DNA from: Escherichia phage vB_EcoM_E9 | Direction: 5' to 3' (one strand) | Sequence record: PP886229 | DNA: 64,000 nt | The notes under the pieces: generated by a model | What the model was told of the DNA's origin: nothing | Seen by the model: the letters and a program-made list of their open reading frames with translations, nothing else | The model's database searches: none | Shown: positions 1 to 64,000 of the stretch, piece by piece | Position numbering within the stretch: the stretch's first letter is position 1 | Layout of the letters: every line of letters starts with the position of its first letter | Translations under genes and position numbers: made by a program

Positions 1-1050
1 GCCCCCTTAACATTCTCTTAACAATTTCTTAACAATCCCTACATAGTTATGCTTGTTAGAGACTTGTTAGCCCCTTGTTAAATCTCTGTTAAGACCACGT
101 AAAAGCCTTGTAAGAGTCTTTAGCATAGCCTTTAAAGCCTCTGTAAAGCCCTATAAAGAGGTGTCTACATAGTTGGGGTGTAATTACTAGGAAGAGACTT
201 AAAAGAGCTTACAAAGAGCTATAGAGAACTTTTAAGAGGTATGTTTAGAGAATCACTAAGAAAGAGAGGGAACTATAGACCAAGAGATAGTGACCATGTT
301 AATAGCTTGTTAAAAAGATTAAACACTTGTTAGGAATTTGTTAATTATCTTAACAAAATAACTCTTAAAAATTAACTTGTTAGCTCTTATTAGTCATCTG
401 TTAAGACTCTGTAAAACCTATGTATCAACTGTTAAGAAACTGTTACACCCTTGTTAGCTCTGTTAAGAATCTGTTAAGACCTCTGAAGAGATGTTAAGAG
501 GTTGTAAGAACTGTTAAGAGATTGTTAAGGATATTTTAAAATTTTGCAAAGGGGATGTTACAGGGATGTTAAGGGCTACCAAGCAGATATACATCTTCTA
601 CAGATATTTTTGAGTTCCTTCAAAGACCCTAAAAAATGACTTGATAACCCTATTTTATAAAAATTTTAAAATTCTGAATAATTACCTAGACAGTCTTTTA
701 AAAATACAGGCATAAACAGGCTTATAAGATACCTTGTTAGTACCGTGTTAGACCTTGTGAGATAAGGTCTGAAAAGATATTCCTGTTAAGTTTGTTAAAA
801 CAGTCTATATAGAGGCTTAGTAATACCTAGTGAACACCTATAGAGGGTAACATAGCTAACCTAGAGATTAAGAGGTGTATAGGGGCTTCTAAGAGGGTGT
901 AGAGGTGTGGTTAAGGTGATTGTATAGGTTGCTAAGAAGGCTTGTTAGAGGGCTATTTAGAAGGTTTATACAGAGGGCTATTAAGACCACTAGATAGTTA
1001 CTAAGATACTATATAGTACTATATAACTATATATAGAGAGTAAGCTTAAG
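1..1050. repeat. Non-coding region saturated with short direct repeats, core TGTTA(A/G) (CTTGTTAG, CTGTTAAG, ATGTTAAG variants), more than 30 copies
   Basis: No ORF in the track before 1055; motif recurs at e.g. 60-100, 300-350, 400-530, 730-800, 1050-1065. Confidence 0.7.
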
Positions 1051-1074
1051 AAGGATGTTAAGAAGGGTAGATAT

Positions 1075-1083
1075 TTATCCACA
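1075..1083 (+). promoter_or_regulatory. Single DnaA-box-like 9-mer TTATCCACA next to an AT-rich stretch (1110-1160)
   Basis: Exact consensus string; a single 9-mer could occur by chance. Confidence 0.2.
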
Positions 1084-1193
1084 TATGATGGTGACCCAGA
1101 GGTTGGGACAACCGATGAAATTTTATAAAAATTATAAATTTCGTAAAATTTACTCAATAAAAAGCCCCCAATTAAGGAGGCTCTTAAGATATT

Positions 1194-1787
1194 TTAAATC
1201 AGTGTTTCCAGAACTGTCTTCAGTGATGACTTGGTTGTCTGATAAAAATGAGTAAATCCATTGTTGTTATCGAATACCTGCATCATGATATCATCTCCCT
1301 TGATTGGGTACACTCGAATATCATAGTGAAACCCATTAAAGACAGCAGAACCATTACAGAATGAACTAAAGTCATCCACTGAGATATACTCTTCATGTCC
1401 TGTGATTTTTATACAGATACCTTTACTCGGTCTCTTAGGATTGATATCTTCCATCACAGACATACTCTGTCCACCAAGAGATACCATAGTGACCACTTTA
1501 CGGTTCTTCTGTCTAAAGTACATCTTAACTTTCTGTAAAGTGTCTTCATAGAACGGATAAGACTTCTCTACAAAGATTCCTTCAAGTGGCTCTTTACCAT
1601 TTTGAACCTCTCTGTAACCCCGTACTGCAAAGATAATTTGTTCTAACCTATTAAGGCTTTCTTCGTAGAGTGCTCCACGAATATCACTCCAATCAAGGAC
1701 TAGGTAGTTACCTTCAACATCTTTTAAGTTATCTTTTTCCATAGCTATCACACCATTATCGTAAAACTTGGTAAGCTGGAACTGCAA
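1194..1787 (-). CDS. hypothetical protein (ORFan block)
   Basis: 197 aa ORF, part of a co-oriented tightly packed minus-strand block. Confidence 0.5.
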   Translation of the reverse strand: MQFQLTKFYDNGVIAMEKDNLKDVEGNYLVLDWSDIRGALYEESLNRLEQIIFAVRGYREVQNGKEPLEGIFVEKSYPFYEDTLQKVKMYFRQKNRKVVTMVSLGGQSMSVMEDINPKRPSKGICIKITGHEEYISVDDFSSFCNGSAVFNGFHYDIRVYPIKGDDIMMQVFDNNNGFTHFYQTTKSSLKTVLETLI

Positions 1788-2220
1788 ACTTGTTGCCGTT
1801 GTTCTTAATGAGGTCTTCTTCTGTTACTAAGAATGTAATCCCACATAAGTGTGTGTAGTGGCTATCATACTCAAATATTTTAAGTAAGTATTTACCATCA
1901 TGGTAAACAGATTCTACTACACCTTTTGCAACAATCTTTCCAGTCTTGAAGTCTTTAAGGTGGTATACGTTACCAACTTTAGGAACTGTTTTCATCTCAG
2001 GTTCTTTTAGTTTCTCACCAACTTCTACATCACCTAGTAAGTGAGAACTTTCAAAAGCTACATGTTGCATATAAGCCTCTGAGCATTCCCAGATAAAACA
2101 ATGCACAAGAACCTTAGCTGCATGTCTTGAACAATTCAACTTATCACAAATCTCTTTGTACATTTCATCTTTAGTTGAATTGGTAAGCATTGCTTTTCGA
2201 ACGACTTCTTTAATTTTCAT
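1756..2220 (-). CDS. hypothetical protein
   Basis: 154 aa ORF in the packed minus-strand block. Confidence 0.5.
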   Translation of the reverse strand: MKIKEVVRKAMLTNSTKDEMYKEICDKLNCSRHAAKVLVHCFIWECSEAYMQHVAFESSHLLGDVEVGEKLKEPEMKTVPKVGNVYHLKDFKTGKIVAKGVVESVYHDGKYLLKIFEYDSHYTHLCGITFLVTEEDLIKNNGNKFAVPAYQVLR

Positions 2221-2638
2221 AAGCTCTCCGAATAACCTTATTAAGCATCTCTAAAGTCAGCTTTCCAGATTCTAAATGTGGCACAATAAGTTTTAAAGCT
2301 TTTTCAACATCATGCACAACATCTATTATACCTTCTGCATAGGCTTCTACAAGGATATCTTTTACATTTTGTGATTTACCTTTTTGTGGTATCACTAGAC
2401 GCATATCAAACTCATTTGCTTGAGGATGGTTCTTACCTTGCCAATAACCGTCTTTGTTAAAGCTGATGTAGTCACCGTGGTAAAAGTGTACACCATGAGC
2501 TTTAAACTTCTCCAGCACAAGGCATTGAATTGGGTATTCAGTATTCCACTCCCTGACTCCTATAACCTTCACTGTTGCGATGTACTCCTGTGTTTTTGTA
2601 TCTATGATGTCAAGTTCTTGACCAGCTATGATTTGCAT
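2210..2638 (-). CDS. hypothetical protein
   Basis: 142 aa ORF, overlaps the downstream gene start. Confidence 0.5.
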   Translation of the reverse strand: MQIIAGQELDIIDTKTQEYIATVKVIGVREWNTEYPIQCLVLEKFKAHGVHFYHGDYISFNKDGYWQGKNHPQANEFDMRLVIPQKGKSQNVKDILVEAYAEGIIDVVHDVEKALKLIVPHLESGKLTLEMLNKVIRRAYEN

Positions 2639-2692
2639 ATTCGCTACCTTATAAGTTCCTACAAAGGGGCTATCAAGTAACCCCTCAAGTTA

Positions 2693-2917
2693 TTACTCAG
2701 ACTTTTCAGTCTTCTTATCGGATTTCTTACTAGTCTTCTTCTCAGCTTTCTGCTCAGGTTCCTTCTCAGAAGTTGCCTTGATAACCATATCAAGAAGCTC
2801 TGATAAGTCACTCTTCAGCAGAGTAACAGGCTGCTCATTGTAGAAGTTTTTGTCAAGATAAACTTTGAACTCTTCAATAGAAGGAAATCCAAAAATTGGT
2901 ACAGGTGTCTTAATCAT
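2693..2917 (-). CDS. hypothetical small protein with Lys/Glu-rich C-terminus
   Basis: 74 aa ORF. Confidence 0.4.
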   Translation of the reverse strand: MIKTPVPIFGFPSIEEFKVYLDKNFYNEQPVTLLKSDLSELLDMVIKATSEKEPEQKAEKKTSKKSDKKTEKSE

Positions 2918-2993
2918 TACTTAGTTTCTCCATAGGCATCTTTTAAGATTGCCTTGTTAATCATTTCAGCGATTGCAAAACGAACACATACAG

Positions 2994-3497
2994 CTATAAT
3001 TGTAGGTTGCATTCTTTACTTACCTCTTCAAGTTTAACCTCAGAGTCCTTAAGTCGTTTCTTATGAACTCTGAATCTCATTAGTGCGATGATGATACCAA
3101 CTAAAGGAACAGCATACAAGTACCAAACATCATACCCCTTTGCAGTAATCTGTGTAATGGTCAAGTCTTGAGCTATGGAACTGATTGCTGATACTGCCAG
3201 TAATGTTGCTAAGAAAAATGCCAGTACCATTACCGTACTTAAACAACCTCTGGCATGGTGTTCATGCTTAATGCACTTATTCTTTTCGTCAACAACCCTG
3301 TTATAGTCGTTTGTAAAGTCTCTGTAGAAAGCTTTCAAGTATTCTTTATTGTAGCCTTCAAAGCAACCTGTACCGTACCAATAATCACCACCAAAATGTG
3401 CTATGATACCAGTGTCACCATTCGGTTTAGTTACTCTCAAAGAGGTGTGATGACGAGTGTCTTGATAATCTATTTTGTATCTTTCTTCGTAAATCAT
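2994..3497 (-). CDS. putative membrane protein
   Basis: 167 aa; two hydrophobic helices near the C-terminus (LSTVMVLAFFLATLLAV, YAVPLVGIIIALM). Confidence 0.5.
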   Translation of the reverse strand: MIYEERYKIDYQDTRHHTSLRVTKPNGDTGIIAHFGGDYWYGTGCFEGYNKEYLKAFYRDFTNDYNRVVDEKNKCIKHEHHARGCLSTVMVLAFFLATLLAVSAISSIAQDLTITQITAKGYDVWYLYAVPLVGIIIALMRFRVHKKRLKDSEVKLEEVSKECNLQL

Positions 3498-3712
3498 TTT
3501 CTAATCCCTCTCAATCGTTTGTTCCACTCAAGGTCAACAAGTCTTTGTAGTACTTTACCTCTAGGTGTTACACCTTTTAAATCTGCATCATAGCAATGGT
3601 AAAAGTCACCTTCAGCGTGTTTACCATAGCATTTTCTGATGTTCTGACTCCTACGATACTGCTCTAATAGGGACAGTTTGTAGTAATCTTCAACTGTAGT
3701 TAGTTTTTTCAT
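3494..3712 (-). CDS. hypothetical protein
   Basis: 72 aa ORF, stop/start overlap with neighbour. Confidence 0.4.
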   Translation of the reverse strand: MKKLTTVEDYYKLSLLEQYRRSQNIRKCYGKHAEGDFYHCYDADLKGVTPRGKVLQRLVDLEWNKRLRGIRK

Positions 3713-3795
3713 TCTTTCACCACGTATCTTCTCAAGAAACTAAAAAGGGAACTACCTCTCGATAGCTCCCATCATAGTTAATGTTGTATATTCGG

Positions 3796-4377
3796 TCAAG
3801 AGTATTTTTTAGGCAGTAATGCACTGCGCTTGTTGCTCTCTTCACTCAATAGTGCGATAAACTCATCACCTTTCCCTTTCCACGGGCTGAATGTAGGTAT
3901 GTGTTCTCTGATAGCCTCAATCACTGTCTTTAGTGCGTTATTCTTTAACCACCAATCAGACACTGCCGAAGCTACAATGTAATAAGCACCATCATCTGTG
4001 AAGATTGGCTCAGAGATACATGGTGAAATCATAGTTGTAATGATAGAGCCATTATTCATGTAGTATGTTCTTTTTTCAACCTTGTCAAGAAGCTTGTGAA
4101 GGTCTGCAAAGAGACTTACCACCTCTTTATGGTCAATATCTTTTTCAAGATTTGCTCTGTACTTTAATAGTGCAGCATCAACCTCTTTATCATTGAATTT
4201 GAAGTACTGGACTTCTTCATTCACACATACACTGATATTGTTAGTGTTTATCGTCAATTTGCACAGTTTGACTGGAGAGTTGATGTTGGTCTGAAAAAGT
4301 GCTACACAGCCTTCTACATTTCCGAAATGTTTTACTAATGTAACTTCTGGTTGGATGTGTTCATGCTCTTCTGACAT
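3796..4377 (-). CDS. hypothetical protein
   Basis: 193 aa ORF. Confidence 0.5.
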   Translation of the reverse strand: MSEEHEHIQPEVTLVKHFGNVEGCVALFQTNINSPVKLCKLTINTNNISVCVNEEVQYFKFNDKEVDAALLKYRANLEKDIDHKEVVSLFADLHKLLDKVEKRTYYMNNGSIITTMISPCISEPIFTDDGAYYIVASAVSDWWLKNNALKTVIEAIREHIPTFSPWKGKGDEFIALLSEESNKRSALLPKKYS

Positions 4378-4721
4378 TATAGTTTCCTCATTAAATACTT
4401 TTTAAGTTGTGTGTTAGGTTTCTCAAAAACTTCTATAGAAGATATCTTGACAGACTCACCACGCATACCTGTATGTTTAAATATATAATACTCTAACATC
4501 CCTATGTACTTTGCTGGTAAGTCATACTTAACGTACACCGTTACAGAATCCTCAAATTCAACAACCTTTGTACCATCTTTGTAGTTAAACTCTTTAGGGT
4601 GGTTGTAATTGTCGATGTCGTACATTAAAAAGAGTCTTTTCCGTTGCATGTCGAGCTTGTTGGTTAAAGACTCTTTGATATCTGAGAAGTTTTTGTACAC
4701 TGTGACATGGAGATTACTCAT
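4377..4721 (-). CDS. hypothetical protein
   Basis: 114 aa ORF. Confidence 0.5.
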   Translation of the reverse strand: MSNLHVTVYKNFSDIKESLTNKLDMQRKRLFLMYDIDNYNHPKEFNYKDGTKVVEFEDSVTVYVKYDLPAKYIGMLEYYIFKHTGMRGESVKISSIEVFEKPNTQLKKYLMRKL

Positions 4722-5007
4722 CGTTAAACTCTCTGACGAAGAAATAGTTGACTTTATTATTACCTACCATAAGGTCAAAGCAGGTATTCTCAAAAGGTTT
4801 GTTGTAGGCATCGTATGAAGTGTACGTATCAGCTACTTGTTTAGTATTGAGCTTTTTACTTGATGGATTTAAGAGGCCACCATACAGTTTCTTGATAGCC
4901 TCTTCTACAACAGACCAGATGATTTCGTCAGTAATTTCTTCGTACAGGTCAAGTTCACGCTCTAGTGAGAAGTCACAAATAGGGAAAATAACCTGTACTT
5001 TACTCAT
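4714..5007 (-). CDS. hypothetical protein
   Basis: 97 aa ORF. Confidence 0.45.
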   Translation of the reverse strand: MSKVQVIFPICDFSLERELDLYEEITDEIIWSVVEEAIKKLYGGLLNPSSKKLNTKQVADTYTSYDAYNKPFENTCFDLMVGNNKVNYFFVREFNDE

Positions 5008-5408
5008 TAACGAATAACCTGTGTGACTTGAATTGCTTCAGTTACGGACAAATCACCTACTTTCTCTTCTTTGATAAAAGTGAAGGTGAGTTCAACAGGT
5101 TCTTCCTCTTCTTCTTCTTGCTCAACTGGAATACCGTTAAGCTCATCAAAGATTGATTGGGTAGTCCAGTCTTCTCCACCATCTGGATAGTGGATGGCAT
5201 AAAGAGGAAACTCTAAATTATACCAAGCAAAAACAGGACAACCGTCTGCATCATCTCGGCATCTGTGGAGGTACGTATTTGTACCTTCAAAATGCAAATG
5301 AAGATTGCCATTCTTCTCAAATAGAAGAGCATCTCGCAGGTCTAGTTCCTTATTTTCGCTGTAACGACTGACATCAACTTTAACGTGGATATGACTGTTA
5401 TTATTCAT
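5007..5408 (-). CDS. hypothetical protein with poly-Glu stretch
   Basis: 133 aa ORF, EQEEEEEEP run. Confidence 0.5.
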   Translation of the reverse strand: MNNNSHIHVKVDVSRYSENKELDLRDALLFEKNGNLHLHFEGTNTYLHRCRDDADGCPVFAWYNLEFPLYAIHYPDGGEDWTTQSIFDELNGIPVEQEEEEEEPVELTFTFIKEEKVGDLSVTEAIQVTQVIR

Positions 5409-5799
5409 AAAAACCTCTCTCTGCTTGTTCGATTTTTGCTCTTAAAGTTTCGCAATGCTGTAAATGGTAGTTAGCTTCTTGTTCATGTGTTGCTAACTGC
5501 CTTTCAAGAACAGTTTTATAGTAACCTGCAAGTTGCTCTTTTGTCAATGGGTGCTCTGAAATAATATCAAGTCCACTTTCACCAAGAGGATTGAATTGTC
5601 CATGCTCATTGACATTGTAAGTCTCAAACTTGAACATACCATTGTTCACAGACTCAATAGGTGACAGTTCAACAAGCTCTACAGTAAACCGTGTATACAC
5701 CTTGTCGCCTCTTGAAACTACATTGTTTCCAATGATGCGTACAAGTGAACCGTTACGAGTGTACTTAAAAGTCCCAAAGTCACTAGCCCAAAGTTTCAT
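5401..5799 (-). CDS. hypothetical protein
   Basis: 132 aa ORF. Confidence 0.5.
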   Translation of the reverse strand: MKLWASDFGTFKYTRNGSLVRIIGNNVVSRGDKVYTRFTVELVELSPIESVNNGMFKFETYNVNEHGQFNPLGESGLDIISEHPLTKEQLAGYYKTVLERQLATHEQEANYHLQHCETLRAKIEQAERGFYE

Positions 5800-5824
5800 A
5801 GTTTTCTCCTTAGAAAATAAAAAA

Positions 5825-5840
5825 GGCTCCCGAAGGAGCC
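5825..5840 (-). terminator. Rho-independent terminator hairpin (GGCTCC-CGAA-GGAGCC) with U-run on the minus strand
   Basis: Perfect 6-bp GC-rich stem; A-run 5813-5824 on plus strand. Confidence 0.6.
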
Positions 5841-5850
5841 TATGAAGATA

Positions 5851-6315
5851 TTACTTTGGATATACACTGTCAAGATAAATGTCAGCTTCCATTCTACGTC
5901 TGTTTTTCAAGCCGTTTGAAGTGACCTTCTCACCTTTGACTGTAATCTTGTTCCACCACTGCATAGCTTCTGCACAACCTACCTTATTACCAGCATTGTG
6001 GCGCTTGATAAATGTAGAATCCTGCATAGCTGTGATACCGATGTTGTATGTTTCACTTACAAGTGCATCGAACTCATTCTGAGAAGTAGGAACCTTGATA
6101 GCTTTGTTCACTGCTGCAACAAACTTTTCAACATCTGCGAGAAGATACTGTTCAGCTTGTTCAGCAGTAATTTTCATACCCATCTTAACAGGTTTTCCGT
6201 CAATACGGATTGTGCCATACCCAATTGTTGGGATTCCGGCAGAGTCTTTGTAAGCCTCTAACTTCAGACCTTCAAAGAACTTAATAGCTTCTAAACCTTT
6301 TCTTGAGAGTTGCAT
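5851..6315 (-). CDS. phage lysozyme (GH24, T4-lysozyme-like endolysin)
   Basis: 154 aa; N-terminal E-x8-D-x5-T catalytic-triad spacing in FEGLKLEAYKDSAGIPTIGYGT. Confidence 0.8.
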   Translation of the reverse strand: MQLSRKGLEAIKFFEGLKLEAYKDSAGIPTIGYGTIRIDGKPVKMGMKITAEQAEQYLLADVEKFVAAVNKAIKVPTSQNEFDALVSETYNIGITAMQDSTFIKRHNAGNKVGCAEAMQWWNKITVKGEKVTSNGLKNRRRMEADIYLDSVYPK

Positions 6316-7448
6316 TATGCCTCCCCTGTTGGGTTAACTGTAACTGTTGCCGCATTAGATGTTACAGAGCCACCTGCACCAGTTACTACACAAGTGTAAG
6401 AACCTGCATCAGCAGCAGTTGCACCTTCTTTGGTGTAAGTTGCAGCAGTTGCGTCTGGGATGACTTCCTCACCTTTCTTCCACTGGTAACCTGTTGCACC
6501 AGTTGCCACAACATTCAGCGTTAAGGTCTCACCTTCAGTGATTTCTTGATTTGCTGGCTGTTGAGTGATTACAGGAAGAGCATTCACAGTAACTGTCGCT
6601 GCATTAGATGTGACTGAACCACCTGCACCAGTTACAACACAAGTGTAAGAACCTGCATCTGCTGGAAGCGCACCAGTCTTGCTATAGGTAGCATTTGTAG
6701 CTGAAGGGATGTTAGAGCCATCTTTCTTCCACTGGTAACCTGTTGCACCTATTGCAGTCACTTCCAAGTTGATGTTTCCACCCTCATTAATGGTCTGACT
6801 AGAAGGTTGCTTGGTAATCACTGGTAGTGCATTAACAGTAACTGTTGCCGCATCTGAAGTAACACTTGTTCCAGCCTCTCCAGACACAACACAAGTGTAT
6901 GAACCAGCATCAGAAGGTGCTACGGATTGTTTTGTGTAAGTTGCAGAGGTAGCACTGGAGATGTCCTCACCACCCTTCTTCCACTGATATCCAGTGGCGT
7001 TAGTTGCAATAACACTTAGGGTAAGTGTTCCACCCTCATTGACCGTTTGGTTTGTTGGTTGTTGAGTAATTGCTGGTGGCTTAATAGCATCCTTCAGCTT
7101 AGCATTCAACATTGAGAAAGGTTTAACTCTTGCCAGCCATTCACAGTAAATTGTGTCAACATCTTTACCGTTGATGATTGCATACTGTAAATCCATGAAG
7201 AAATCAGCAGTCCTCATCTGTGCACCAACACTGTAAAGGAGTTCATCACTAAAAGGGACTTTGTAGTCTGGTTTGTAGTCAAACTTCTCAACCTCTGCGA
7301 TATCAGCTTCAGGCCAATATGAACTATAGGTAAGTGGTAAAATAGCCTCTTGATATGTTCTAAAATCATATCTCTTACCAGCCTTTACATTTGCAATGAA
7401 GCCCTTTACAAATTCTTTGAAGTCTGGATAAGTCTTTGCTTTAATCAT
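6315..7448 (-). CDS. Ig-like domain protein (three tandem Ig-like repeats) with N-terminal domain paralogous to the next gene
   Basis: 377 aa; three ~80 aa repeats each ending ATGYQWKKG...DAGSYTCVV...ATVTV; DNA shows three ~250 bp tandem repeats. Confidence 0.7.
   Translation of the reverse strand: MIKAKTYPDFKEFVKGFIANVKAGKRYDFRTYQEAILPLTYSSYWPEADIAEVEKFDYKPDYKVPFSDELLYSVGAQMRTADFFMDLQYAIINGKDVDTIYCEWLARVKPFSMLNAKLKDAIKPPAITQQPTNQTVNEGGTLTLSVIATNATGYQWKKGGEDISSATSATYTKQSVAPSDAGSYTCVVSGEAGTSVTSDAATVTVNALPVITKQPSSQTINEGGNINLEVTAIGATGYQWKKDGSNIPSATNATYSKTGALPADAGSYTCVVTGAGGSVTSNAATVTVNALPVITQQPANQEITEGETLTLNVVATGATGYQWKKGEEVIPDATAATYTKEGATAADAGSYTCVVTGAGGSVTSNAATVTVNPTGEA
6330..7060. repeat. 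Three tandem ~250 bp coding repeats encoding the Ig-like domains
   Basis: Near-identical stretches such as CCACTGGTAACCTGTTGCACC recur at ~6480, ~6725 and ~6975. Confidence 0.7.
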
Positions 7449-7816
7449 TTCTTTTTAGCCTCTAAACGTGCGTTTAATCTGAAATAGCCTTTATGTTGTG
7501 GAGACACATCACCAACAACAATACCTTCAACTTTATAACCCTTACCGATTACATACTGGATATCCATAAGAAACGTACCAAGCCCAACAATGTGGAACAT
7601 TGGGTATAGTAACTTATCTGAATCTGGAAGTTTGATGTCTGGGTTATAGGTAGGTTGCTCGGCAGTTGGTGTAATATCCTCTTCAGGCCATCTACTCATT
7701 CTCCATGTTAAAGGTGATGAAATAACATCGTTAAGATTGTATTTTTCACCATTCTCCACGGAGCGGATATAGGATTGTAGGAAGCAATAAAAGTCTTTTG
7801 CACTCTTAGCCTTCAT
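7445..7816 (-). CDS. hypothetical protein, paralog of the N-terminal domain of the Ig-like protein
   Basis: 123 aa; shares the WPE(A/E)DI...FMD(L/I)QY(A/V)I motif pattern with the 6315-7448 product. Confidence 0.55.
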   Translation of the reverse strand: MKAKSAKDFYCFLQSYIRSVENGEKYNLNDVISSPLTWRMSRWPEEDITPTAEQPTYNPDIKLPDSDKLLYPMFHIVGLGTFLMDIQYVIGKGYKVEGIVVGDVSPQHKGYFRLNARLEAKKK

Positions 7817-7838
7817 TAAATATCCTTATAAATAGATA

Positions 7839-7854
7839 AAGGGGCGTTAGCCCC
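7839..7854 (-). terminator. Hairpin AGGGGC-GTTA-GCCCCT downstream of the 7864-8454 gene
   Basis: Perfect 6-bp stem; T-rich tract on minus strand. Confidence 0.4.
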
Positions 7855-7863
7855 TGTTTATAC

Positions 7864-8454
7864 TTAAGCTTTGGTCTTAAGTAGGTTCTTAAGCTTTTTG
7901 AGATTCATGCTCTCGTCAAACTTAAAACCAAATCCATTGACATAATCAATGAACTCGGATTTCTTACTAAGTGATAGTGCGTAACTCATATCAAAGTTAT
8001 TACTTGTTTCTGCGTCTGGACTAGAGTTCACATCAAATGAAATTTCTGTAGGTTCTTGTTTGCTGCTTCTCATATTATCAATCAATAGACAGGTATAGTT
8101 TGCTGGATAGAAGTTAACACTCCCGTCAACATACCCATACTTATTATTGTGAATGAGACTGGAAAATACCTTAAGAAATGTTTCTGAGTCGTGGCATACA
8201 AGTTTGAATTGACTACATTCACCAAGAGCCACTAAAGAGTAAGGGCTTTCACTATCAATGTCATAATTCGGATTTGATGTTGTAACCGTCACACGCATCA
8301 GGTTATTGGCAATAGTCTTCTGCTTAAAAGAATTTGGAACATAGTGAAGACCTCTGTCACACTGGTTAACCAACTCTTTCAATAGGTCGTTTGCATATGG
8401 TGAGTTAATTGATACAGAGCCATCACTATTGTAATTAAAACTTACTGTTAACAT
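7864..8454 (-). CDS. hypothetical protein
   Basis: 196 aa ORF. Confidence 0.5.
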   Translation of the reverse strand: MLTVSFNYNSDGSVSINSPYANDLLKELVNQCDRGLHYVPNSFKQKTIANNLMRVTVTTSNPNYDIDSESPYSLVALGECSQFKLVCHDSETFLKVFSSLIHNNKYGYVDGSVNFYPANYTCLLIDNMRSSKQEPTEISFDVNSSPDAETSNNFDMSYALSLSKKSEFIDYVNGFGFKFDESMNLKKLKNLLKTKA

Positions 8455-8681
8455 TTTTCAGTTCTCCTGCGATTTATAATTTTGCTGCAATAGAGAAACG
8501 AAGTAAACTCACTGGAAGAAACCATTAAGTGTTGTTCACTAGATTGAGCCATTGCCCTGAAATACATTCCAGTCAAAGCATCATAGTGACTATTCTTTCC
8601 AATTGAGGTTATATAGCCATGACTCTTTGCAGTTTGATATAAATCTATAATATCTGCGATTTCTAATTGGGAACTACACAT
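8448..8681 (-). CDS. hypothetical protein
   Basis: 77 aa ORF. Confidence 0.4.
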   Translation of the reverse strand: MCSSQLEIADIIDLYQTAKSHGYITSIGKNSHYDALTGMYFRAMAQSSEQHLMVSSSEFTSFLYCSKIINRRRTEKC

Positions 8682-8845
8682 AGATAATCCTCTTGTCTTC
8701 TGTAATTTTGAAAGAACAGGTACAGACCAATTTCAGAGGATGAATAGTAGAGTAACTCTACCCTTTTTGATTCCTTACAGTGATTGGTATTTTTACCTTT
8801 CTTCGGGTTATTTGATTTTCTCATTAAGTCTCCTTTGTAGAACAA
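8663..8845 (-). CDS. hypothetical small basic protein
   Basis: 60 aa ORF, first gene of the minus-strand block. Confidence 0.3.
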   Translation of the reverse strand: MFYKGDLMRKSNNPKKGKNTNHCKESKRVELLYYSSSEIGLYLFFQNYRRQEDYLCVVPN

Positions 8846-8923
8846 GGCAGACCTACAGCTTTAAGTAAGATGGTACAGTAATCCATACAACAAGTCAAGA
8901 ACTATTGCAAGTTAAAAAAGTTG

Positions 8924-8946
8924 TTGACAAAGTACTTGACAAGGTG
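8924..8946 (+). promoter_or_regulatory. Conserved double-TTGACA element TTGACAAAGTACTTGACAAGGTG in a divergent promoter region
   Basis: Near-identical 23-mer recurs at 51031-51053; both sit where gene orientation switches from minus to plus. Confidence 0.5.
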
Positions 8947-9073
8947 TAGGCTTATAAATACTTAGAAGATAACTTAAAAGGTTCCTCTAAAAAGGCTATT
9001 TAAACAGATATCTTTCTGGATATCTATCTTTTATCTTAAAAGCCTTTTAAGAGGTCTTATAAGAGGCATACCA

Positions 9074-9445
9074 ATGAAAAACAGAACAAACAAAGGCCAG
9101 TTTAAAAAAGGCCAGTCTGGAAACCCATCTGGAAGACCAAAAGGCTCTCGTAACAAAAGCTCACTTGTAAAAGCTCAACTGACCATTGATAATTCTGCTG
9201 AGTTTGCTGCAAAGTTGTTTGAAGCAATTGTTACAAGGGACGCTGCTAAGCTTGCAGAGTTCGGTTTAACGACTGACGATGTAAACCTGAAGTCGATGAT
9301 GGAAGCTGGTAAAACTATCATGACTCACTCAGCAGGTGAGATGAAAGCCATTGCAGCAGACACTAAGAAGACTCCTGATAACGGTGGTCAGTCTCAGACA
9401 GATAACAAACCAACGTTCTCTGCTGTAGCGACTCTCAAAAAATAA
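9074..9445 (+). CDS. hypothetical protein with N-terminal Gly/Lys-rich motif (GQFKKGQSGNPSGRPKG)
   Basis: 123 aa ORF. Confidence 0.5.
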   Translation: MKNRTNKGQFKKGQSGNPSGRPKGSRNKSSLVKAQLTIDNSAEFAAKLFEAIVTRDAAKLAEFGLTTDDVNLKSMMEAGKTIMTHSAGEMKAIAADTKKTPDNGGQSQTDNKPTFSAVATLKK

Positions 9446-9458
9446 TTTTAAAAGGTGT

Positions 9459-9493
9459 TGACAGACTCTACAAAGTTGCTCTAAAGTCTGTCA
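9459..9493 (+). promoter_or_regulatory. Putative promoter: TTGACA -35 hexamer embedded in an 8-bp palindrome (GACAGACT ... AGTCTGTC)
   Basis: TTGACA at 9459-9464; inverted repeat arms at 9461-9468 and 9486-9493. Confidence 0.35.
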
Positions 9494-9526
9494 CATCAAA
9501 CAACAAATGAGAGAAGAGAGTAAAAT

Positions 9527-10942
9527 ATGAGCGAATTATTTAAACATGCGCACCTTCATGTAGGTCGAACTGAAAATGGTGCTGTAAACCATACTTCATC
9601 AATGTCTGCTCTTGTGGACTTTTACAAAGCTGCTGGTTCCAGCCGTAGTAATGTAGAAATCTTACCAGACTTGTTCTACAAAGCTTTGCGTGAGGATGTT
9701 GATGTTGCAGTTCGTATTTTACTGCATATGCGAGATGTACGAGAAGGTATGGGTGAGCGTAAAGCTTTCCGAACTGTTTTACTTCAAGCGATTGAAGATA
9801 AAGTTTTAGAGCCTACACAGGTTCTTCGCATTATGGATAAGATTGCAGAACTTGGTCGTTTTGATGACTTCAAAATCTTCGTAGGTACTCGTTTTGAGAC
9901 AGATGCCTTCAAACATTTAGAAGCAGCATTACTAGACCCTGCAACATCAGGTTTAGCGGCTAAGTGGTTACCACGAGTAAAACCACGCCACAAACAGTTT
10001 GTAAAACGTTTCTGTAAGTTTGCAAACTTAAGTGAGAAGGAGTATCGCACACTGTTATCTGCACTGTCTGATACGGTTGAGCAAAAAATCTCTGCTAATG
10101 AGTTTGGTAAGATTGACTACAGCAAGATTCCTTCACTCGCTGCTGCACGTTACCAAAAGCTCTTTAACCGTAAAGATGGGGAACGTTACAAAGCTTACAT
10201 TGAGTCCTTATCAAAAGGTGAGGCTAAGATTAACGCTGGTGCTGTTTACCCATACGATGTGATTAAATCTATCAAGTATGGTAATGCAGATGTTGCTAAT
10301 GAGCAGTGGAAAGCACTACCAAACTGGATGGCAGAAGGTGAGAACATCTTGTGTATGACTGATGTTTCAAGCTCAATGTCTTGGGTGAATATTGGTTCAA
10401 TCACTGCCCTTGATATTGGTGTATCACTTGCTTTGTATGTAGCAGAACGCAACACTGGTTGCTTTAAGAATGAGTTAATGGTTTACTCAACAAACCCTCA
10501 CTTCATCGAACTGAGTGGTGATTTACGAAACCGTCATCGTCAGGTAATGCGTCATGTTGAATATGGTTCAACTAACTTACAAGCAGCTTTTGACCGTATT
10601 CTTGAGGTAGGTAAGCGAAACAACTTGACTCAGAAAGATATGCCAAGTAAGCTTATTATCTTCTCCGATATGGAGTTCAATCAGGTTGATGGAGCTAACG
10701 GTCGTACAAACTTTGAAGCAATTCAGAGTAAGTACAAAAAAGCTGGATACGAAATGCCACAACTAGTATTCTGGTACTTAGCAAACCGTAATGGTACTTG
10801 CGAAGTATCTGTTAAGGATAATGGTGTAGCGATGGTATCAGGGTTCTCTCCAGCCACTTTAAAAGCTCTGCTTGGTGGTGAGAAGTTTGACCCAATCAGC
10901 GTAATGCTCAAAGCAGTAATGATTGACCGTTACATCTGGTAA
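9527..10942 (+). CDS. von Willebrand factor A (vWA) domain protein with large N-terminal domain (TROVE/DUF2828-like suspected)
   Basis: 471 aa; MIDAS-like DxSxS motif (CMTDVSSSMSW) in the C-terminal half. Confidence 0.55.
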   Translation: MSELFKHAHLHVGRTENGAVNHTSSMSALVDFYKAAGSSRSNVEILPDLFYKALREDVDVAVRILLHMRDVREGMGERKAFRTVLLQAIEDKVLEPTQVLRIMDKIAELGRFDDFKIFVGTRFETDAFKHLEAALLDPATSGLAAKWLPRVKPRHKQFVKRFCKFANLSEKEYRTLLSALSDTVEQKISANEFGKIDYSKIPSLAAARYQKLFNRKDGERYKAYIESLSKGEAKINAGAVYPYDVIKSIKYGNADVANEQWKALPNWMAEGENILCMTDVSSSMSWVNIGSITALDIGVSLALYVAERNTGCFKNELMVYSTNPHFIELSGDLRNRHRQVMRHVEYGSTNLQAAFDRILEVGKRNNLTQKDMPSKLIIFSDMEFNQVDGANGRTNFEAIQSKYKKAGYEMPQLVFWYLANRNGTCEVSVKDNGVAMVSGFSPATLKALLGGEKFDPISVMLKAVMIDRYIW

Positions 10943-10961
10943 AAAAGTTTTAAAAAGGGTA

Positions 10962-10990
10962 TTGACAATGTGTTTGATACCCTTTAATAT
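10962..10990 (+). promoter_or_regulatory. Sigma70-like promoter TTGACA-N17-TAATAT upstream of the tRNA array
   Basis: Exact -35 hexamer, 17-nt spacer, -10 TAATAT; -35 sits inside inverted repeat GGGTAT/ATACCC. Confidence 0.5.
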
Positions 10991-11108
10991 GTTCTACATA
11001 GAAACGAAATGAGAGCTTTTCTAAGATACTGAAAAATATTTTAAAAAAGTTCTTGACAACCACTAAAAAATAATGTTAAAGTGGTTACATAGAGTTTGAA
11101 AAGTTTAT

Positions 11109-11185
11109 CTCTGTTTAGCTCAGCTTGGTAGAGCGTTCCGTTTGGGGCGGTAAGGCCGGAGGTTCAAGTCCTCCAACAGAGACCA
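11109..11185 (+). tRNA. tRNA-Pro (anticodon TGG)
   Basis: 7-bp acceptor CTCTGTT/AACAGAG, D-arm GCTC..GAGC, T-arm GGAGG-TTCAAGT-CCTCC, 3' CCA. Confidence 0.7.
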
Positions 11186-11192
11186 AATTAAT

Positions 11193-11270
11193 GTTCCAGT
11201 AGACAAAATGGTAAAGTCACCACTCTTTCAAAGTGGATATTTGAGGGTTCAAATCCCTTCTGGAACGCCA
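11193..11270 (+). tRNA. tRNA-Glu (anticodon TTC)
   Basis: Acceptor GTTCCAG/CTGGAAC, anticodon stem CCACT/AGTGG, T-loop TTCAAAT, CCA. Confidence 0.7.
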
Positions 11271-11277
11271 GTTTTGA

Positions 11278-11350
11278 CAGAAGACCAATTGCAGCAAACT
11301 TAATCTTATTCATCTGACACGAAATCGGACAAAGAAGAGATTTGGTCTGG
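11278..11350 (+). ncRNA. Stem-bounded tRNA-sized element, copy a (CAGAAG-AGACCAA ... TTGGTCT-GG)
   Basis: 7-bp terminal stem 11282-11288/11342-11348; conserved CAGAAG leader and CAGCAA box; no T-loop consensus. Confidence 0.4.
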
Positions 11351-11361
11351 TCATTAAGAAT

Positions 11362-11438
11362 TGCGGGTATAGAGAAAGGGCGTCTCACATGTCTCATTAG
11401 CATGGTATCGGCAGGTTCGACTCCTGCACCCGCCTCCA
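11362..11438 (+). tRNA. tRNA-Met-like (anticodon CAT), mismatched 1:72 pair
   Basis: Anticodon stem CATGT/GCATG, T-arm GCAGG-TTCGACT-CCTGC, CCA. Confidence 0.55.
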
Positions 11439-11444
11439 AATTTA

Positions 11445-11508
11445 CAGAAGACCGTTTACAGCAATATTTATTAAATTTTTAGCGGAAAAATTGAAAGATA
11501 CGGTCTGG
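11445..11508 (+). ncRNA. Stem-bounded element, copy b (CAGAAG-AGACCGT ... ACGGTCT-GG)
   Basis: 7-bp terminal stem with compensatory changes relative to copies a and c. Confidence 0.4.
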
Positions 11509-11521
11509 TAATACTAAACAT

Positions 11522-11598
11522 GGTTAGGAAGCACATAAGGTATGTGCGGTCGCCTGTTAAGCGAATGGCACAGGGTTCGAATCCCTGACTAACCGCCA
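11522..11598 (+). tRNA. tRNA-Asn (anticodon GTT)
   Basis: D-arm GCAC..GTGC, T-arm CAGGG-TTCGAAT-CCCTG, CCA. Confidence 0.65.
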
Positions 11599-11607
11599 AA
11601 TTTAAAT

Positions 11608-11695
11608 GTGTCGTTATCCCGTAGATGGTAGCGGTGGGGACTGTAAATCCCTTGTCATTGAGACTCGGTAGGTTCGACTCCTACACGGCACACCA
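11608..11695 (+). tRNA. tRNA-Tyr (anticodon GTA), long variable arm
   Basis: Acceptor GTGTCGT/ACGGCAC, anticodon stem GGGGA/TCCCT, T-arm GTAGG-TTCGACT-CCTAC, 88 nt. Confidence 0.7.
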
Positions 11696-11701
11696 AATAA
11701 A

Positions 11702-11779
11702 GGTTATGTAGTTTAATCTGGTTAAAATACTCCCCTGTCACGGGAGATGATGTGAGTTCAAGTCTCATCGTAACCGCCA
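11702..11779 (+). tRNA. tRNA-Asp (anticodon GTC)
   Basis: Acceptor GGTTATG/CGTAACC, anticodon stem CTCCC/GGGAG, CCA. Confidence 0.7.
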
Positions 11780-11866
11780 AATTATAATAAGTATTTCAAG
11801 ATGATGTTTTGAGAGGGCTATTTAGCCCCTCCCTTAAAGAGTTCTTACGAGTATTCTTTAAAGGAG

Positions 11867-11940
11867 CAGAAGACCAAATTCAGCAAGTTACTTAAAATTT
11901 CAAGCCAATTTAATTTTGAAAAATTTAAAACTTGGTCTGG
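11867..11940 (+). ncRNA. Stem-bounded element, copy c (CAGAAG-AGACCAA ... TTGGTCT-GG)
   Basis: 7-bp terminal stem 11871-11877/11932-11938. Confidence 0.4.
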
Positions 11941-11953
11941 CTCAAAAATTTTA

Positions 11954-12085
11954 CAGAAGACCGTTTACAGCAAAACTTAAACAATCTATTTCTCCGGTAA
12001 AGAAAAGGCGAAGGTTCGATTCCTTCACTCGGCAGATGTCGAGTTGGTGTAATGGTAGCACTTAAGATGATAAACAACGGTCTGG
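11954..12085 (+). ncRNA. Stem-bounded element, copy d, enclosing tRNA halves in permuted order
   Basis: 8-bp terminal stem AGACCGTT/AACGGTCT (11958-11965/12076-12083); contains a T-arm and a D-arm in reversed order. Confidence 0.4.
11989..12061 (+). tRNA. Candidate circularly permuted tRNA (anticodon GGT, Thr-like): 3' half 11989-12034 precedes 5' half 12038-12061
   Basis: 3' half has anticodon arm TTTCT-CCGGTAA-AGAAA, T-arm GAAGG-TTCGATT-CCTTC, acceptor ACTCGGC; 5' half has acceptor GTCGAGT (7 bp with one G-U) and D-arm GTGT-AATGGTA-GCAC. Confidence 0.35.
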
Positions 12086-12086
12086 T

Positions 12087-12230
12087 AATTATCTTTGTAG
12101 ATAAGTTATTAAGCTTACCTGTGAGTATGCGACCACAAAGGGTGAAAGGGCAAATTCTAGATTTAAACCCAACAAGGCACATCGCTACAGACCTTAAGCA
12201 AGTCTGGGTAGCTTATCTACAAAGATAATT
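12087..12230. repeat. 19-bp perfect inverted repeat AATTATCTTTGTAGATAAG (12087-12105 / 12212-12230) flanking ~106 bp
   Basis: Arms are exact reverse complements. Confidence 0.6.
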
Positions 12231-12234
12231 TAAT

Positions 12235-12310
12235 GGAAGTGTAGCAGAATGGTGATGCGGCAGACTTTTAATCTGACAGGCGATGGGTTCGAATCCCTCC
12301 ACTTCTACCA
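12235..12310 (+). tRNA. tRNA-Lys (anticodon TTT)
   Basis: Acceptor GGAAGTG/CACTTCT, loop CTTTTAA, T-loop TTCGAAT, CCA. Confidence 0.6.
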
Positions 12311-12314
12311 ATAT

Positions 12315-12391
12315 GGTTCAGTCGCAGATAAGGTAATGCAGGGGTCTCATAAGCCCTATGAATGTGGGTTCGATTCCCATCTGAACCTCCA
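12315..12391 (+). tRNA. tRNA-Met or tRNA-Ile2 (anticodon CAT)
   Basis: Perfect acceptor GGTTCAG/CTGAACC, loop CTCATAA, CCA. Confidence 0.7.
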
Positions 12392-12392
12392 A

Positions 12393-12468
12393 GCTGGTAT
12401 AGTTAAGAAGGTTATAACACTCCCCTGATAAGGGAACATCGGTGGTTCGATTCCACCTACCAGTACCA
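12393..12468 (+). tRNA. tRNA-Ile (anticodon GAT)
   Basis: T-arm GGTGG-TTCGATT-CCACC, loop CTGATAA, CCA. Confidence 0.65.
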
Positions 12469-12483
12469 ATTTCAATAAAGTTG

Positions 12484-12512
12484 TTGACATTGAGATGTGA
12501 CTACTTTATAGT
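12484..12512 (+). promoter_or_regulatory. Sigma70-like promoter TTGACA-N17-TATAGT inside the tRNA array
   Basis: Exact -35 at 12484-12489 and -10 TATAGT at 12507-12512 with 17-nt spacer. Confidence 0.55.
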
Positions 12513-12805
12513 AACTGAAAATAATTCAGCATATGTATAATTCAAACACCAATACATGAGCGTTAGACGTAACACAATGTGGGGAAATTTGTTGTACATA
12601 TTCTGAATAGTTTTCGTTGCGTAGCGTCTATTTTGCAAATTTAAAATAAATGCAAACGACAATGTTTTTCTGGCAGTAGCTTGATAGGCTAAACACCAGT
12701 GAGGTCTTCCAATCCCTCATCAAAGAATTTGGCGTACTAGCCCACGGTATGATTAATAAGGTGGGCATCTTTAAGGGCTTTCTAAGAGAGTCTTTAAAGA
12801 TTAAT

Positions 12806-12882
12806 GCACCCTTAGTTCAATTGGATAGAGCAACGGTCTTCTAAATCGTTAGTTACAGGTTCGAATCCTGTAGGGTGTGCCA
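12806..12882 (+). tRNA. tRNA-Arg (anticodon TCT)
   Basis: D-arm AGTTCAATTGGATAGAGC, loop CTTCTAA, T-loop TTCGAAT, CCA. Confidence 0.7.
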
Positions 12883-13024
12883 AATAGTTAGCAGATTGCT
12901 TAGACGACCTTATCGGGTCTCCGTGTAAGGAGGTGGTCTGTATCTCATGTTTTCCAGAACATGTAAATAATCTGAGAAGGGGCTTTACAGTGTTGCGAAA
13001 ATACGGTAAGCTTCGAATTACAGT

Positions 13025-13107
13025 ATGGGACGATGTTAAGACTCTAAGGCATGAGCAACGGCCTCCAAAACCGTTTCAAAGGGGTTCAACTCCTCCGTCC
13101 CATGCCA
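13025..13107 (+). tRNA. Atypical tRNA-like sequence, anticodon unassigned
   Basis: Acceptor ATGGGAC/GTCCCAT plus T-loop-like GGGGTTCAACTCC and CCA, but no clean D-arm or 7-nt anticodon loop. Confidence 0.3.
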
Positions 13108-13120
13108 AAGTCTTATTAGG

Positions 13121-13208
13121 GGTAGGTAGCGGCTAATGGCAGCCAAACAGTCTTGAAAACTGTTGCCACTGTAGAGATACGGTGAGGGTTCGACTCCTTT
13201 ACTTACCG
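13121..13208 (+). tRNA. tRNA-Ser (anticodon TGA), long variable arm
   Basis: Anticodon stem ACAGT/ACTGT, loop CTTGAAA, long variable arm, T-loop TTCGACT; no encoded CCA. Confidence 0.6.
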
Positions 13209-13364
13209 CCTAATAAGATTTACACCGTCCATGCTTGCTCGCATTTTCGGTTTATCCCTCGTGTATTGTCGTACACTGATAAAGCACCTAGCAGGTGTCA
13301 CGGAGAAGAGATAATATCAAGCTCTCCAAAGGTTCTAGTCACCGGATTAAACAAGACTATGCAA

Positions 13365-13384
13365 AGACCTATTTAGGTCTTTTT
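13365..13384 (+). terminator. Rho-independent terminator AAGACCT-ATTT-AGGTCTT followed by TTTTT
   Basis: 7-bp stem plus T-run, inside the tRNA array. Confidence 0.6.
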
Positions 13385-13463
13385 AGAGGGCTTCTAAGGT
13401 TATTACAGCTTGTTGTGGAACCTTGTTGCTTAGGTTCTTAGAAGTTCTCTAAAAAGATTTAAT

Positions 13464-13541
13464 GGGAGATTGACGGTAATTGGTAAACCTACCATCCTTA
13501 GAAGTTGGTGTTTGAGGGTTCGAATCCCTTGTCTCCTACCA
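13464..13541 (+). tRNA. tRNA with apparent anticodon TAG (Leu-type) but short variable arm; identity uncertain
   Basis: Acceptor GGGAGAT/GTCTCCT, T-arm GAGGG-TTCGAAT-CCCTT, CCA; 78 nt. Confidence 0.5.
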
Positions 13542-13548
13542 AATTAAT

Positions 13549-13624
13549 GCAGGTGTAGCAAAATGGTTATGCGGCTGACTCTTAATCAGTAAGACGATGG
13601 GTTCAATTCCCTCCACCTGTACCA
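13549..13624 (+). tRNA. tRNA-Lys (anticodon CTT)
   Basis: Anticodon stem GCTGA/TCAGT, loop CTCTTAA, CCA. Confidence 0.65.
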
Positions 13625-13630
13625 AACAAT

Positions 13631-13706
13631 GGGGTCATAGTTTATATGGTTAAAATTCTAGTTTTGCAAACTTGGGAACTGAGTTCAATTCTCAGTGACT
13701 CCACCA
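13631..13706 (+). tRNA. tRNA-Ala (anticodon TGC)
   Basis: Acceptor GGGGTCA/TGACTCC with the G3:U70 wobble typical of tRNA-Ala; CCA. Confidence 0.75.
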
Positions 13707-13712
13707 ATTAGT

Positions 13713-13787
13713 GCATCCATAGTTTAAACGGGAAAATTACAGTCTTCCAAACTGAGGTTGAGGGTTCGATTCCCTCTGGATGCTCCA
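13713..13787 (+). tRNA. tRNA-Gly (anticodon TCC)
   Basis: Perfect acceptor GCATCCA/TGGATGC, loop CTTCCAA, CCA. Confidence 0.7.
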
Positions 13788-13794
13788 AATTAAT

Positions 13795-13870
13795 GCTCCT
13801 ATCGTATAATTGGCTATTACGGTTGCCTTGTAAGCAACTTATCAGGGTTCGAATCCTTGTGGGAGCACCA
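13795..13870 (+). tRNA. tRNA-Thr (anticodon TGT)
   Basis: Anticodon stem GTTGC/GCAAC, loop CTTGTAA, T-loop TTCGAAT, CCA. Confidence 0.7.
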
Positions 13871-13874
13871 ATTT

Positions 13875-13961
13875 AGAGGTCAAGTGAAAGACCGCTTTGA
13901 GTCAACTGAAGACCGTAACAAATTCCACGGAGTTGAGTTAGCGGCACAACTTCAGACCTCT
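13875..13961 (+). ncRNA. Stem-bounded ~87 nt non-tRNA element (AGAGGTC ... GACCTCT) containing GAAGACC motifs
   Basis: 7-bp terminal inverted repeat 13875-13881/13955-13961; no T-loop consensus. Confidence 0.3.
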
Positions 13962-13966
13962 TTAAT

Positions 13967-14041
13967 ACTCGCTTAGTTTATATGGTAAAACACCACCCTT
14001 ACAAGATGAAGAAAAAGGTTCAAGTCCTTTAGTGAGTACCA
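13967..14041 (+). tRNA. tRNA-Val (anticodon TAC), weak anticodon stem
   Basis: Acceptor ACTCGCT/AGTGAGT, D-arm GTTT..AAAC, T-arm AAAGG-TTCAAGT-CCTTT, CCA. Confidence 0.5.
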
Positions 14042-14042
14042 T

Positions 14043-14120
14043 GTTCCAGTATCCCAATTGGTAGAGGATGCAAGCTCAAACCTTGCACTAGTGACGGTTC
14101 GAATCCGTCTTGGAACACCA
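14043..14120 (+). tRNA. tRNA with anticodon CAA (Leu-type) but class I architecture; identity uncertain
   Basis: Perfect anticodon stem GCAAG/CTTGC, loop CTCAAAC, T-arm GACGG-TTCGAAT-CCGTC, CCA. Confidence 0.55.
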
Positions 14121-14125
14121 ATTTT

Positions 14126-14201
14126 GCAGGATTAGTTCAAATGGATAGAGCAACAGTCTACGAAGCTGTTAATAGGGGTTCGAATCCCTTATCCTGCACC
14201 A
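14126..14201 (+). tRNA. tRNA-Arg (anticodon ACG)
   Basis: Perfect acceptor GCAGGAT/ATCCTGC, loop CTACGAA, CCA. Confidence 0.7.
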
Positions 14202-14219
14202 ATTAAGTAAGAGGGATTT

Positions 14220-14462
14220 ATGCAAACATTAATAGTCGTTGAACATGAAAATTCCAATAGCATTGAGTTTGTAAGGGTTCCCACTATAGATACCCACATT
14301 TTCTTGAAAGTCGGCTGGGGATGCGACCCAATAAGAGTAGAAAAATTTATTGGTCATTGCTTTGGTGGAAGACAACTTAAAAGTGTCAATTTTGAGACAA
14401 TGCTACCAGAAAACTCAGAAACAAATAATAATGCTTACCTCCTTACGAGGATTAGACAATGA
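14220..14462 (+). CDS. hypothetical protein embedded in the tRNA array
   Basis: 80 aa ORF in a tRNA-free gap, stop overlaps the next ORF start. Confidence 0.4.
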   Translation: MQTLIVVEHENSNSIEFVRVPTIDTHIFLKVGWGCDPIRVEKFIGHCFGGRQLKSVNFETMLPENSETNNNAYLLTRIRQ

Positions 14463-15016
14463 GATACTTAAAATATGTTTCATGGATTTTCTTAGCTTTG
14501 TTAGAGCCATTTGCAGCAATCTTAGCAGTTATCTTAGCACCTTTTGTAGTTCCATTTTACAGTGAGAAGAAAGGACACTTACCTTTCGGATTTAGATGGA
14601 TGGAAACTTATGACAACCCGATTGATGGTGATGAAGGTCATGTCAAACGATGGGCTAAGATTAGAAAGATTGGTAAGCTTGGTGTCTATTTACAGAGAGT
14701 TGGATGGCTCTGGAGAAACAAAGCTTATAACTTCTCTTACCATGTGTTAGGAAGAGATGTAAAAGATGTTACTAAGTGGAAAGGTAATATCAACGTAAGC
14801 TCTGACCCTGAAGATAATCAGACAGGTTATCTCCTAATGTGGAACAGTAATGCTTGGGGATTATTCGCTTTTATCCCATCAATTAAAGTCTTTGGTAAAC
14901 AATTCTACTGGAGAATTTATGTTGGATGGAAACTTAAAAGTGTTGTCCCAGAAGAAAGAGCATTCTCAAGGGAAAGAGTTATGTTGGCATTCTTTATTCA
15001 TCCACTAAGAAAGTAA
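14459..15016 (+). CDS. putative membrane protein embedded in the tRNA array
   Basis: 185 aa; N-terminal hydrophobic helix (WIFLALLEPFAAILAVILAPFVVPF). Confidence 0.5.
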   Translation: MRYLKYVSWIFLALLEPFAAILAVILAPFVVPFYSEKKGHLPFGFRWMETYDNPIDGDEGHVKRWAKIRKIGKLGVYLQRVGWLWRNKAYNFSYHVLGRDVKDVTKWKGNINVSSDPEDNQTGYLLMWNSNAWGLFAFIPSIKVFGKQFYWRIYVGWKLKSVVPEERAFSRERVMLAFFIHPLRK

Positions 15017-15024
15017 AGATTTAA

Positions 15025-15100
15025 AGGGGATTAGTTTACAAGGTTAAAACCTCGGTCTTTGAAATCGAAGAAGTTGGTTCAATTCCAACATCCCCCGCCA
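15025..15100 (+). tRNA. tRNA-Gln (anticodon TTG)
   Basis: Anticodon stem TCGGT/ATCGA, loop CTTTGAA, T-arm GTTGG-TTCAATT-CCAAC, mismatched 1:72 pair. Confidence 0.6.
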
Positions 15101-15102
15101 AT

Positions 15103-15181
15103 GCTCCATTACTCCAATTGGCAGAGAGGCCAGACTTAAAATCTGTGTTATGTATCGGTTCGAATCCGATATGGAGTACCA
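15103..15181 (+). tRNA. tRNA with anticodon TAA (Leu-type) but no long variable arm; identity uncertain
   Basis: Acceptor GCTCCAT/ATGGAGT, loop CTTAAAA, T-arm ATCGG-TTCGAAT-CCGAT, CCA. Confidence 0.5.
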
Positions 15182-15186
15182 AATTT

Positions 15187-15262
15187 AGCGGTATAGCATA
15201 ACTGGCAATGCAGCAGTCTCTGAAGCTGTCTTATTAAGGTTCAAATCCTTATGCCGCTGCCA
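15187..15262 (+). tRNA. tRNA-Gln (anticodon CTG)
   Basis: Anticodon stem GCAGT/GCTGT, loop CTCTGAA, T-arm TAAGG-TTCAAAT-CCTTA, CCA. Confidence 0.6.
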
Positions 15263-15293
15263 CTTCTAAGGGTTCTTACGAGAGTCCTTAAAT

Positions 15294-15369
15294 GTGGCCT
15301 TATCATAAATGGTAATGACCCATGCTGTGAACATGGTCTATACGGGTTCAAATCCCGTAGGTCACCCCA
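15294..15369 (+). tRNA. tRNA-His (anticodon GTG)
   Basis: Perfect anticodon stem CCATG/CATGG, loop CTGTGAA, CCA. Confidence 0.65.
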
Positions 15370-15375
15370 ATTTAT

Positions 15376-15451
15376 AGTCCAAGTAGCTTATATGGTTAAA
15401 GCGCGTGTCTGAAAAACATGAGAAGAGGGTTCAAATCCCACTGGACTACCA
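15376..15451 (+). tRNA. tRNA-Phe (anticodon GAA)
   Basis: Loop CTGAAAA, T-loop TTCAAAT, acceptor 3' strand CTGGACT, CCA; overlaps the GTG start proposed by the ORF track. Confidence 0.55.
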
Positions 15452-15467
15452 ATTTCAAAGGTGCTTA

Positions 15468-16202
15468 ATGAAAGAGATGACAGAACAAGGTAAGGAGATT
15501 TTTAATCTCTTAAAAACCGGTAGAGGGTTTTCTAACCCCCTTATTACTGGTGCAGCAGTTCTCGGTGGAACCGTAGCTGCCTCTACATCACTTGTAAGCT
15601 CTATTAGCTCTGTAACAGACCCTACAATAAAGGATAAGCTTGTTGCTGCTGGGCTTACAACAGTTCTGCTTAATAGCTTTACAACGAGTCTGACAAGCAC
15701 TACATCAACTACTAAGACACTGACAGATTACGGTCAAAAGTCCATTGATGAGTTTTCATCACGTATGCAGGTAGCAAAAGGATATTCCAATGTTATGGGT
15801 GCAGCAGGAGAGCAAGTCGGTTGTACGCCATTTAGTGGTATTATGGGTGTTGCTACAGAATATGGTCAAAAAGCTATTGACACGATTAACAACACGTTAG
15901 ACAGTGTTAATGATGTATTAAGTGACTTACAAGATGCTATTGATAAAGGTCTTGATACTGTTTCTGATTTAGCTAACCAAGCTGTTAGCAAGATTAATGA
16001 AGGTATCTCGAAGATTACAGCTTATGCAGATGAAGTTGTGCAGATGATTGAAGAAGAAGCTGCCCTTATTGCAGAGTACCTTAAAACGAATATCAATGGG
16101 TTCTTAGCAGGTATCTTACCAGACTGGTTTGACGATGCTTGTAAAACTGGTGTGATTGACACTATTGCAACACAAGAAATGAAGAACGCATTACAGAAAT
16201 AA
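15468..16202 (+). CDS. hypothetical Ser/Thr-rich protein with N-terminal hydrophobic segment
   Basis: ORF track 15405..16202 starts at a GTG inside tRNA-Phe; in-frame ATG at 15468 (MKEMTEQ) clears the tRNA. Confidence 0.5.
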   Translation: MKEMTEQGKEIFNLLKTGRGFSNPLITGAAVLGGTVAASTSLVSSISSVTDPTIKDKLVAAGLTTVLLNSFTTSLTSTTSTTKTLTDYGQKSIDEFSSRMQVAKGYSNVMGAAGEQVGCTPFSGIMGVATEYGQKAIDTINNTLDSVNDVLSDLQDAIDKGLDTVSDLANQAVSKINEGISKITAYADEVVQMIEEEAALIAEYLKTNINGFLAGILPDWFDDACKTGVIDTIATQEMKNALQK

Positions 16203-16203
16203 T

Positions 16204-16296
16204 GGAAGATTAACCCTAAAAGGTAAGGGAGCAGTTTGCTAAACTGCCAGTAGCTGAGAAATCGGTGTACCAGTTCAAGTCTGGTATCTTCCTCCA
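16204..16296 (+). tRNA. tRNA-Ser (anticodon GCT), long variable arm
   Basis: Perfect anticodon stem GCAGT/ACTGC, loop TTGCTAA, T-arm ACCAG-TTCAAGT-CTGGT, CCA; 93 nt. Confidence 0.65.
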
Positions 16297-16300
16297 ATTT

Positions 16301-16376
16301 GAATCCGTGACAGAAATGGCTATGTGCCTGTCTGCAAAACAGGTTTATAAGGGTTCGAGTCCCTTCGGATTCTCCA
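16301..16376 (+). tRNA. tRNA-Cys (anticodon GCA)
   Basis: Perfect acceptor GAATCCG/CGGATTC, anticodon stem CCTGT/ACAGG, loop CTGCAAA, CCA. Confidence 0.7.
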
Positions 16377-16413
16377 AGTTATTTTACTCTCTCTCAATTA
16401 AAATAATAATAAT

Positions 16414-16473
16414 GCCCTGCTATAAGTATTCTTCCTTTCGCTACCGAAGAGTATTTTTAGACAGGGCTTTTTT
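16414..16473 (+). terminator. Rho-independent terminator closing the tRNA array (GCCCTG ... CAGGGC + TTTTTT)
   Basis: Stem arms 16414-16419 and 16462-16467 followed by T6. Confidence 0.5.
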
Positions 16474-16538
16474 ACAGAGTTATACTTTATAAGAAGCCTT
16501 ATACAGTATGTCTCTGACGTACATTGTGGTTTCTCCTT

Positions 16539-16562
16539 GACGGTCTCTGTACCGTCTTTTTT
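16539..16562 (+). terminator. Rho-independent terminator GACGGT-CTCTGT-ACCGTC + TTTTTT
   Basis: Perfect 6-bp stem plus T-run. Confidence 0.6.
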
Positions 16563-16598
16563 AAGGGGAAACATGATTAATTATTTGGAGAAAACATA

Positions 16599-16799
16599 AT
16601 GAGCGAGACCGTTTATAAAGAACTTTATGAAGCTAACAAAAAGCTAGAATTTATGCAGAACACTATCATGGCGATTGCAGACAGATTGTCTGTAGCAACA
16701 GGTATTGATATCAAAGAAGCCTCTATGGATGCACTTCTTGATGCTGTTGATGCAAAGTTCGAAGTTAAGAAAGAAGAGACTGCTACAGACTCTGAATAA
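16599..16799 (+). CDS. hypothetical small protein immediately upstream of terminase
   Basis: 66 aa ORF preceded by GGAG. Confidence 0.45.
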   Translation: MSETVYKELYEANKKLEFMQNTIMAIADRLSVATGIDIKEASMDALLDAVDAKFEVKKEETATDSE

Positions 16800-16820
16800 T
16801 TCTATTTGCGGAGGTGCTTA

Positions 16821-18422
16821 ATGGACTTAAATGCTGTTAAGCAGAAGCGAGTGGAAGATGTTAGGAAAGTCCTAGCTGGAGAGTTGGGGCTTTCTGATGA
16901 AGTAAAAGAAATTATCAAATCATTCGGTAAAGACCCCTCTAAATTCCTTCCAACTCAAATTCTGACTTTATTAAGATATACACCAGACCAAGTTAGACTT
17001 ATCTTCAAATTGATGACTGATAAGAACTATGTAGCCCCTCAGCCGGGTTCTCAAGAGGTCTTTTTAAATACTAATGCTGACTTGGTTTTATATGGTGGTG
17101 CTGCTGGTGCTGGTAAAACTGCTGCATTGTTAATGGACTCTTTAAGGTTTATTGAAGACCCTAACTATAATGCTGTATATTTCCGTCGAAATACAACACA
17201 GTTACAAGGTGGTTTATGGCCTGCTGCAAAGAAACTATTTGGTAAGTTTGGTGGGGTTCCTCACGAGCAGAAGATGACTATCACGTTCCCTTCTGGGGCA
17301 ACTATTAAGTTCACCTACCTAGAACTTGAAAAGCACGCTGAAGGTCATCAGGGTATTGAATACTCAGCTATCTACTTTGACGAAGGTACACACTTCTCTG
17401 CTTCACAGATTTCATACCTACAGACCCGTCTACGTTCTGGCGCTGAAGGTGACTCATACATGAAGATTTCTATGAACCCAGATAGAGACCACTTCATTTA
17501 TGATTGGGTAGAACCCTTCTTAGATGAAGAAGGTTACCCAGACCCTGAGAAGTGCGGTCGTATTCGTTGGTATGTTATGAATGATGGTGTGATGGTTTCT
17601 GATTGGGAGAGAGACAAGATTCTTGAAATGTTCCCTCTTGAGATTCCTCAGACATACACCTTCATCTCTGGTACGATTGATGATAACCCAATTCTTGACT
17701 TCTTAGAACCTAAATATCGTGGTAAGTTGGAAAACAACACACCTGTAAACGTTGCAAGACTTCGTTTCGGTAACTGGAAGGCTCGTGCAGAAGGTTCAAA
17801 CTATTGGCAAAGACAGTGGTGTGAGATTGTTGATTCACTCCCAGAAGATGTGTTTGATGTCAGAGCATGGGACTTAGCAGCGACTTTACCATCTGAAATT
17901 AACCCTAACCCAGACTGGACAGCGGGTGTTAAGATGGGTAAATCTAAAAAAGACGGTTGCTATTATATCATTGATGTAGTAAGATTTAGAGATAGACCCT
18001 CTGGAGTCGAAACACAAATTAATTTGACTGCTGAAAGTGACGGTAAGCGAACTGGTATTTTTATCCCTCAAGACCCAGGCGCTGCTGGTAAATCCTATGC
18101 AACATCCCTCATCAGGAAACTTGCCGAGAAAGGTTATCGCGCAAGAGCTAAACCAACAAATAAAGATAAAGTTACCCGCTTTGCGGGATTTTCTGCTGCT
18201 TCTGAAGCTGGACTTGTAAAAGTCTTGAGAGGTAGTTGGAACGAAGCTTACTTTCAAGAACTTGAAGGTTTTTGTGGTGATGGCAAAACTAAAGATGACC
18301 AAGTGGATGCTACCAGTGATGCTTTCAACAGTCTTAATGAAGTTAAATTATTCAAGCCACCATCAATGGGTGCTCACACAGACTTAGTGAGAGGAAACCC
18401 ATATGAGGGGCTTAGACGTTGA
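16821..18422 (+). CDS. terminase large subunit
   Basis: Walker A-like LYGGAAGAGKTAALL; ~530 aa; ORF track starts at TTG 16806, ATG 16821 follows a GGAGG RBS. Confidence 0.85.
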   Translation: MDLNAVKQKRVEDVRKVLAGELGLSDEVKEIIKSFGKDPSKFLPTQILTLLRYTPDQVRLIFKLMTDKNYVAPQPGSQEVFLNTNADLVLYGGAAGAGKTAALLMDSLRFIEDPNYNAVYFRRNTTQLQGGLWPAAKKLFGKFGGVPHEQKMTITFPSGATIKFTYLELEKHAEGHQGIEYSAIYFDEGTHFSASQISYLQTRLRSGAEGDSYMKISMNPDRDHFIYDWVEPFLDEEGYPDPEKCGRIRWYVMNDGVMVSDWERDKILEMFPLEIPQTYTFISGTIDDNPILDFLEPKYRGKLENNTPVNVARLRFGNWKARAEGSNYWQRQWCEIVDSLPEDVFDVRAWDLAATLPSEINPNPDWTAGVKMGKSKKDGCYYIIDVVRFRDRPSGVETQINLTAESDGKRTGIFIPQDPGAAGKSYATSLIRKLAEKGYRARAKPTNKDKVTRFAGFSAASEAGLVKVLRGSWNEAYFQELEGFCGDGKTKDDQVDATSDAFNSLNEVKLFKPPSMGAHTDLVRGNPYEGLRR

Positions 18423-18438
18423 TAGCTAGGTGAGAAGA

Positions 18439-19905
18439 ATGGCAGATATTACAGAAACACAAGAAAGCTTACCACCATTTAGAATGGGTGAAGTAGGTTC
18501 TTTGGGTCTGAAGGTTAAGAATGGAAGAATCTATGAAGAACCTCGTCAGGCACTAAGGTTCCCTGAAAGTATTAAAACTTTCCAATTAATGATGCGTGAC
18601 CCTGCTGTAGCAGCATCTGTAAATATTATTAAGATGTTTGTCAGAAAAGTCAACTGGAGATTCGTACCTCCAAAGGGAAAAGAGCAAGACCCTAAAATGC
18701 TTGAAAGAGCAGACTTCTTTAATTCTTTAATGGATGACATGGAGCATGATTGGGCAGATTTTATTAACTCTGTAATGTCATTCTGCACTTATGGGTTCTG
18801 TGTTAACGAAAAGGTTTATAAGAAACGTCAGGGTAAAAAAGGAAAGTACCAGTCAAAATTTGATGATGGTCTAATTGGGTGGGCTAAATTACCAATCAGA
18901 AACCAGTCAACACTTGATAAGTGGTATTTTGACGAAGACTTTAGAAAAGTTACTGGTGTTAGACAAAATCTAAGAAATGTTTCACATATTGCTGGAGCAA
19001 TTAATCTTGGAGAAAGACCACTAACAAGAAAACTTCCACGAGCTAAATTCATGCTGTTTAAGTATGATGATGAGTATGGTAACCCAGAAGGTCGTTCACC
19101 ATTACTTAATGCTTATGTACCGTGGAAGTATAAAGTACAGATTGAAGAGTATGAAGCTGTTGGTGTTTCAAGAGACTTAGTAGGTATGCCAAAGATTGGT
19201 TTACCACCAGATTATCTTGATGAAAATGCAGAACCTGAAAAGAAAGCTTTCGTACAATACTGCAAAACTGTTGTTAATGATATGATTGCTAACGACAGAG
19301 CAGGTTTAATCTGGCCTAGATATATCGACCCAGATACTAAAGAGGATATTTTTGAGTTCTCATTAGTTTCTAGACAGGGTGCTAAAGCATACGATACAGG
19401 TTCTATTATTGACAGATATTCCAAGCAAATCATGATGGCATTTATGTCAGATGTTCTTGCTATGGGTCAGTCAAAATACGGTTCATTCTCTCTTGCAGAT
19501 TCTAAGACAAGCTTATTAGCAATGTCAGTAGATATTCTGCTGAAGCAAATTAAGAACGTAATTAACCGTGACTTAGTTGCACAGACTTATGCTCTTAATA
19601 TGTGGGATGATGAAGAACATGTGCAAATCACATATGATGATATCGAAACTCCAGACCTTGAGGCAATTGGTTCTTATATTCAGAAGACTGTTGCAGTAGG
19701 TGCTTTGGAAGTTGACAAAGAGCTATCTAACAAACTTAGAGAGCATATTGGTCTTCCTCCTGCTGATGAGTCTCAGCCAGTATCTGAAAAGCTTTCTCCG
19801 AATAGTCAAAGCCGTTCAGGAGACGGTTATAAGACCGCTGGAGAAGGTACTGCAAAGACACCTTCAGCGAAAGACCCAAGCACAGCAAATAAGGCAAATA
19901 AATAA
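18439..19905 (+). CDS. portal protein (putative)
   Basis: ~490 aa ORF directly after terminase; ORF track starts at GTG 18430, ATG at 18439. Confidence 0.6.
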   Translation: MADITETQESLPPFRMGEVGSLGLKVKNGRIYEEPRQALRFPESIKTFQLMMRDPAVAASVNIIKMFVRKVNWRFVPPKGKEQDPKMLERADFFNSLMDDMEHDWADFINSVMSFCTYGFCVNEKVYKKRQGKKGKYQSKFDDGLIGWAKLPIRNQSTLDKWYFDEDFRKVTGVRQNLRNVSHIAGAINLGERPLTRKLPRAKFMLFKYDDEYGNPEGRSPLLNAYVPWKYKVQIEEYEAVGVSRDLVGMPKIGLPPDYLDENAEPEKKAFVQYCKTVVNDMIANDRAGLIWPRYIDPDTKEDIFEFSLVSRQGAKAYDTGSIIDRYSKQIMMAFMSDVLAMGQSKYGSFSLADSKTSLLAMSVDILLKQIKNVINRDLVAQTYALNMWDDEEHVQITYDDIETPDLEAIGSYIQKTVAVGALEVDKELSNKLREHIGLPPADESQPVSEKLSPNSQSRSGDGYKTAGEGTAKTPSAKDPSTANKANK

Positions 19906-20405
19906 TGGCTGAAGTTATCTCTATTTCAAATGCTACACGAGTGCATTCGTATAGAGGTGTCCTTATCATTACTGATAAGTTATCTGTAGAGGCTGGCTCA
20001 AGGGTCAGCCTTTCAGGTTATGTTAGTGATGGTGGAATCTCTGACGTTTTCACTATTTGTAGGTTACTTGATGCACCAATGAGTGGAAAACCGTTTATTT
20101 CAGGAAATTGTAGTGAAATTGTTAAAATTCCATTTGACAGTTCATGCCTTTTGGGTGTAAAGTTATATAACTGCGAGAATAAACGTATCAATGTTAATAG
20201 CATTGAAGCCGCTTTCATTACCCTCGACACTGCATTTCAATCTCCAATGACAGTTAATAAAGAAACAAACAGACTTGAATACATTTTTTCACAAAATGAT
20301 TACAAAGTACTTGTCAAAGGTAAAGTATATGATATGATTGTAAATGTGGTAGATGAATCTGGTAACCATTCAACAGTCCTTAAACAAAAAGTAAGGTTTA
20401 ATTAA
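19905..20405 (+). CDS. hypothetical head-module protein
   Basis: 166 aa ORF between portal and protease. Confidence 0.5.
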   Translation: MAEVISISNATRVHSYRGVLIITDKLSVEAGSRVSLSGYVSDGGISDVFTICRLLDAPMSGKPFISGNCSEIVKIPFDSSCLLGVKLYNCENKRINVNSIEAAFITLDTAFQSPMTVNKETNRLEYIFSQNDYKVLVKGKVYDMIVNVVDESGNHSTVLKQKVRFN

Positions 20406-20737
20406 TGGGAACATTAACTATTGATGGTAAGAATAAAATCCTCGCCACGCTAACCCCAACGACTATTATTTTACACAATGTAGACCCAACGGCAGACCCT
20501 ACAGCAAATAAGGTTACTCAGCCAGTGGCTATTTATTTTTCTGAACCGGATAATGGCTTAATTGCCTCAGAAGACACAGTTAATATTACTGTCCCAGCTT
20601 CTGCAACGGTCTCACACTATAGCTTGTGGGATGCTAACGATAAATGCGTGGCAACTGGTGCTCTTAGCAAACCTCAATTCTTTGCTGAAGAAGGTATCTA
20701 TGTTATCTCTTCAGTCTCTGTAGATTTAAACAAATAG
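20405..20737 (+). CDS. hypothetical head-module protein
   Basis: 110 aa ORF, stop/start overlap. Confidence 0.5.
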   Translation: MGTLTIDGKNKILATLTPTTIILHNVDPTADPTANKVTQPVAIYFSEPDNGLIASEDTVNITVPASATVSHYSLWDANDKCVATGALSKPQFFAEEGIYVISSVSVDLNK

Positions 20738-20748
20738 GGTGAGTAAAA

Positions 20749-22095
20749 ATGAGTTCGAATATCTTCAGACTTGCTGATAGATTATTCAACCAACCTTTAC
20801 TAGCCACTGAATCATTAGCTCACTCAGCAGCAACTTATGTGAATAACAGATTGCTGGGTGATGTCCAAGCAGCAGTAAACTTTGATAAACCCAAAGGTGA
20901 AGCAAGAAGTCTTTTAAAAGTAAGAGATGACATTGCTATTATCCCTATTATGGGTGGTTTAACTCATCGTATGACATTCATTGATGCAATGTGTACAGGT
21001 GGTTTAAGCTCTTATGAAGGTTTACGTAGAGGCTTTGACGAAGCTCTAGCAGATGAGTCAATCAAGACTATTGTTCTGCACATTGATTCTGGTGGCGGTG
21101 AAGCTTCAGGTTGCTTTGAATTAGCACGTCACATCATGGCTTCAAGAGGCCAAAAGAAAATTATTGCTTATGTAGATGAGTTCGCTTGTTCCGCTGCATA
21201 TGCTCTTGCATCTTCTGCTGAAGAAATTATTGCATCACCAGATGCAGATGTTGGTTCTATTGGTGTAATCATGGTTCATCAGGAATTAACTAAGGCATTT
21301 GAAAAGAATGGCGTAACAATTAACGTCATCAAAGCTGGTGAGTTTAAAGGTATGGGTTCACCATTCCAAGCACTTTCAGAAGAAAGCAAAGAAAGACTTC
21401 AAAAGAGAATTAATGATACCTACGCAACCTTTACAGGTTTTGTAGCTGAATCTCGTAATCTCTCTGAAGAAGCTGTAAAGAATACTGAGGCAAATGTTTA
21501 TTCTGCTCAGGAAGCTCTTGAACTTGGTTTAATTAACTCAATCATGTCTCAAGATGATTTCTTAAATTACTTACAAGGTTCTGAAGAGGCTCCTGTAAGT
21601 TTAAACGTTAACAATTCAGGTGAAGAAATGACTGAACAAGAAAAGCAAGAACTAGAAGCTTTGCGTCTTCAGGTTGCTCAAATGAAAGCTAAAGAACAGG
21701 AAGCTGCTTTGTCAGATTTGACTAATAAGATTTCTGCTTCTGCTGAAGCTTTTGGATTTGATGCAAAAGAAGCTGCAACGACTATTTTAGGTGCTGGTCT
21801 TGATAACCCTCTGAGCGTTCTGTTTATGAATGCTATGGAAGGTGCTAACCAGAAACTTAATGAAACTATCGCGTCCCATGCTTCTGCAATGGAAGAAAAA
21901 GAATCAGAAATTACCAAGCTGAAAGAAACTGCTGGTGCTGTTCTTGAACATTCCAACGCTATGGAAGAAGTGGGTAATGACGGCGAAGCTGATTTGGTTG
22001 AAGAAGAAAAAGAACCAGCTAAGAATGCTTCCGAAGACACCGCTGAACAACGCAAACTGGCTCTCCAGAATGCTCTAAAATCTCTTATCAAATAA
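20749..22095 (+). CDS. prohead protease (S49/ClpP-like) fused to a scaffold-like acidic coiled-coil C-terminus
   Basis: 448 aa; VLHIDSGGGEASG motif; C-terminal Ala/Glu-rich region. Confidence 0.65.
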   Translation: MSSNIFRLADRLFNQPLLATESLAHSAATYVNNRLLGDVQAAVNFDKPKGEARSLLKVRDDIAIIPIMGGLTHRMTFIDAMCTGGLSSYEGLRRGFDEALADESIKTIVLHIDSGGGEASGCFELARHIMASRGQKKIIAYVDEFACSAAYALASSAEEIIASPDADVGSIGVIMVHQELTKAFEKNGVTINVIKAGEFKGMGSPFQALSEESKERLQKRINDTYATFTGFVAESRNLSEEAVKNTEANVYSAQEALELGLINSIMSQDDFLNYLQGSEEAPVSLNVNNSGEEMTEQEKQELEALRLQVAQMKAKEQEAALSDLTNKISASAEAFGFDAKEAATTILGAGLDNPLSVLFMNAMEGANQKLNETIASHASAMEEKESEITKLKETAGAVLEHSNAMEEVGNDGEADLVEEEKEPAKNASEDTAEQRKLALQNALKSLIK

Positions 22096-22106
22096 GGAAC
22101 ACAACA

Positions 22107-22484
22107 ATGGCATATCAAGGTTTTACTAAGTTAGGTAAAAGAGAACCTCTGAATGATATCATTCTTTGGGAACAGGTTACCCCAACAGGCCACTCTCGTA
22201 AAGAGTACACTCCACAGGCATCTACAGAATACCGTGTAGGTGAAGTTCTGAAAGCAGATGGTACTAAGGTACAAGCTGGAGAAGAAGCCCAAGCAGACTC
22301 TGTATGTATCGTTAATTTCTACGCAGACCTGCAACTGTCTTATCATGGTCAGTTGAAAGTTGTTGGTATTTACCGTGACGCAGAACTGAAAGACATGTTG
22401 ACTCTTGAATCAAGCGTTGACGCTACTGAAGTCAAGAAAGCTCTGGCTGCTAAAGGTATTGATTTCGTACCAACTGGCCTGTAA
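22107..22484 (+). CDS. hypothetical head protein (possible decoration protein)
   Basis: 125 aa ORF between protease and capsid gene. Confidence 0.45.
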   Translation: MAYQGFTKLGKREPLNDIILWEQVTPTGHSRKEYTPQASTEYRVGEVLKADGTKVQAGEEAQADSVCIVNFYADLQLSYHGQLKVVGIYRDAELKDMLTLESSVDATEVKKALAAKGIDFVPTGL

Positions 22485-22517
22485 TAACAATAATAAGACA
22501 TTCTGGAGAATTTTACA

Positions 22518-23627
22518 ATGTTGACTAATTCTGAAAAAAGCAGATTTTTCCTTGCTGACCTGACTGGTGAAGTCCAGTCTATCCCAAATACTTATGGGTA
22601 TATTTCCAACTTAGGTCTGTTCCGTTCAGCACCAATCACCCAAACTACTTTCCTTATGGACTTGACTGATTGGGATGTTAGCTTGCTTGATGCGGTAGAC
22701 CGCGATAGCCGTAAAGCAGAGACTAGCGCACCTGAGCGTGTTCGTCAAATCAGCTTCCCAATGATGTACTTCAAAGAAGTTGAAAGCATCACTCCTGATG
22801 AAATTCAGGGTGTACGTCAGCCAGGCACTGCAAACGAGCTTACTACTGAAGCTGTAGTACGTGCTAAGAAGCTGATGAAGATTCGTACCAAGTTTGATAT
22901 TACTCGTGAGTTCCTGTTTATGCAAGCTCTGAAGGGTAAAGTTGTCGATGCTCGTGGTACTCTGTACGCTGACCTGTACAAGCAGTTCGACGTTGAGAAG
23001 AAGACTATCCACTTCGACCTTGACAATCCTAATGCTGACATCGACGCTGCTATTGAAGAACTGCGTATGCACATGGAAGACGAAGCTAAGACTGGCACTG
23101 TAATCAACGGTGAAGAAATTCACGTAGTTGTTGACCGTGTATTCTTCAGCAAACTGGTTAAGCATCCTAAGATTCGTGACGCTTATCTTGCACAGCAGAC
23201 TCCACTGGCTTGGCAACAGATTACTGGTTCTCTGAGAACTGGTGGTACTGACGGCGTTCAGGCTCACATGAACACCTTCTACTACGGTGGTGTTAAGTTT
23301 GTCCAGTACAACGGTAAGTTCAAAGACAAGCGTGGTAAGGTTCATACTCTGGTGAGCATTGATGGTGTTACTCAGGATGGAACTGTAGGTGTAGGTCATG
23401 CTTTCCCTAACGTTTCTATGCTTGGTGAAGCAAACAACATCTTCGAAGTGGCATATGGTCCATGTCCTAAGATGGGTTATGCAAATACACTTGGTCAGGA
23501 ACTGTATGTATTCGAATACGAAAAAGACCGTGACGAAGGTATCGACTTTGAAGCTCACTCTTACATGCTGCCATACTGTACTCGTCCTCAGTTGCTGGTA
23601 GACGTTCGTTCTGACGCTAAAGGCTAA
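22518..23627 (+). CDS. major capsid protein (putative)
   Basis: 369 aa ORF after protease/scaffold; codon usage consistent with high expression; position-based. Confidence 0.65.
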   Translation: MLTNSEKSRFFLADLTGEVQSIPNTYGYISNLGLFRSAPITQTTFLMDLTDWDVSLLDAVDRDSRKAETSAPERVRQISFPMMYFKEVESITPDEIQGVRQPGTANELTTEAVVRAKKLMKIRTKFDITREFLFMQALKGKVVDARGTLYADLYKQFDVEKKTIHFDLDNPNADIDAAIEELRMHMEDEAKTGTVINGEEIHVVVDRVFFSKLVKHPKIRDAYLAQQTPLAWQQITGSLRTGGTDGVQAHMNTFYYGGVKFVQYNGKFKDKRGKVHTLVSIDGVTQDGTVGVGHAFPNVSMLGEANNIFEVAYGPCPKMGYANTLGQELYVFEYEKDRDEGIDFEAHSYMLPYCTRPQLLVDVRSDAKG

Positions 23628-23648
23628 TATTCTTAAGGAGGGTTATTA

Positions 23649-24098
23649 ATGTGTTATACAGGCGACCCAGCCAATAACCCTCTTGATAGAGTAAGAATCC
23701 TCTGCACAGACACCAATAATGATGAAATTCTTATTGAGCAGTCTGTGCTAGAGTGGTTCTATCTAGAATCTGGAAAGGATGAAAAGAAAGCAGCCATCAA
23801 AGCTCTTAAATATTTACTCTTTCAAGTAGCCAAGATGGGAGATGAGAAGGTTGGTGGTGTTTATTTACGTAACTCTTCCAGATTCAAATCTCTGAAAGCT
23901 GTTTATGACGACCTTGTTAAAAGCTCTGTTTCAGGACTACCCTATGCAGGTGGTATTAATCAGTGCGACATTGACATGCGTCGTCAAAATCCTTGCTCTG
24001 TCAAGAAATACACAGAATATGGTGATGCTGCCAGATACGAAGGCAGAGATTACTGCAACCGTGTTAATGGCGTATTTATTATCGAGCGAGATGAATAA
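23649..24098 (+). CDS. hypothetical head-tail joining protein
   Basis: 149 aa ORF after capsid gene. Confidence 0.45.
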   Translation: MCYTGDPANNPLDRVRILCTDTNNDEILIEQSVLEWFYLESGKDEKKAAIKALKYLLFQVAKMGDEKVGGVYLRNSSRFKSLKAVYDDLVKSSVSGLPYAGGINQCDIDMRRQNPCSVKKYTEYGDAARYEGRDYCNRVNGVFIIERDE

Positions 24099-24580
24099 TG
24101 GTTAAAAGGGTTATTCACCCCGCTAGAGCAAAATTAGTCGGGGCTATGAAGAACTTGCAAACGGCTAATGCTCAAGTTGGGTATTTTCAAGAACAAGGTC
24201 AACATAGCTCTGGTTTTTCTTATCCTGCTTTAATGTATTTACAAGAAGTTATTGGGGTTCCTTCAGCTTCTGGTAAAGTATATCGTAGGTTGTTTGAAAT
24301 CACTATGATGCTAAACAGACAGACCTTGTTAGAGCAGACTAAGAAGAATCTATATAAGCAACTTAGCAGTCTCAACACAGACCCTTCAAATACCTTAGAA
24401 GCATTTGCAAAGAATGCTCAGAAGGCAATTAAAAGAGGTTTTGGTAATTCTGCTATCCTCCCCCCTAACGCACCTTCCACAGTCAAGAAAAAAGGCTTTA
24501 ATGCACCTCTTGTTGAGACAGGTGACTTAAGGGAGAACCTTGCTTATAAAATTTCTACTAAGAAGGGTATTAAAAAATGA
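24098..24580 (+). CDS. hypothetical head-tail joining protein
   Basis: 160 aa ORF, stop/start overlap. Confidence 0.45.
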   Translation: MVKRVIHPARAKLVGAMKNLQTANAQVGYFQEQGQHSSGFSYPALMYLQEVIGVPSASGKVYRRLFEITMMLNRQTLLEQTKKNLYKQLSSLNTDPSNTLEAFAKNAQKAIKRGFGNSAILPPNAPSTVKKKGFNAPLVETGDLRENLAYKISTKKGIKK

Positions 24581-24978
24581 GACTCTTAAACAGACACAGC
24601 TTTGTAGTAAAGCGTAAAGTCTCTGAAGACGGTTATTATAATGATGATGGTGATTGGGTAGCTTCACAAGATATTGTAGAGGTTAACTGTAAAGGTAATA
24701 TCCAGCCATACATCAAAGGTTCTGTAAAGAACGGTACACAGATTGCTTTACCAGAAGGTATTAGACTCACTGATACGAGAATCTTGTATACCACATATAA
24801 ACTTAGAACTTCAGATGATGTAGAGTGGAATGAGTCTGACATTGTTATGATTGATGGTCATGAGTATGAAGTATTTATGACTATGGATTGGTCACAACAA
24901 TTAGCCCATACGTCCCATTATGAATATATCATTATTAGAAGGGATAAAATGAATGCAGTTAGAAACAGCAGAACTTGA
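24577..24978 (+). CDS. hypothetical head-tail joining protein
   Basis: 133 aa ORF. Confidence 0.45.
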   Translation: MRLLNRHSFVVKRKVSEDGYYNDDGDWVASQDIVEVNCKGNIQPYIKGSVKNGTQIALPEGIRLTDTRILYTTYKLRTSDDVEWNESDIVMIDGHEYEVFMTMDWSQQLAHTSHYEYIIIRRDKMNAVRNSRT

Positions 24979-25552
24979 AAAAGGTCTAGTTAGAACCTTA
25001 GTGGATGTTATTGGTCACAGACTAGCTCGTGATAAAAATAATAGACCAAATGTAATTAGAGCTTACCCTTCTGATAACTCAAATGACAAAGGTTTAAAAC
25101 CTGACCAACCATTTATTACCGTATATTGTCAAGATGCTGCAACACCTTATGGTTGGGTTCTTGATAAGTTTGTTGAGGATGATGTAGTTTGCTACAGAAT
25201 TGCTTTTCAGATTCCTGTACTGATTACGGTAAATGGTAAAGGTGCTCACAGTATTATGCTGGAGCTTAAACAACGATTAGAGATGAGTTCAGTCAGAGAT
25301 TTAATTCTTGAAGAGACAGGAGCTACAGTTTTAGACACTGGAGCTATCCCAAATGACTATACTTATCTTAATACAGATTTCGAAAATTCTGCACCTCTTG
25401 TTGTAACTCTTGTAAAAAATTCAGTCCTGAAAGATGAACGTGGAGGTATTATTGAACGTGTCATCATTGATGGTGGATTAGTTTACGAAGAAGGACAAGA
25501 GCCACCAGAATATACTATCCATCTAGATGTAGACTCCAAAGGGGTAAAATAA
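24953..25552 (+). CDS. hypothetical tail-completion protein
   Basis: 199 aa ORF. Confidence 0.45.
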   Translation: MQLETAELEKGLVRTLVDVIGHRLARDKNNRPNVIRAYPSDNSNDKGLKPDQPFITVYCQDAATPYGWVLDKFVEDDVVCYRIAFQIPVLITVNGKGAHSIMLELKQRLEMSSVRDLILEETGATVLDTGAIPNDYTYLNTDFENSAPLVVTLVKNSVLKDERGGIIERVIIDGGLVYEEGQEPPEYTIHLDVDSKGVK

Positions 25553-26905
25553 ATGTGGAATCCAATTGTTAATGTAGATATTACATTGAACACCGCAGGA
25601 ACTACAAGAGAAGGTTTTGGGCTACCACTATTTTTAGCTTCAACAGATAACTTTGAAGAAAGAGTCCGTGGTTACACTTCCTTAACTGAAGTTGCTGAAG
25701 ATTTCGATGAAAATTCTGCTGCATATAAGGCTGCTAAACAACTTTGGAGTCAGACTCCTAAAGTAACCCAGCTTTATATTGGTAGACGTGCTATGCAGTA
25801 CACTGTATCAATTCCTGACTCTGTTACTGAAAGTACAGATTACTCTTTAACTGTAGCTGTGAGCGGTGGAATCTCTCAGCCATTCCAGTACACTTCACAG
25901 GCATCAGATACCGCTGAGAAGGTGCTACAGCAGCTTAAAACACAGATTGAAGCAGAACCTTCTGTAAAAGACCTTGTTACTGTCAATGTAACTGGTGCTG
26001 GCGGTTCAGCAACAATGGTAATCACCAAAGCTGGCGACAATGACTTCGTGAAGGTTACTACTACAGCACAAACAGTGTCAATTGCAAGCACAACTGCTGA
26101 CACAGCATCGACTGCTCTGGCAGCTATTGAAGCTTATTCAACTGACTGGTATTTCATTGCAGCAGAAGACAGAACTCAACAGTTTGTCTTAGCAATGGCT
26201 TCTGAGATTCAAGCTCGTAAGAAGATTTTCTTTACAGCTAACTCTGATGTAGCAGCACTGCAAGGTACAGAATTAGCCAGTGCAAATGACGTTCCAGCAC
26301 AACTTGCTAAGAATAAGTACACTCGTACAGTTTGCTTGTGGCATCACACAGCAGCAGAAGATTATCCAGAAATGGCATACATCGCTTATGGTGCTCCATA
26401 TGATGCAGGTTCAATTGCTTGGGGTAACGCACAGTTAACTGGTGTAGCTGCTTCTCTACAGCCATCTAATCAGAGACCTCTGACAAGTATTCAGAAGTCA
26501 GCTTTAGATGCACGTCACTGTAACTTTATTGACCTTGATGGTGGTGTTCCAGTGGTTCGTAGAGGGATTACTTCTGGTGGGGAATGGATTGATATCATCC
26601 GTGGTGTTGACTGGTTAGAATCAGACCTGAAAACTTCTCTGAGAGACTTGCTAATTAACCAGAAGGGTGGTAAGATTACTTATGATGATACTGGTATTAC
26701 CCGTATTCGTCAAGTCATTGAAACCTCTCTGCAAAGAGCAGTCAACAGAAACTTCCTGTCATCTTACACAGTTAATGTTCCTAAAGCCTCTCAAGTTGCT
26801 TTGGCAGACAAGAAAGCTCGCATCCTGAAAGATGTTACCTTCGCAGGTATCTTAGCAGGGGCTATCTTGGATGTTGACTTGAAAGGTACAGTGGCTTACG
26901 AATAA
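25553..26905 (+). CDS. tail sheath protein (putative)
   Basis: 450 aa ORF directly upstream of a ~150 aa tube-sized ORF, chaperones and tape measure. Confidence 0.5.
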   Translation: MWNPIVNVDITLNTAGTTREGFGLPLFLASTDNFEERVRGYTSLTEVAEDFDENSAAYKAAKQLWSQTPKVTQLYIGRRAMQYTVSIPDSVTESTDYSLTVAVSGGISQPFQYTSQASDTAEKVLQQLKTQIEAEPSVKDLVTVNVTGAGGSATMVITKAGDNDFVKVTTTAQTVSIASTTADTASTALAAIEAYSTDWYFIAAEDRTQQFVLAMASEIQARKKIFFTANSDVAALQGTELASANDVPAQLAKNKYTRTVCLWHHTAAEDYPEMAYIAYGAPYDAGSIAWGNAQLTGVAASLQPSNQRPLTSIQKSALDARHCNFIDLDGGVPVVRRGITSGGEWIDIIRGVDWLESDLKTSLRDLLINQKGGKITYDDTGITRIRQVIETSLQRAVNRNFLSSYTVNVPKASQVALADKKARILKDVTFAGILAGAILDVDLKGTVAYE

Positions 26906-26920
26906 TAGAGGTAAATTGGA

Positions 26921-27367
26921 ATGGCTATGTATCAGCAATATTCCCCTAAAGACGTTGTGTGTAGCTGGAATGGTATTGCCATTGAAGGCTTTGCCCCAGA
27001 CTCATTCTTACGTCTACAGAGAACATCACCACTTGTGACACCAGTTGTAGGTGCAGGTGGTCAAGTTGCTCTGACAAGAAATGCAGACAAGACAGGTACT
27101 ATTGAGATTGAGTTAATGCAGACTTCTCTCTCTAATCAGATGCTTTCTGCAATTCAAGCTAAACAAGACAATATGGAACTTGAAGAAGATATCTCTTCTA
27201 ACTTCGTAATCTACGACCCATCAGGCTCTGTTCTGGCAACCGGTATTAATGCTTGGTTGCAGGAATTACCACAGATTGAACTTGGTCGTGACCAGAACTC
27301 TAAAACTTGGATTTTTGGTTGTGAGAAGCTAGACTACACTTCTACAATTCCAGCGTCAAGTGTTTAA
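26921..27367 (+). CDS. tail tube protein (putative)
   Basis: 148 aa ORF between sheath candidate and chaperones. Confidence 0.45.
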   Translation: MAMYQQYSPKDVVCSWNGIAIEGFAPDSFLRLQRTSPLVTPVVGAGGQVALTRNADKTGTIEIELMQTSLSNQMLSAIQAKQDNMELEEDISSNFVIYDPSGSVLATGINAWLQELPQIELGRDQNSKTWIFGCEKLDYTSTIPASSV

Positions 27368-27378
27368 TAAATCCTATA

Positions 27379-27411
27379 AGGGGGAGACTTTAAAAGGTCT
27401 TCCCCTTTTTT
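27379..27411 (+). terminator. Hairpin GGGGGAGAC...GTCTTCCCC followed by T-run
   Basis: Imperfect GC-rich stem followed by TTTTTTGTTTCTTTT. Confidence 0.5.
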
Positions 27412-27440
27412 GTTTCTTTTAAAAGTATTAAGGAATCACA

Positions 27441-27839
27441 ATGAAAACAGAATCTAGAGTAATTAATGGTAAGAAAGTAAATATCGTTCTGCTTGGGGCA
27501 AGAGATGGTATTAAGATGTCTATGAAGTTGGGTAAAATTGTTGTTCCAACATTTGCACAGATGCTGTCAAGCCTGACTGATAAAGATAAGAAAGAAGCTC
27601 CGATGGTTCCGTTTAAAGAACTTGTTGAAGCTTGTTTTGACAGAATTGAAGAAATTAACCTTGAAGAAATGGCTACCCTGTTATTTCAAGGGGCAACTGT
27701 TGATGACTTCCCACTTAATATTGATACATACTTCCAAGCAAACTATGGTGAATTTATTGATTACTTAGCATTTGCGCTGGAGGCAAACTTCGGAAGTTTT
27801 TTCGAAGCAAGCATTTTCAAAAGCCTAACTTCTCAGTAA
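27441..27839 (+). CDS. tail assembly chaperone (putative)
   Basis: 132 aa acidic ORF immediately upstream of tape measure. Confidence 0.45.
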   Translation: MKTESRVINGKKVNIVLLGARDGIKMSMKLGKIVVPTFAQMLSSLTDKDKKEAPMVPFKELVEACFDRIEEINLEEMATLLFQGATVDDFPLNIDTYFQANYGEFIDYLAFALEANFGSFFEASIFKSLTSQ

Positions 27840-27841
27840 AC

Positions 27842-28080
27842 ATGGGTAATACTCTACAGACACCACTGACTGATGCTGCTGTAGAGGCAACCTATGAAGA
27901 AGCAGACGAGATGAAATTTGTGCTTGCTATTTATGGTATGGAAGGGTGTAAAGAAACACTTGACCAACTCTTTGCTATGACATTCTCTGATTTATTATCA
28001 TTGAGACAATTTCTTGAAATTCAGAGGTCGTATAAAGAGGAAATTGCTTACAACGAACTTAGAAGAGCAGGAAAAATGTA

Positions 28081-28081
<1 letters not shown>
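27842..28081 (+). CDS. tail assembly chaperone, second small ORF (putative)
   Basis: 79 aa ORF between chaperone and tape measure. Confidence 0.4.
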
Positions 28082-33465
<5,384 letters not shown>

Positions 33466-33466
<1 letters not shown>

Positions 33467-34935
33467 TGGCAGGACTAACTACAACAGGATTACAAACTCT
33501 AAGATATCAGGAGATTTTTGATAATATCAAATCAAGACTTCTTAGAGATATTTCACCAAACCTTGACGTTTCTGAAGATAGTCAATTAGGACTCTTCCTA
33601 GCTTCAATTGCAAGGTCTTTAGCAGATACTCATGAGATTCTATCAGAAGTCTACGATGGGGGTACAATTGATAAGGCTGAAGGCTTTAACCTTGATGATA
33701 TTACAGCTTTAAATGCGGTATACAGATATGTTGCTCAGGCAACAAGAGGTCAAGTTGAGTTTACTGGAACGACTGGTGCTACCATTCCTTCAACAACAAG
33801 ATTAAGAAGTACTGCCGGAAACATCTTTTATCCAGTTAATAATATTACCCTTACTCCATCATATTGTGTTGAAGCTGTCCTTGAAGTTAACTCTTTACGA
33901 ACTGATGCAGATTATGTTATTATTATTGATAACGTCATTTTCTCATATAAACCAACCTCATCAGACACAATCACCACACTTCTAACAAAATTAGCAGAAG
34001 CTATTAATGGTGGTATTGTAGCAAAAGCAGAAGTTATTAATGATGGAGCCGCACTAAGAGTCTATAAAGACGAGGGTGATATCATTGCAAGAACAAACCC
34101 TATGGTTGTCACTGCAACAACATTTCTGACCTTTACAAAAATTACAACTATTTCAGATGTAGTAGCTGAAGAGGTTGGTGCTACCCCTGCTTTGGCTGGT
34201 ACGCTTATTGAGATTGAGACAACTGTTGATGGTCTTGACAGTATTTATAACAGGTATGACTTAACAACTGGTAGAAACGAAGAAACTGACACAGAACTTA
34301 GACAGAGATATTTAGAGTCTTTAGCAGTTACTGGTGTAGGGACTTTGGATGCAATTGTAGCTGCTGTTAAAAGAGTTCAAGGTGTCTCAGATGCTTCAGG
34401 TGTTGAGAATGATACTGAAGAGACAAGCTCAGAAGGTCTTCCACCAAAATCTTTTAAGATTGTTGTAGTTGGTGGTCAAAATGATAATGTTGCTCAAGCA
34501 ATCTGGGATACAAAACCTGCTGGTATTAGGGCTTATGGCTCAATTTTTGGTACAGCCCATGATTTAGGTGGTTTGGCACATAATATTTATTTTAGCAGAC
34601 CAACACCAAAATACGCATTTGTTAAAGTCTCTTACTCTTTATATGATGAAGAAAGCTTGACAATCCCTGAAGAGGATATCAGAGACAGCATTGTACAAGG
34701 TATTAATGCCTACGGAAGAACTCTTAAGGTTGGTAATGATGTTATCCCTAACAGAATCTATGGACATATCTATGACGTAATTAAAGGTATTGAGATTAAT
34801 GAAGTTAAAGTAGCATTATCAAATAGCCAATCAGTTCCACCTAGTGACGGGCAGTATACTACAGCAAGAATTACTGTTGACGGTGACCAATATACTGTTT
34901 GGGAAAGCAGTCAGTATACCATCACTAAGGAGTAA
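33466..34935 (+). CDS. baseplate J-like protein (putative)
   Basis: 489 aa ORF in baseplate position. Confidence 0.5.
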
Positions 34936-34937
34936 TA

Positions 34938-35792
34938 ATGTTTGAAAAGATTGATAGTGTTTATTACAAAACACTTGATGAAAGGACTGTAACACAGTTT
35001 AAAGATAAATTTATCTATACAAGTATCTTGAAAGCAATCACTGATGAGTTACAAACTCTAGAGGATGTTTGCTGGCAGATGCACACAGAGAGAAATATCA
35101 GGACGTCAGTAGGCCAACAACTGGATAATATTGGCTCACTGATTAAAGTTCCTAGACCTTTAGGTGCAGATGATGAAACATATAGAGCTATGCTTTATAT
35201 CCAAATCTTCCTAAGACGCTCTGACACCACCCCAACATTCTTGCAAAAAGCAATTATGACACTATATGGTGCAACTTTCTCTCAGATTTTTGAGCATATT
35301 ACTCCTAAGACTGGTGGTATCGTTATCCGTATCAACACTAGGAAAAGCGTTCTAGATGCTGCATATACACTGTCAAAGATTTCTGCAACAACTACTGGCT
35401 CCGCTGTTATCTTAAGAGATGTTACTTTAAAAGGAACTGCTTGGACTCCTGTAGAGGTTGCTGATTCATCACTTGCTATTGTTGATGATAAAGAGAACTG
35501 GTTTGTAACTGACGCTAACAGAGGTCTTGTCACAAATAACACTGGTGGCTCTCTGGAGTCCAACCTAGTAGGGAGCCTTGCAGATGCTGGTGTTATTGAT
35601 GGTTACTTTAAGGTTGACAGAACAGCAAACTCACAGAGTGATGATTATATGACTGTAGATAGGTCTAATAACAGTGGATATTTCATCGTTGGTAAAGAAG
35701 CTATCGCAGGTGGTGCATACGGAATCATGGCTGAGGTTGCACAAATTGTCAAAGGCAGAAAAGATAAATCACAACAAGAAGGAAATTCTTAA
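34938..35792 (+). CDS. baseplate/tail-fibre attachment protein (putative)
   Basis: 284 aa ORF. Confidence 0.4.
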
Positions 35793-36094
35793 TGGCAGTT
35801 TTAAATTGGTCTACAAATGAAGTAGATACTGATGGTAACCAGTTAAAAGTTTTACCACCACCGGAAGTTCAAGAGACAGGTCTTTTAAAGGGTGAGCCTA
35901 TGGGTAGACAGTGGTTCAACTATATTATCAACTACCTGCTTAATAAAGTAAACGGCACTGTTGGTGAAGTTCGCTCATATGCAACTGAGCAACCAGATTT
36001 AGTGGCTAATGGCTGGAATCTGATTAAGTCTGAGACAGGGACTGCATCAACAAGTACAAGAAACCTTTACACATATGAATATGTAGGAGCTTAA
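35792..36094 (+). CDS. hypothetical tail protein
   Basis: 100 aa ORF. Confidence 0.4.
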
Positions 36095-36096
36095 TA

Positions 36097-37272
36097 ATGG
36101 CAGTAGGTGAAATTCAAATCAGTGCCTTGCCACAAGCGGCCTTACCAGTTGATTTAAGTGATATCTTCCATCTTAAGCAAGGTGTTGAGGATAAAAGATG
36201 TACGCTTGAACAGTTGTTAGCACCTCACGCATCTCTGAGGAATAACCCTCATGGTGTAACCAAATCACAAGTGGGTCTTGATAATGTTATTAACTCTCTT
36301 CAATTAGTTGCAGCTAATAACTTATCAGATATTGTGAATGTTGCTGAGGCAAGAGCAAATCTACAAATTATGTCGTCAGAGGAAGTGAATAACTTAATTC
36401 AGCAACATATTGACGATAAAAGTAACCCACACAATACAACGAAAGCACAAGTTGGATTAAGTAATGTTCAGAACTGGACAACATCTAATCTGTACAATGA
36501 AGATGCTGATAAGTATGCTACCGCGAAAGCAGTTAATAATTTATACAAAGCTATCCAAGCGTCATATCCAGTAGGGACTATTCATCTATCTGTTAACTCT
36601 GCTAACCCATCCACTTACTTGCTTTGTGGAGGTACTTGGGAGTTAGTTTCTAAAGGTAGAGCACTAGTTGGTTATGATACAGATTCTAGACCTGTTGGTT
36701 CAACGTTTGGTTCTCAGACTGTAGCATTAACAAATAATAATTTACCAGCACATACCCACTCTATCTATCTAACAGGTGGTGGTCATACACACTCTGCAAG
36801 TGTATCTATCTCTAGTTTTGATTATGGTTCAAAAAGTACATCAACTTTTGATTACGGTACAAAAACGACTAATAGTGCTGGTGCTCACACTCACACGTTT
36901 AGTGGCACAACAAGTAATGCTGGTAACCACAACCATAGAGTCCCTATGAGGGGTAATGATAGGGGTGGCACAAACGCTATTACTGCATCTGCTGATGCTG
37001 GTGTTGGTAATGCTATGTATACTGATTTAGCTGGTGCTCACACCCATAGCTTCTCAGGTACAACTGCATCATCTGGTGCTCATAGCCATACTGTCGCAAT
37101 TGGTGCTCACAGCCACACTGTTAATATTGGTTCGCACAGTCATACAGGAACTGTTACTGTTTCTAGCTCTGAGCATACACACTCAGGGACATCTGGTTCT
37201 GTTGGTGGTGGTCAAGCTTTCAGTGTTGAGCAGCCATCTTTTGTAGTGTATGTGTGGCAGAGAACAGCTTAA
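36097..37272 (+). CDS. tail fibre protein with C-terminal His-x-His repeat region
   Basis: 391 aa; C-terminal HTHSIYLTGGGHTHSAS ... GAHSHTVAIGAHSHTVNIGSHSHTG. Confidence 0.65.
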   Translation: MAVGEIQISALPQAALPVDLSDIFHLKQGVEDKRCTLEQLLAPHASLRNNPHGVTKSQVGLDNVINSLQLVAANNLSDIVNVAEARANLQIMSSEEVNNLIQQHIDDKSNPHNTTKAQVGLSNVQNWTTSNLYNEDADKYATAKAVNNLYKAIQASYPVGTIHLSVNSANPSTYLLCGGTWELVSKGRALVGYDTDSRPVGSTFGSQTVALTNNNLPAHTHSIYLTGGGHTHSASVSISSFDYGSKSTSTFDYGTKTTNSAGAHTHTFSGTTSNAGNHNHRVPMRGNDRGGTNAITASADAGVGNAMYTDLAGAHTHSFSGTTASSGAHSHTVAIGAHSHTVNIGSHSHTGTVTVSSSEHTHSGTSGSVGGGQAFSVEQPSFVVYVWQRTA

Positions 37273-37318
37273 TTTCTTTACAGGGGCTATAAAGCCCCTT
37301 TTAAGAGGAAAATTTATA

Positions 37319-39868
37319 ATGGCAGATTACAAATTGAGTCAATTAAACTCAATCGACACAATTCGTTCAGAAGACCTATTGCACATCAGAGTTAAGAAAA
37401 GACCTGAAATGTTGGGTGACGAAGACCGTAGAATGACCTATCAAGACTTCTTAGCTTCTTTCAAACTTGAAAGATTTGTTCAGATTGCTGGTAGTACTAT
37501 GACAGGTGACTTAGGTATTGTTAAGTTACTTTATGGTGGTAAGGCAGTATTTGACCCAACAGGCTCTTCTGAGGTTACTATTGGGGATGTTTTAAAGACT
37601 TTTAAAATTAACGCAAATGGTCTTAAACTAGCTATTGCAGATGCTTCAAGGTCAGCAACTGTTTATCATACTCTGAATAAACCAAGTCCTAATGAGCTTG
37701 GGATGAGAACTAATGAAGAGAATGATGAAAGATATGCAAGGCTTGCTATCACAAATAACTTCAGCATTAGGCAAGCAATCGTAACTGATGGTGAGCAGTT
37801 AACTCTTAAGAAGGCAACCAATGCAGGTGCTTCATATATTCAAGGTAGAGATGCTAATAACCAGCAAACTTGGTATGTTGGACAGGGAAATGCAAACAGC
37901 AATAATGTTTATTTGTACAATCATACTACTGGTGCAATGTTAACCCTTGATGCAACAGCAGCATTTAATAAGTCACTTAGAATTGCTGGTCAAGTTCAAC
38001 CTTCGGATTTCTCTAACTTAGATGCCAGATACTTTACTCAGACAGTTGCTAATCAGAGATTTGCACAGTTAGCTGGTAATAACACTTTTACAGGTGCTAA
38101 TACATTTAGGACTATGAGTATTATCTCAAATGCTGCTGCTATCACACTACAATGTGCATCAGCAAACGAATCCCTGTATCTACTTGCAAAAGATTATCAA
38201 GGTGGTAACTTATGGTATGTTGGTAAAGGTAGCTCAGGTGATGGTGTAACTATCTACAACTATACCACTAACACCTCTTTGGTCTTAGATGCTGCTGGAG
38301 TATCAGCAAATAAAAATGTCAGAATCACTGGACAAGTTCAACCTTCAGATTGGGCTAACATTGACTCTAGATATATTCCGGCAGCAACATTAAGTACAAT
38401 TGCAAGAACTAATGCAAGGAATACTTTTAATGGTGTACAGACAGTTGTTACGGATAATGAAGGTCTGATTGTTAAAAACTCTACTCAGAATAGACCATTA
38501 TATATTCGTGGTGTGGACACTACTAATGTATCAAGATGGTGGATTGGTGTTGGTGGTGCTGATACGAATGATGTTACCCTAAATAACAGTTATTCTGGAA
38601 CCCAATTGGTTCTCGGGAATACAACATCATACATTAACAAAACATTGACTATTGCTGGACAAGTTCAACCTTCAGATTTCTCTAACTTAGATGCTAGATA
38701 CTTTACGCAAAGTGCTAGTGATAGCAGATACCTAAGAATCAGAAGCACTAGCTTCAATGTGGGAAACACTGATAAGTGGGCTAAAATTGCCACTGTTGTT
38801 ATGCCACAATCAGCATCCACTGCTGTTATTGAGGTATTTGGTGGGTCAGGTTTTAATATTAATACACCAAACCAAGCAGGTAAATGTGAAATTGTTCTGC
38901 GAACTTCAAATAACAACCCAAAGGGCTTAAATGTTGTTGCTTGGAGAACATCAGATAACACCATTGTCAGGGATATTGGTTATGTGAATACTTCTGGAGA
39001 CACCTATGATATTTACTATCTTGCTGGTACGTATCAAAACGGCACAACGACAAGGGTTCAGTCTTCTAGTAATGCAAGTGTACAGTTGTTTGAAGTCCCA
39101 CAGACATTTGATGATGCTCCACAAGGTATTGTGAAGGGTACAATTGCAAAATACTACACAAGTTTGCAAAAACCAACCCCTTCAGATATTGGTGCATACA
39201 CTAAAGCAGAGACTGACCAGAAAATTGCAGATGCAATTAGTGACTCTACAGACCTGAATAAAATCTACCCAGTAGGTATTGTAACGTGGTTTAACAGCAA
39301 TGTTAACCCTAATACAGCACTTCCTGGGTTAACTTGGACGTACCTGAACAATGGTGTGGGTAGAACTATTAGAATTGCAGCAGCAAATGGTTCAGATGTT
39401 GCTACAACTGGTGGTTCAGACTCTGTAACGTTATCTGTTGGTAACTTACCTTCACACACGCATAGCTTCTCTGCTACCACTTCATCATTTGATTATGGTA
39501 CTAAGACTTCTAGCACAACTGGTAACCATAACCACAACAGGGGGACTATGGAGATTACTGGTACAGTAGGTTACTTCAGAAGTGATTCTAGCAGCTTCTA
39601 CACAGCAAGTGGTGCATTCACACTTGGTAGTTCAACTGCTTCTAAAGGTTTTACTGGTTCTAACTTCACTTATGGTATCCCTGCTAACTTCAATGCGTCA
39701 AGAACTTGGTCTGGTGTAACGAATACAACAGGTAACCACAGCCACACTGTTGGTATTGGTGCTCACAGCCACACAGTTAGCGGTAACACAGGTGGTACTG
39801 GTTCTGGTTCAGCATTTAGTGTTACTAACCAGTTCTACAAGTTAATGGCTTGGGTAAGAACTGCTTAA
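37319..39868 (+). CDS. long tail fibre protein with three internal repeats and C-terminal His-x-His repeat region
   Basis: ~850 aa; repeat (R/T)I(A/T)GQVQPSD(F/W)(S/A)N(L/I)D(A/S)RY at three positions; C-terminal GNHSHTVGIGAHSHTV; ATG 37319 after AAGAGG RBS. Confidence 0.7.
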   Translation: MADYKLSQLNSIDTIRSEDLLHIRVKKRPEMLGDEDRRMTYQDFLASFKLERFVQIAGSTMTGDLGIVKLLYGGKAVFDPTGSSEVTIGDVLKTFKINANGLKLAIADASRSATVYHTLNKPSPNELGMRTNEENDERYARLAITNNFSIRQAIVTDGEQLTLKKATNAGASYIQGRDANNQQTWYVGQGNANSNNVYLYNHTTGAMLTLDATAAFNKSLRIAGQVQPSDFSNLDARYFTQTVANQRFAQLAGNNTFTGANTFRTMSIISNAAAITLQCASANESLYLLAKDYQGGNLWYVGKGSSGDGVTIYNYTTNTSLVLDAAGVSANKNVRITGQVQPSDWANIDSRYIPAATLSTIARTNARNTFNGVQTVVTDNEGLIVKNSTQNRPLYIRGVDTTNVSRWWIGVGGADTNDVTLNNSYSGTQLVLGNTTSYINKTLTIAGQVQPSDFSNLDARYFTQSASDSRYLRIRSTSFNVGNTDKWAKIATVVMPQSASTAVIEVFGGSGFNINTPNQAGKCEIVLRTSNNNPKGLNVVAWRTSDNTIVRDIGYVNTSGDTYDIYYLAGTYQNGTTTRVQSSSNASVQLFEVPQTFDDAPQGIVKGTIAKYYTSLQKPTPSDIGAYTKAETDQKIADAISDSTDLNKIYPVGIVTWFNSNVNPNTALPGLTWTYLNNGVGRTIRIAAANGSDVATTGGSDSVTLSVGNLPSHTHSFSATTSSFDYGTKTSSTTGNHNHNRGTMEITGTVGYFRSDSSSFYTASGAFTLGSSTASKGFTGSNFTYGIPANFNASRTWSGVTNTTGNHSHTVGIGAHSHTVSGNTGGTGSGSAFSVTNQFYKLMAWVRTA

Positions 39869-39947
39869 TCACTTGTTGACTGATTGTTAAGATGGTGTTA
39901 ATATTCTTTATGGGTATTCTCACCATCTTGGCTGATGAGGTGATTAA

Positions 39948-40145
39948 ATGCCTACAATCCTAGCAATTCTTCTAAAAAATCTAGGTAGCTTCTTCTGGAA
40001 ACTCATTTTATCCCTTCTAAGTGAATACATGATTGAGAAAGTGTTCTTTAGGCTTGCAAGATACCTTGCGAGTAAAACAGACACACCTATTGATGATGAG
40101 TTCGTAGATAACTTAGAAAAAGCTTTTAAGGGGGAAAATAAATGA
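39948..40145 (+). CDS. small hydrophobic protein (holin-like candidate)
   Basis: 65 aa with N-terminal hydrophobic helix. Confidence 0.35.
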   Translation: MPTILAILLKNLGSFFWKLILSLLSEYMIEKVFFRLARYLASKTDTPIDDEFVDNLEKAFKGENK

Positions 40146-40513
40146 AGTGGCTAGAGGAAGCTTTTAAAAATAATATTGGTGCAATTGTAGTTGGTATTTT
40201 TAGTGTTATTGGGATGTATACCACCATGCAAGTTTCAAGTGGTAAACAAGAAGTGTCTGTCACAACAAAGTTACAGCAGCTAGATAACTATTCCAAAAGT
40301 AATTATTCAGCTATTCGTGATTTACAGTCTGACATGAGATTGATTCAGCTAGGGATGGAGAACCAGAAAGTTCAGTTAGAGAATGTTAAGGGTGAGAATG
40401 CAAAACTTACCAAAACTCTTGATAAGTTCTCTGATAGTGTGAACAATCTGGCTCAGTCAGTATCAGCCTTGCAAGCTATTACTGAAAAGAACACAAAGAA
40501 TACTGAAAAATAA
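40142..40513 (+). CDS. membrane-anchored coiled-coil protein (spanin-like candidate)
   Basis: 123 aa; N-terminal TM helix IGAIVVGIFSVIGMY then coiled-coil-like region. Confidence 0.4.
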   Translation: MKWLEEAFKNNIGAIVVGIFSVIGMYTTMQVSSGKQEVSVTTKLQQLDNYSKSNYSAIRDLQSDMRLIQLGMENQKVQLENVKGENAKLTKTLDKFSDSVNNLAQSVSALQAITEKNTKNTEK

Positions 40514-40520
40514 AATTTTA

Positions 40521-40547
40521 AGGCTCCTTTTTACGGGAGCCTTTTTT
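40521..40547. terminator. Bidirectional Rho-independent terminator between convergent gene blocks
   Basis: GGCTCCTTTTTACGGGAGCC hairpin flanked by A-run and T-run. Confidence 0.65.
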
Positions 40548-40550
40548 GTT

Positions 40551-41450
40551 TTATTTACCTACTGACAGAGGTGCTTCAATCTTTCCTGCATGTTGGTAGT
40601 TGTTAATGCCACCAACAAAGTCACTTGCAGTGAGATGTTTTAAGTCACTTAAAGTGTTAAGTGGGATACCAATCTCAAAAGTAGGTGCATGGAACTCTTC
40701 ATTGTTCAGTAGTTCATAAACCTGTTTCATGTGGTTCTGATAAATCTGGGTATCTCCAAAGACACCTATCAAGTACCGTGGAGTGTATCCAGTCATCTTA
40801 CAAAGAACTTCCAGAATAAAGCCATAAGATGCAATATTAAACGGAAGTCCTAAAAAGGTGTCTACAGAACGCTGATACCATTGTAAGTCAACTTCACCCT
40901 CGTTAGTGATATAAATCTGAAACAGAACATGACAAGGTGCTAAAGCCATTGAGTTTGCTGCAATATCTGCTGCATTCCAAGCATTAACAAGCATGTAACG
41001 GTCTGTGATATCACCCTTCATCTTTGTTACTAAGGTCTCTAACTGGTCTACAACACAACCATTATGACCTTCAAAGTTTCTCCACTGAACCCCGTAGATT
41101 CTTCCACCTGCATCTTCTAACCAATCTTGTTCAGAAGAGTAATTAGAGCTTAACCAGCGTTTAAAATCATCTGACCAGATTGTCCAACGTTCTCCATCAT
41201 TTTCACCCCAAGTGCGGTAACGGAGTTCACCCAGCTTATTCTCACCATTCAGGAACCATAAAGCTTCCCCAATAACTTGCCGTGTAAACACCTGTTTAGA
41301 TGTTAAGAGTGGGAAACCAGTTCGCATATCAAAACGAAACTTAGGTGGAGCAAATGCAGAGATAACATCTCCAGTTCGTGTAGTACGCAGTTCACCAACG
41401 GATAAAACATGGTTCAGGATATTTTTGTAACTTGAGTCTGCTTGTGACAT
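40551..41450 (-). CDS. thyA: thymidylate synthase (ThyA family; dUMP hydroxymethylase not excluded)
   Basis: ALAPCH active-site Cys and YQRSVDTFLGLPFNIASY motifs. Confidence 0.75.
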   Translation of the reverse strand: MSQADSSYKNILNHVLSVGELRTTRTGDVISAFAPPKFRFDMRTGFPLLTSKQVFTRQVIGEALWFLNGENKLGELRYRTWGENDGERWTIWSDDFKRWLSSNYSSEQDWLEDAGGRIYGVQWRNFEGHNGCVVDQLETLVTKMKGDITDRYMLVNAWNAADIAANSMALAPCHVLFQIYITNEGEVDLQWYQRSVDTFLGLPFNIASYGFILEVLCKMTGYTPRYLIGVFGDTQIYQNHMKQVYELLNNEEFHAPTFEIGIPLNTLSDLKHLTASDFVGGINNYQHAGKIEAPLSVGK

Positions 41451-41451
41451 A

Positions 41452-41997
41452 TCAAAAGTGTCCTTTTACTTGTGGTGTATAGATATCAAAAGTTGCTTTT
41501 CCATCTGCTGATGGTCTTGACTGAATCTTAGCAAAAATTTTACGGTCATGCAACTTGTCAAAGAAGTTCTCAAAAGGTAGATACACAGTTGCCTCTTCAG
41601 TCACTTCATGGAAAACTGTATGAAACACTACATCAGCATACGGTAAAGCACTGACAAGAATACCTGCACCACCAATTACGAAAACATCTTCTTCAATATT
41701 ACTGTCAAGATACTTTAAAAATGCTCCAAAAGAGTCTTGATGAGCTTTAGCAAACATAACATCATCTTTACTAAAATCTATACCATAATAAGGCACAGAG
41801 TTTGTTAAGATAAGGTTTTCACGTTCAGGTAAAGGATTACTTCCCAGAGTCTTGAAAGTCTCGTTACCCATTACTACTAAGTTATCTTTAGTGAGTCTCT
41901 TAAACTCTTGCATGTCCTCTTTATGTCGAGGCCACGGCATACCAGTTGGAGTACCAAACTCCCCATTTTCACCACTTGCAAAGATTAACTTAATCAT
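41452..41997 (-). CDS. dihydrofolate reductase
   Basis: GMPW, VVMGNETFKTL and VIGGAGI motifs; adjacent to thyA. Confidence 0.7.
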   Translation of the reverse strand: MIKLIFASGENGEFGTPTGMPWPRHKEDMQEFKRLTKDNLVVMGNETFKTLGSNPLPERENLILTNSVPYYGIDFSKDDVMFAKAHQDSFGAFLKYLDSNIEEDVFVIGGAGILVSALPYADVVFHTVFHEVTEEATVYLPFENFFDKLHDRKIFAKIQSRPSADGKATFDIYTPQVKGHF

Positions 41998-42254
41998 TTT
42001 GTAAATCCTCTCTTAATGAACCAGTTGATAACATTCTTCACAGCTTTATTGCTATGGTAGATTAAGTGTGGGGTAGGTTGGTATGAACCATAAGCCCAGA
42101 AAGCAATAATTTCACTACACCCTGTACACCTTGTACTCTCTTCGGCAATATGACCGTTGACTATTTCACTCACCTCACCTTGTAAGTCTGTACACCCACA
42201 ATGTGGACAACGGATAGGTGTTCCATCAGACTCATAGCAGTGTTCAATTTTCAT
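41994..42254 (-). CDS. zinc-ribbon protein
   Basis: 86 aa with CPHCGC ... CTGCSE cysteine pairs. Confidence 0.45.
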   Translation of the reverse strand: MKIEHCYESDGTPIRCPHCGCTDLQGEVSEIVNGHIAEESTRCTGCSEIIAFWAYGSYQPTPHLIYHSNKAVKNVINWFIKRGFTK

Positions 42255-42770
42255 TTATTTAACCTCAAAAACTGGCTCAAGAACCAATATAAAGTCTACA
42301 CAGTCATCTTCTTCATCCAGAATACCATCAAAGTTCTTAGGAACGAAGTCGAAGAGGCTCATAACAAAACAGTCAGAAGTAACCCTAATAGTGCCTCCCA
42401 TATTCTCTACAGTCAACACTGTACGACTTTCTTTTACCTCTCGCAGAAGATTGTTCACAAAGTCATCTAAGAAGTGCTTCATCAGTGACTTAAAGCCTTT
42501 AGGGTAATCTGTACCAGAGTATGTTTCAATCTGGGGCACAAGCTTAACATTTATACTAGTCTTTGTTAAGAACGTGCTAGAGAACATACTATCAGGTAAC
42601 TTACAAACAATCTTTCCAGTACCTTCATGTTCAATCTCAACAAAACCAGCTTCATCGCCACATGTAACTATTTTAAAAGATGCTTCATTCTCATACTGTG
42701 AAGCCATAAACTTTTTAAGCATTTCTTTAAGGAAATCTGCATGAGCATCTTGTAAGTAGATATCAATCAT
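42255..42770 (-). CDS. hypothetical protein
   Basis: 171 aa ORF. Confidence 0.5.
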   Translation of the reverse strand: MIDIYLQDAHADFLKEMLKKFMASQYENEASFKIVTCGDEAGFVEIEHEGTGKIVCKLPDSMFSSTFLTKTSINVKLVPQIETYSGTDYPKGFKSLMKHFLDDFVNNLLREVKESRTVLTVENMGGTIRVTSDCFVMSLFDFVPKNFDGILDEEDDCVDFILVLEPVFEVK

Positions 42771-42783
42771 AATTCATCACCTA

Positions 42784-43143
42784 TTATGGGAACAGACACT
42801 TAATGTCATCGTTTTTGAAAACGAAGCTTGTGTAGTTGTGACCGTCAACATCCAGCCAAACAGCCTGAACATCTACACCATCAAGATTGTGGTAAAGCTC
42901 TTTGATGAAGTGGTCTTTCACAATCTGGCTGCTAGTTGTTTCCAGCTTAATGTTTGAGATTGCTGAACCTACAGCCATATAACCCATTACACGTTTCTTC
43001 TCAGTATGCTTAATCTTACCATCTTTGTAAGCCATAATGAGATTGGAAAGAATCTTCACACCATAATACTTTTCAAGGTGAGTAGGTACACCATAAAAGC
43101 CTAATGCGAAGTTTTCAGAGTGGATAATGTTTTCACGTTTCAT
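42784..43143 (-). CDS. hypothetical protein
   Basis: 119 aa ORF. Confidence 0.5.
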   Translation of the reverse strand: MKRENIIHSENFALGFYGVPTHLEKYYGVKILSNLIMAYKDGKIKHTEKKRVMGYMAVGSAISNIKLETTSSQIVKDHFIKELYHNLDGVDVQAVWLDVDGHNYTSFVFKNDDIKCLFP

Positions 43144-43144
43144 A

Positions 43145-43474
43145 TTAATCTGCCAGCCTTAAATTAAAGTTAACACCAAATTTTTCACATACTTCCAACA
43201 TAAACTCAAGGGAGACATTACCAGTGAGATTGATTATGTTGGATACACGAGCCTGAGAGATACCACAAATTTTAGCAACTTGCTCTTGAGAAAGACCTCT
43301 GGATTTAATCTCTCTCTTAAAACGATGTGCAACGAAGTCTCTCATTTCGTCTACATCCATTGGACAAATATAACTCTCCATTTCAGCTTCTCTGTCAGCC
43401 TCCCAATCATCTTGTGGAGCATAAGGGTCAAAAACCTCATTCATCTTTCTTCTTCCGTTTGCGTGAAGTGTCAA
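43145..43474 (-). CDS. helix-turn-helix (XRE/Cro-type) DNA-binding protein
   Basis: C-terminal LSQEQVAKICGISQARVSNI HTH signature; acidic N-terminus. Confidence 0.6.
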   Translation of the reverse strand: MTLHANGRRKMNEVFDPYAPQDDWEADREAEMESYICPMDVDEMRDFVAHRFKREIKSRGLSQEQVAKICGISQARVSNIINLTGNVSLEFMLEVCEKFGVNFNLRLAD

Positions 43475-43649
43475 TCAATGAATCTATGTTTGTAGCCCTA
43501 ACCTTTTCACGTTCATCGTTAAGATAATCATCGAGAATCTTTTCAATCTGTGAATCATCTTGACAGATGACTGTAAAGACTGTAAAGCCGTCTGTATCAT
43601 CAATTATCTTACCATAACCGCTTCTGGGATGTAACTTTTTAAGAGCCAT
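43437..43649 (-). CDS. hypothetical protein with basic C-terminus
   Basis: 70 aa ORF. Confidence 0.4.
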   Translation of the reverse strand: MALKKLHPRSGYGKIIDDTDGFTVFTVICQDDSQIEKILDDYLNDEREKVRATNIDSLIDTSRKRKKKDE

Positions 43650-43650
43650 A

Positions 43651-44034
43651 TCAAATACCTGTGCAGCTTCTGTTTTCTAAGAAATACTCAACACCATACA
43701 TAGCTTTTTGCATCAAATCTTCTTTAAACTGAATACGATGATTAAGCATAACCTGTACATCAATATCATCATGGTGCTTCTCTTTAATATTTGCAGATTG
43801 CAGGAAATACTCTGCAAGAACACGATACTGATAGTCAGTTACCTTATCCGTCATCTCTGTCAAAGACTCTTCAGAGATTGGTTTAAGCAACTCACCATTA
43901 GATAGAGCAACACCTTTAACAATCTGACAAGTGTCTTCTGGAACACCTGATAAGTCCACATTTGGAAGTTCTGTTGCATTGACTGGTAAATTTATTGCCA
44001 TAACCATTGCAGCAGCTAATAAAATCTTTTTCAT
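43651..44034 (-). CDS. secreted/periplasmic protein (signal peptide)
   Basis: 127 aa; N-terminal MKKILLAAAMVMAINLPVNA. Confidence 0.5.
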   Translation of the reverse strand: MKKILLAAAMVMAINLPVNATELPNVDLSGVPEDTCQIVKGVALSNGELLKPISEESLTEMTDKVTDYQYRVLAEYFLQSANIKEKHHDDIDVQVMLNHRIQFKEDLMQKAMYGVEYFLENRSCTGI

Positions 44035-44139
44035 AATGACCTCAAAGTTATATTAAATTTTGTATTACGTTGAGTATAAAAATAAGCTATAACACCTGAC
44101 TTGTCAACAGATTTTATAGCTTATTTGGCAGATTTTTTA

Positions 44140-44372
44140 TAAGGCTACTGCCATCCTTCCATACATTACCTCACCTGACCTGACCTGACCCTACCTAACA
44201 TTACCGTGCCACACCTCACTTAAAAACCCTCTTAAAAGACTCTTAAGTGATGTAATCGAATTTTTATGTAGCTCCGATTAACTACCCATACCTCACCTCA
44301 TCCAACCATACCATGCCTTACCAGACCGCACCTTACCTTACTAAAAGACCCTGTTTAAAGACCTTTTAAAAA
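44140..44372. repeat. Composite C-rich, G-poor repeat block 1: two sub-units of head motif, (Y)ACC-rich core and conserved tails
   Basis: Tails CACTTAAAAACCCTCTTAAAAGACTCTTAAGTGATG (44217-44251) and AAAAGACCCTGTTTAAAGACCTTTTAAAAAG (44342-44372) recur in block 2. Confidence 0.7.
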
Positions 44373-44373
44373 G

Positions 44374-44390
44374 GAGCCTCCGAAGAGGCT
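44374..44390 (-). terminator. Hairpin GAGCCTC-CGAA-GAGGCT directly downstream of the 44402-44842 gene
   Basis: GC-rich stem with T-run on minus strand. Confidence 0.5.
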
Positions 44391-44401
44391 ACCTAGTCAA
44401 C

Positions 44402-44842
44402 TTAGAAAGGTTTTCTACGTTGCTTGTTAATGTTAGCTTTCATAGCAGCTAAATGGTTTTGCTGTTCAATCAGTCGTGAACGTTCTTGATGACTAAGTGC
44501 CATAGTGTTCACATTCTCAATCGCTTGAGTGGCTTGCTTTAAAGCTCGACCAATCTTGCCAGACATTTTACGTTTTGCAATAGTTGCTTGATGCTTAGGT
44601 TCAACCACACGATAACCAACACCCATTGAAGCAACCAGATAAATCTTCTCTTCTTTAAGAAGCTTCTCAATAAACTTCTCAAGTCGGTTTAGACGTGTAA
44701 GCGCATAAGCCTTCATTTCATCTTCGTACTTAACAATGTCACCTTGATAAGTTGGCTTCACAATACCTAAGAAGGTATCCATCTCAGAATGTGATACAGT
44801 GTCACCGTAACTAAACTTTGCTGCTAATGCTTTTGTATTCAT
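44402..44842 (-). CDS. hypothetical protein (cassette gene 2)
   Basis: 146 aa ORF, basic C-terminus. Confidence 0.5.
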   Translation of the reverse strand: MNTKALAAKFSYGDTVSHSEMDTFLGIVKPTYQGDIVKYEDEMKAYALTRLNRLEKFIEKLLKEEKIYLVASMGVGYRVVEPKHQATIAKRKMSGKIGRALKQATQAIENVNTMALSHQERSRLIEQQNHLAAMKANINKQRRKPF

Positions 44843-44844
44843 AA

Positions 44845-45450
<606 letters not shown>

Positions 45451-45519
45451 TTAGTTGATTGTTAAGTTGTTTGTAAAGAACCCTCAACAGAAGACTCTTT
45501 AGAAACTTGGTAGATTTTT

Positions 45520-45792
45520 AATGTGGCTACTACCATCCACCCATACCTCACAACACCATGCCATACCCGACCGGACAAGACCAGACCCTACCGCGCCAGA
45601 CCTCATTAAAAGACCCTCTTTAAAGACCTTTTAAAAAGGTAAGTCTCATTTTAATGTAGCTGAGACTAACTACCCATACCCTACTTTACCTTACCGTACC
45701 GTACTTTACCCGACCGTACCGGACAATACTTAACCCTACCTCACCCGACCGGACATCACTTAAAAACCCTCTTAAAAGACTCTTAAGTGATG
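45520..45792. repeat. Composite C-rich repeat block 2, paralogous to block 1 with sub-units in swapped order
   Basis: Shares GGCTACT(G/A)CCATCC, TGTAGCT...TAACTACCCATACC and both tail motifs with block 1. Confidence 0.7.
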
Positions 45793-45856
45793 CTGGTGAG
45801 TACCCGTTGGTTTATGCTGCTCAGTATACTCACCAAATTTTCTATGTCAACAACTT

Positions 45857-46996
45857 TTATTCATAATCTCGTATAACCAGCCCAACAGGGAACTGTAAAG
45901 ACCCCTTACGAGTCATCTTCTGGAACTGAACCGTTAAAGGCTTCCCGATAAACTCTTCAGGATGCTCAGCAAGATACTGTTTCTTCTCATGAGTAGTCTT
46001 CCATGAGACATCTACAAAGACGTTAGGAAGAGTCTCTACAACGAACTTGCCATGACCACGTTTATCGGTCTTTACACCAGTCACTTTAAACTCTTCAGTG
46101 TGCATCTTCTTGTGTTTAATCAAGAAGTATGAACGGTGACAACACTCGTAGAAGGAGTCTTCAGAGATTGAACGGTACATTGCACCTTCAAACTTAGCTT
46201 CAACCCACTTATCATGAGCTTCATCGAACTCTTCCCAAGAATTTACACGACGAGACTTAACAGGGACAACTTTACAGCCATCTCTAAAGTCATTCAATGG
46301 TGAAGTCTCAATAATATCTCTACGCTCAGGCCACGTCTTAGTACTGTCACAGATATCGTACCAGTAAAACTTGAGCAAGTGTCTGTCAGGATTGTCTTCA
46401 TTTTTAATCATAGAGACAATATCTTCTAAGTCCCACCCATGAGCATAAATCTCTCCATCAAATTCATCAACATCTTTGTGGAGCCTTAACATTGCCATAA
46501 TGTCAGGTATTAGTTCAGTAGGGATTTTGTAAACAGTATTTTCACGAGAATATGCTGTGAATACACTGCCAATACTTAAGTGCCTTGAAATCCTACAACG
46601 GACACCATCAAGTTTCGGTTGAGCATCAGCAGGGAACTTCAGATACTTCGCATGACTAACCTTTGCAGCATCATGAGCAAGCTGTACACCTACCTTCTCA
46701 GTATTCTGTGCAGACTCTTTTGTGTAAGCATAACCTTTGCGGTCAACTTGTTTTTTATACTTAGCAGCAACTTCAAAGAGAGCTTGCTGTTCAGCGTTAC
46801 GCTCGTTCTTTTTACCGATGTTTTTAGGTTCTGCTGTATACTCTTCAAACATCATCTTGCCATTTTCTTTACCGTAGGTTGTAATAACTTTGTCACCTAC
46901 AGCGACACATGACCAGACGTTAAAAGAGCCATCTTTATTTTGTTTGTATAGAGTTGTCATTTTATTCCTCTGAGTGATACCAAGTGTTGCAAGCAT
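45857..46996 (-). CDS. ATP-dependent DNA ligase
   Basis: KxDG adenylation motif (PKLDGVR), EGAMYR and FLIKHKK motifs. Confidence 0.7.
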   Translation of the reverse strand: MLATLGITQRNKMTTLYKQNKDGSFNVWSCVAVGDKVITTYGKENGKMMFEEYTAEPKNIGKKNERNAEQQALFEVAAKYKKQVDRKGYAYTKESAQNTEKVGVQLAHDAAKVSHAKYLKFPADAQPKLDGVRCRISRHLSIGSVFTAYSRENTVYKIPTELIPDIMAMLRLHKDVDEFDGEIYAHGWDLEDIVSMIKNEDNPDRHLLKFYWYDICDSTKTWPERRDIIETSPLNDFRDGCKVVPVKSRRVNSWEEFDEAHDKWVEAKFEGAMYRSISEDSFYECCHRSYFLIKHKKMHTEEFKVTGVKTDKRGHGKFVVETLPNVFVDVSWKTTHEKKQYLAEHPEEFIGKPLTVQFQKMTRKGSLQFPVGLVIRDYE

Positions 46997-47153
46997 TACA
47001 TGCGTAAAGCTCTAAGTCATTTTTATCTGGTTTATGAAAACAGTTTGCTCCGCAGTGGCAACGAAACGGCTTTCCACCAACTGTCAGGATGAAAGATTGA
47101 ACCTTTCCATCAGGAGTTCGTACAGCATTTTTATGCTTATCTTCTTTGTTCAT
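46962..47153 (-). CDS. small zinc-finger protein
   Basis: 63 aa with CHC ... C ... CNAC cysteines. Confidence 0.45.
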   Translation of the reverse strand: MNKEDKHKNAVRTPDGKVQSFILTVGGKPFRCHCGANCFHKPDKNDLELYACNACNTWYHSEE

Positions 47154-47356
47154 TTTCTCTTACCACCAATCTCTACGTCAATAACCTGAACATCACCAGC
47201 AACATCAAACTTGTGAATGATGCTTTCCACAGTGTAAGTCCAACCATCGATGCGAACCAATTCACCTTCTCGTGGGACTATTGGGTTACGTTGAGCTACG
47301 GTTGTAGTGGAGTGAACAACATCATAACAATAGGTATAGTTTACTAGGACTTCCAT
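47150..47356 (-). CDS. hypothetical protein
   Basis: ORF track 47150..47455 overlaps the lipoprotein gene; internal ATG at 47356 (MEVLVNY) follows a GAGG RBS and removes the overlap. Confidence 0.4.
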   Translation of the reverse strand: MEVLVNYTYCYDVVHSTTTVAQRNPIVPREGELVRIDGWTYTVESIIHKFDVAGDVQVIDVEIGGKRK

Positions 47357-47366
47357 CGTGAAAACC

Positions 47367-47603
47367 TCACTCAATAACCGTAGTATGTGATTGACCATTT
47401 TTGCCATAGCTATAAGATGTTGTTGTTTGAGAGTTTGGACATCTGACAACAACAATATCTCTGCTTATGGCATCGCCATGTAACTTGTAGACTTTGCAAT
47501 CTTGCATCTCTGGTGGGAGGCTATAAGAAGCATTTTTATCCTCGTAAGAGGGATTGCAGCCAGCTAGAAAAATAACACCAAGCACAATTACTGCTTTCCA
47601 CAT
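47367..47603 (-). CDS. small lipoprotein (superinfection-exclusion candidate)
   Basis: 78 aa; signal peptide with lipobox LAGC (MWKAVIVLGVIFLAGCNPSY). Confidence 0.6.
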   Translation of the reverse strand: MWKAVIVLGVIFLAGCNPSYEDKNASYSLPPEMQDCKVYKLHGDAISRDIVVVRCPNSQTTTSYSYGKNGQSHTTVIE

Positions 47604-47617
47604 AGCACTTCTCCTAT

Positions 47618-47773
47618 TTACTGTTCACGATGTTCTACTTCTCTATATGTACGCCGGTAGTATATGATGAGCTGTGCTAATTCGCTACTTTTAACATCTG
47701 AGCGTAACAGTTGCCAATCAAAACCTTTACCGACCCTTCCATATAAACTAAAGAATTTTACTTTGCGTTTCAT
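47618..47773 (-). CDS. possible small ORF (~51 aa)
   Basis: ATG on minus strand at 47773; below the ORF-track size cut-off, coordinates approximate. Confidence 0.2.
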   Translation of the reverse strand: MKRKVKFFSLYGRVGKGFDWQLLRSDVKSSELAQLIIYYRRTYREVEHREQ

Positions 47774-47790
47774 TTTGGTGTTCCCAATAC

Positions 47791-48018
47791 TCAGAGGTCA
47801 ATGCTAATACGTTCACCCTTAAGGACTCCTGTACGGTCTCTTGCAATCTTACCGTCAACAATAAGGATATGCGCAGACTTTAAAGATTCACTATTAAAAC
47901 CTTTTACGAACTTACTAGGCATCACCACAATAAGCATCTCTTGAATCAACTCTGGAGTGTAGCAATTATCGTGAAGTTGCTGAATAACGTCTGAAAGTGT
48001 CATTTTTGATGTCTCCAA
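47791..48018 (-). CDS. hypothetical protein
   Basis: 75 aa ORF. Confidence 0.45.
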   Translation of the reverse strand: METSKMTLSDVIQQLHDNCYTPELIQEMLIVVMPSKFVKGFNSESLKSAHILIVDGKIARDRTGVLKGERISIDL

Positions 48019-48209
48019 TACTCAATATCAATAAGTTCTTGTGCAATACTTTTCATATTACCTTTCAAGAAAACCTTCTCAGAACCTGAAAGAGATGAAT
48101 TGTCAATCAACCTGTTTATTCTCTCAAACAACTTCTGCTTACGATTCTTGATAGTTTCCTTTGAAGCACCTTTCATCATTGCTGCATGGGTTCTTCCACG
48201 GTGGCTCAT
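48000..48209 (-). CDS. hypothetical basic protein
   Basis: 69 aa ORF. Confidence 0.45.
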   Translation of the reverse strand: MSHRGRTHAAMMKGASKETIKNRKQKLFERINRLIDNSSLSGSEKVFLKGNMKSIAQELIDIEYWRHQK

Positions 48210-48270
48210 AATCGCTCCTATATAAGATATTGTATAAGGTACTCTTCCATGAGCACCTTGTCAATACTAA

Positions 48271-50970
48271 TTAGTGAACCTCAAGCCAGCTTTTACCAAC
48301 CTTACCAGTACCTGTAACAAGTGTTTCTTTCTTAAGACCTAAGTTCTTAGAAGCTTGTCCATAATACCAGTCAGTAACTGCTTTCACTTCTGCCGTCATA
48401 CTTTCTGGACATTCCCAGCTTGTTTCATCGTGATATGCGCAGAGCAAACGAGCACCAATAGCTGGTTGACGACCATTCAACTTCATCAAACCTTCGTCAA
48501 TCATACGACGACAAGCAAGGTTAATTGCCTCGTTTTGAATCTGAGCCTCCGAACCCATAAGCAAATAATTCAATAGCTTATGTGGAGATTTACACCATAA
48601 CCAAGCTCCAGCAACCTTTACAAAACCCCCTTTAGAGATTGCAGCAGTCTTACCAAAAACCTCTTCAAGTGCCTTTTTAGTCGCTTTGTAGTCAGCTTCT
48701 AAGTCATCCAGCAGCTTCTTAATTTTAGGCAAACGAATAAAGTAAGTCTGTTTGGTCAGTGCACCTTCCTGAGTAGTTGCAGCTTTAATCGTCTTAGCAA
48801 ACTTCTCATCACCTGCACCGAACAGCAGTGCATAGATACCATTCTTAGCTTTCTTACGACCCTTACTAATCTCATGAAGAAGATTCTCATCCTGAGTAGC
48901 TCGGCAAGTCAAGATATCCTGCTCATCATTCAAGCTAAAGTAAATACTGTTCAGTGTGTGTGCATCAGTCCCTGAATAGACAACGTAAAGGTCATTCTCA
49001 GAGTCATAGCGTAGGTACTTATCAATCTCTGGATTGAGGTACTCATCAAAGTGTTTGCAGTAATAGCATCCATCTTCTTGACGAATAAACTCAATCTCTT
49101 CTTTACCTTGCGTTACCGCTTTGGTGAAGTCTTTGTCACCCATAAAGTTACAAAGAAGAACTAGCTGGGCTGAGTTCATGTCTACAGAGACAACGTTAGT
49201 ACCTTCTTCACAAATCCACACTGCCCTCATTGGTTCCCCATAGACAGCAGCACCAGACGGTACGTTTACAATACCATACTGTGTCATACGTCCAGTTGAA
49301 GTACCAAATACCATTGCACCAGCACTAAGGCGACCATCAGGACGAATCTGGTTCAGCCAACCTTTTTCATCATCCTTTGAGTTCTCAATAGTTCTGCGTC
49401 GGTGCATCAAAGTATAGTACTTAGCAATCTTCTGTCCAAGCTCACCTTCAATCGTATCATAAGATGATTCAGTAAGTTTTGGTGAAGTACGGATTAAGCA
49501 AGGCTCAAGCAAATCTGTGTACTTCTTCACAGACCAGTTATGTTCAATGTACTGGACACCTTCATGTTCAACATAACTCAAACCACACCGTTCCACCATC
49601 TCATCCCACTTAGGATGTTTTGTAATCATCTTTTTGTTGTCTTTGAAGCGACAAACCTTAACAGGACGACCATCAGAGTCTTTCTTATAGTTCCAGTCAT
49701 CTGGAATCCAACCAACTGATTTCAAGTAGTCTTTAACAACTGCTACCTGAGTCATACGAGAAACTTCGAACTCAATTGGTGTATATGGTGCATCAATCAA
49801 ACCTGTGTAGCGACTTGACTCAAGCTTAAAGTGGTTAACAACATGACTGTTATAGTACTTCACAGTTTTAACTGTTTTTACTGGCTTCCAGTCTTTGCAC
49901 TTCTTACCAATCTTTGCATTCAACTCATTGCAAATTGCACGAGCATCCTTCATTGCTACAAAGCCTTCCTTGTGCTCTTCGCCAGTTACAGAGTTGGTTG
50001 GTGTATAGCAATTCCGCTTTTCAATGTTAAAAATCTTTGTAGTTGGCTTACCAAATGGCTTGATTTCATATGTCTGCATCTCACCGTTACGTACCTGCTG
50101 ACGATACTTTGTCTTAGGGTACTTGGTAATTCTCTTCAGTCCATCTGCATGACCTAATGCTTCAACATACTCATTCCAAGCTTTTGCAAATTCTTCTCCA
50201 GTGACTTTACCTTTGGTCTTAATAGTTGGAGGAAGATGTGGTTCAACTTCTGAAGCAAGCTCATTAGTCAACTTGTCAAGTTCCTTTACATGGAACTCCA
50301 TAAGTTCTTTATCAGCTTTCCAACCATTGATAGCTTGTTGACTCATCCAGAAAGATGTTTCTTTAGCTCGCATGTAGGTTTCATAAGTATCTACGCCACA
50401 CTTCTTCAGCTTGAGATATTCATTATCCAGTGCGCGTTTAGTTTTGGCGTTAATACGGATATCTTCCACAACACGAGTGAAGATTTCTGCATTCCACACA
50501 CCCCAATGTTCAATCTCTGGTTTACGTACACCAACACGAGCACCCCATGCAGCCAAGCCATGAGCACCTTTATAACCTTTTGGAGTTGGTCTATCCATCC
50601 ACTGAACACGGGACTGGATAAGAGAATCCTGAAAGAAATTACTCCACGGCTTACACTTTGGATTATCAAAGTTCCACAAATCAGGTGCAATGTGATTGAA
50701 AACCCACCAGTCATACCCTAGACCATTATGGATGCAAAGCCGTTTTGCCTTTAACGCAAACTCAACACCTTCACGCAAACCACCCTTAATGTACTTGGTA
50801 TACTTGTGACCGAGGATAGGCTCATCTGTAAAGACCCATACAGGTGGCTCTTCATCGTCAGATTTATAGTCTGCGAAAGCCATTACGTGTACTTTAGTGA
50901 ACTCAAGGAGTAAACCATCAGTTTCTGTATCACCAACTAAATGTAAGTTTTTAAAATCTACGTTTTCCAT
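48271..50970 (-). CDS. DNA polymerase, family A, with 3'-5' exonuclease domain
   Basis: Exo motif VGDTETDG near the N-terminus; YHDE motif C near the C-terminus; ATG at 50970 follows a GAGGGAG RBS. Confidence 0.8.
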   Translation of the reverse strand: MENVDFKNLHLVGDTETDGLLLEFTKVHVMAFADYKSDDEEPPVWVFTDEPILGHKYTKYIKGGLREGVEFALKAKRLCIHNGLGYDWWVFNHIAPDLWNFDNPKCKPWSNFFQDSLIQSRVQWMDRPTPKGYKGAHGLAAWGARVGVRKPEIEHWGVWNAEIFTRVVEDIRINAKTKRALDNEYLKLKKCGVDTYETYMRAKETSFWMSQQAINGWKADKELMEFHVKELDKLTNELASEVEPHLPPTIKTKGKVTGEEFAKAWNEYVEALGHADGLKRITKYPKTKYRQQVRNGEMQTYEIKPFGKPTTKIFNIEKRNCYTPTNSVTGEEHKEGFVAMKDARAICNELNAKIGKKCKDWKPVKTVKTVKYYNSHVVNHFKLESSRYTGLIDAPYTPIEFEVSRMTQVAVVKDYLKSVGWIPDDWNYKKDSDGRPVKVCRFKDNKKMITKHPKWDEMVERCGLSYVEHEGVQYIEHNWSVKKYTDLLEPCLIRTSPKLTESSYDTIEGELGQKIAKYYTLMHRRRTIENSKDDEKGWLNQIRPDGRLSAGAMVFGTSTGRMTQYGIVNVPSGAAVYGEPMRAVWICEEGTNVVSVDMNSAQLVLLCNFMGDKDFTKAVTQGKEEIEFIRQEDGCYYCKHFDEYLNPEIDKYLRYDSENDLYVVYSGTDAHTLNSIYFSLNDEQDILTCRATQDENLLHEISKGRKKAKNGIYALLFGAGDEKFAKTIKAATTQEGALTKQTYFIRLPKIKKLLDDLEADYKATKKALEEVFGKTAAISKGGFVKVAGAWLWCKSPHKLLNYLLMGSEAQIQNEAINLACRRMIDEGLMKLNGRQPAIGARLLCAYHDETSWECPESMTAEVKAVTDWYYGQASKNLGLKKETLVTGTGKVGKSWLEVH

Positions 50971-51030
50971 TTTTACTCCCTCTAAAATCATTAACCTCAT
51001 ACATTACTGCAAAAAATTATAAAAAGCAAG

Positions 51031-51053
51031 TTGACAATGTACTTGACAAGGTG
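51031..51053 (+). promoter_or_regulatory. Second copy of conserved double-TTGACA element TTGACAATGTACTTGACAAGGTG
   Basis: 22 of 23 nt identical to 8924-8946; in the divergent region between polymerase and the plus-strand block. Confidence 0.5.
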
Positions 51054-51227
51054 TTAATCTTTGCGAAGTGGGTTTTTACTTAAAAGGTTACTTAACAGTT
51101 TAACTATACAGATACTTTAAAACTCTTAAAAGATTATTTAATAGCTTTTAAAAAGCTTTAAAGTATAACGTATAGAATACGTTAAGATAAAAGATTAAAA
51201 CTTAATAGTTACTTAAAAGAGGCTTAC

Positions 51228-51650
51228 ATGCAGAAAATGTTTGTTCACCCAGACATAGCTGACTTTGTTAGGGCTTTGCAGAAGTTGGAAGAACTTGACA
51301 TTGCTGCTCAACGGGAATATGCTCACCATCACAGGAGAATGGTTGATATACAACATGAAATAGAGTTGTCTGAAAACTATGAAGATGACTTAAAATGCTC
51401 TGTATTTGAGCATATGAAAGATGTTGCTACAGCGAGACGTAAAGCTAAAGATACAGTTGCTTTACTAGATTCTCTTAAAAAGAGGTTGCAAAGTGGTACA
51501 GACCTGTGTAATCTAGCGTCACTGATTAACGATGTTGAAACTTCTTGGGATAGACATTACTATCCACGTTCTGAAAAGACACTTGACTTTTCTTCATCAG
51601 AAAACTTAAAATATTCTAGAAAGAAACTTAACCAACTGAGAGAGAAATAA
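51228..51650 (+). CDS. hypothetical protein
   Basis: 140 aa ORF. Confidence 0.5.
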   Translation: MQKMFVHPDIADFVRALQKLEELDIAAQREYAHHHRRMVDIQHEIELSENYEDDLKCSVFEHMKDVATARRKAKDTVALLDSLKKRLQSGTDLCNLASLINDVETSWDRHYYPRSEKTLDFSSSENLKYSRKKLNQLREK

Positions 51651-51651
51651 T

Positions 51652-52464
51652 ATGAATACTACTGTAGACCAGATGCTTGAAGAAAAAGGTATTGACGAAG
51701 CATTCTTAATCAATGCCGTAGAAAGCATGGCTATGATTCTTCGTGGAAACAACTACACAGAACAGTTTATGCCTGCAAGCTATAACTTGCCTAAAGACAA
51801 GTCTGATAACGGTGCTTTTGCAGAACAGGTTAATATGATGCTGTGTGACAAAACGCTTGCTTTAGCATCTATCGTTGTAGGTGTTGATGCTCTTGCAGAG
51901 TTAATTTTTTATGAGATGCAGAAAAATGACTATATTGCCATGACCTCTGAAGAAAAAGACTCGCTACTGCTCTTAGATAATAATGAGCTAGTTGACCTGT
52001 TAATTTCGTCAACGAGTGCTGTTATGGCTGCTCTTGAGAAGCGCATGGAAGAGAAGCTGTCACGATATGAAAAACTTGATTGGGGTGTAGAAGAGTTAAA
52101 CCCACGAATCAAAGAGATTATCCAGCAAACTAAAGACTCTTTAGCAGAAGCTGTGAAAGATGATTCTGTAGCTGATGTAGAACCACTACAGGTGAAGGTC
52201 GCTCTGATGATTCCAGCTATTTCTACAATGATGAATATCGTTGCACTAATCCAACTTTCTCAGATGTTGGGTGTCACCATTGAGTTCGTTGAGGAGATGA
52301 CTGGTGGTGTAAGTATGCAAGCAATCAATGATGTTTTGGTAAACATTGGTGCTTCAATCATTGAAGAGAAGCTGCGTATTAACTTCGGTGATGATTTTGT
52401 GAAGCAAATCTCAGCTATGGCTGAAAAAGAACACTCACAGATTAATACTGACCGACTGCACTAA
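51652..52464 (+). CDS. hypothetical protein
   Basis: 270 aa ORF. Confidence 0.5.
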   Translation: MNTTVDQMLEEKGIDEAFLINAVESMAMILRGNNYTEQFMPASYNLPKDKSDNGAFAEQVNMMLCDKTLALASIVVGVDALAELIFYEMQKNDYIAMTSEEKDSLLLLDNNELVDLLISSTSAVMAALEKRMEEKLSRYEKLDWGVEELNPRIKEIIQQTKDSLAEAVKDDSVADVEPLQVKVALMIPAISTMMNIVALIQLSQMLGVTIEFVEEMTGGVSMQAINDVLVNIGASIIEEKLRINFGDDFVKQISAMAEKEHSQINTDRLH

Positions 52465-52482
52465 GTCTTTATAAACCTTACA

Positions 52483-52506
52483 AGCCTCCTTAGTTGGGGG
52501 CTTTTT
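52483..52506 (+). terminator. Hairpin AGCCTCC...GGGGGCT + TTTTT
   Basis: GC-rich imperfect stem followed by T-run. Confidence 0.4.
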
Positions 52507-52525
52507 AGTAATTAAGGGAGACAAA

Positions 52526-53269
52526 ATGAGTAATATTATTGCATTTACTGGAAAGGCACGTTCTGGAAAAGACACCTCATGTTCTATTGTTAAGAATATC
52601 TTAGAAGATGAGTATGGCTACAATGTTGCAGTAATGGCATATGCAGACAACCTTAAGCTATCTGCATCAAAGATATTTGACCTGACTTGGAATGACCTAT
52701 ACGGTGAAACTAAAGAGACTCCACAGGTTTTTGATTTATCATACTCTGAACTAATGTTCAAAGTTACAGAAGCTATGGAGTTCACCTTCAGAGATGAACG
52801 TTACCATATGGACTTTAAGCTTATGTCGGAGTTAACCGGACGATTAATCATGGAACTTAAGAAGGTCGCTAAACCGACTCTATTGACACGTCTGGGGTTT
52901 AGTAAAAAGTATAAATTCTCATCAAGGCAAATTCAACAGATTTGGGGCACTGAAGTTATCCGTAAAGTTATGGGTGACAAATTCTGGGCTAAAGACCTCG
53001 AAACACGGATGGTTCGCTTCTTTGAATCTTGTTCACTAAGGAATCAAGAGGGTGTTGTTTTAATCAGTGACTTAAGGTTTGACTCTGAAGCTGAGTGGCT
53101 GAGTAGATTTGCACACCAAACTATTGAAGTAAAAAGAGACAATGTGGATAAGGTTTCATCACATGTTTCAGAAAATGGGATTTCTACCAAATATGCGCGT
53201 GACATTATCCATAATAATGGTACTCTTGAAGACCTTGAAAGCAAGCTAAGAGCTATCCTGAAAATTTAA
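52526..53269 (+). CDS. deoxynucleoside monophosphate kinase (T4 gp1-like)
   Basis: N-terminus MSNIIAFTGKARSGKDT resembles T4 dNMP kinase MKLIFLSGVKRSGKDT. Confidence 0.65.
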   Translation: MSNIIAFTGKARSGKDTSCSIVKNILEDEYGYNVAVMAYADNLKLSASKIFDLTWNDLYGETKETPQVFDLSYSELMFKVTEAMEFTFRDERYHMDFKLMSELTGRLIMELKKVAKPTLLTRLGFSKKYKFSSRQIQQIWGTEVIRKVMGDKFWAKDLETRMVRFFESCSLRNQEGVVLISDLRFDSEAEWLSRFAHQTIEVKRDNVDKVSSHVSENGISTKYARDIIHNNGTLEDLESKLRAILKI

Positions 53270-53277
53270 AATGGAGA

Positions 53278-53478
53278 ATGAAGATGAGAGTAAAAGATAA
53301 TTTTAAGGTTATTGACCATCGTTTAGTGGAACTCTCATCTCTTTCCAATGAGGTAATGATTGAACGTCTTAAGAGAGTTGAATCACGAAGGAAAGAGATT
53401 GCAGATGAGATTCATGAACTGGACAAGATTGAAAATGGATTGAAGGCAGAACTACAACGAAGAGGTGCTAATGTCTAA
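53278..53478 (+). CDS. hypothetical small coiled-coil protein
   Basis: 66 aa ORF. Confidence 0.4.
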   Translation: MKMRVKDNFKVIDHRLVELSSLSNEVMIERLKRVESRRKEIADEIHELDKIENGLKAELQRRGANV

Positions 53479-55456
53479 AGGTCGTAAATTGAAAGAGGCT
53501 GGTCAGTTTATTGGTCATTGTGCATGTCCACGTTGTGGTTCATCAGATGCTGGTTCAATCTACCATCATGACGATGATTCTTATTCGATGACTTGCTTTA
53601 GTTGTAACAAAGGTTTCCCAGAGTGGGATTTTGATAAAGGACAAATCGTGAGCACTTATTCTACCGGTTCAGATAATAAAAACCGTACTTTCCGTGGAAT
53701 GGATTTAGATGACGTAAAAGAAAACCTAGAAGCAATGGACTTGAAAGACAGGAAGATTCCTGCAAAAGTCCTTGAACGTTTGGGTATCAAGGTTGACATT
53801 GACAGTGATGGTGAAATTGACGCACATTTCTACCCAACTTACAAACGTAATGAAGATGGCAAGCTAGAACATGTTGGCTACCGTGTTCGTCACCGTTACC
53901 CAGAAGACCACCCAAAAGAACACCTACGTGGTAAGCTAAAAGACTTTTCAGGTGGTGTTGGAGATATTAAAGGCGAACTGGCAATGTTCGGTTCATGGAT
54001 TGCTCCAGAAGGTGGGAACAGACTGTTCATCTGGGAAGGTGAGATGGAATGTGCGACAGCTATCTACATGACTTCTTTGGCGATTAAAGATAAGTCTCGT
54101 CGTAAGAATTACTGTCACGTATCTGTTCCATCAGGTGCAAACATTAAGTCTATTAAGGACAACTATCAGTACATCACATCATTTGATGAGATTTACTTGT
54201 GCTTTGATAACGATGAAGCAGGTGCTAAAGCTACCAAAGAGGCTGCTGGTATCCTACCTATTGAGAAGGTTCGTTTGTTCCAGTATCCAGAAGGTGTAAA
54301 AGACCTTAACGAATGGTGGACAAAGTTCTATAAAGAGAAAGACACAGTTCTGGAAGGATTTAAACAGCGTATCTACAACGCACCTCGTTACTGCCCTGCT
54401 GGTATCAAGAACTTCGCAGATGGTTTTGAGGCAATGAAGAATCGTGGTCAGATTCCATTGATTCCTTTCCCAGAATCTTTCGGGGATTTGAATAGGTTGA
54501 CTTATGGTGGTTACGGTTTAGGTGAGATTACAACTCTGGCAGCACCATCTTCAGTAGGTAAATCAGCATACACCCGTGAAATGATTTACACTGCTTGGAA
54601 GGAAACCGATTACAATATTGGTGTAATTCCAGTTGAAGATACCTATGAAGAGTTGATGGAGATGCTATGTGCAATCCACCTGAGCAAGCAGATTTCTGAG
54701 ATTCCTTATGACGAACGTGATTGGGATGAATTAAAGGAAGCACACGCAGAACTATCTAAAGGTCGTCGTATCCACATCGTAGACCATCAAGGGGCAATTG
54801 ACCAAGATAACCTGCTGGAATTTGTTGACTATCTTGTTAACAGTTTAGACTGTAAGATTATTATTCTTGACCCTATTACGTTGGCTCTGTCACGTTCAGA
54901 TACGGATGAAGAGGAAGTTTTGTCTGAACTATTGCGTCGTTGCAAACGCTATCAGTATGCACAGGTTAACGTCTGTCACGTTCGTAAGAGTGCAGGTGGT
55001 CAGAAAGCCAACTCTGAAGGTGGAGATATCTCTGAAGAGGATATTAAGGGTTCTGGTGCATACTTCCAGATTTCCATGAACAACATTCTGTTAATGCGTA
55101 ACAAGGTTGACCCAGACCCTGTTAAGAAAAACTTGACAAAAATCAAGTTAACTAAGTGTCGTCGTCATGGTAAGTCAACAGGTATTGCTGGTCATACTTG
55201 GTACAATCCAGACACAGGACGTCTTATCAAAGCTTCTGGGTGTGGTGTTGACATTGATGGTGCAGCAGAAAATATTCGTCAACAGTTTGGTATTGGTGAA
55301 GCTGAAGACCATTATGATGACTCTTTACCTCATTATGAGGATGAAGTGTTTGACCGTGAGGCTGGTGAAGTTTATACTGAAGAACAGCGTCAAAGCTCAA
55401 CGATTCCACCTGTATTAAGTGAGGATGCAGATGACTGCCCGTTTGAAACTGAGTGA
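53465..55456 (+). CDS. bifunctional DNA primase-helicase (T7 gp4-like)
   Basis: N-terminal zinc ribbon CACPRCGS...CFSCNKG, TOPRIM-like region, Walker A LAAPSSVGKS, helicase motifs. Confidence 0.8.
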   Translation: MLMSKGRKLKEAGQFIGHCACPRCGSSDAGSIYHHDDDSYSMTCFSCNKGFPEWDFDKGQIVSTYSTGSDNKNRTFRGMDLDDVKENLEAMDLKDRKIPAKVLERLGIKVDIDSDGEIDAHFYPTYKRNEDGKLEHVGYRVRHRYPEDHPKEHLRGKLKDFSGGVGDIKGELAMFGSWIAPEGGNRLFIWEGEMECATAIYMTSLAIKDKSRRKNYCHVSVPSGANIKSIKDNYQYITSFDEIYLCFDNDEAGAKATKEAAGILPIEKVRLFQYPEGVKDLNEWWTKFYKEKDTVLEGFKQRIYNAPRYCPAGIKNFADGFEAMKNRGQIPLIPFPESFGDLNRLTYGGYGLGEITTLAAPSSVGKSAYTREMIYTAWKETDYNIGVIPVEDTYEELMEMLCAIHLSKQISEIPYDERDWDELKEAHAELSKGRRIHIVDHQGAIDQDNLLEFVDYLVNSLDCKIIILDPITLALSRSDTDEEEVLSELLRRCKRYQYAQVNVCHVRKSAGGQKANSEGGDISEEDIKGSGAYFQISMNNILLMRNKVDPDPVKKNLTKIKLTKCRRHGKSTGIAGHTWYNPDTGRLIKASGCGVDIDGAAENIRQQFGIGEAEDHYDDSLPHYEDEVFDREAGEVYTEEQRQSSTIPPVLSEDADDCPFETE

Positions 55457-55712
55457 TAGTTATAAAAGAGAGGGGTTCATACCCTTCTTTGAAGAAAAAA
55501 GTTTAAATAAATTTCAGGAAGAGTGTTTGACAAAGATTGATAGGTTCTATAGAATGCTCTACATGAAATGTGATGGAGGCGTTGAGGTAGAAGAAAAGTT
55601 CCATCACAGTATGATAACAGTCACTATTACTATACCTCGACATAATATTGGTTGGTTGTTTATAATTAAAGAAAATGTGTTTGAATATCAAGTATATCGG
55701 AGAATATCATGA
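55419..55712 (+). CDS. hypothetical protein
   Basis: 97 aa ORF overlapping the helicase 3' end; ATGA overlap with the next small ORF. Confidence 0.35.
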   Translation: MRMQMTARLKLSDSYKREGFIPFFEEKSLNKFQEECLTKIDRFYRMLYMKCDGGVEVEEKFHHSMITVTITIPRHNIGWLFIIKENVFEYQVYRRIS

Positions 55713-55858
55713 AACACTCTAAAGCATTTGAAAAAGTTTTTGGGGATTCCTTAAAAGCCACTGCTGGCAAACCAGCAAAATACTATGAAGAGAAGCGTGT
55801 AAGAACTGGAAAAACTGCACGTAAAGCAGCTTCTAAAGATAAGCACAACTTCCAGTAA
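55709..55858 (+). CDS. small basic protein (~49 aa)
   Basis: ATG at 55709 overlaps the upstream stop; below ORF-track cut-off. Confidence 0.3.
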   Translation: MKHSKAFEKVFGDSLKATAGKPAKYYEEKRVRTGKTARKAASKDKHNFQ

Positions 55859-55930
55859 TTAATGTTTGACAATAGAGTATCAACAAATTAGAATTGGTAC
55901 TCTTCATAAATTGAGATAGAGGTTTAAATA

Positions 55931-56788
55931 ATGTCTAAAGTTGTTAAAATGAAAGCTCCGGTAGAGAAGTACAATGGTACTGAACGTCAAACTCTGCGTT
56001 ACCTGCTGAAAGATGTCTGGTTTTATTACCTGAACACTTCACCACGTCCGGGAAAAGGTAAATCAATTGATAAGAAATTCCCAGGAAAAGACTGCAACTA
56101 CAGTGTTTCAATTCTGGCAGAAGATGGTAACAAGCTGTTTAAAGAGTTCACTAAGTCTAAGAAAAACCCAGAAGGTTGGGATAAAGTTACTACTGAAGCA
56201 GTTGATGCAGATGACTTCGAAGAGAAGTTTGGTTGCAAACCACCATTTGAAGCAGATACTTACTACATCTTGAAAGTAAGTCGCGCAGCAGCTTATAAGG
56301 ATGGTGCTGTGTGGACAGCTAAACAGTCATTCCCTGTAATGCTGATTGAAGAAGTAAATGGTAAACGTGTAGCTGTTAAACAGCCGATGAAGAAAATCAA
56401 AGCTCAAGCATCTGACAAACACGAAGATGACAAGAACTATGATGTAATCCATCCAGATATTGCAGTCGGTAACGGTTCTTTTGGTAGTGTGATTCTTTCT
56501 ACTCACTTCTACACTTTTGAAAACAATGTTCTGACAAAACCTATTCAGGAACAGTTTATCATTGATACTCTTGTACCTTACACTGGTGGTAACGGTGCTA
56601 ATGGCGAACCTGAACTGGATGAAGACGAACTGGCTATGCTTGGTCTTGACGGTGTCGAAGATAACGGTGAAATCACTGAAGAAGACGCAAAAGACCACAA
56701 ACCTTCGAATGATTCTGATGATGGTGACGATGAAGACTTGCCAGACCCAGATGACGAAGGAGATGAAGACTTCGATACAGAAGACTAA
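55931..56788 (+). CDS. single-stranded DNA-binding protein (T7 gp2.5-like) with acidic C-terminal tail
   Basis: 285 aa; C-terminus DDGDDEDLPDPDDEGDEDFDTED; located in the replisome cluster. Confidence 0.6.
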   Translation: MSKVVKMKAPVEKYNGTERQTLRYLLKDVWFYYLNTSPRPGKGKSIDKKFPGKDCNYSVSILAEDGNKLFKEFTKSKKNPEGWDKVTTEAVDADDFEEKFGCKPPFEADTYYILKVSRAAAYKDGAVWTAKQSFPVMLIEEVNGKRVAVKQPMKKIKAQASDKHEDDKNYDVIHPDIAVGNGSFGSVILSTHFYTFENNVLTKPIQEQFIIDTLVPYTGGNGANGEPELDEDELAMLGLDGVEDNGEITEEDAKDHKPSNDSDDGDDEDLPDPDDEGDEDFDTED

Positions 56789-56805
56789 TCTCTAAAAGTT
56801 ACTTT

Positions 56806-56835
56806 AAAGCCCTGTACTTAGTATGGGGCTTTTTC
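56806..56835 (+). terminator. Hairpin AAAGCCC...GGGGCTTT + TTTT after the SSB gene
   Basis: GC-rich stem followed by T-run. Confidence 0.5.
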
Positions 56836-56850
56836 ATATGGAGAGTCACA

Positions 56851-57891
56851 ATGGAGAAGTATACGCTAACAAAACTTCCCGATTCAGTTACACATGTCTT
56901 TATTGACTCTGATAGTATTGCCTATAAAGGTGCTTGTGTAGTTGAGAAAGCAAAATATAAATATGTCAATAAACTCACAGCAGAAGAATCTGAACCATTT
57001 GATAATGCAAAAGACGCTGCAAGATGGTTAGCAGACCAGAGAATCTTTGTGGAAGAACTTGGCCTGACATTTGATGAAGATGAATGGGAAAGACAGACTT
57101 GGAAAGAAGCTAAGAGTGAAAAAGAAGCTATCATGGCTACTCAGCAGGTTCTTCAGGAATGGCTTAAGGTTGTTGGTAAAGAAAGAACTTGGGTAGGTTA
57201 TCTAACAGAGAAGGGTGTACATAAACATAAAGACATTAAAGGTCTTGAGCACCAATATCAAGGTAACCGTAAAGAGGCTGTCACACCAACACACTTAGTC
57301 GCTTGTCGTGAATATCTTTTATCCAGACCAGAGTTCAAACTCTTAAAGGGTGGCTTCGAAGCAGACTCAATCGTAATTGCTAAAGCTGAAAAGATGGGTA
57401 AGAAGGCTGCTCTTATGAGTATTGACAAAGACCTTCGACAAGCTGAAGGGACTTATTGTATTGATATGACTTATGAAAAGTCACCACTAATTTTTATTGC
57501 TGACAATAATGTTGGTAATATCTGGGATTGTCCTATCAAATCAAAACCAAAAGCTGCAAAAACAGTTGGTGTAGGTTTTAAATTTTTGTGCTATCAGGCT
57601 GTTGCTGGAGACAATGCAGACAACTACTTCGGACTTAAAGGTGCTGGCAAAGTAGCTGTGATGAATGCTTTAGATGGTAAAGAGACATACAAAGAGTGTC
57701 TTGATGCTATCTATGAACTCTATGCTAAAAAAGACTCTTATACCTATGTGTCATGGGATGGACAGACCGTTACAAAGACACCGTTAGAGTTAATGGAACA
57801 GCATTTCTGGATAGCATATCAAGAGAGAAATCCAAAAGATAATTTCTCTTTTAAGAAATATAATTGGGAGCCGTGTATGAATGAAGATTAA
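56851..57891 (+). CDS. 5'-3' exonuclease / flap endonuclease (RNase H-like)
   Basis: 346 aa in the replisome cluster; N-terminal acidic VFIDSDSIAYKG. Confidence 0.55.
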   Translation: MEKYTLTKLPDSVTHVFIDSDSIAYKGACVVEKAKYKYVNKLTAEESEPFDNAKDAARWLADQRIFVEELGLTFDEDEWERQTWKEAKSEKEAIMATQQVLQEWLKVVGKERTWVGYLTEKGVHKHKDIKGLEHQYQGNRKEAVTPTHLVACREYLLSRPEFKLLKGGFEADSIVIAKAEKMGKKAALMSIDKDLRQAEGTYCIDMTYEKSPLIFIADNNVGNIWDCPIKSKPKAAKTVGVGFKFLCYQAVAGDNADNYFGLKGAGKVAVMNALDGKETYKECLDAIYELYAKKDSYTYVSWDGQTVTKTPLELMEQHFWIAYQERNPKDNFSFKKYNWEPCMNED

Positions 57892-58378
57892 AGGATTTGG
57901 CAATTGTCCTACCTATGGTCATTGGGTATCTTTATGTGGGGAAGTTGACCCCACTAAACATTTTGGTTTTGTCTATTTAGTACACTGTAAGAAAACCGGA
58001 CAATATTATATTGGAAAGAAACAGCTTAATAGCGTGACCAAAAGAAAAGTTGCTGGCAAGACTCGGAAGAAGGTAGTCACTAAGGAGAGTGATTGGATGA
58101 CTTATGAGACTTCTTCTGAGTATATTAAAAAAGATATTGAGAGCTTTGGAAAAGAATTTTTTGACTTTTACATTATCCAAACCTACTACACGAAAGGTGG
58201 TCTAGTTTATGGTGAAGCAAACCTCCAACATAAATTCGATGTAATGACAAAAAGGATTGACTCTAAGCTCAGACTCTTCTACAATGCCAATATTGCAGCA
58301 ATTAAGTTTATCACTAAAGAAACTTATGAAGATGCTGAAAAAAGAATCCATAAGGTAATGAAAGCAAATTGTGCTTGA
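57881..58378 (+). CDS. GIY-YIG domain nuclease (homing-endonuclease-like)
   Basis: N-terminal GFVYLVHCKKTGQYYIGKK matches the GIY-(x10)-YIG pattern. Confidence 0.6.
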   Translation: MKIKGFGNCPTYGHWVSLCGEVDPTKHFGFVYLVHCKKTGQYYIGKKQLNSVTKRKVAGKTRKKVVTKESDWMTYETSSEYIKKDIESFGKEFFDFYIIQTYYTKGGLVYGEANLQHKFDVMTKRIDSKLRLFYNANIAAIKFITKETYEDAEKRIHKVMKANCA

Positions 58379-58384
58379 TAACTA

Positions 58385-58630
58385 TTGAGAGAGAATAAAA
58401 TGTTTAACAAAAGTAAAGCTGTGAGTCATGTAGCAAAGGTTGACAGCAAGATTGAAGAACTTGAGCGCATTCTTGCAAATGCCAGAGAGTCAATAATTAA
58501 AGAAGTTGAAGCTGTTGAATCTCAAATGCAGCACCTAATGCTTAAACGTCAAGAGTTACGTGAGCATCTGGAATATATTGAAACACGAGAGCTAAAAGTT
58601 AACAGATTTTTAAGGAGTCCGAATGTTTAA
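58385..58630 (+). CDS. hypothetical coiled-coil protein
   Basis: 81 aa ORF. Confidence 0.45.
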   Translation: MRENKMFNKSKAVSHVAKVDSKIEELERILANARESIIKEVEAVESQMQHLMLKRQELREHLEYIETRELKVNRFLRSPNV

Positions 58631-59378
58631 CTCAAGAGAATCAGTAAAAAACTGGAATCTTCGTTGCGGAAACACCCAAAAGCAACCTTACAGTGATGAG
58701 TATTGGGAATCTTTGAAATCCCAGTCTCTGTGTATGCTTGAAGAAGCAAAAGAGCTTGTAAAAGCAATTGAAGAGAAAGACCCCATTGAGACACTGGATG
58801 CTCAGGCAGATTTGCAATATGTTCTTGACGGTCTAATTTATCTGTCACAACATGACCACAATGGCGCTATGGAAGCTGTTTGCCATAATAATGACCTGAA
58901 GTATACAGACGACTATGAAGAAGCTTTAAAGCGTCTTGCAGATGTTGAGAAGCGTACTGGTCAAGAGTGTATTATCAGAATGTCAGTGGTTGATGGTAAA
59001 GAGTGGTATGCGATTGTCCGTGCAGCCGATGGGAAGATTATGAAGCAATCAAATCTCCCTAAAGTTCAACTTGGTGAATACATTGTAGAACTTGAAAGCC
59101 AAGAACTTTTTGTGGTAGTATCTGAGACATGCGTTATCTGCAAAGGTATTGTAGGTAGCTTAAAGGATTTGGGTGTAGATGGTTTTGTAGAAGTTAATCC
59201 AATTACCTCTAAAGCAGATAAAGATTTCTGTAAAGAGAATGGACTATGGATTGCAGATATTGTCTACTACGATGGTGAGCAGTTCCATGTAACCTCATAC
59301 CCGAAACTGAATTATGATGCTAATAACCTGAAGTGCTGGTTAAAAGGGGTTGGTTATAATGGATTCACAGAACATTAA
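58623..59378 (+). CDS. hypothetical protein, possible MazG-like NTP pyrophosphohydrolase N-terminal domain
   Basis: Spaced acidic residues in EEAKELVKAIEEKDPIETLDAQADLQYVLDGL. Confidence 0.35.
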   Translation: MFNSRESVKNWNLRCGNTQKQPYSDEYWESLKSQSLCMLEEAKELVKAIEEKDPIETLDAQADLQYVLDGLIYLSQHDHNGAMEAVCHNNDLKYTDDYEEALKRLADVEKRTGQECIIRMSVVDGKEWYAIVRAADGKIMKQSNLPKVQLGEYIVELESQELFVVVSETCVICKGIVGSLKDLGVDGFVEVNPITSKADKDFCKENGLWIADIVYYDGEQFHVTSYPKLNYDANNLKCWLKGVGYNGFTEH

Positions 59379-59682
59379 TAAAGAAGGTGTGGCTCAGAAG
59401 AGCCACTTCTCAAACTACAATATTTCTATGACGGTGTTTATGAATGACCCGTTACTTGAGAAGTATGGTGAGACTCCAGATACACTTCTGGATAATGAAC
59501 AAGTTTTAAAAGCAGTCCTGTACAAATATGGGATTGATATTGAGAAAGAGTATTCCTTTGAAATCTGCCAACACAGAAATACTTTTGGTAAAGTTGTGAT
59601 GGCTCCACTCTTCATGGGTGTAGAAAGAACCGACTATGGTTGGTTATATCTAAAAAGAAACTTGGAGAAATACCGTGTCTAA
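59350..59682 (+). CDS. hypothetical protein
   Basis: 110 aa ORF. Confidence 0.45.
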   Translation: MVIMDSQNINKEGVAQKSHFSNYNISMTVFMNDPLLEKYGETPDTLLDNEQVLKAVLYKYGIDIEKEYSFEICQHRNTFGKVVMAPLFMGVERTDYGWLYLKRNLEKYRV

Positions 59683-60010
59683 AGCAAAAAAGTTATCTTA
59701 TGATGACATTATCTCAGGTACTAAGTTAGGTGTTGACAGTATCGGACAAGACGTTAAGCACGGTGACACAGTTATGTACTGTGACGACCGAAGAGGCAGA
59801 AGTGCAATCTTGTTTGGAAGAATTGTTTGCAAAATGCGAGGCAATTACGTTGTTGCAGACATGGATGTGAACGTTACACAAAAACTTGAAACAATTATGG
59901 ATACTAGTACACCATCATGGTTCCTGAATTGTATGCACACTTCTTCAGTCACAAAAGTAAGTGATAAGTTTTACGATATGTGGCAGAATGAGCAAATTTT
60001 CAAGATTTAA
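59675..60010 (+). CDS. hypothetical protein
   Basis: 111 aa ORF. Confidence 0.45.
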   Translation: MSKAKKLSYDDIISGTKLGVDSIGQDVKHGDTVMYCDDRRGRSAILFGRIVCKMRGNYVVADMDVNVTQKLETIMDTSTPSWFLNCMHTSSVTKVSDKFYDMWQNEQIFKI

Positions 60011-60015
60011 ACTAG

Positions 60016-60038
60016 GGAGCCTCTTCGGAGGCTCTTTT
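60016..60038 (+). terminator. Rho-independent terminator GGAGCCTC-TTCG-GAGGCTC + TTTT
   Basis: Perfect 8-bp stem with tetraloop and T-run. Confidence 0.65.
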
Positions 60039-60056
60039 CATCTGTAGGATTTAAAA

Positions 60057-62291
60057 ATGATTAAGACAATTAAAAAATCAAACGGTACAGTAGTAAACTT
60101 TGACCCAGAAAGACTGAATAAGTGGGCATCATGGGCAGACAAGCGTGGAATTATCTGGTCAGAAGTCACTATGGAAGCCATGAAGCGTGTCTATGAGGGT
60201 TGCACTACAAAAGAGATGCACCAAGCCATGATTGATGTTTGTGTTGATAAACAAACTCAAGAGTACTCAGATATGGCTGGACGGCTACTTCTAGGAATTA
60301 TCTACAAAGAAGCCTTTGGAGGCTTTACTAAGGTTCCTACGCTGGTTACCTTCGTTAAAAATATGGAGAGAGCAGGACTTTGGGAGAAGATGGACTATTC
60401 TCAGGAAGAGCTTGAATACCTGCAAGGGTACATTGTGCACTCAAAAGATATCTCTTACGGTTATGCAGTCCTGAAACAGTTTAGAGACAAGTATGGTATC
60501 CGTGATATTAAAACGGGAAGACTTTTTGAGTCACCGCAGTTTATGTTTATGGGTATGGCTATGAAAGCCTTCGAGAAGCAACCAAAGCACCGTAGACTGC
60601 AAGATGTTATCAAGCTGTACACTTACCTATCTGACCTGAAGATTAATGCTCCTACGCCTTATCTGAATGGTTTAAGAGCTACTAAATCAGGTTATGCGTC
60701 ATGCTGTTTGATTAAGGCAAATGATACTGCTGAATCACTTGGTATTGCTGCAAAGGTTGCTTATGATATGACTACAAAGCAAGCTGGTATTGGGATGCTG
60801 ATGGAGACTCGTACTATTGGTGATGGTATCCGTCAAAATACTATTGAGCACATGGGTAAACTACCTTATTACAAGCTTGTACGTTCATCTGTAGAGGCAA
60901 ACAAACAGAAGAGTCGTGGTGGTTCAGCTAACAACTTCTACACCGCTCTAGACCCGCAGATTGAAGATTTACTGCGTTTGAAGCACCCTACAACGGTTCC
61001 TTCGAAACGTATTAACGAGATGGACTACTCATTTGGTACAAATGATTATTTCTGGCAGTGTGTTCAATATGATACAGACTGGTTGCTATTCTCTTACAAG
61101 GATGCGCCAAAACTCTATGACATGTTCTACACAGCATCTGCTGATGAGTTTGCTATGGCAGTTGGTCACGCAGTACATTCAGGTGTTAAGCACAGACGAG
61201 TAAAGGCTCGTGAAATTGCTAAACTGTTTATCCAGCAGCGTTATGCAACAGGTCGTGTGTATCCATTCTTCACAAATAATGCAAACACACATACACCATT
61301 TAAAGAGCCTTTGAAGATGTCAAATCTTTGTATGGAAATTGTGTTGCCAGTGTACGGCTTTGAGAAAGAGACAGACCTTTACAGAGATGATGCTGTGAAA
61401 GAGGATGGTGAGGTAGCTCTTTGCTTCCTAGCTAGTTTGGTTGCAGGGAGAATTTCAGAAGATGAATACGCTGACGTTGCTTATTATGCTCTTGCAATGG
61501 TTGACTCCGTTATTGACCTTATGGATTATCCGTATCCGTCGATGCGTAACCATGTTCAGAAGCGTCGTTCTGTTGGTATTGGCCTTACAAATGTGGCTCA
61601 TTACCTTGCAAAAAATTACGTGAACTACTCTTCAAGAGCAGGTAAGACGAAGCTTCATGAGCTTGCTGAAATGCACTCTTACTACTTACACGAAGCTTCT
61701 TTAAGACTTGCTAAAGAACGTGGTGTACCTGAGTATATGCAGTTCACTAAGTATCCTGAAGGTTGGGTTCCTCCGAAGACAGCTAACAGGAAGATTGATG
61801 AGAAGCATGATGCAAAACTTCGTTATGATTGGGATGACTTAGCACAACGTATTAAAGAAAATGGTGGAATCCGTAACTCTGTATTAGAAGCTTACATGCC
61901 TAATGAGAGTTCTTCACTGGCAACTAATACGACAAACGGCTTGTACCCAATTCGTGACTTTATTTTAACTAAAAAGTCTGCAACTGGTAACGTACTGTTT
62001 ATTGTTCCAGATTACGAAGAGTTGAAGTATGTCTATGAAATTGCTTGGGATATTGATACCTTTGACCTGATTGATTGTTATGCAATTGTTCAAAAGTTCA
62101 CTGGTCAAGCTATCTCTTCAGATTTCTATGTTGACTACGCAAAAGCTAAGAAGGTATCATTGTCTCAAGCTTTGAAGTACATGATTTATGCCAACTCAGT
62201 AGGTATGAAAACCATGTATTACCTTAACAGTCGCATTGGTGTAGGTAAATCTGCACTGCAAGATGCTTATTGCGAGGGTTGTGGTGTTTAG
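60057..62291 (+). CDS. nrdA: ribonucleoside-diphosphate reductase, large (alpha) subunit, class Ia
   Basis: 744 aa; N-terminal ATP-cone-like region; active-site SNLCMEIVLP motif. Confidence 0.85.
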   Translation: MIKTIKKSNGTVVNFDPERLNKWASWADKRGIIWSEVTMEAMKRVYEGCTTKEMHQAMIDVCVDKQTQEYSDMAGRLLLGIIYKEAFGGFTKVPTLVTFVKNMERAGLWEKMDYSQEELEYLQGYIVHSKDISYGYAVLKQFRDKYGIRDIKTGRLFESPQFMFMGMAMKAFEKQPKHRRLQDVIKLYTYLSDLKINAPTPYLNGLRATKSGYASCCLIKANDTAESLGIAAKVAYDMTTKQAGIGMLMETRTIGDGIRQNTIEHMGKLPYYKLVRSSVEANKQKSRGGSANNFYTALDPQIEDLLRLKHPTTVPSKRINEMDYSFGTNDYFWQCVQYDTDWLLFSYKDAPKLYDMFYTASADEFAMAVGHAVHSGVKHRRVKAREIAKLFIQQRYATGRVYPFFTNNANTHTPFKEPLKMSNLCMEIVLPVYGFEKETDLYRDDAVKEDGEVALCFLASLVAGRISEDEYADVAYYALAMVDSVIDLMDYPYPSMRNHVQKRRSVGIGLTNVAHYLAKNYVNYSSRAGKTKLHELAEMHSYYLHEASLRLAKERGVPEYMQFTKYPEGWVPPKTANRKIDEKHDAKLRYDWDDLAQRIKENGGIRNSVLEAYMPNESSSLATNTTNGLYPIRDFILTKKSATGNVLFIVPDYEELKYVYEIAWDIDTFDLIDCYAIVQKFTGQAISSDFYVDYAKAKKVSLSQALKYMIYANSVGMKTMYYLNSRIGVGKSALQDAYCEGCGV

Positions 62292-62346
62292 TTTTAATAA
62301 CTATGAGGGTCGTAAAAGACCCTCTAAAATTAACTTTGGAGGGTCT

Positions 62347-62616
62347 ATGAAAGATTTAATCAGAGAAGCAAGAAAGCAATTTGACAGCCCTTTGTACTTA
62401 CTATATAAACCACGCAACACCCTGTACTACATTAACAACTCACCAATAATGGTTAAACAGCCAGATGGTTCTTGGTCTGAAGGACTTCATTATATTGATG
62501 TGAGAGATGGTAAAAATTATGTAAGGCCATTTGACCTGTTTAAAAAAGAAAAATGGGAAGTGCTTGGTAAGCCACAAGCCTTAGAGATGATAAAGAAAGG
62601 AGAAATCACACTATGA
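62347..62616 (+). CDS. small protein encoded between nrdA and nrdB
   Basis: ORF track 62263..62616 overlaps the nrdA 3' end; ATG at 62347 follows a GGAGGG RBS and a perfect hairpin. Confidence 0.4.
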   Translation: MKDLIREARKQFDSPLYLLYKPRNTLYYINNSPIMVKQPDGSWSEGLHYIDVRDGKNYVRPFDLFKKEKWEVLGKPQALEMIKKGEITL

Positions 62617-63686
62617 TTAACCAACACCCAATCTTTTTAGGTGGTGAGAGAAAGACGTTTGACTCACTTAATAAACACTACCCAAAAATCTTTGAACTAT
62701 ATAAACAACAAAAAGCACAAGACTGGTCAGAAGATGAGTTCCCTTTTGAACAATCACGTCTTGATTTTGAGAGTGTACCAGCATCAATGTCAGGTGTAAT
62801 GCTTGAGATTCTTAAGTGGCAGTGGGAAGCAGATACCCAAGTTGCTAAGAGTTTAGCATTTTCCTTTGCACCATTCATCTCTGATGACATTTATGCAACT
62901 GCAATTGTGAAGCAGACTGAGATTGAAAACCTACACGCTCTCACTTACTCGGAGATTGTAAGGCAATGTATTAAAAATCCTGAAACAATCTTAGATGAGA
63001 TTAACCAGAACATTGCTGTACAAGACCGATTAAAAACTGTGAACCGTGTTCTTGAAGAATTGCTGGACGAAGGTATAAACTATCGGCTGAGTTATGTCCG
63101 TGACTCACTTCTGGATAAAGACCCTTTACACTTCCATAAAGTAATTCTAAAAGGTCTATTTGCAGTTACTGCACTTGAAGGTATTTCTTTTATGGCATCC
63201 TTTGCATGTACTTTTGCACTTGATGCTCAAGATAAATTTCAAGGTATTGCTCAAGCTGTCCAGAAAATTATGCTTGATGAAATCCTTCACACTAAAATTG
63301 ATATTGAAGTTTTAAAAGAAACTTTAAGAGATGATGGGTGGCAAAAAGCTTTCCAACAAATTCTTCCAGAGATTAAAGTAATCTTAGATGAAGTAGTTGA
63401 AAGTGAAGAGAAATGGTCGTATTATATCTTCTCCGAAGGACGTGCTGTAGTTGGGTTAAATACAAAGCTTCTTCATGAGTGGGTTTACTATAATGCTGCC
63501 CCACTGTATGATATGTTTGGCATTCCCAGAGATTTTGTAGCTCCTAAAGAACCACCTTTGAAGTATATGATTAAGAAGATGGAAATTGATAAAGAGCAGA
63601 ATGCTAATCAGGAGCAACAGAACGGTGCGTATTTATTGAATACTGTTGTAGATGATTTGAATAGTGGATTTTTAGAGGTTCATTAA
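62613..63686 (+). CDS. nrdB: ribonucleoside-diphosphate reductase, small (beta) subunit
   Basis: 357 aa directly downstream of nrdA; size and position typical of NrdB. Confidence 0.75.
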   Translation: MINQHPIFLGGERKTFDSLNKHYPKIFELYKQQKAQDWSEDEFPFEQSRLDFESVPASMSGVMLEILKWQWEADTQVAKSLAFSFAPFISDDIYATAIVKQTEIENLHALTYSEIVRQCIKNPETILDEINQNIAVQDRLKTVNRVLEELLDEGINYRLSYVRDSLLDKDPLHFHKVILKGLFAVTALEGISFMASFACTFALDAQDKFQGIAQAVQKIMLDEILHTKIDIEVLKETLRDDGWQKAFQQILPEIKVILDEVVESEEKWSYYIFSEGRAVVGLNTKLLHEWVYYNAAPLYDMFGIPRDFVAPKEPPLKYMIKKMEIDKEQNANQEQQNGAYLLNTVVDDLNSGFLEVH

Positions 63687-63928
63687 TGACTTATGTAATT
63701 TACTCCAAAACTGGATGCCCTCAGTGTGAGACTGCAAAGAATTTTGCGAAAGCTCGTGGTATTGACCATGTTGTGAGAATGTTAGGGCAGGATTATGAAC
63801 TGTCAGACCTGATGGATATTGCACAGATGCCAGTTCGTCAGATGCCATTCATCATGAAAACTGACGGTCAAAACCTAAAACCTGTTGGAACGCTACAGAA
63901 TTTTATGGCAGAGGTGAACAATGCTTAA
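63686..63928 (+). CDS. glutaredoxin / NrdH-like redoxin
   Basis: 80 aa; CPQC redox motif near the N-terminus; adjacent to nrdAB. Confidence 0.7.
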   Translation: MTYVIYSKTGCPQCETAKNFAKARGIDHVVRMLGQDYELSDLMDIAQMPVRQMPFIMKTDGQNLKPVGTLQNFMAEVNNA

Positions 63929-64000
63929 ACGCCTTTGGGAAGGTTTGGTTGTTGATGCACCAGCTATTGTGATTGGTATGCTTGTTGTTAACCTATTTAC
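63920..64000 (+). CDS. partial ORF running off the window end (hydrophobic N-terminus)
   Basis: ATG at 63920 overlapping the upstream stop; truncated by window. Confidence 0.3.

Follow-up and report, generated by a model that had tools for sequence, protein, structure and literature searches.

PHROG 902, a widespread family of small predicted phage lipoproteins, and its member beside the replication genes of Escherichia phage vB_EcoM_E9

What does a virulent phage gain from a small lipoprotein gene lodged among its replication genes? The question is raised by a 64,000-nucleotide stretch of Escherichia phage vB_EcoM_E9 (PP886229; hereafter the window), which belongs to a Felixounavirus-like (Felix O1-type) myophage genome. 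An earlier note on this sequence had read an open reading frame (ORF) of 78 amino acids (aa), with a signal peptide and the lipobox LAGC, as the gene for a small phage lipoprotein beside the replication genes, and had suggested an exclusion function, citing lipoproteins such as T5 Llp that mask the phage's own receptor. The first part of this proposal stands: the ORF exists as described at 47367..47603, ligase and polymerase genes flank it, and both the conservation of its lipobox and its low dN/dS ratio support a gene. The masking of the phage's own receptor is not supported by our comparisons, and a broader exclusion or envelope-protection role is possible.

The predicted lipoprotein gene and its setting

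The gene is complete on the minus strand, with an ATG start and a stop codon included in 47367..47603. The 14-nt intergenic spacer that precedes it (47604..47617, minus strand) bears, as read from the sequence, an AGGAG ribosome-binding site: on the coding strand, this Shine-Dalgarno element lies 7 nt upstream of the ATG. The full 78-aa translation is MWKAVIVLGVIFLAGCNPSYEDKNASYSLPPEMQDCKVYKLHGDAISRDIVVVRCPNSQTTTSYSYGKNGQSHTTVIE, which splits after the signal and lipobox part into MWKAVIVLGVIFLAGC|NPSYEDKNASYSLPPEMQDCKVYKLHGDAISRDIVVVRCPNSQTTTSYSYGKNGQSHTTVIE. On the same strand, the signal peptide and lipobox, MWKAVIVLGVIFLAGC, occupy 47556..47603 and end with Cys16 (codon at 47556..47558), the predicted lipid-attachment residue. 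The predicted mature periplasmic part comprises the 62 aa after Cys16 (47370..47555), with a short tether and a small beta-rich domain carrying the motif VVRCPNSQTTT.

The N-terminus agrees with a lipoprotein rule of the PROSITE PS51257 (LPAM) type, which calls for an N-terminal basic residue, an uncharged hydrophobic stretch and the pattern [LVI][ASTVI][GAS]C with its Cys at position 15-35. Here these elements are K3, the stretch AVIVLGVIFLAG and F-L-A-G-C, that is, LAGC16; matches to LPAM_1 were obtained in 6 family members. Taken alone, the lipobox pattern is weak evidence, near chance level: the rule retains 2 ORFs in the window, where shuffled windows give 0.68 +/- 0.81, and one of the two, an antisense ORF with a TTG start within the tail-fibre gene, is spurious. 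A background of about 0.7 pattern per shuffled window is what one would invoke to explain the ORF as a chance frame with a lipobox-like pattern rather than a functional gene. However, the ORF is validated because it is conserved across a family, and not by its lipobox match alone. The lipobox and the two cysteines persist in hundreds of diverged homologues, the ribosome-binding site is good, and the median dN/dS of the mature part in 22 Felix-like orthologues is 0.06, which shows that the gene is under strong purifying selection. On these conservation data the chance reading, to which we give a negligible probability, can be regarded as already refuted. A canonical lipobox, most often LAGC, LTGC or LVGC, was found in at least 135 of the 142 members with a locatable core motif (out of 145 diverse members). 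Judging from its sequence, the product is almost certainly a small lipid-anchored periplasmic protein.

On one side of the gene lies an ATP-dependent DNA ligase gene (45857..46996, minus strand; Pfam DNA_ligase_A_M) and on the other a family A DNA polymerase gene (48271..51000, minus strand); the lipoprotein gene sits between them within a packed run of small minus-strand genes. The surrounding 1.4 kb shares 98% identity with Escherichia phage vB_EcoM_D4, and of the 255 phage records that it matches, nearly all are Escherichia, Salmonella, Shigella or Citrobacter phages of the Felix-like group. Relatives annotate the gene as a CDS encoding a 'hypothetical protein'. A scan for promoter and terminator consensus sequences gave matches at chance level and is silent on expression timing; it is the position of the gene that points to early or middle expression, together with the polymerase-ligase cluster. 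A replication-gene setting is observed in three unrelated phage groups: the neighbours are ligase and polymerase in the window, a replicative helicase in Acinetobacter phage BP10, and an origin-binding protein, a helicase and a ligase in a T5-like Vibrio phage. When all ORFs within +/-4 kb were compared across 24 diverse loci, no gene family accompanied the lipoprotein gene outside the Felix-like group: the gene is a stand-alone module.

The PHROG 902 family: architecture and distribution

The window protein matches the profile of PHROG 902 with E = 4.2e-17, its residues 1-76 aligning with profile positions 8-87 of 118. The family is already catalogued, as function-unknown, and members elsewhere are labelled 'Lipoprotein' or 'putative lipoprotein'; relatives in BFVD bear the name 'Lipoprotein' in Yersinia, Vibrio, Aeromonas and Acinetobacter phages. 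A search of the literature for a characterised PHROG 902 homologue returned none, nor any member with a tested function, and the properties of the family differ from those of every characterised phage lipoprotein. A profile search of 1.84 billion representative proteins retrieved 670 clusters (50% identity) at E <= 0.001, of which 116 reach E <= 1e-10.

Two cysteines, C36 and C55 in window numbering, are invariant across 145 diverse members and are predicted to form a disulfide. The lipobox Cys, P30, P56, T60, G67 and K68 are at least 90% conserved in the same set, and the family consensus reads Y-x-L-P-x-E-L-x-D-C-K-x-Y ... V-V-R-C-P-N-S-x-T-T-T-x-Y-x-x-G-K. The spacing between the lipid-bearing Cys and the first core Cys is almost fixed (median 20 residues, range 17-25), so the domain would be held close to the membrane. 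Such a conserved architecture points to one binding function near a membrane. AlphaFold2 modelled the full-length protein with moderate confidence (pLDDT 72) and the mature part, with five short beta-strands, at a pLDDT of 69. The family also includes sub-types: 24 of 135 members have a second Cys pair (CGKNC), others have C-terminal extensions (VVIDGVxY) or a second small Cys-pair domain, and three members (P0036, P0039 and P0093) have in common a conserved C-terminal tail, LTxEExKALGL.

The anchor itself varies. In the window protein, the residue at +2 of the lipid-bearing Cys is Asn and not the Asp retention signal. Asp at this position retains lipoproteins in the inner membrane of E. coli, a rule that was set up for this species and from which other hosts may differ. 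Among 135 members the +2 residue is most often S (23), followed by D (22), E (22), T (18), N (13) and others. An enterobacterial-phage example of Asp is the member of Pectobacterium phage CB7, which reads C-D-N, a would-be inner-membrane retention signal in E. coli, and homologue L045 (3953-4294) has an N-terminal transmembrane anchor in place of the lipobox. Since the anchor type varies in this way, the target may be reachable from either membrane, which argues for a periplasmic target over the periplasmic face of one outer-membrane protein.

Scans of the window protein and 145 relatives against Pfam, NCBIfam and PADLOC detected no family beyond the generic lipid-attachment signal. A PF16225 tag carried by a precomputed table was not reproduced by hmmscan at E <= 10. 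A sequence search of the PDB with the family profile (E <= 10) gave one unrelated match only, and a PDB fold search retrieved no similar solved structure. We also considered the entry-exclusion lipoprotein TrbK and rejected it: one relative (P0006) scores 14.3 bits, below the cut-off of 23, over residues 9-43 at the signal-peptide end, and the window protein itself does not match the TrbK profile.

A tblastn search found the family in 598 phage records, almost always in single copy. By host, these are phages of Vibrio (295 records), Escherichia (126), Salmonella (57), Shigella (22), Acinetobacter (18), Aeromonas (13), Citrobacter (11), Erwinia (6) and others. Among the phages that carry it are Felix-like myophages, Acinetobacter phages of the genus Obolenskvirus, Certrevirus (Vequintavirinae), jumbo phages of about 350 kb, Acinetobacter phage ME3, T5-like Vibrio siphophages, and Aeromonas phages Aeh1 and phiAS5, which we take to be T4-like. 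No family member is present in 5,426 complete E. coli genomes. Furthermore, the motif VVRCPNSxT[TS] yielded a single confirmed locus, in Hylemonella gracilis, among 185,579 bacterial and archaeal species genomes (one each), in a scan that was based on a 13-sequence alignment and that members with a diverged motif escape. Because it is absent from the E. coli genomes and has one locus in the species-genome scan, the family is essentially one of virulent phages of Gram-negative bacteria, almost confined to these rather than to prophages.

The sole bacterial-genome member from the motif scan, in Hylemonella gracilis ATCC 19624 (L006 5983-6261), adjoins a 488-aa ORF with a signal-peptide-like N-terminus, a regulator-like ORF of the helix-turn-helix type and a large ORF whose repeats resemble coiled coils; the locus has the look of a mobile island more than that of a typical prophage.

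Disrupted alleles also occur. Two frameshifted alleles (P0012 and P0013) encode 64-aa products that diverge after about residue 45, and in Salmonella phage HMD-P8 (PQ568382.1 33131-33363) the lipoprotein match is split in two pieces. Since frameshift alleles exist in nature, the gene is dispensable for propagation, as expected of an accessory function that is dispensable in culture.

Candidate roles in the envelope of the infected cell

The exclusion lipoproteins Llp of T5 and Rtp45 each block the outer-membrane protein that their own siphophage uses as its receptor, which for T5 is FhuA (PMC12685063). A protein of the Llp/Cor/Rtp45 type would bind the periplasmic face of the receptor used by its own phage, cause an allosteric change and thereby prevent the binding of further virions and of released progeny. 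The window protein has the same general format. With T5 Llp it shares a total length of some 77-78 aa, a lipobox, a pair of cysteines in the mature part, a virulent phage as carrier and a predicted location on the periplasmic side of the outer membrane, for which the Asn at +2 also speaks. Cor (of T1, phi80 and N15) and Rtp45 are likewise small single-disulfide lipoproteins acting from the periplasmic side; all have a mature part of about 60 residues with a beta-rich domain, and all are probably expressed early (PMC12685063).

The likeness, however, ends with the format. Aligned by hhalign with T5 Llp (a query 100% identical to record X75922), the family profile matches over residues 1-18 only, that is, over the signal peptide; with T1 Cor, it matches over 19 columns, again the signal peptide. 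Neither Llp nor Cor is thus homologous to the mature domain, and the PDB-wide searches, the comparison relied on for Rtp45, gave no sequence or fold match. The Llp family is narrow, with 34 T5-like records that are all at least 90% identical, as against the many host genera and tail types of PHROG 902, and the inner-membrane-type anchors of some members do not fit a protein acting on an outer-membrane receptor.

The location of the gene differs as well. T1 cor directly follows tail genes, unlike the window gene, which lies in a replication cluster about 7.5 kb from the tail-fibre gene (37250..39868, plus strand). In Felix-like phages, the lipoprotein is mostly at least 90% identical, versus mostly 60-80% for the tail fibre (94.9% versus 69% in phage LMP25): the lipoprotein gene shows neither linkage to nor co-variation with the tail-fibre gene. 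In the T5-like Vibrio phage with a family member, no Llp-like lipoprotein was found beside the tail-fibre genes, a result that does not discriminate between the readings. Finally, the targets of Cor and Rtp45 are FhuA or LptD, to which their own siphophages bind as receptors, whereas Felixounaviruses need the LPS core oligosaccharide for adsorption (PMC13196588). Since the LPS core is their receptor, Llp-style masking of a protein receptor is unlikely, and a protein on the periplasmic face cannot mask the LPS core as Llp masks FhuA. We thus leave only a small probability to the mechanism for which the earlier note had cited T5 Llp.

A second family of small phage-encoded outer-membrane lipoproteins is that of the o-spanins (Rz1 family), and in Felix O1-like phages the lysis genes lie dispersed over the genome (PMC4319497); both observations could be counted in favor of a role in lysis, either as an o-spanin (Rz1 equivalent) or as a periplasmic regulator of lysis timing. 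Citrobacter phage Moogle nevertheless has a separate, overlapping o-spanin/i-spanin pair (Moogle121/122) near rIIB, and the group that annotated this genome, specialists in lysis genes, left the PHROG 902 homologue, Moogle40, as hypothetical. Our lipobox scan of Moogle hit the spanin genes Moogle121/122 among annotated genes, other matches falling outside annotated genes or on internal starts. The T5-like Vibrio phage similarly has its own spanin pair, about 41 kb from the family member. In contrast to genuine o-spanin genes, the lipoprotein gene has no i-spanin partner: no i-spanin-like membrane-protein gene lies beside it in the window or in the 24 diverse loci compared, and the neighbouring ORFs of the window are small, lack conservation from phage to phage and, to judge by their translations, encode no hydrophobic stretch. 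Nor is the lipoprotein proline-rich. The spanin reading is largely refuted, and a lysis role of either kind is very improbable.

We favor, tentatively and with low confidence, a post-adsorption exclusion or an envelope-protection function, which by analogy would be nearer to T4 Spackle (Sp) and Imm than to T5 Llp. Sec export, lipidation by Lgt and cleavage by LspA at Cys16 would yield a 63-residue lipoprotein, probably synthesized early or midway in infection with the polymerase-ligase cluster and, given its Asn at +2, sorted to the outer membrane. Its disulfide-stabilised, membrane-proximal beta mini-domain would face the periplasm, and its ligand may be some conserved component of the periplasm or envelope and not a receptor particular to this phage. 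As the motif is kept across differing hosts, receptors and tail types, this target would be one conserved across gamma-proteobacterial hosts or across phages. The infected cell could in this way be shielded from a second attack after adsorption, for example by a block of tail-tip or peptidoglycan-hydrolase action or of DNA entry. T4 Sp and Imm, made early by a virulent phage with a contractile tail, work in the envelope and block a second infection once adsorption has taken place; Sp is a soluble periplasmic protein and Imm an inner-membrane protein, neither being a lipoprotein. The analogy is a functional one only, the window protein having no sequence or fold relation to any solved structure. 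It counts against an exclusion or protection function that no characterised homologue ties the family to exclusion and that both structural models are of moderate quality.

Conservation across hosts fits equally well the inhibition of a conserved host enzyme for reasons other than superinfection. The main rival of post-adsorption exclusion is a takeover of the host envelope unrelated to other phages: the lipoprotein would inhibit or redirect a conserved periplasmic or outer-membrane factor of the host, such as a peptidoglycan hydrolase, an envelope-stress sensor, the outer-membrane biogenesis machinery or an envelope-associated defence, and so keep the cell intact and productive until programmed lysis. 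A motif kept across phages of Vibrio, Acinetobacter, Aeromonas and Enterobacterales suggests a target conserved among these hosts, and a stand-alone gene in a family restricted to virulent phages is also consistent with such a takeover. In addition, the conserved loop CPNSxTTT next to the disulfide is reminiscent of the loops with which periplasmic lysozyme inhibitors act. However, neither the window protein nor any of 145 family members has a Pfam or NCBIfam match to MliC/PliC or Ivy, or a match to any other Pfam, NCBIfam or PADLOC model with a bearing on function, and the natural frameshift alleles show the gene to be non-essential. We regard this takeover as a serious contender, if a rather unlikely one, and reserve part of the probability for functions outside all the readings considered here.

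The evidence in hand establishes nothing surprising. We may nevertheless formulate a bolder hypothesis, decidedly doubtful as it stands: PHROG 902 could be an unrecognised and widespread class of periplasmic effectors of virulent phages, in which a mini-domain of about 45 residues, tethered by a lipid and locked by a disulfide, neutralises a single conserved envelope component, be it of Gram-negative bacteria or of incoming phages, and gives the infected cell a broad, receptor-independent protection by a mechanism unlike that of every characterised exclusion lipoprotein. Llp, Cor and Rtp45 represent the best-understood route by which phages remodel the cell surface from inside, and the known examples are narrow, each directed at one protein receptor. 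PHROG 902 is the opposite: it is large, conserved in sequence and independent of receptor-binding genes, and its carriers include phages with glycan receptors. Should it indeed serve in exclusion or envelope protection, many lytic phages would exploit a conserved weak spot of the Gram-negative envelope; the design of phage cocktails would then be affected, as co-infecting therapeutic phages could exclude one another. A more ordinary role would still provide a functional label for several hundred clusters of 'hypothetical proteins'.

Additional observations on the cluster and its relatives

Several other elements of the minus-strand cluster deserve mention. Directly upstream of the ligase gene, 46962..47153 (minus strand) encodes a 63-aa Cys-rich protein (CHC...C...CNAC) with a zinc-ribbon-like look, which matches PHROG 5768, a function-unknown family. 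A second exported protein of the cluster may be encoded by a 127-aa ORF at 43651..44034 (minus strand), which has a cleavable-looking Sec signal peptide, MKKILLAAAMVMAINLPVNA|TE, matches another function-unknown family (PHROG 4332) and is kept in divergent Felix-like contigs. Two unusually long gaps without a convincing ORF, 45448..45856 and 44035..44401, interrupt an otherwise packed cluster: the former contains a near-consensus promoter, TTGACA-16-TATACT, at 45850..45823 (minus strand), and in the latter, at 44390..44375 (minus strand), a GC-rich hairpin precedes a T run. At 48210..48270, between the small ORFs and the polymerase gene, relatives differ by insertions of about 120-730 bp, and several have an HNH homing endonuclease annotated under the match to this region, in the polymerase's place.

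Two observations concern other phage records. Besides its family member and its o-spanin, the T5-like Vibrio phage 70E37-4 (L048) encodes two further small predicted lipoproteins in its tRNA region, at 64025-64264 and 66777-66953. Felix-like matches were also found in records named 'Staphylococcus phage SA1' (GU169904.1 93734-95257) and 'Campylobacter phage A126' (MG065668.1 39-1250), with 93.6% DNA identity in the ligase region and 70.8% protein identity in the tail fibre; both are probably chimeric or mislabelled database entries.

Follow-up and report, generated by a model that had tools for sequence, protein, structure and literature searches.

The 64,000-nucleotide stretch of Escherichia phage vB_EcoM_E9 analysed here (record PP886229; the whole of it is called the window below) carries a small gene for a GIY-YIG nuclease directly downstream of a 5'-3' exonuclease gene. 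The question raised by this locus is whether the nuclease gene is a mobile element that has settled in the replication module or an established component of the phage. A preliminary description of the sequence had leaned to the first answer, a free-standing homing endonuclease whose presence would show that a mobile element had inserted here, with a repurposed nuclease as the fallback. The first proposal does not stand, since the gene is universal and syntenic among relatives, is under purifying selection, lacks a DNA-binding tail and overlaps its neighbour; the fallback is the reading that the evidence favours. In the form that we consider slightly better than an even bet, the gene encodes a domesticated homing-endonuclease-type nuclease which has become a fixed core gene and serves as an endonuclease partner of the recombination/replication machinery. 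The main features of the locus are these:

56851..57891, + strand: gene of a T7-gp6/FEN-type 5'-3' exonuclease (PHROG 107, E=2.4e-63), the proposed functional partner
57866..57870, + strand: GGGAG Shine-Dalgarno sequence (ribosome-binding site) of the GIY-YIG gene, 10 nt 5' of the ATG and within the exonuclease coding sequence
57881..58378, + strand: GIY-YIG nuclease gene, 165 aa, ATG start, with a SegE-type nuclease domain only

The identity of the protein is clear. The preliminary description had placed a 165-aa GIY-YIG ORF at 57881-58378, and this was confirmed by the coordinates, by the peptide GFVYLVHCKKTGQYYIGKK, which is found in that ORF, and by the matches to PF19835 and PHROG 447. 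In a Pfam scan, PF19835 (SegE_GIY-YIG) is matched over residues 21-138 of 165 with 97.4 bits against a cut-off of 25 (E=9.4e-28), while PHROG 447 matches the protein over its full length (E=4e-48). An AlphaFold2 model built on a 90-sequence alignment (pLDDT 94.3, pTM 0.88) has the GIY-YIG alpha/beta fold; it was used instead of a model from a 12-sequence alignment, in which residues 107-147 were unreliable. By sequence and fold, the protein is a GIY-YIG nuclease of the homing-endonuclease family. When the protein and a 12-sequence profile were compared with PDB sequences, only chance matches came out, and none of the PADLOC and NCBIfam models matched the protein. In the records of relatives, the gene goes under the names "NAD synthetase", "GIY-YIG homing endonuclease" or "hypothetical protein". 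The first of these names is to be rejected, since GIY-YIG is the sole domain found and neither Pfam nor NCBIfam gave an NAD synthase match. The family is known and the protein is an ordinary member of it, already catalogued, though often under a wrong product name.

The predicted active site can be followed at the level of codons:

57965..57976, + strand: 'GIY' motif codons G29-F30-V31-Y32; G29 and Y32 are invariant in 160 homologues
58007..58015, + strand: 'YIG' motif codons Y43-I44-G45; Y43 and G45 are invariant in 160 homologues
58028..58087, + strand: basic beta-hairpin, residues 50-69 (AlphaFold2 secondary structure), a candidate DNA-contacting arm
58214..58216, + strand: codon of E112, the putative catalytic (metal-binding) Glu; invariant in 160/160 and placed on helix 105-118 of the model
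58283..58285, + strand: codon of N135, the conserved GIY-YIG Asn (YN motif); invariant in 160/160

In the model, the GIY and YIG motifs form adjacent strands (29-36 and 42-48). W72, Y75 and S78 are likewise invariant in the 160 homologues, and W15 (157/160) and K47 (159/160) are nearly so. The catalytic role of E112 is putative and is drawn from the GIY-YIG superfamily. Residues 48-70 contain eight K/R in 23 residues; the basic beta-hairpin is found where the superfamily has its Arg (R27 of I-TevI), R62 is kept in 62 of the 160 homologues, and the near-invariant K47 might act as a substitute for that Arg. To judge from these residues, the protein is probably catalytically competent and active. 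Outside the nuclease domain it consists of an N-terminal strand region of 28 residues and a single C-terminal helix; a NUMOD/HTH DNA-binding tail is absent in the Pfam scan, where PF19835 is the sole match.

The arrangement of the gene suggests a member of a larger transcription unit. Its start overlaps the 3' end of the exonuclease gene, whose matches to Pfam 5_3_exonuc are weak, by 11 nt, and on its 3' side follow, in order, a 74-aa ORF, a MazG-like pyrophosphatase, two small ORFs and nrdA. No promoter-like or terminator-like sites were found between the exonuclease and GIY-YIG genes by a consensus scan, which is a weak test. The same type of scan gave three strong sigma-70-like sites upstream, at 55527-55894, in a promoter/terminator count that is, in total, no better than that of shuffled sequence. 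The GIY-YIG gene would be co-transcribed with the upstream exonuclease, within a replication/nucleotide-metabolism operon, and its translation is probably coupled to that of the exonuclease gene. With 34.9% GC against a window mean of 39.1 +/- 2.7%, and with a GC3 typical of the region, its base composition bears no clear sign of foreign origin. Over the 4 kb around the gene, identity to many Felix O1-like myoviruses (Felixounavirus, ~88 kb) is 96-98%, with Escherichia phage vB_EcoM_D4 as the top match.

The comparison of the locus across relatives, which the preliminary description had suggested as a check, found the GIY-YIG gene present and syntenic in essentially all of them, the outcome which that description had named as refuting its idea. 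When the exonuclease and the GIY-YIG protein were used as tblastn queries over phage records (E<=1e-20), hits were obtained in 303 records for the exonuclease and in 305 for the GIY-YIG protein, and the record counts per genus were identical for all ten genus names listed (for either gene, Escherichia 119, Salmonella 80, Erwinia 29, Shigella 23, Felixounavirus 14, Citrobacter 11, Pectobacterium 4 and Hafnia 3, among others). A sample of 28 IMG/VR loci, retrieved via the exonuclease and independent of the GenBank count, has the GIY-YIG gene immediately downstream of the exonuclease in all 28, with an intact ORF of 165-166 aa in 27; the exception, EC6, carries a frameshift. The copy in MET-P1-301 is also frameshifted, and since the exonuclease gene of this assembly is broken too, a sequencing error is indicated. 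No gene-less allele was found among the ~300 GenBank records and the 28 IMG/VR loci. The order exonuclease, GIY-YIG, small ORF, MazG and, further on, RNR is kept in Mooglevirus, Kolesnikvirus, Pectobacterium phage Wc4-1 and two metagenomic Ounavirinae-like contigs, and the synteny spans four Ounavirinae groups, down to ~50% identity. The overlap or abutment with the upstream exonuclease, of 1-11 nt, recurs in Mooglevirus, Kolesnikvirus, Wc4-1 and the metagenomic relatives.

The amino acid identities of the window proteins to their relatives follow the same line. To Mooglevirus, they are 86% for the GIY-YIG protein and 92% for the exonuclease; to Kolesnikvirus, 62% for GIY-YIG, 54% for the exonuclease, 57% for NrdA and 38% for MazG; and to the most distant relatives, 50-51% for GIY-YIG and 47-52% for the exonuclease. 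The GIY-YIG protein diverges in step with its neighbours, or more slowly. Pairwise dN/dS values are 0.00-0.057 for the GIY-YIG gene, 0.02-0.10 for the exonuclease and 0.02-0.15 for MazG, with synonymous sites of the GIY-YIG gene near or at saturation (dS is 1.68 to Mooglevirus and not calculable beyond that). The gene is under strong purifying selection. In the Ounavirinae, the GIY-YIG gene belongs to the core, fixed and passed on vertically, and is not a recent mobile insertion.

A mobile element does exist at this junction, in other phages. Two features of the window mark its site:

57880..57881, no strand: empty insertion site of an HNH-AP2 homing endonuclease; Felix O1 has 494 extra nt after 57880
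57601..58000, no strand: tract in which the HNH-less window and the HNH-bearing Felix O1 diverge more strongly, with 67-79% nucleotide identity

The insert in Felix O1, between the exonuclease and GIY-YIG genes, encodes a 174-aa protein with HNH_3 and AP2 domains. An HNH-AP2 ORF occupies this junction in 12 of the 28 IMG/VR loci and is missing from the window, and the IMG/VR copies fall into at least two allele classes (>=92% versus 53-58% identity to the Felix O1 protein). At >=80% identity, a copy is found in 40 GenBank records. Outside the tract, the window and Felix O1 share 94-100% nucleotide identity; the dip is restricted to within ~300 nt on each side of the junction, and the changes in the tract are mostly synonymous. 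Sporadic distribution and flank divergence are both expected of a homing endonuclease, and therefore the mobile element at the junction is the HNH-AP2 ORF, not the GIY-YIG gene. A single junction thus pairs a fixed homing-endonuclease-type nuclease with a truly mobile one, and provides an internal contrast between the two.

The wider family contains both short and long proteins. A HMMER scan of 1.84 billion representatives gave 1,359 clusters at E<=0.001, and the lengths of the best 150 of these 1,359 are bimodal, with ~64 at 130-190 aa and ~75 at >=210 aa. All ten long members that were scanned carry NUMOD3 and/or HTH modules C-terminal to the nuclease domain, and the long members in RB16 (in the nrdC/nrdD interval) and Vibrio phage K491 occupy classic homing-endonuclease positions. 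In a neighbour-joining tree, the short and long forms are intermixed, with 42 state changes versus 53 +/- 3 in shuffled data, so that switching of architecture looks frequent; the tree is rough and too poorly resolved for the order in which short and long forms arose. The clade of the window protein comprises 12 sequences, all of them short.

The genomic company of the short homologues was sampled on long contigs regardless of context, which gave a small sample of ~16 loci from eight lineages. Apart from the Ounavirinae, the settings are as follows:

Naomviridae phage DSS3_PM1: a FEN-type exonuclease, of the same family as in the window, directly upstream
Two podovirus-like contigs with PolA, MazG and class II RNR: a Cas4-type exonuclease upstream, with a 4-8 nt overlap
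Three contigs of another lineage: a gp2.5-like SSB, a Cas4-type exonuclease, one small ORF and then the GIY-YIG gene
Four T4-like contigs: Mre11- and Rad50-like genes upstream
Two cyanomyoviruses: nrdA-nrdB upstream, directly in P-TIM68 and several genes off in S-RIM2
Stenotrophomonas phage Mendera and one other contig: unrelated neighbours

The short GIY-YIG gene directly follows a recombination/replication exonuclease in five of the eight lineages sampled, and these exonucleases belong to three unrelated families; the cyanomyoviruses, Mendera and the one other contig have no exonuclease neighbour. Sequence-specific homing does not readily account for neighbours that share a function but not a sequence. 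It is important to note that exonuclease adjacency alone is no proof of partnership, as homing endonuclease genes also favour DNA-metabolism modules. The identities among the GIY-YIG proteins, of 52-75% within groups and ~35-50% between them (with one between-group pair at 54%), fit vertical descent within lineages. Among cyanomyovirus records, the homologue is found in 406 and NrdB in 462.

With regard to its role, we infer the nuclease activity, the exonuclease partnership and the substrate of the GIY-YIG protein. The protein would introduce nicks or breaks, or cleave branched DNA, leaving products for the 5'-3' exonuclease to process. Endonuclease/exonuclease pairs exist in T7 (gp3/gp6) and in T4, and the proposed role would resemble theirs. 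For T7, the pairing of the gp3 endonuclease with the gp6 5'-3' exonuclease is well established (PMC4124056). In one complete PHROG-annotated relative, the annotated nucleases are the exonuclease, the GIY-YIG gene and two HNH ORFs only; the annotation lists neither a resolvase nor endonuclease VII nor any other conserved endonuclease, which favours a role for the GIY-YIG protein as the replication/recombination endonuclease. A broader proposal, which we put forward tentatively and hold to be clearly less probable than the role at this locus, extends the idea to the tail-less SegE-like proteins as a class: these may be widespread, vertically inherited phage housekeeping endonucleases serving whichever recombination exonuclease is at hand (FEN/gp6, Cas4 or Mre11-Rad50). 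They would act as makers of nicks or breaks, or as branch-cutters, in recombination-dependent replication, and in Felix O1-like phages would fill the seemingly missing role of a resolvase or 'gene 3' endonuclease. The tail-less proteins and the mobile Seg endonucleases may be related through repeated switches between a housekeeping and a selfish life-style.

Other explanations of the gene have to be weighed against the domesticated-partner reading. The protein belongs to the Seg homing-endonuclease family, its long relatives sit in classic positions, as in RB16 between nrdC and nrdD, short and long forms are mixed in the tree, and the very same junction hosts another homing endonuclease. All this would suit a selfish free-standing homing endonuclease which has swept to fixation and cuts gene-less or diverged alleles during co-infection (homing, marker exclusion). 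However, decay would be the expected fate of a selfish element once it is fixed, and dN/dS values of 0.00-0.06, despite synonymous sites near or at saturation, point to selection at the level of the phage. The lack of a DNA-binding module, the overlap with the upstream gene, the failure of the weak scan to find a promoter of its own and the want of any gene-less allele in the GenBank and IMG/VR samples likewise speak against it, and we regard this explanation as improbable. Decay is what a further alternative supposes, namely that the gene is a decaying or dead homing-endonuclease remnant kept only through its overlap with neighbouring genes. A DNA-binding tail that was lost, or never present, and the frameshifted copies in EC6 and MET-P1-301 could be so read, but the key residues do not vary among 160 homologues, dN/dS is <=0.06 over the whole ORF while merely 11 nt overlap another gene, 27 of the 28 IMG/VR copies are intact, and the MET-P1-301 break looks like a sequencing error. 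A remnant is very unlikely indeed, by far the least credible of the explanations.

Two further alternatives also grant the protein a function for the phage. According to one of them, it is a nickase similar to T4 EndoII (DenA) that starts the breakdown of host DNA, after which the exonuclease feeds a pathway of dNMP kinase, MazG and RNR. The domain-only architecture, the size similar to that of EndoII, the place of the gene in a nucleotide-metabolism module, the cyanomyovirus homologue downstream of nrdA-nrdB, which recalls the position of denA in T4, and the 5'-3' exonuclease as partner, comparable to the T7 pair, are all in line with this. On the contrary, homology to DenA is not detectable by BLASTP (E=26) or hhalign (probability 0.3%), and 'superspreader' Felix O1-like phages release intact plasmids (PMC5241400), among them SUSP2, whose orthologue is 86.5% identical. 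Wholesale host-DNA degradation of the EndoII type by the GIY-YIG protein is less likely, and the explanation as a whole appears as doubtful as that of the selfish element. A slightly smaller chance is given to a role in counter-defence or against parasites, in which the nuclease would destroy nucleic acid of the host or of a satellite. It has precedents among domesticated homing-endonuclease nucleases, such as ICP1 Odn (PMC10448857, PMC8263062), and a Felixounavirus protein with a reported GIY-YIG domain, Bas63 gp77, has been proposed to counter retron Ec67 (PMC11482910). Nevertheless, gp77 is a different and unrelated protein and is rejected as the counterpart of the window gene, whose orthologue is Bas63 gene 57 (bas63_0057); the text of the PhageMaP preprint makes no statement on that gene, and two other preprints on phage essentiality do not extend to Felixounavirus. 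Moreover, genes for counter-defence are usually accessory and variable, whereas the GIY-YIG gene is universal and lies inside the replication operon, and PADLOC and NCBIfam offer no matching model.

The interest of these results is modest, and it lies in the fixed, exonuclease-coupled and tail-less state of the gene, in its recurrence in other phage groups and in the contrast with the HNH element. They correct the label "NAD synthetase", and that of "homing endonuclease" in the mobile sense, which are spreading through hundreds of phage records. They also point out a conserved endonuclease of Felix O1-like 'superspreader' phages, a group earlier reported to have none. If the partnership is true, the missing endonuclease of the replication/recombination machinery of the Ounavirinae has been identified, together with an endo-exo module that recurs across several unrelated phage groups, most marine cyanomyoviruses among them.

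Among known systems, the closest are T4 SegE and the Seg-type homing endonucleases. They have PF19835 in common with the window protein (97 bits), as well as the motifs GxxY...YIGK, W72/Y75/S78, E112 and N135 (window numbering), and Foldseek links the window protein with numerous phage proteins labelled 'SegE-like' or 'Seg-like'. With T4 SegE itself, pairwise similarity extends no further than the GIY...YIG stretch, and the Seg-type proteins have a C-terminal NUMOD3/HTH region, whereas the window protein has none and its gene is fixed, syntenic and overlaps the upstream gene. The catalytic domain of I-TevI (PDB 1LN0) is 15% identical to the window protein, in which the basic beta-hairpin (residues 50-69) stands instead of the R27-bearing helix; I-TevI is intron-encoded and has a zinc-finger linker and an HTH domain. 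T4 endonuclease II (DenA, PDB 2WSH) resembles the window protein as a stand-alone, non-mobile GIY-YIG protein of similar size encoded among nucleotide-metabolism genes. Orthology to it is rejected on the BLASTP and hhalign results given above, and DenA matches PF01541, not PF19835. The structure-specific GIY-YIG nucleases SLX1 and UvrC (N-terminal domain) have no sequence similarity to the window protein, which carries no RING/PHD or UvrC modules. As a class, free-standing homing endonucleases are recognized by sporadic presence, a DNA-binding module and expression signals of their own, and the GIY-YIG gene departs from them in the first two and, to judge by its overlap with the exonuclease gene and by the weak consensus scan, in the third as well. 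ICP1 Odn and the HK97 HNH protein that acts with terminase have identified partners or targets, whereas the window protein has its genomic association with the exonuclease only; in the window as in those phages, a domain derived from homing endonucleases would have been kept for the benefit of the phage (PMC10448857).

For the gene at window 57881-58378 and its GenBank orthologues, the product name 'NAD synthetase' is a misannotation that has propagated: it is used for PHROG 447, for Felix O1 ORF107 and in hundreds of cyanophage records. GIY-YIG is the sole domain detectable in the protein. Known hydrolytic endonucleases were reported to have no homologue in the 'superspreader' phages (PMC5241400); nevertheless, SUSP2 encodes the conserved GIY-YIG nuclease (KT454806.2, 41623-42111), with 86.5% identity to the window protein. 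Broken copies are found in two relatives: in phage EC6 a frameshift splits the gene, while in MET-P1-301 the exonuclease gene of the same assembly is also broken, and therefore the disruption of the GIY-YIG gene there is likely a sequencing error.

Another phage protein, gp77 of Bas63, has been described in the literature as a GIY-YIG-domain protein that counters retron Ec67. The position orthologous to its gene lies past the end of the window; in Bas63 the gene is located as follows:

Bas63 locus L010, 21949-22464: gene bas63_0077, encoding gp77

A Pfam search of gp77 returned no GIY-YIG match, and the protein matches only PHROG 3500 and, weakly, an HNH family. The window GIY-YIG gene and Bas63 gp77 are unrelated.

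The junction between the exonuclease and GIY-YIG genes is a site for an HNH-AP2 homing endonuclease:

Window 57880/57881: HNH-AP2 site, empty here (counterpart in Felix O1, locus L007, 4501-5025)

In relatives, exactly this point is occupied by an ORF of about 490 nt (12 of the 28 IMG/VR loci found through the exonuclease), of which at least two allele classes exist. Nucleotide identity falls to 67-79% in the flanks of the site, over some 300 nt per side.

Further upstream, just 5' of a 285-aa ORF that is the first gene of the exonuclease/GIY-YIG string, a stretch of under 370 nt holds three sigma-70-like sites, all with 11 of 12 positions matched:

Window 55527-55555, + strand: sigma-70-like site
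Window 55637-55666, + strand: sigma-70-like site
Window 55866-55894, + strand: sigma-70-like site

These sites are possibly the operon promoters of the string.

Gene content varies in distant relatives. In two metagenomic contigs of Ounavirinae-like type, the primase-helicase gene is immediately followed by a gene for a PIF1-family helicase (L011, 1324-2670; L021, 152-1492); the window lacks this PIF1-family gene. In the more distant Nitrincola phage 1M3-16, the homologous exonuclease is directly followed by a NADAR-domain protein (L030, 5020-5454) and not by a GIY-YIG nuclease.

A short GIY-YIG homologue is near-universal in cyanomyoviruses (406 records, versus 462 with NrdB), with 60-80% identity among cyanophages. 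It is located 3' of nrdA-nrdB (loci L004 and L025), several genes beyond in S-RIM2 and directly after in P-TIM68, where it takes the slot occupied by denA in T4.
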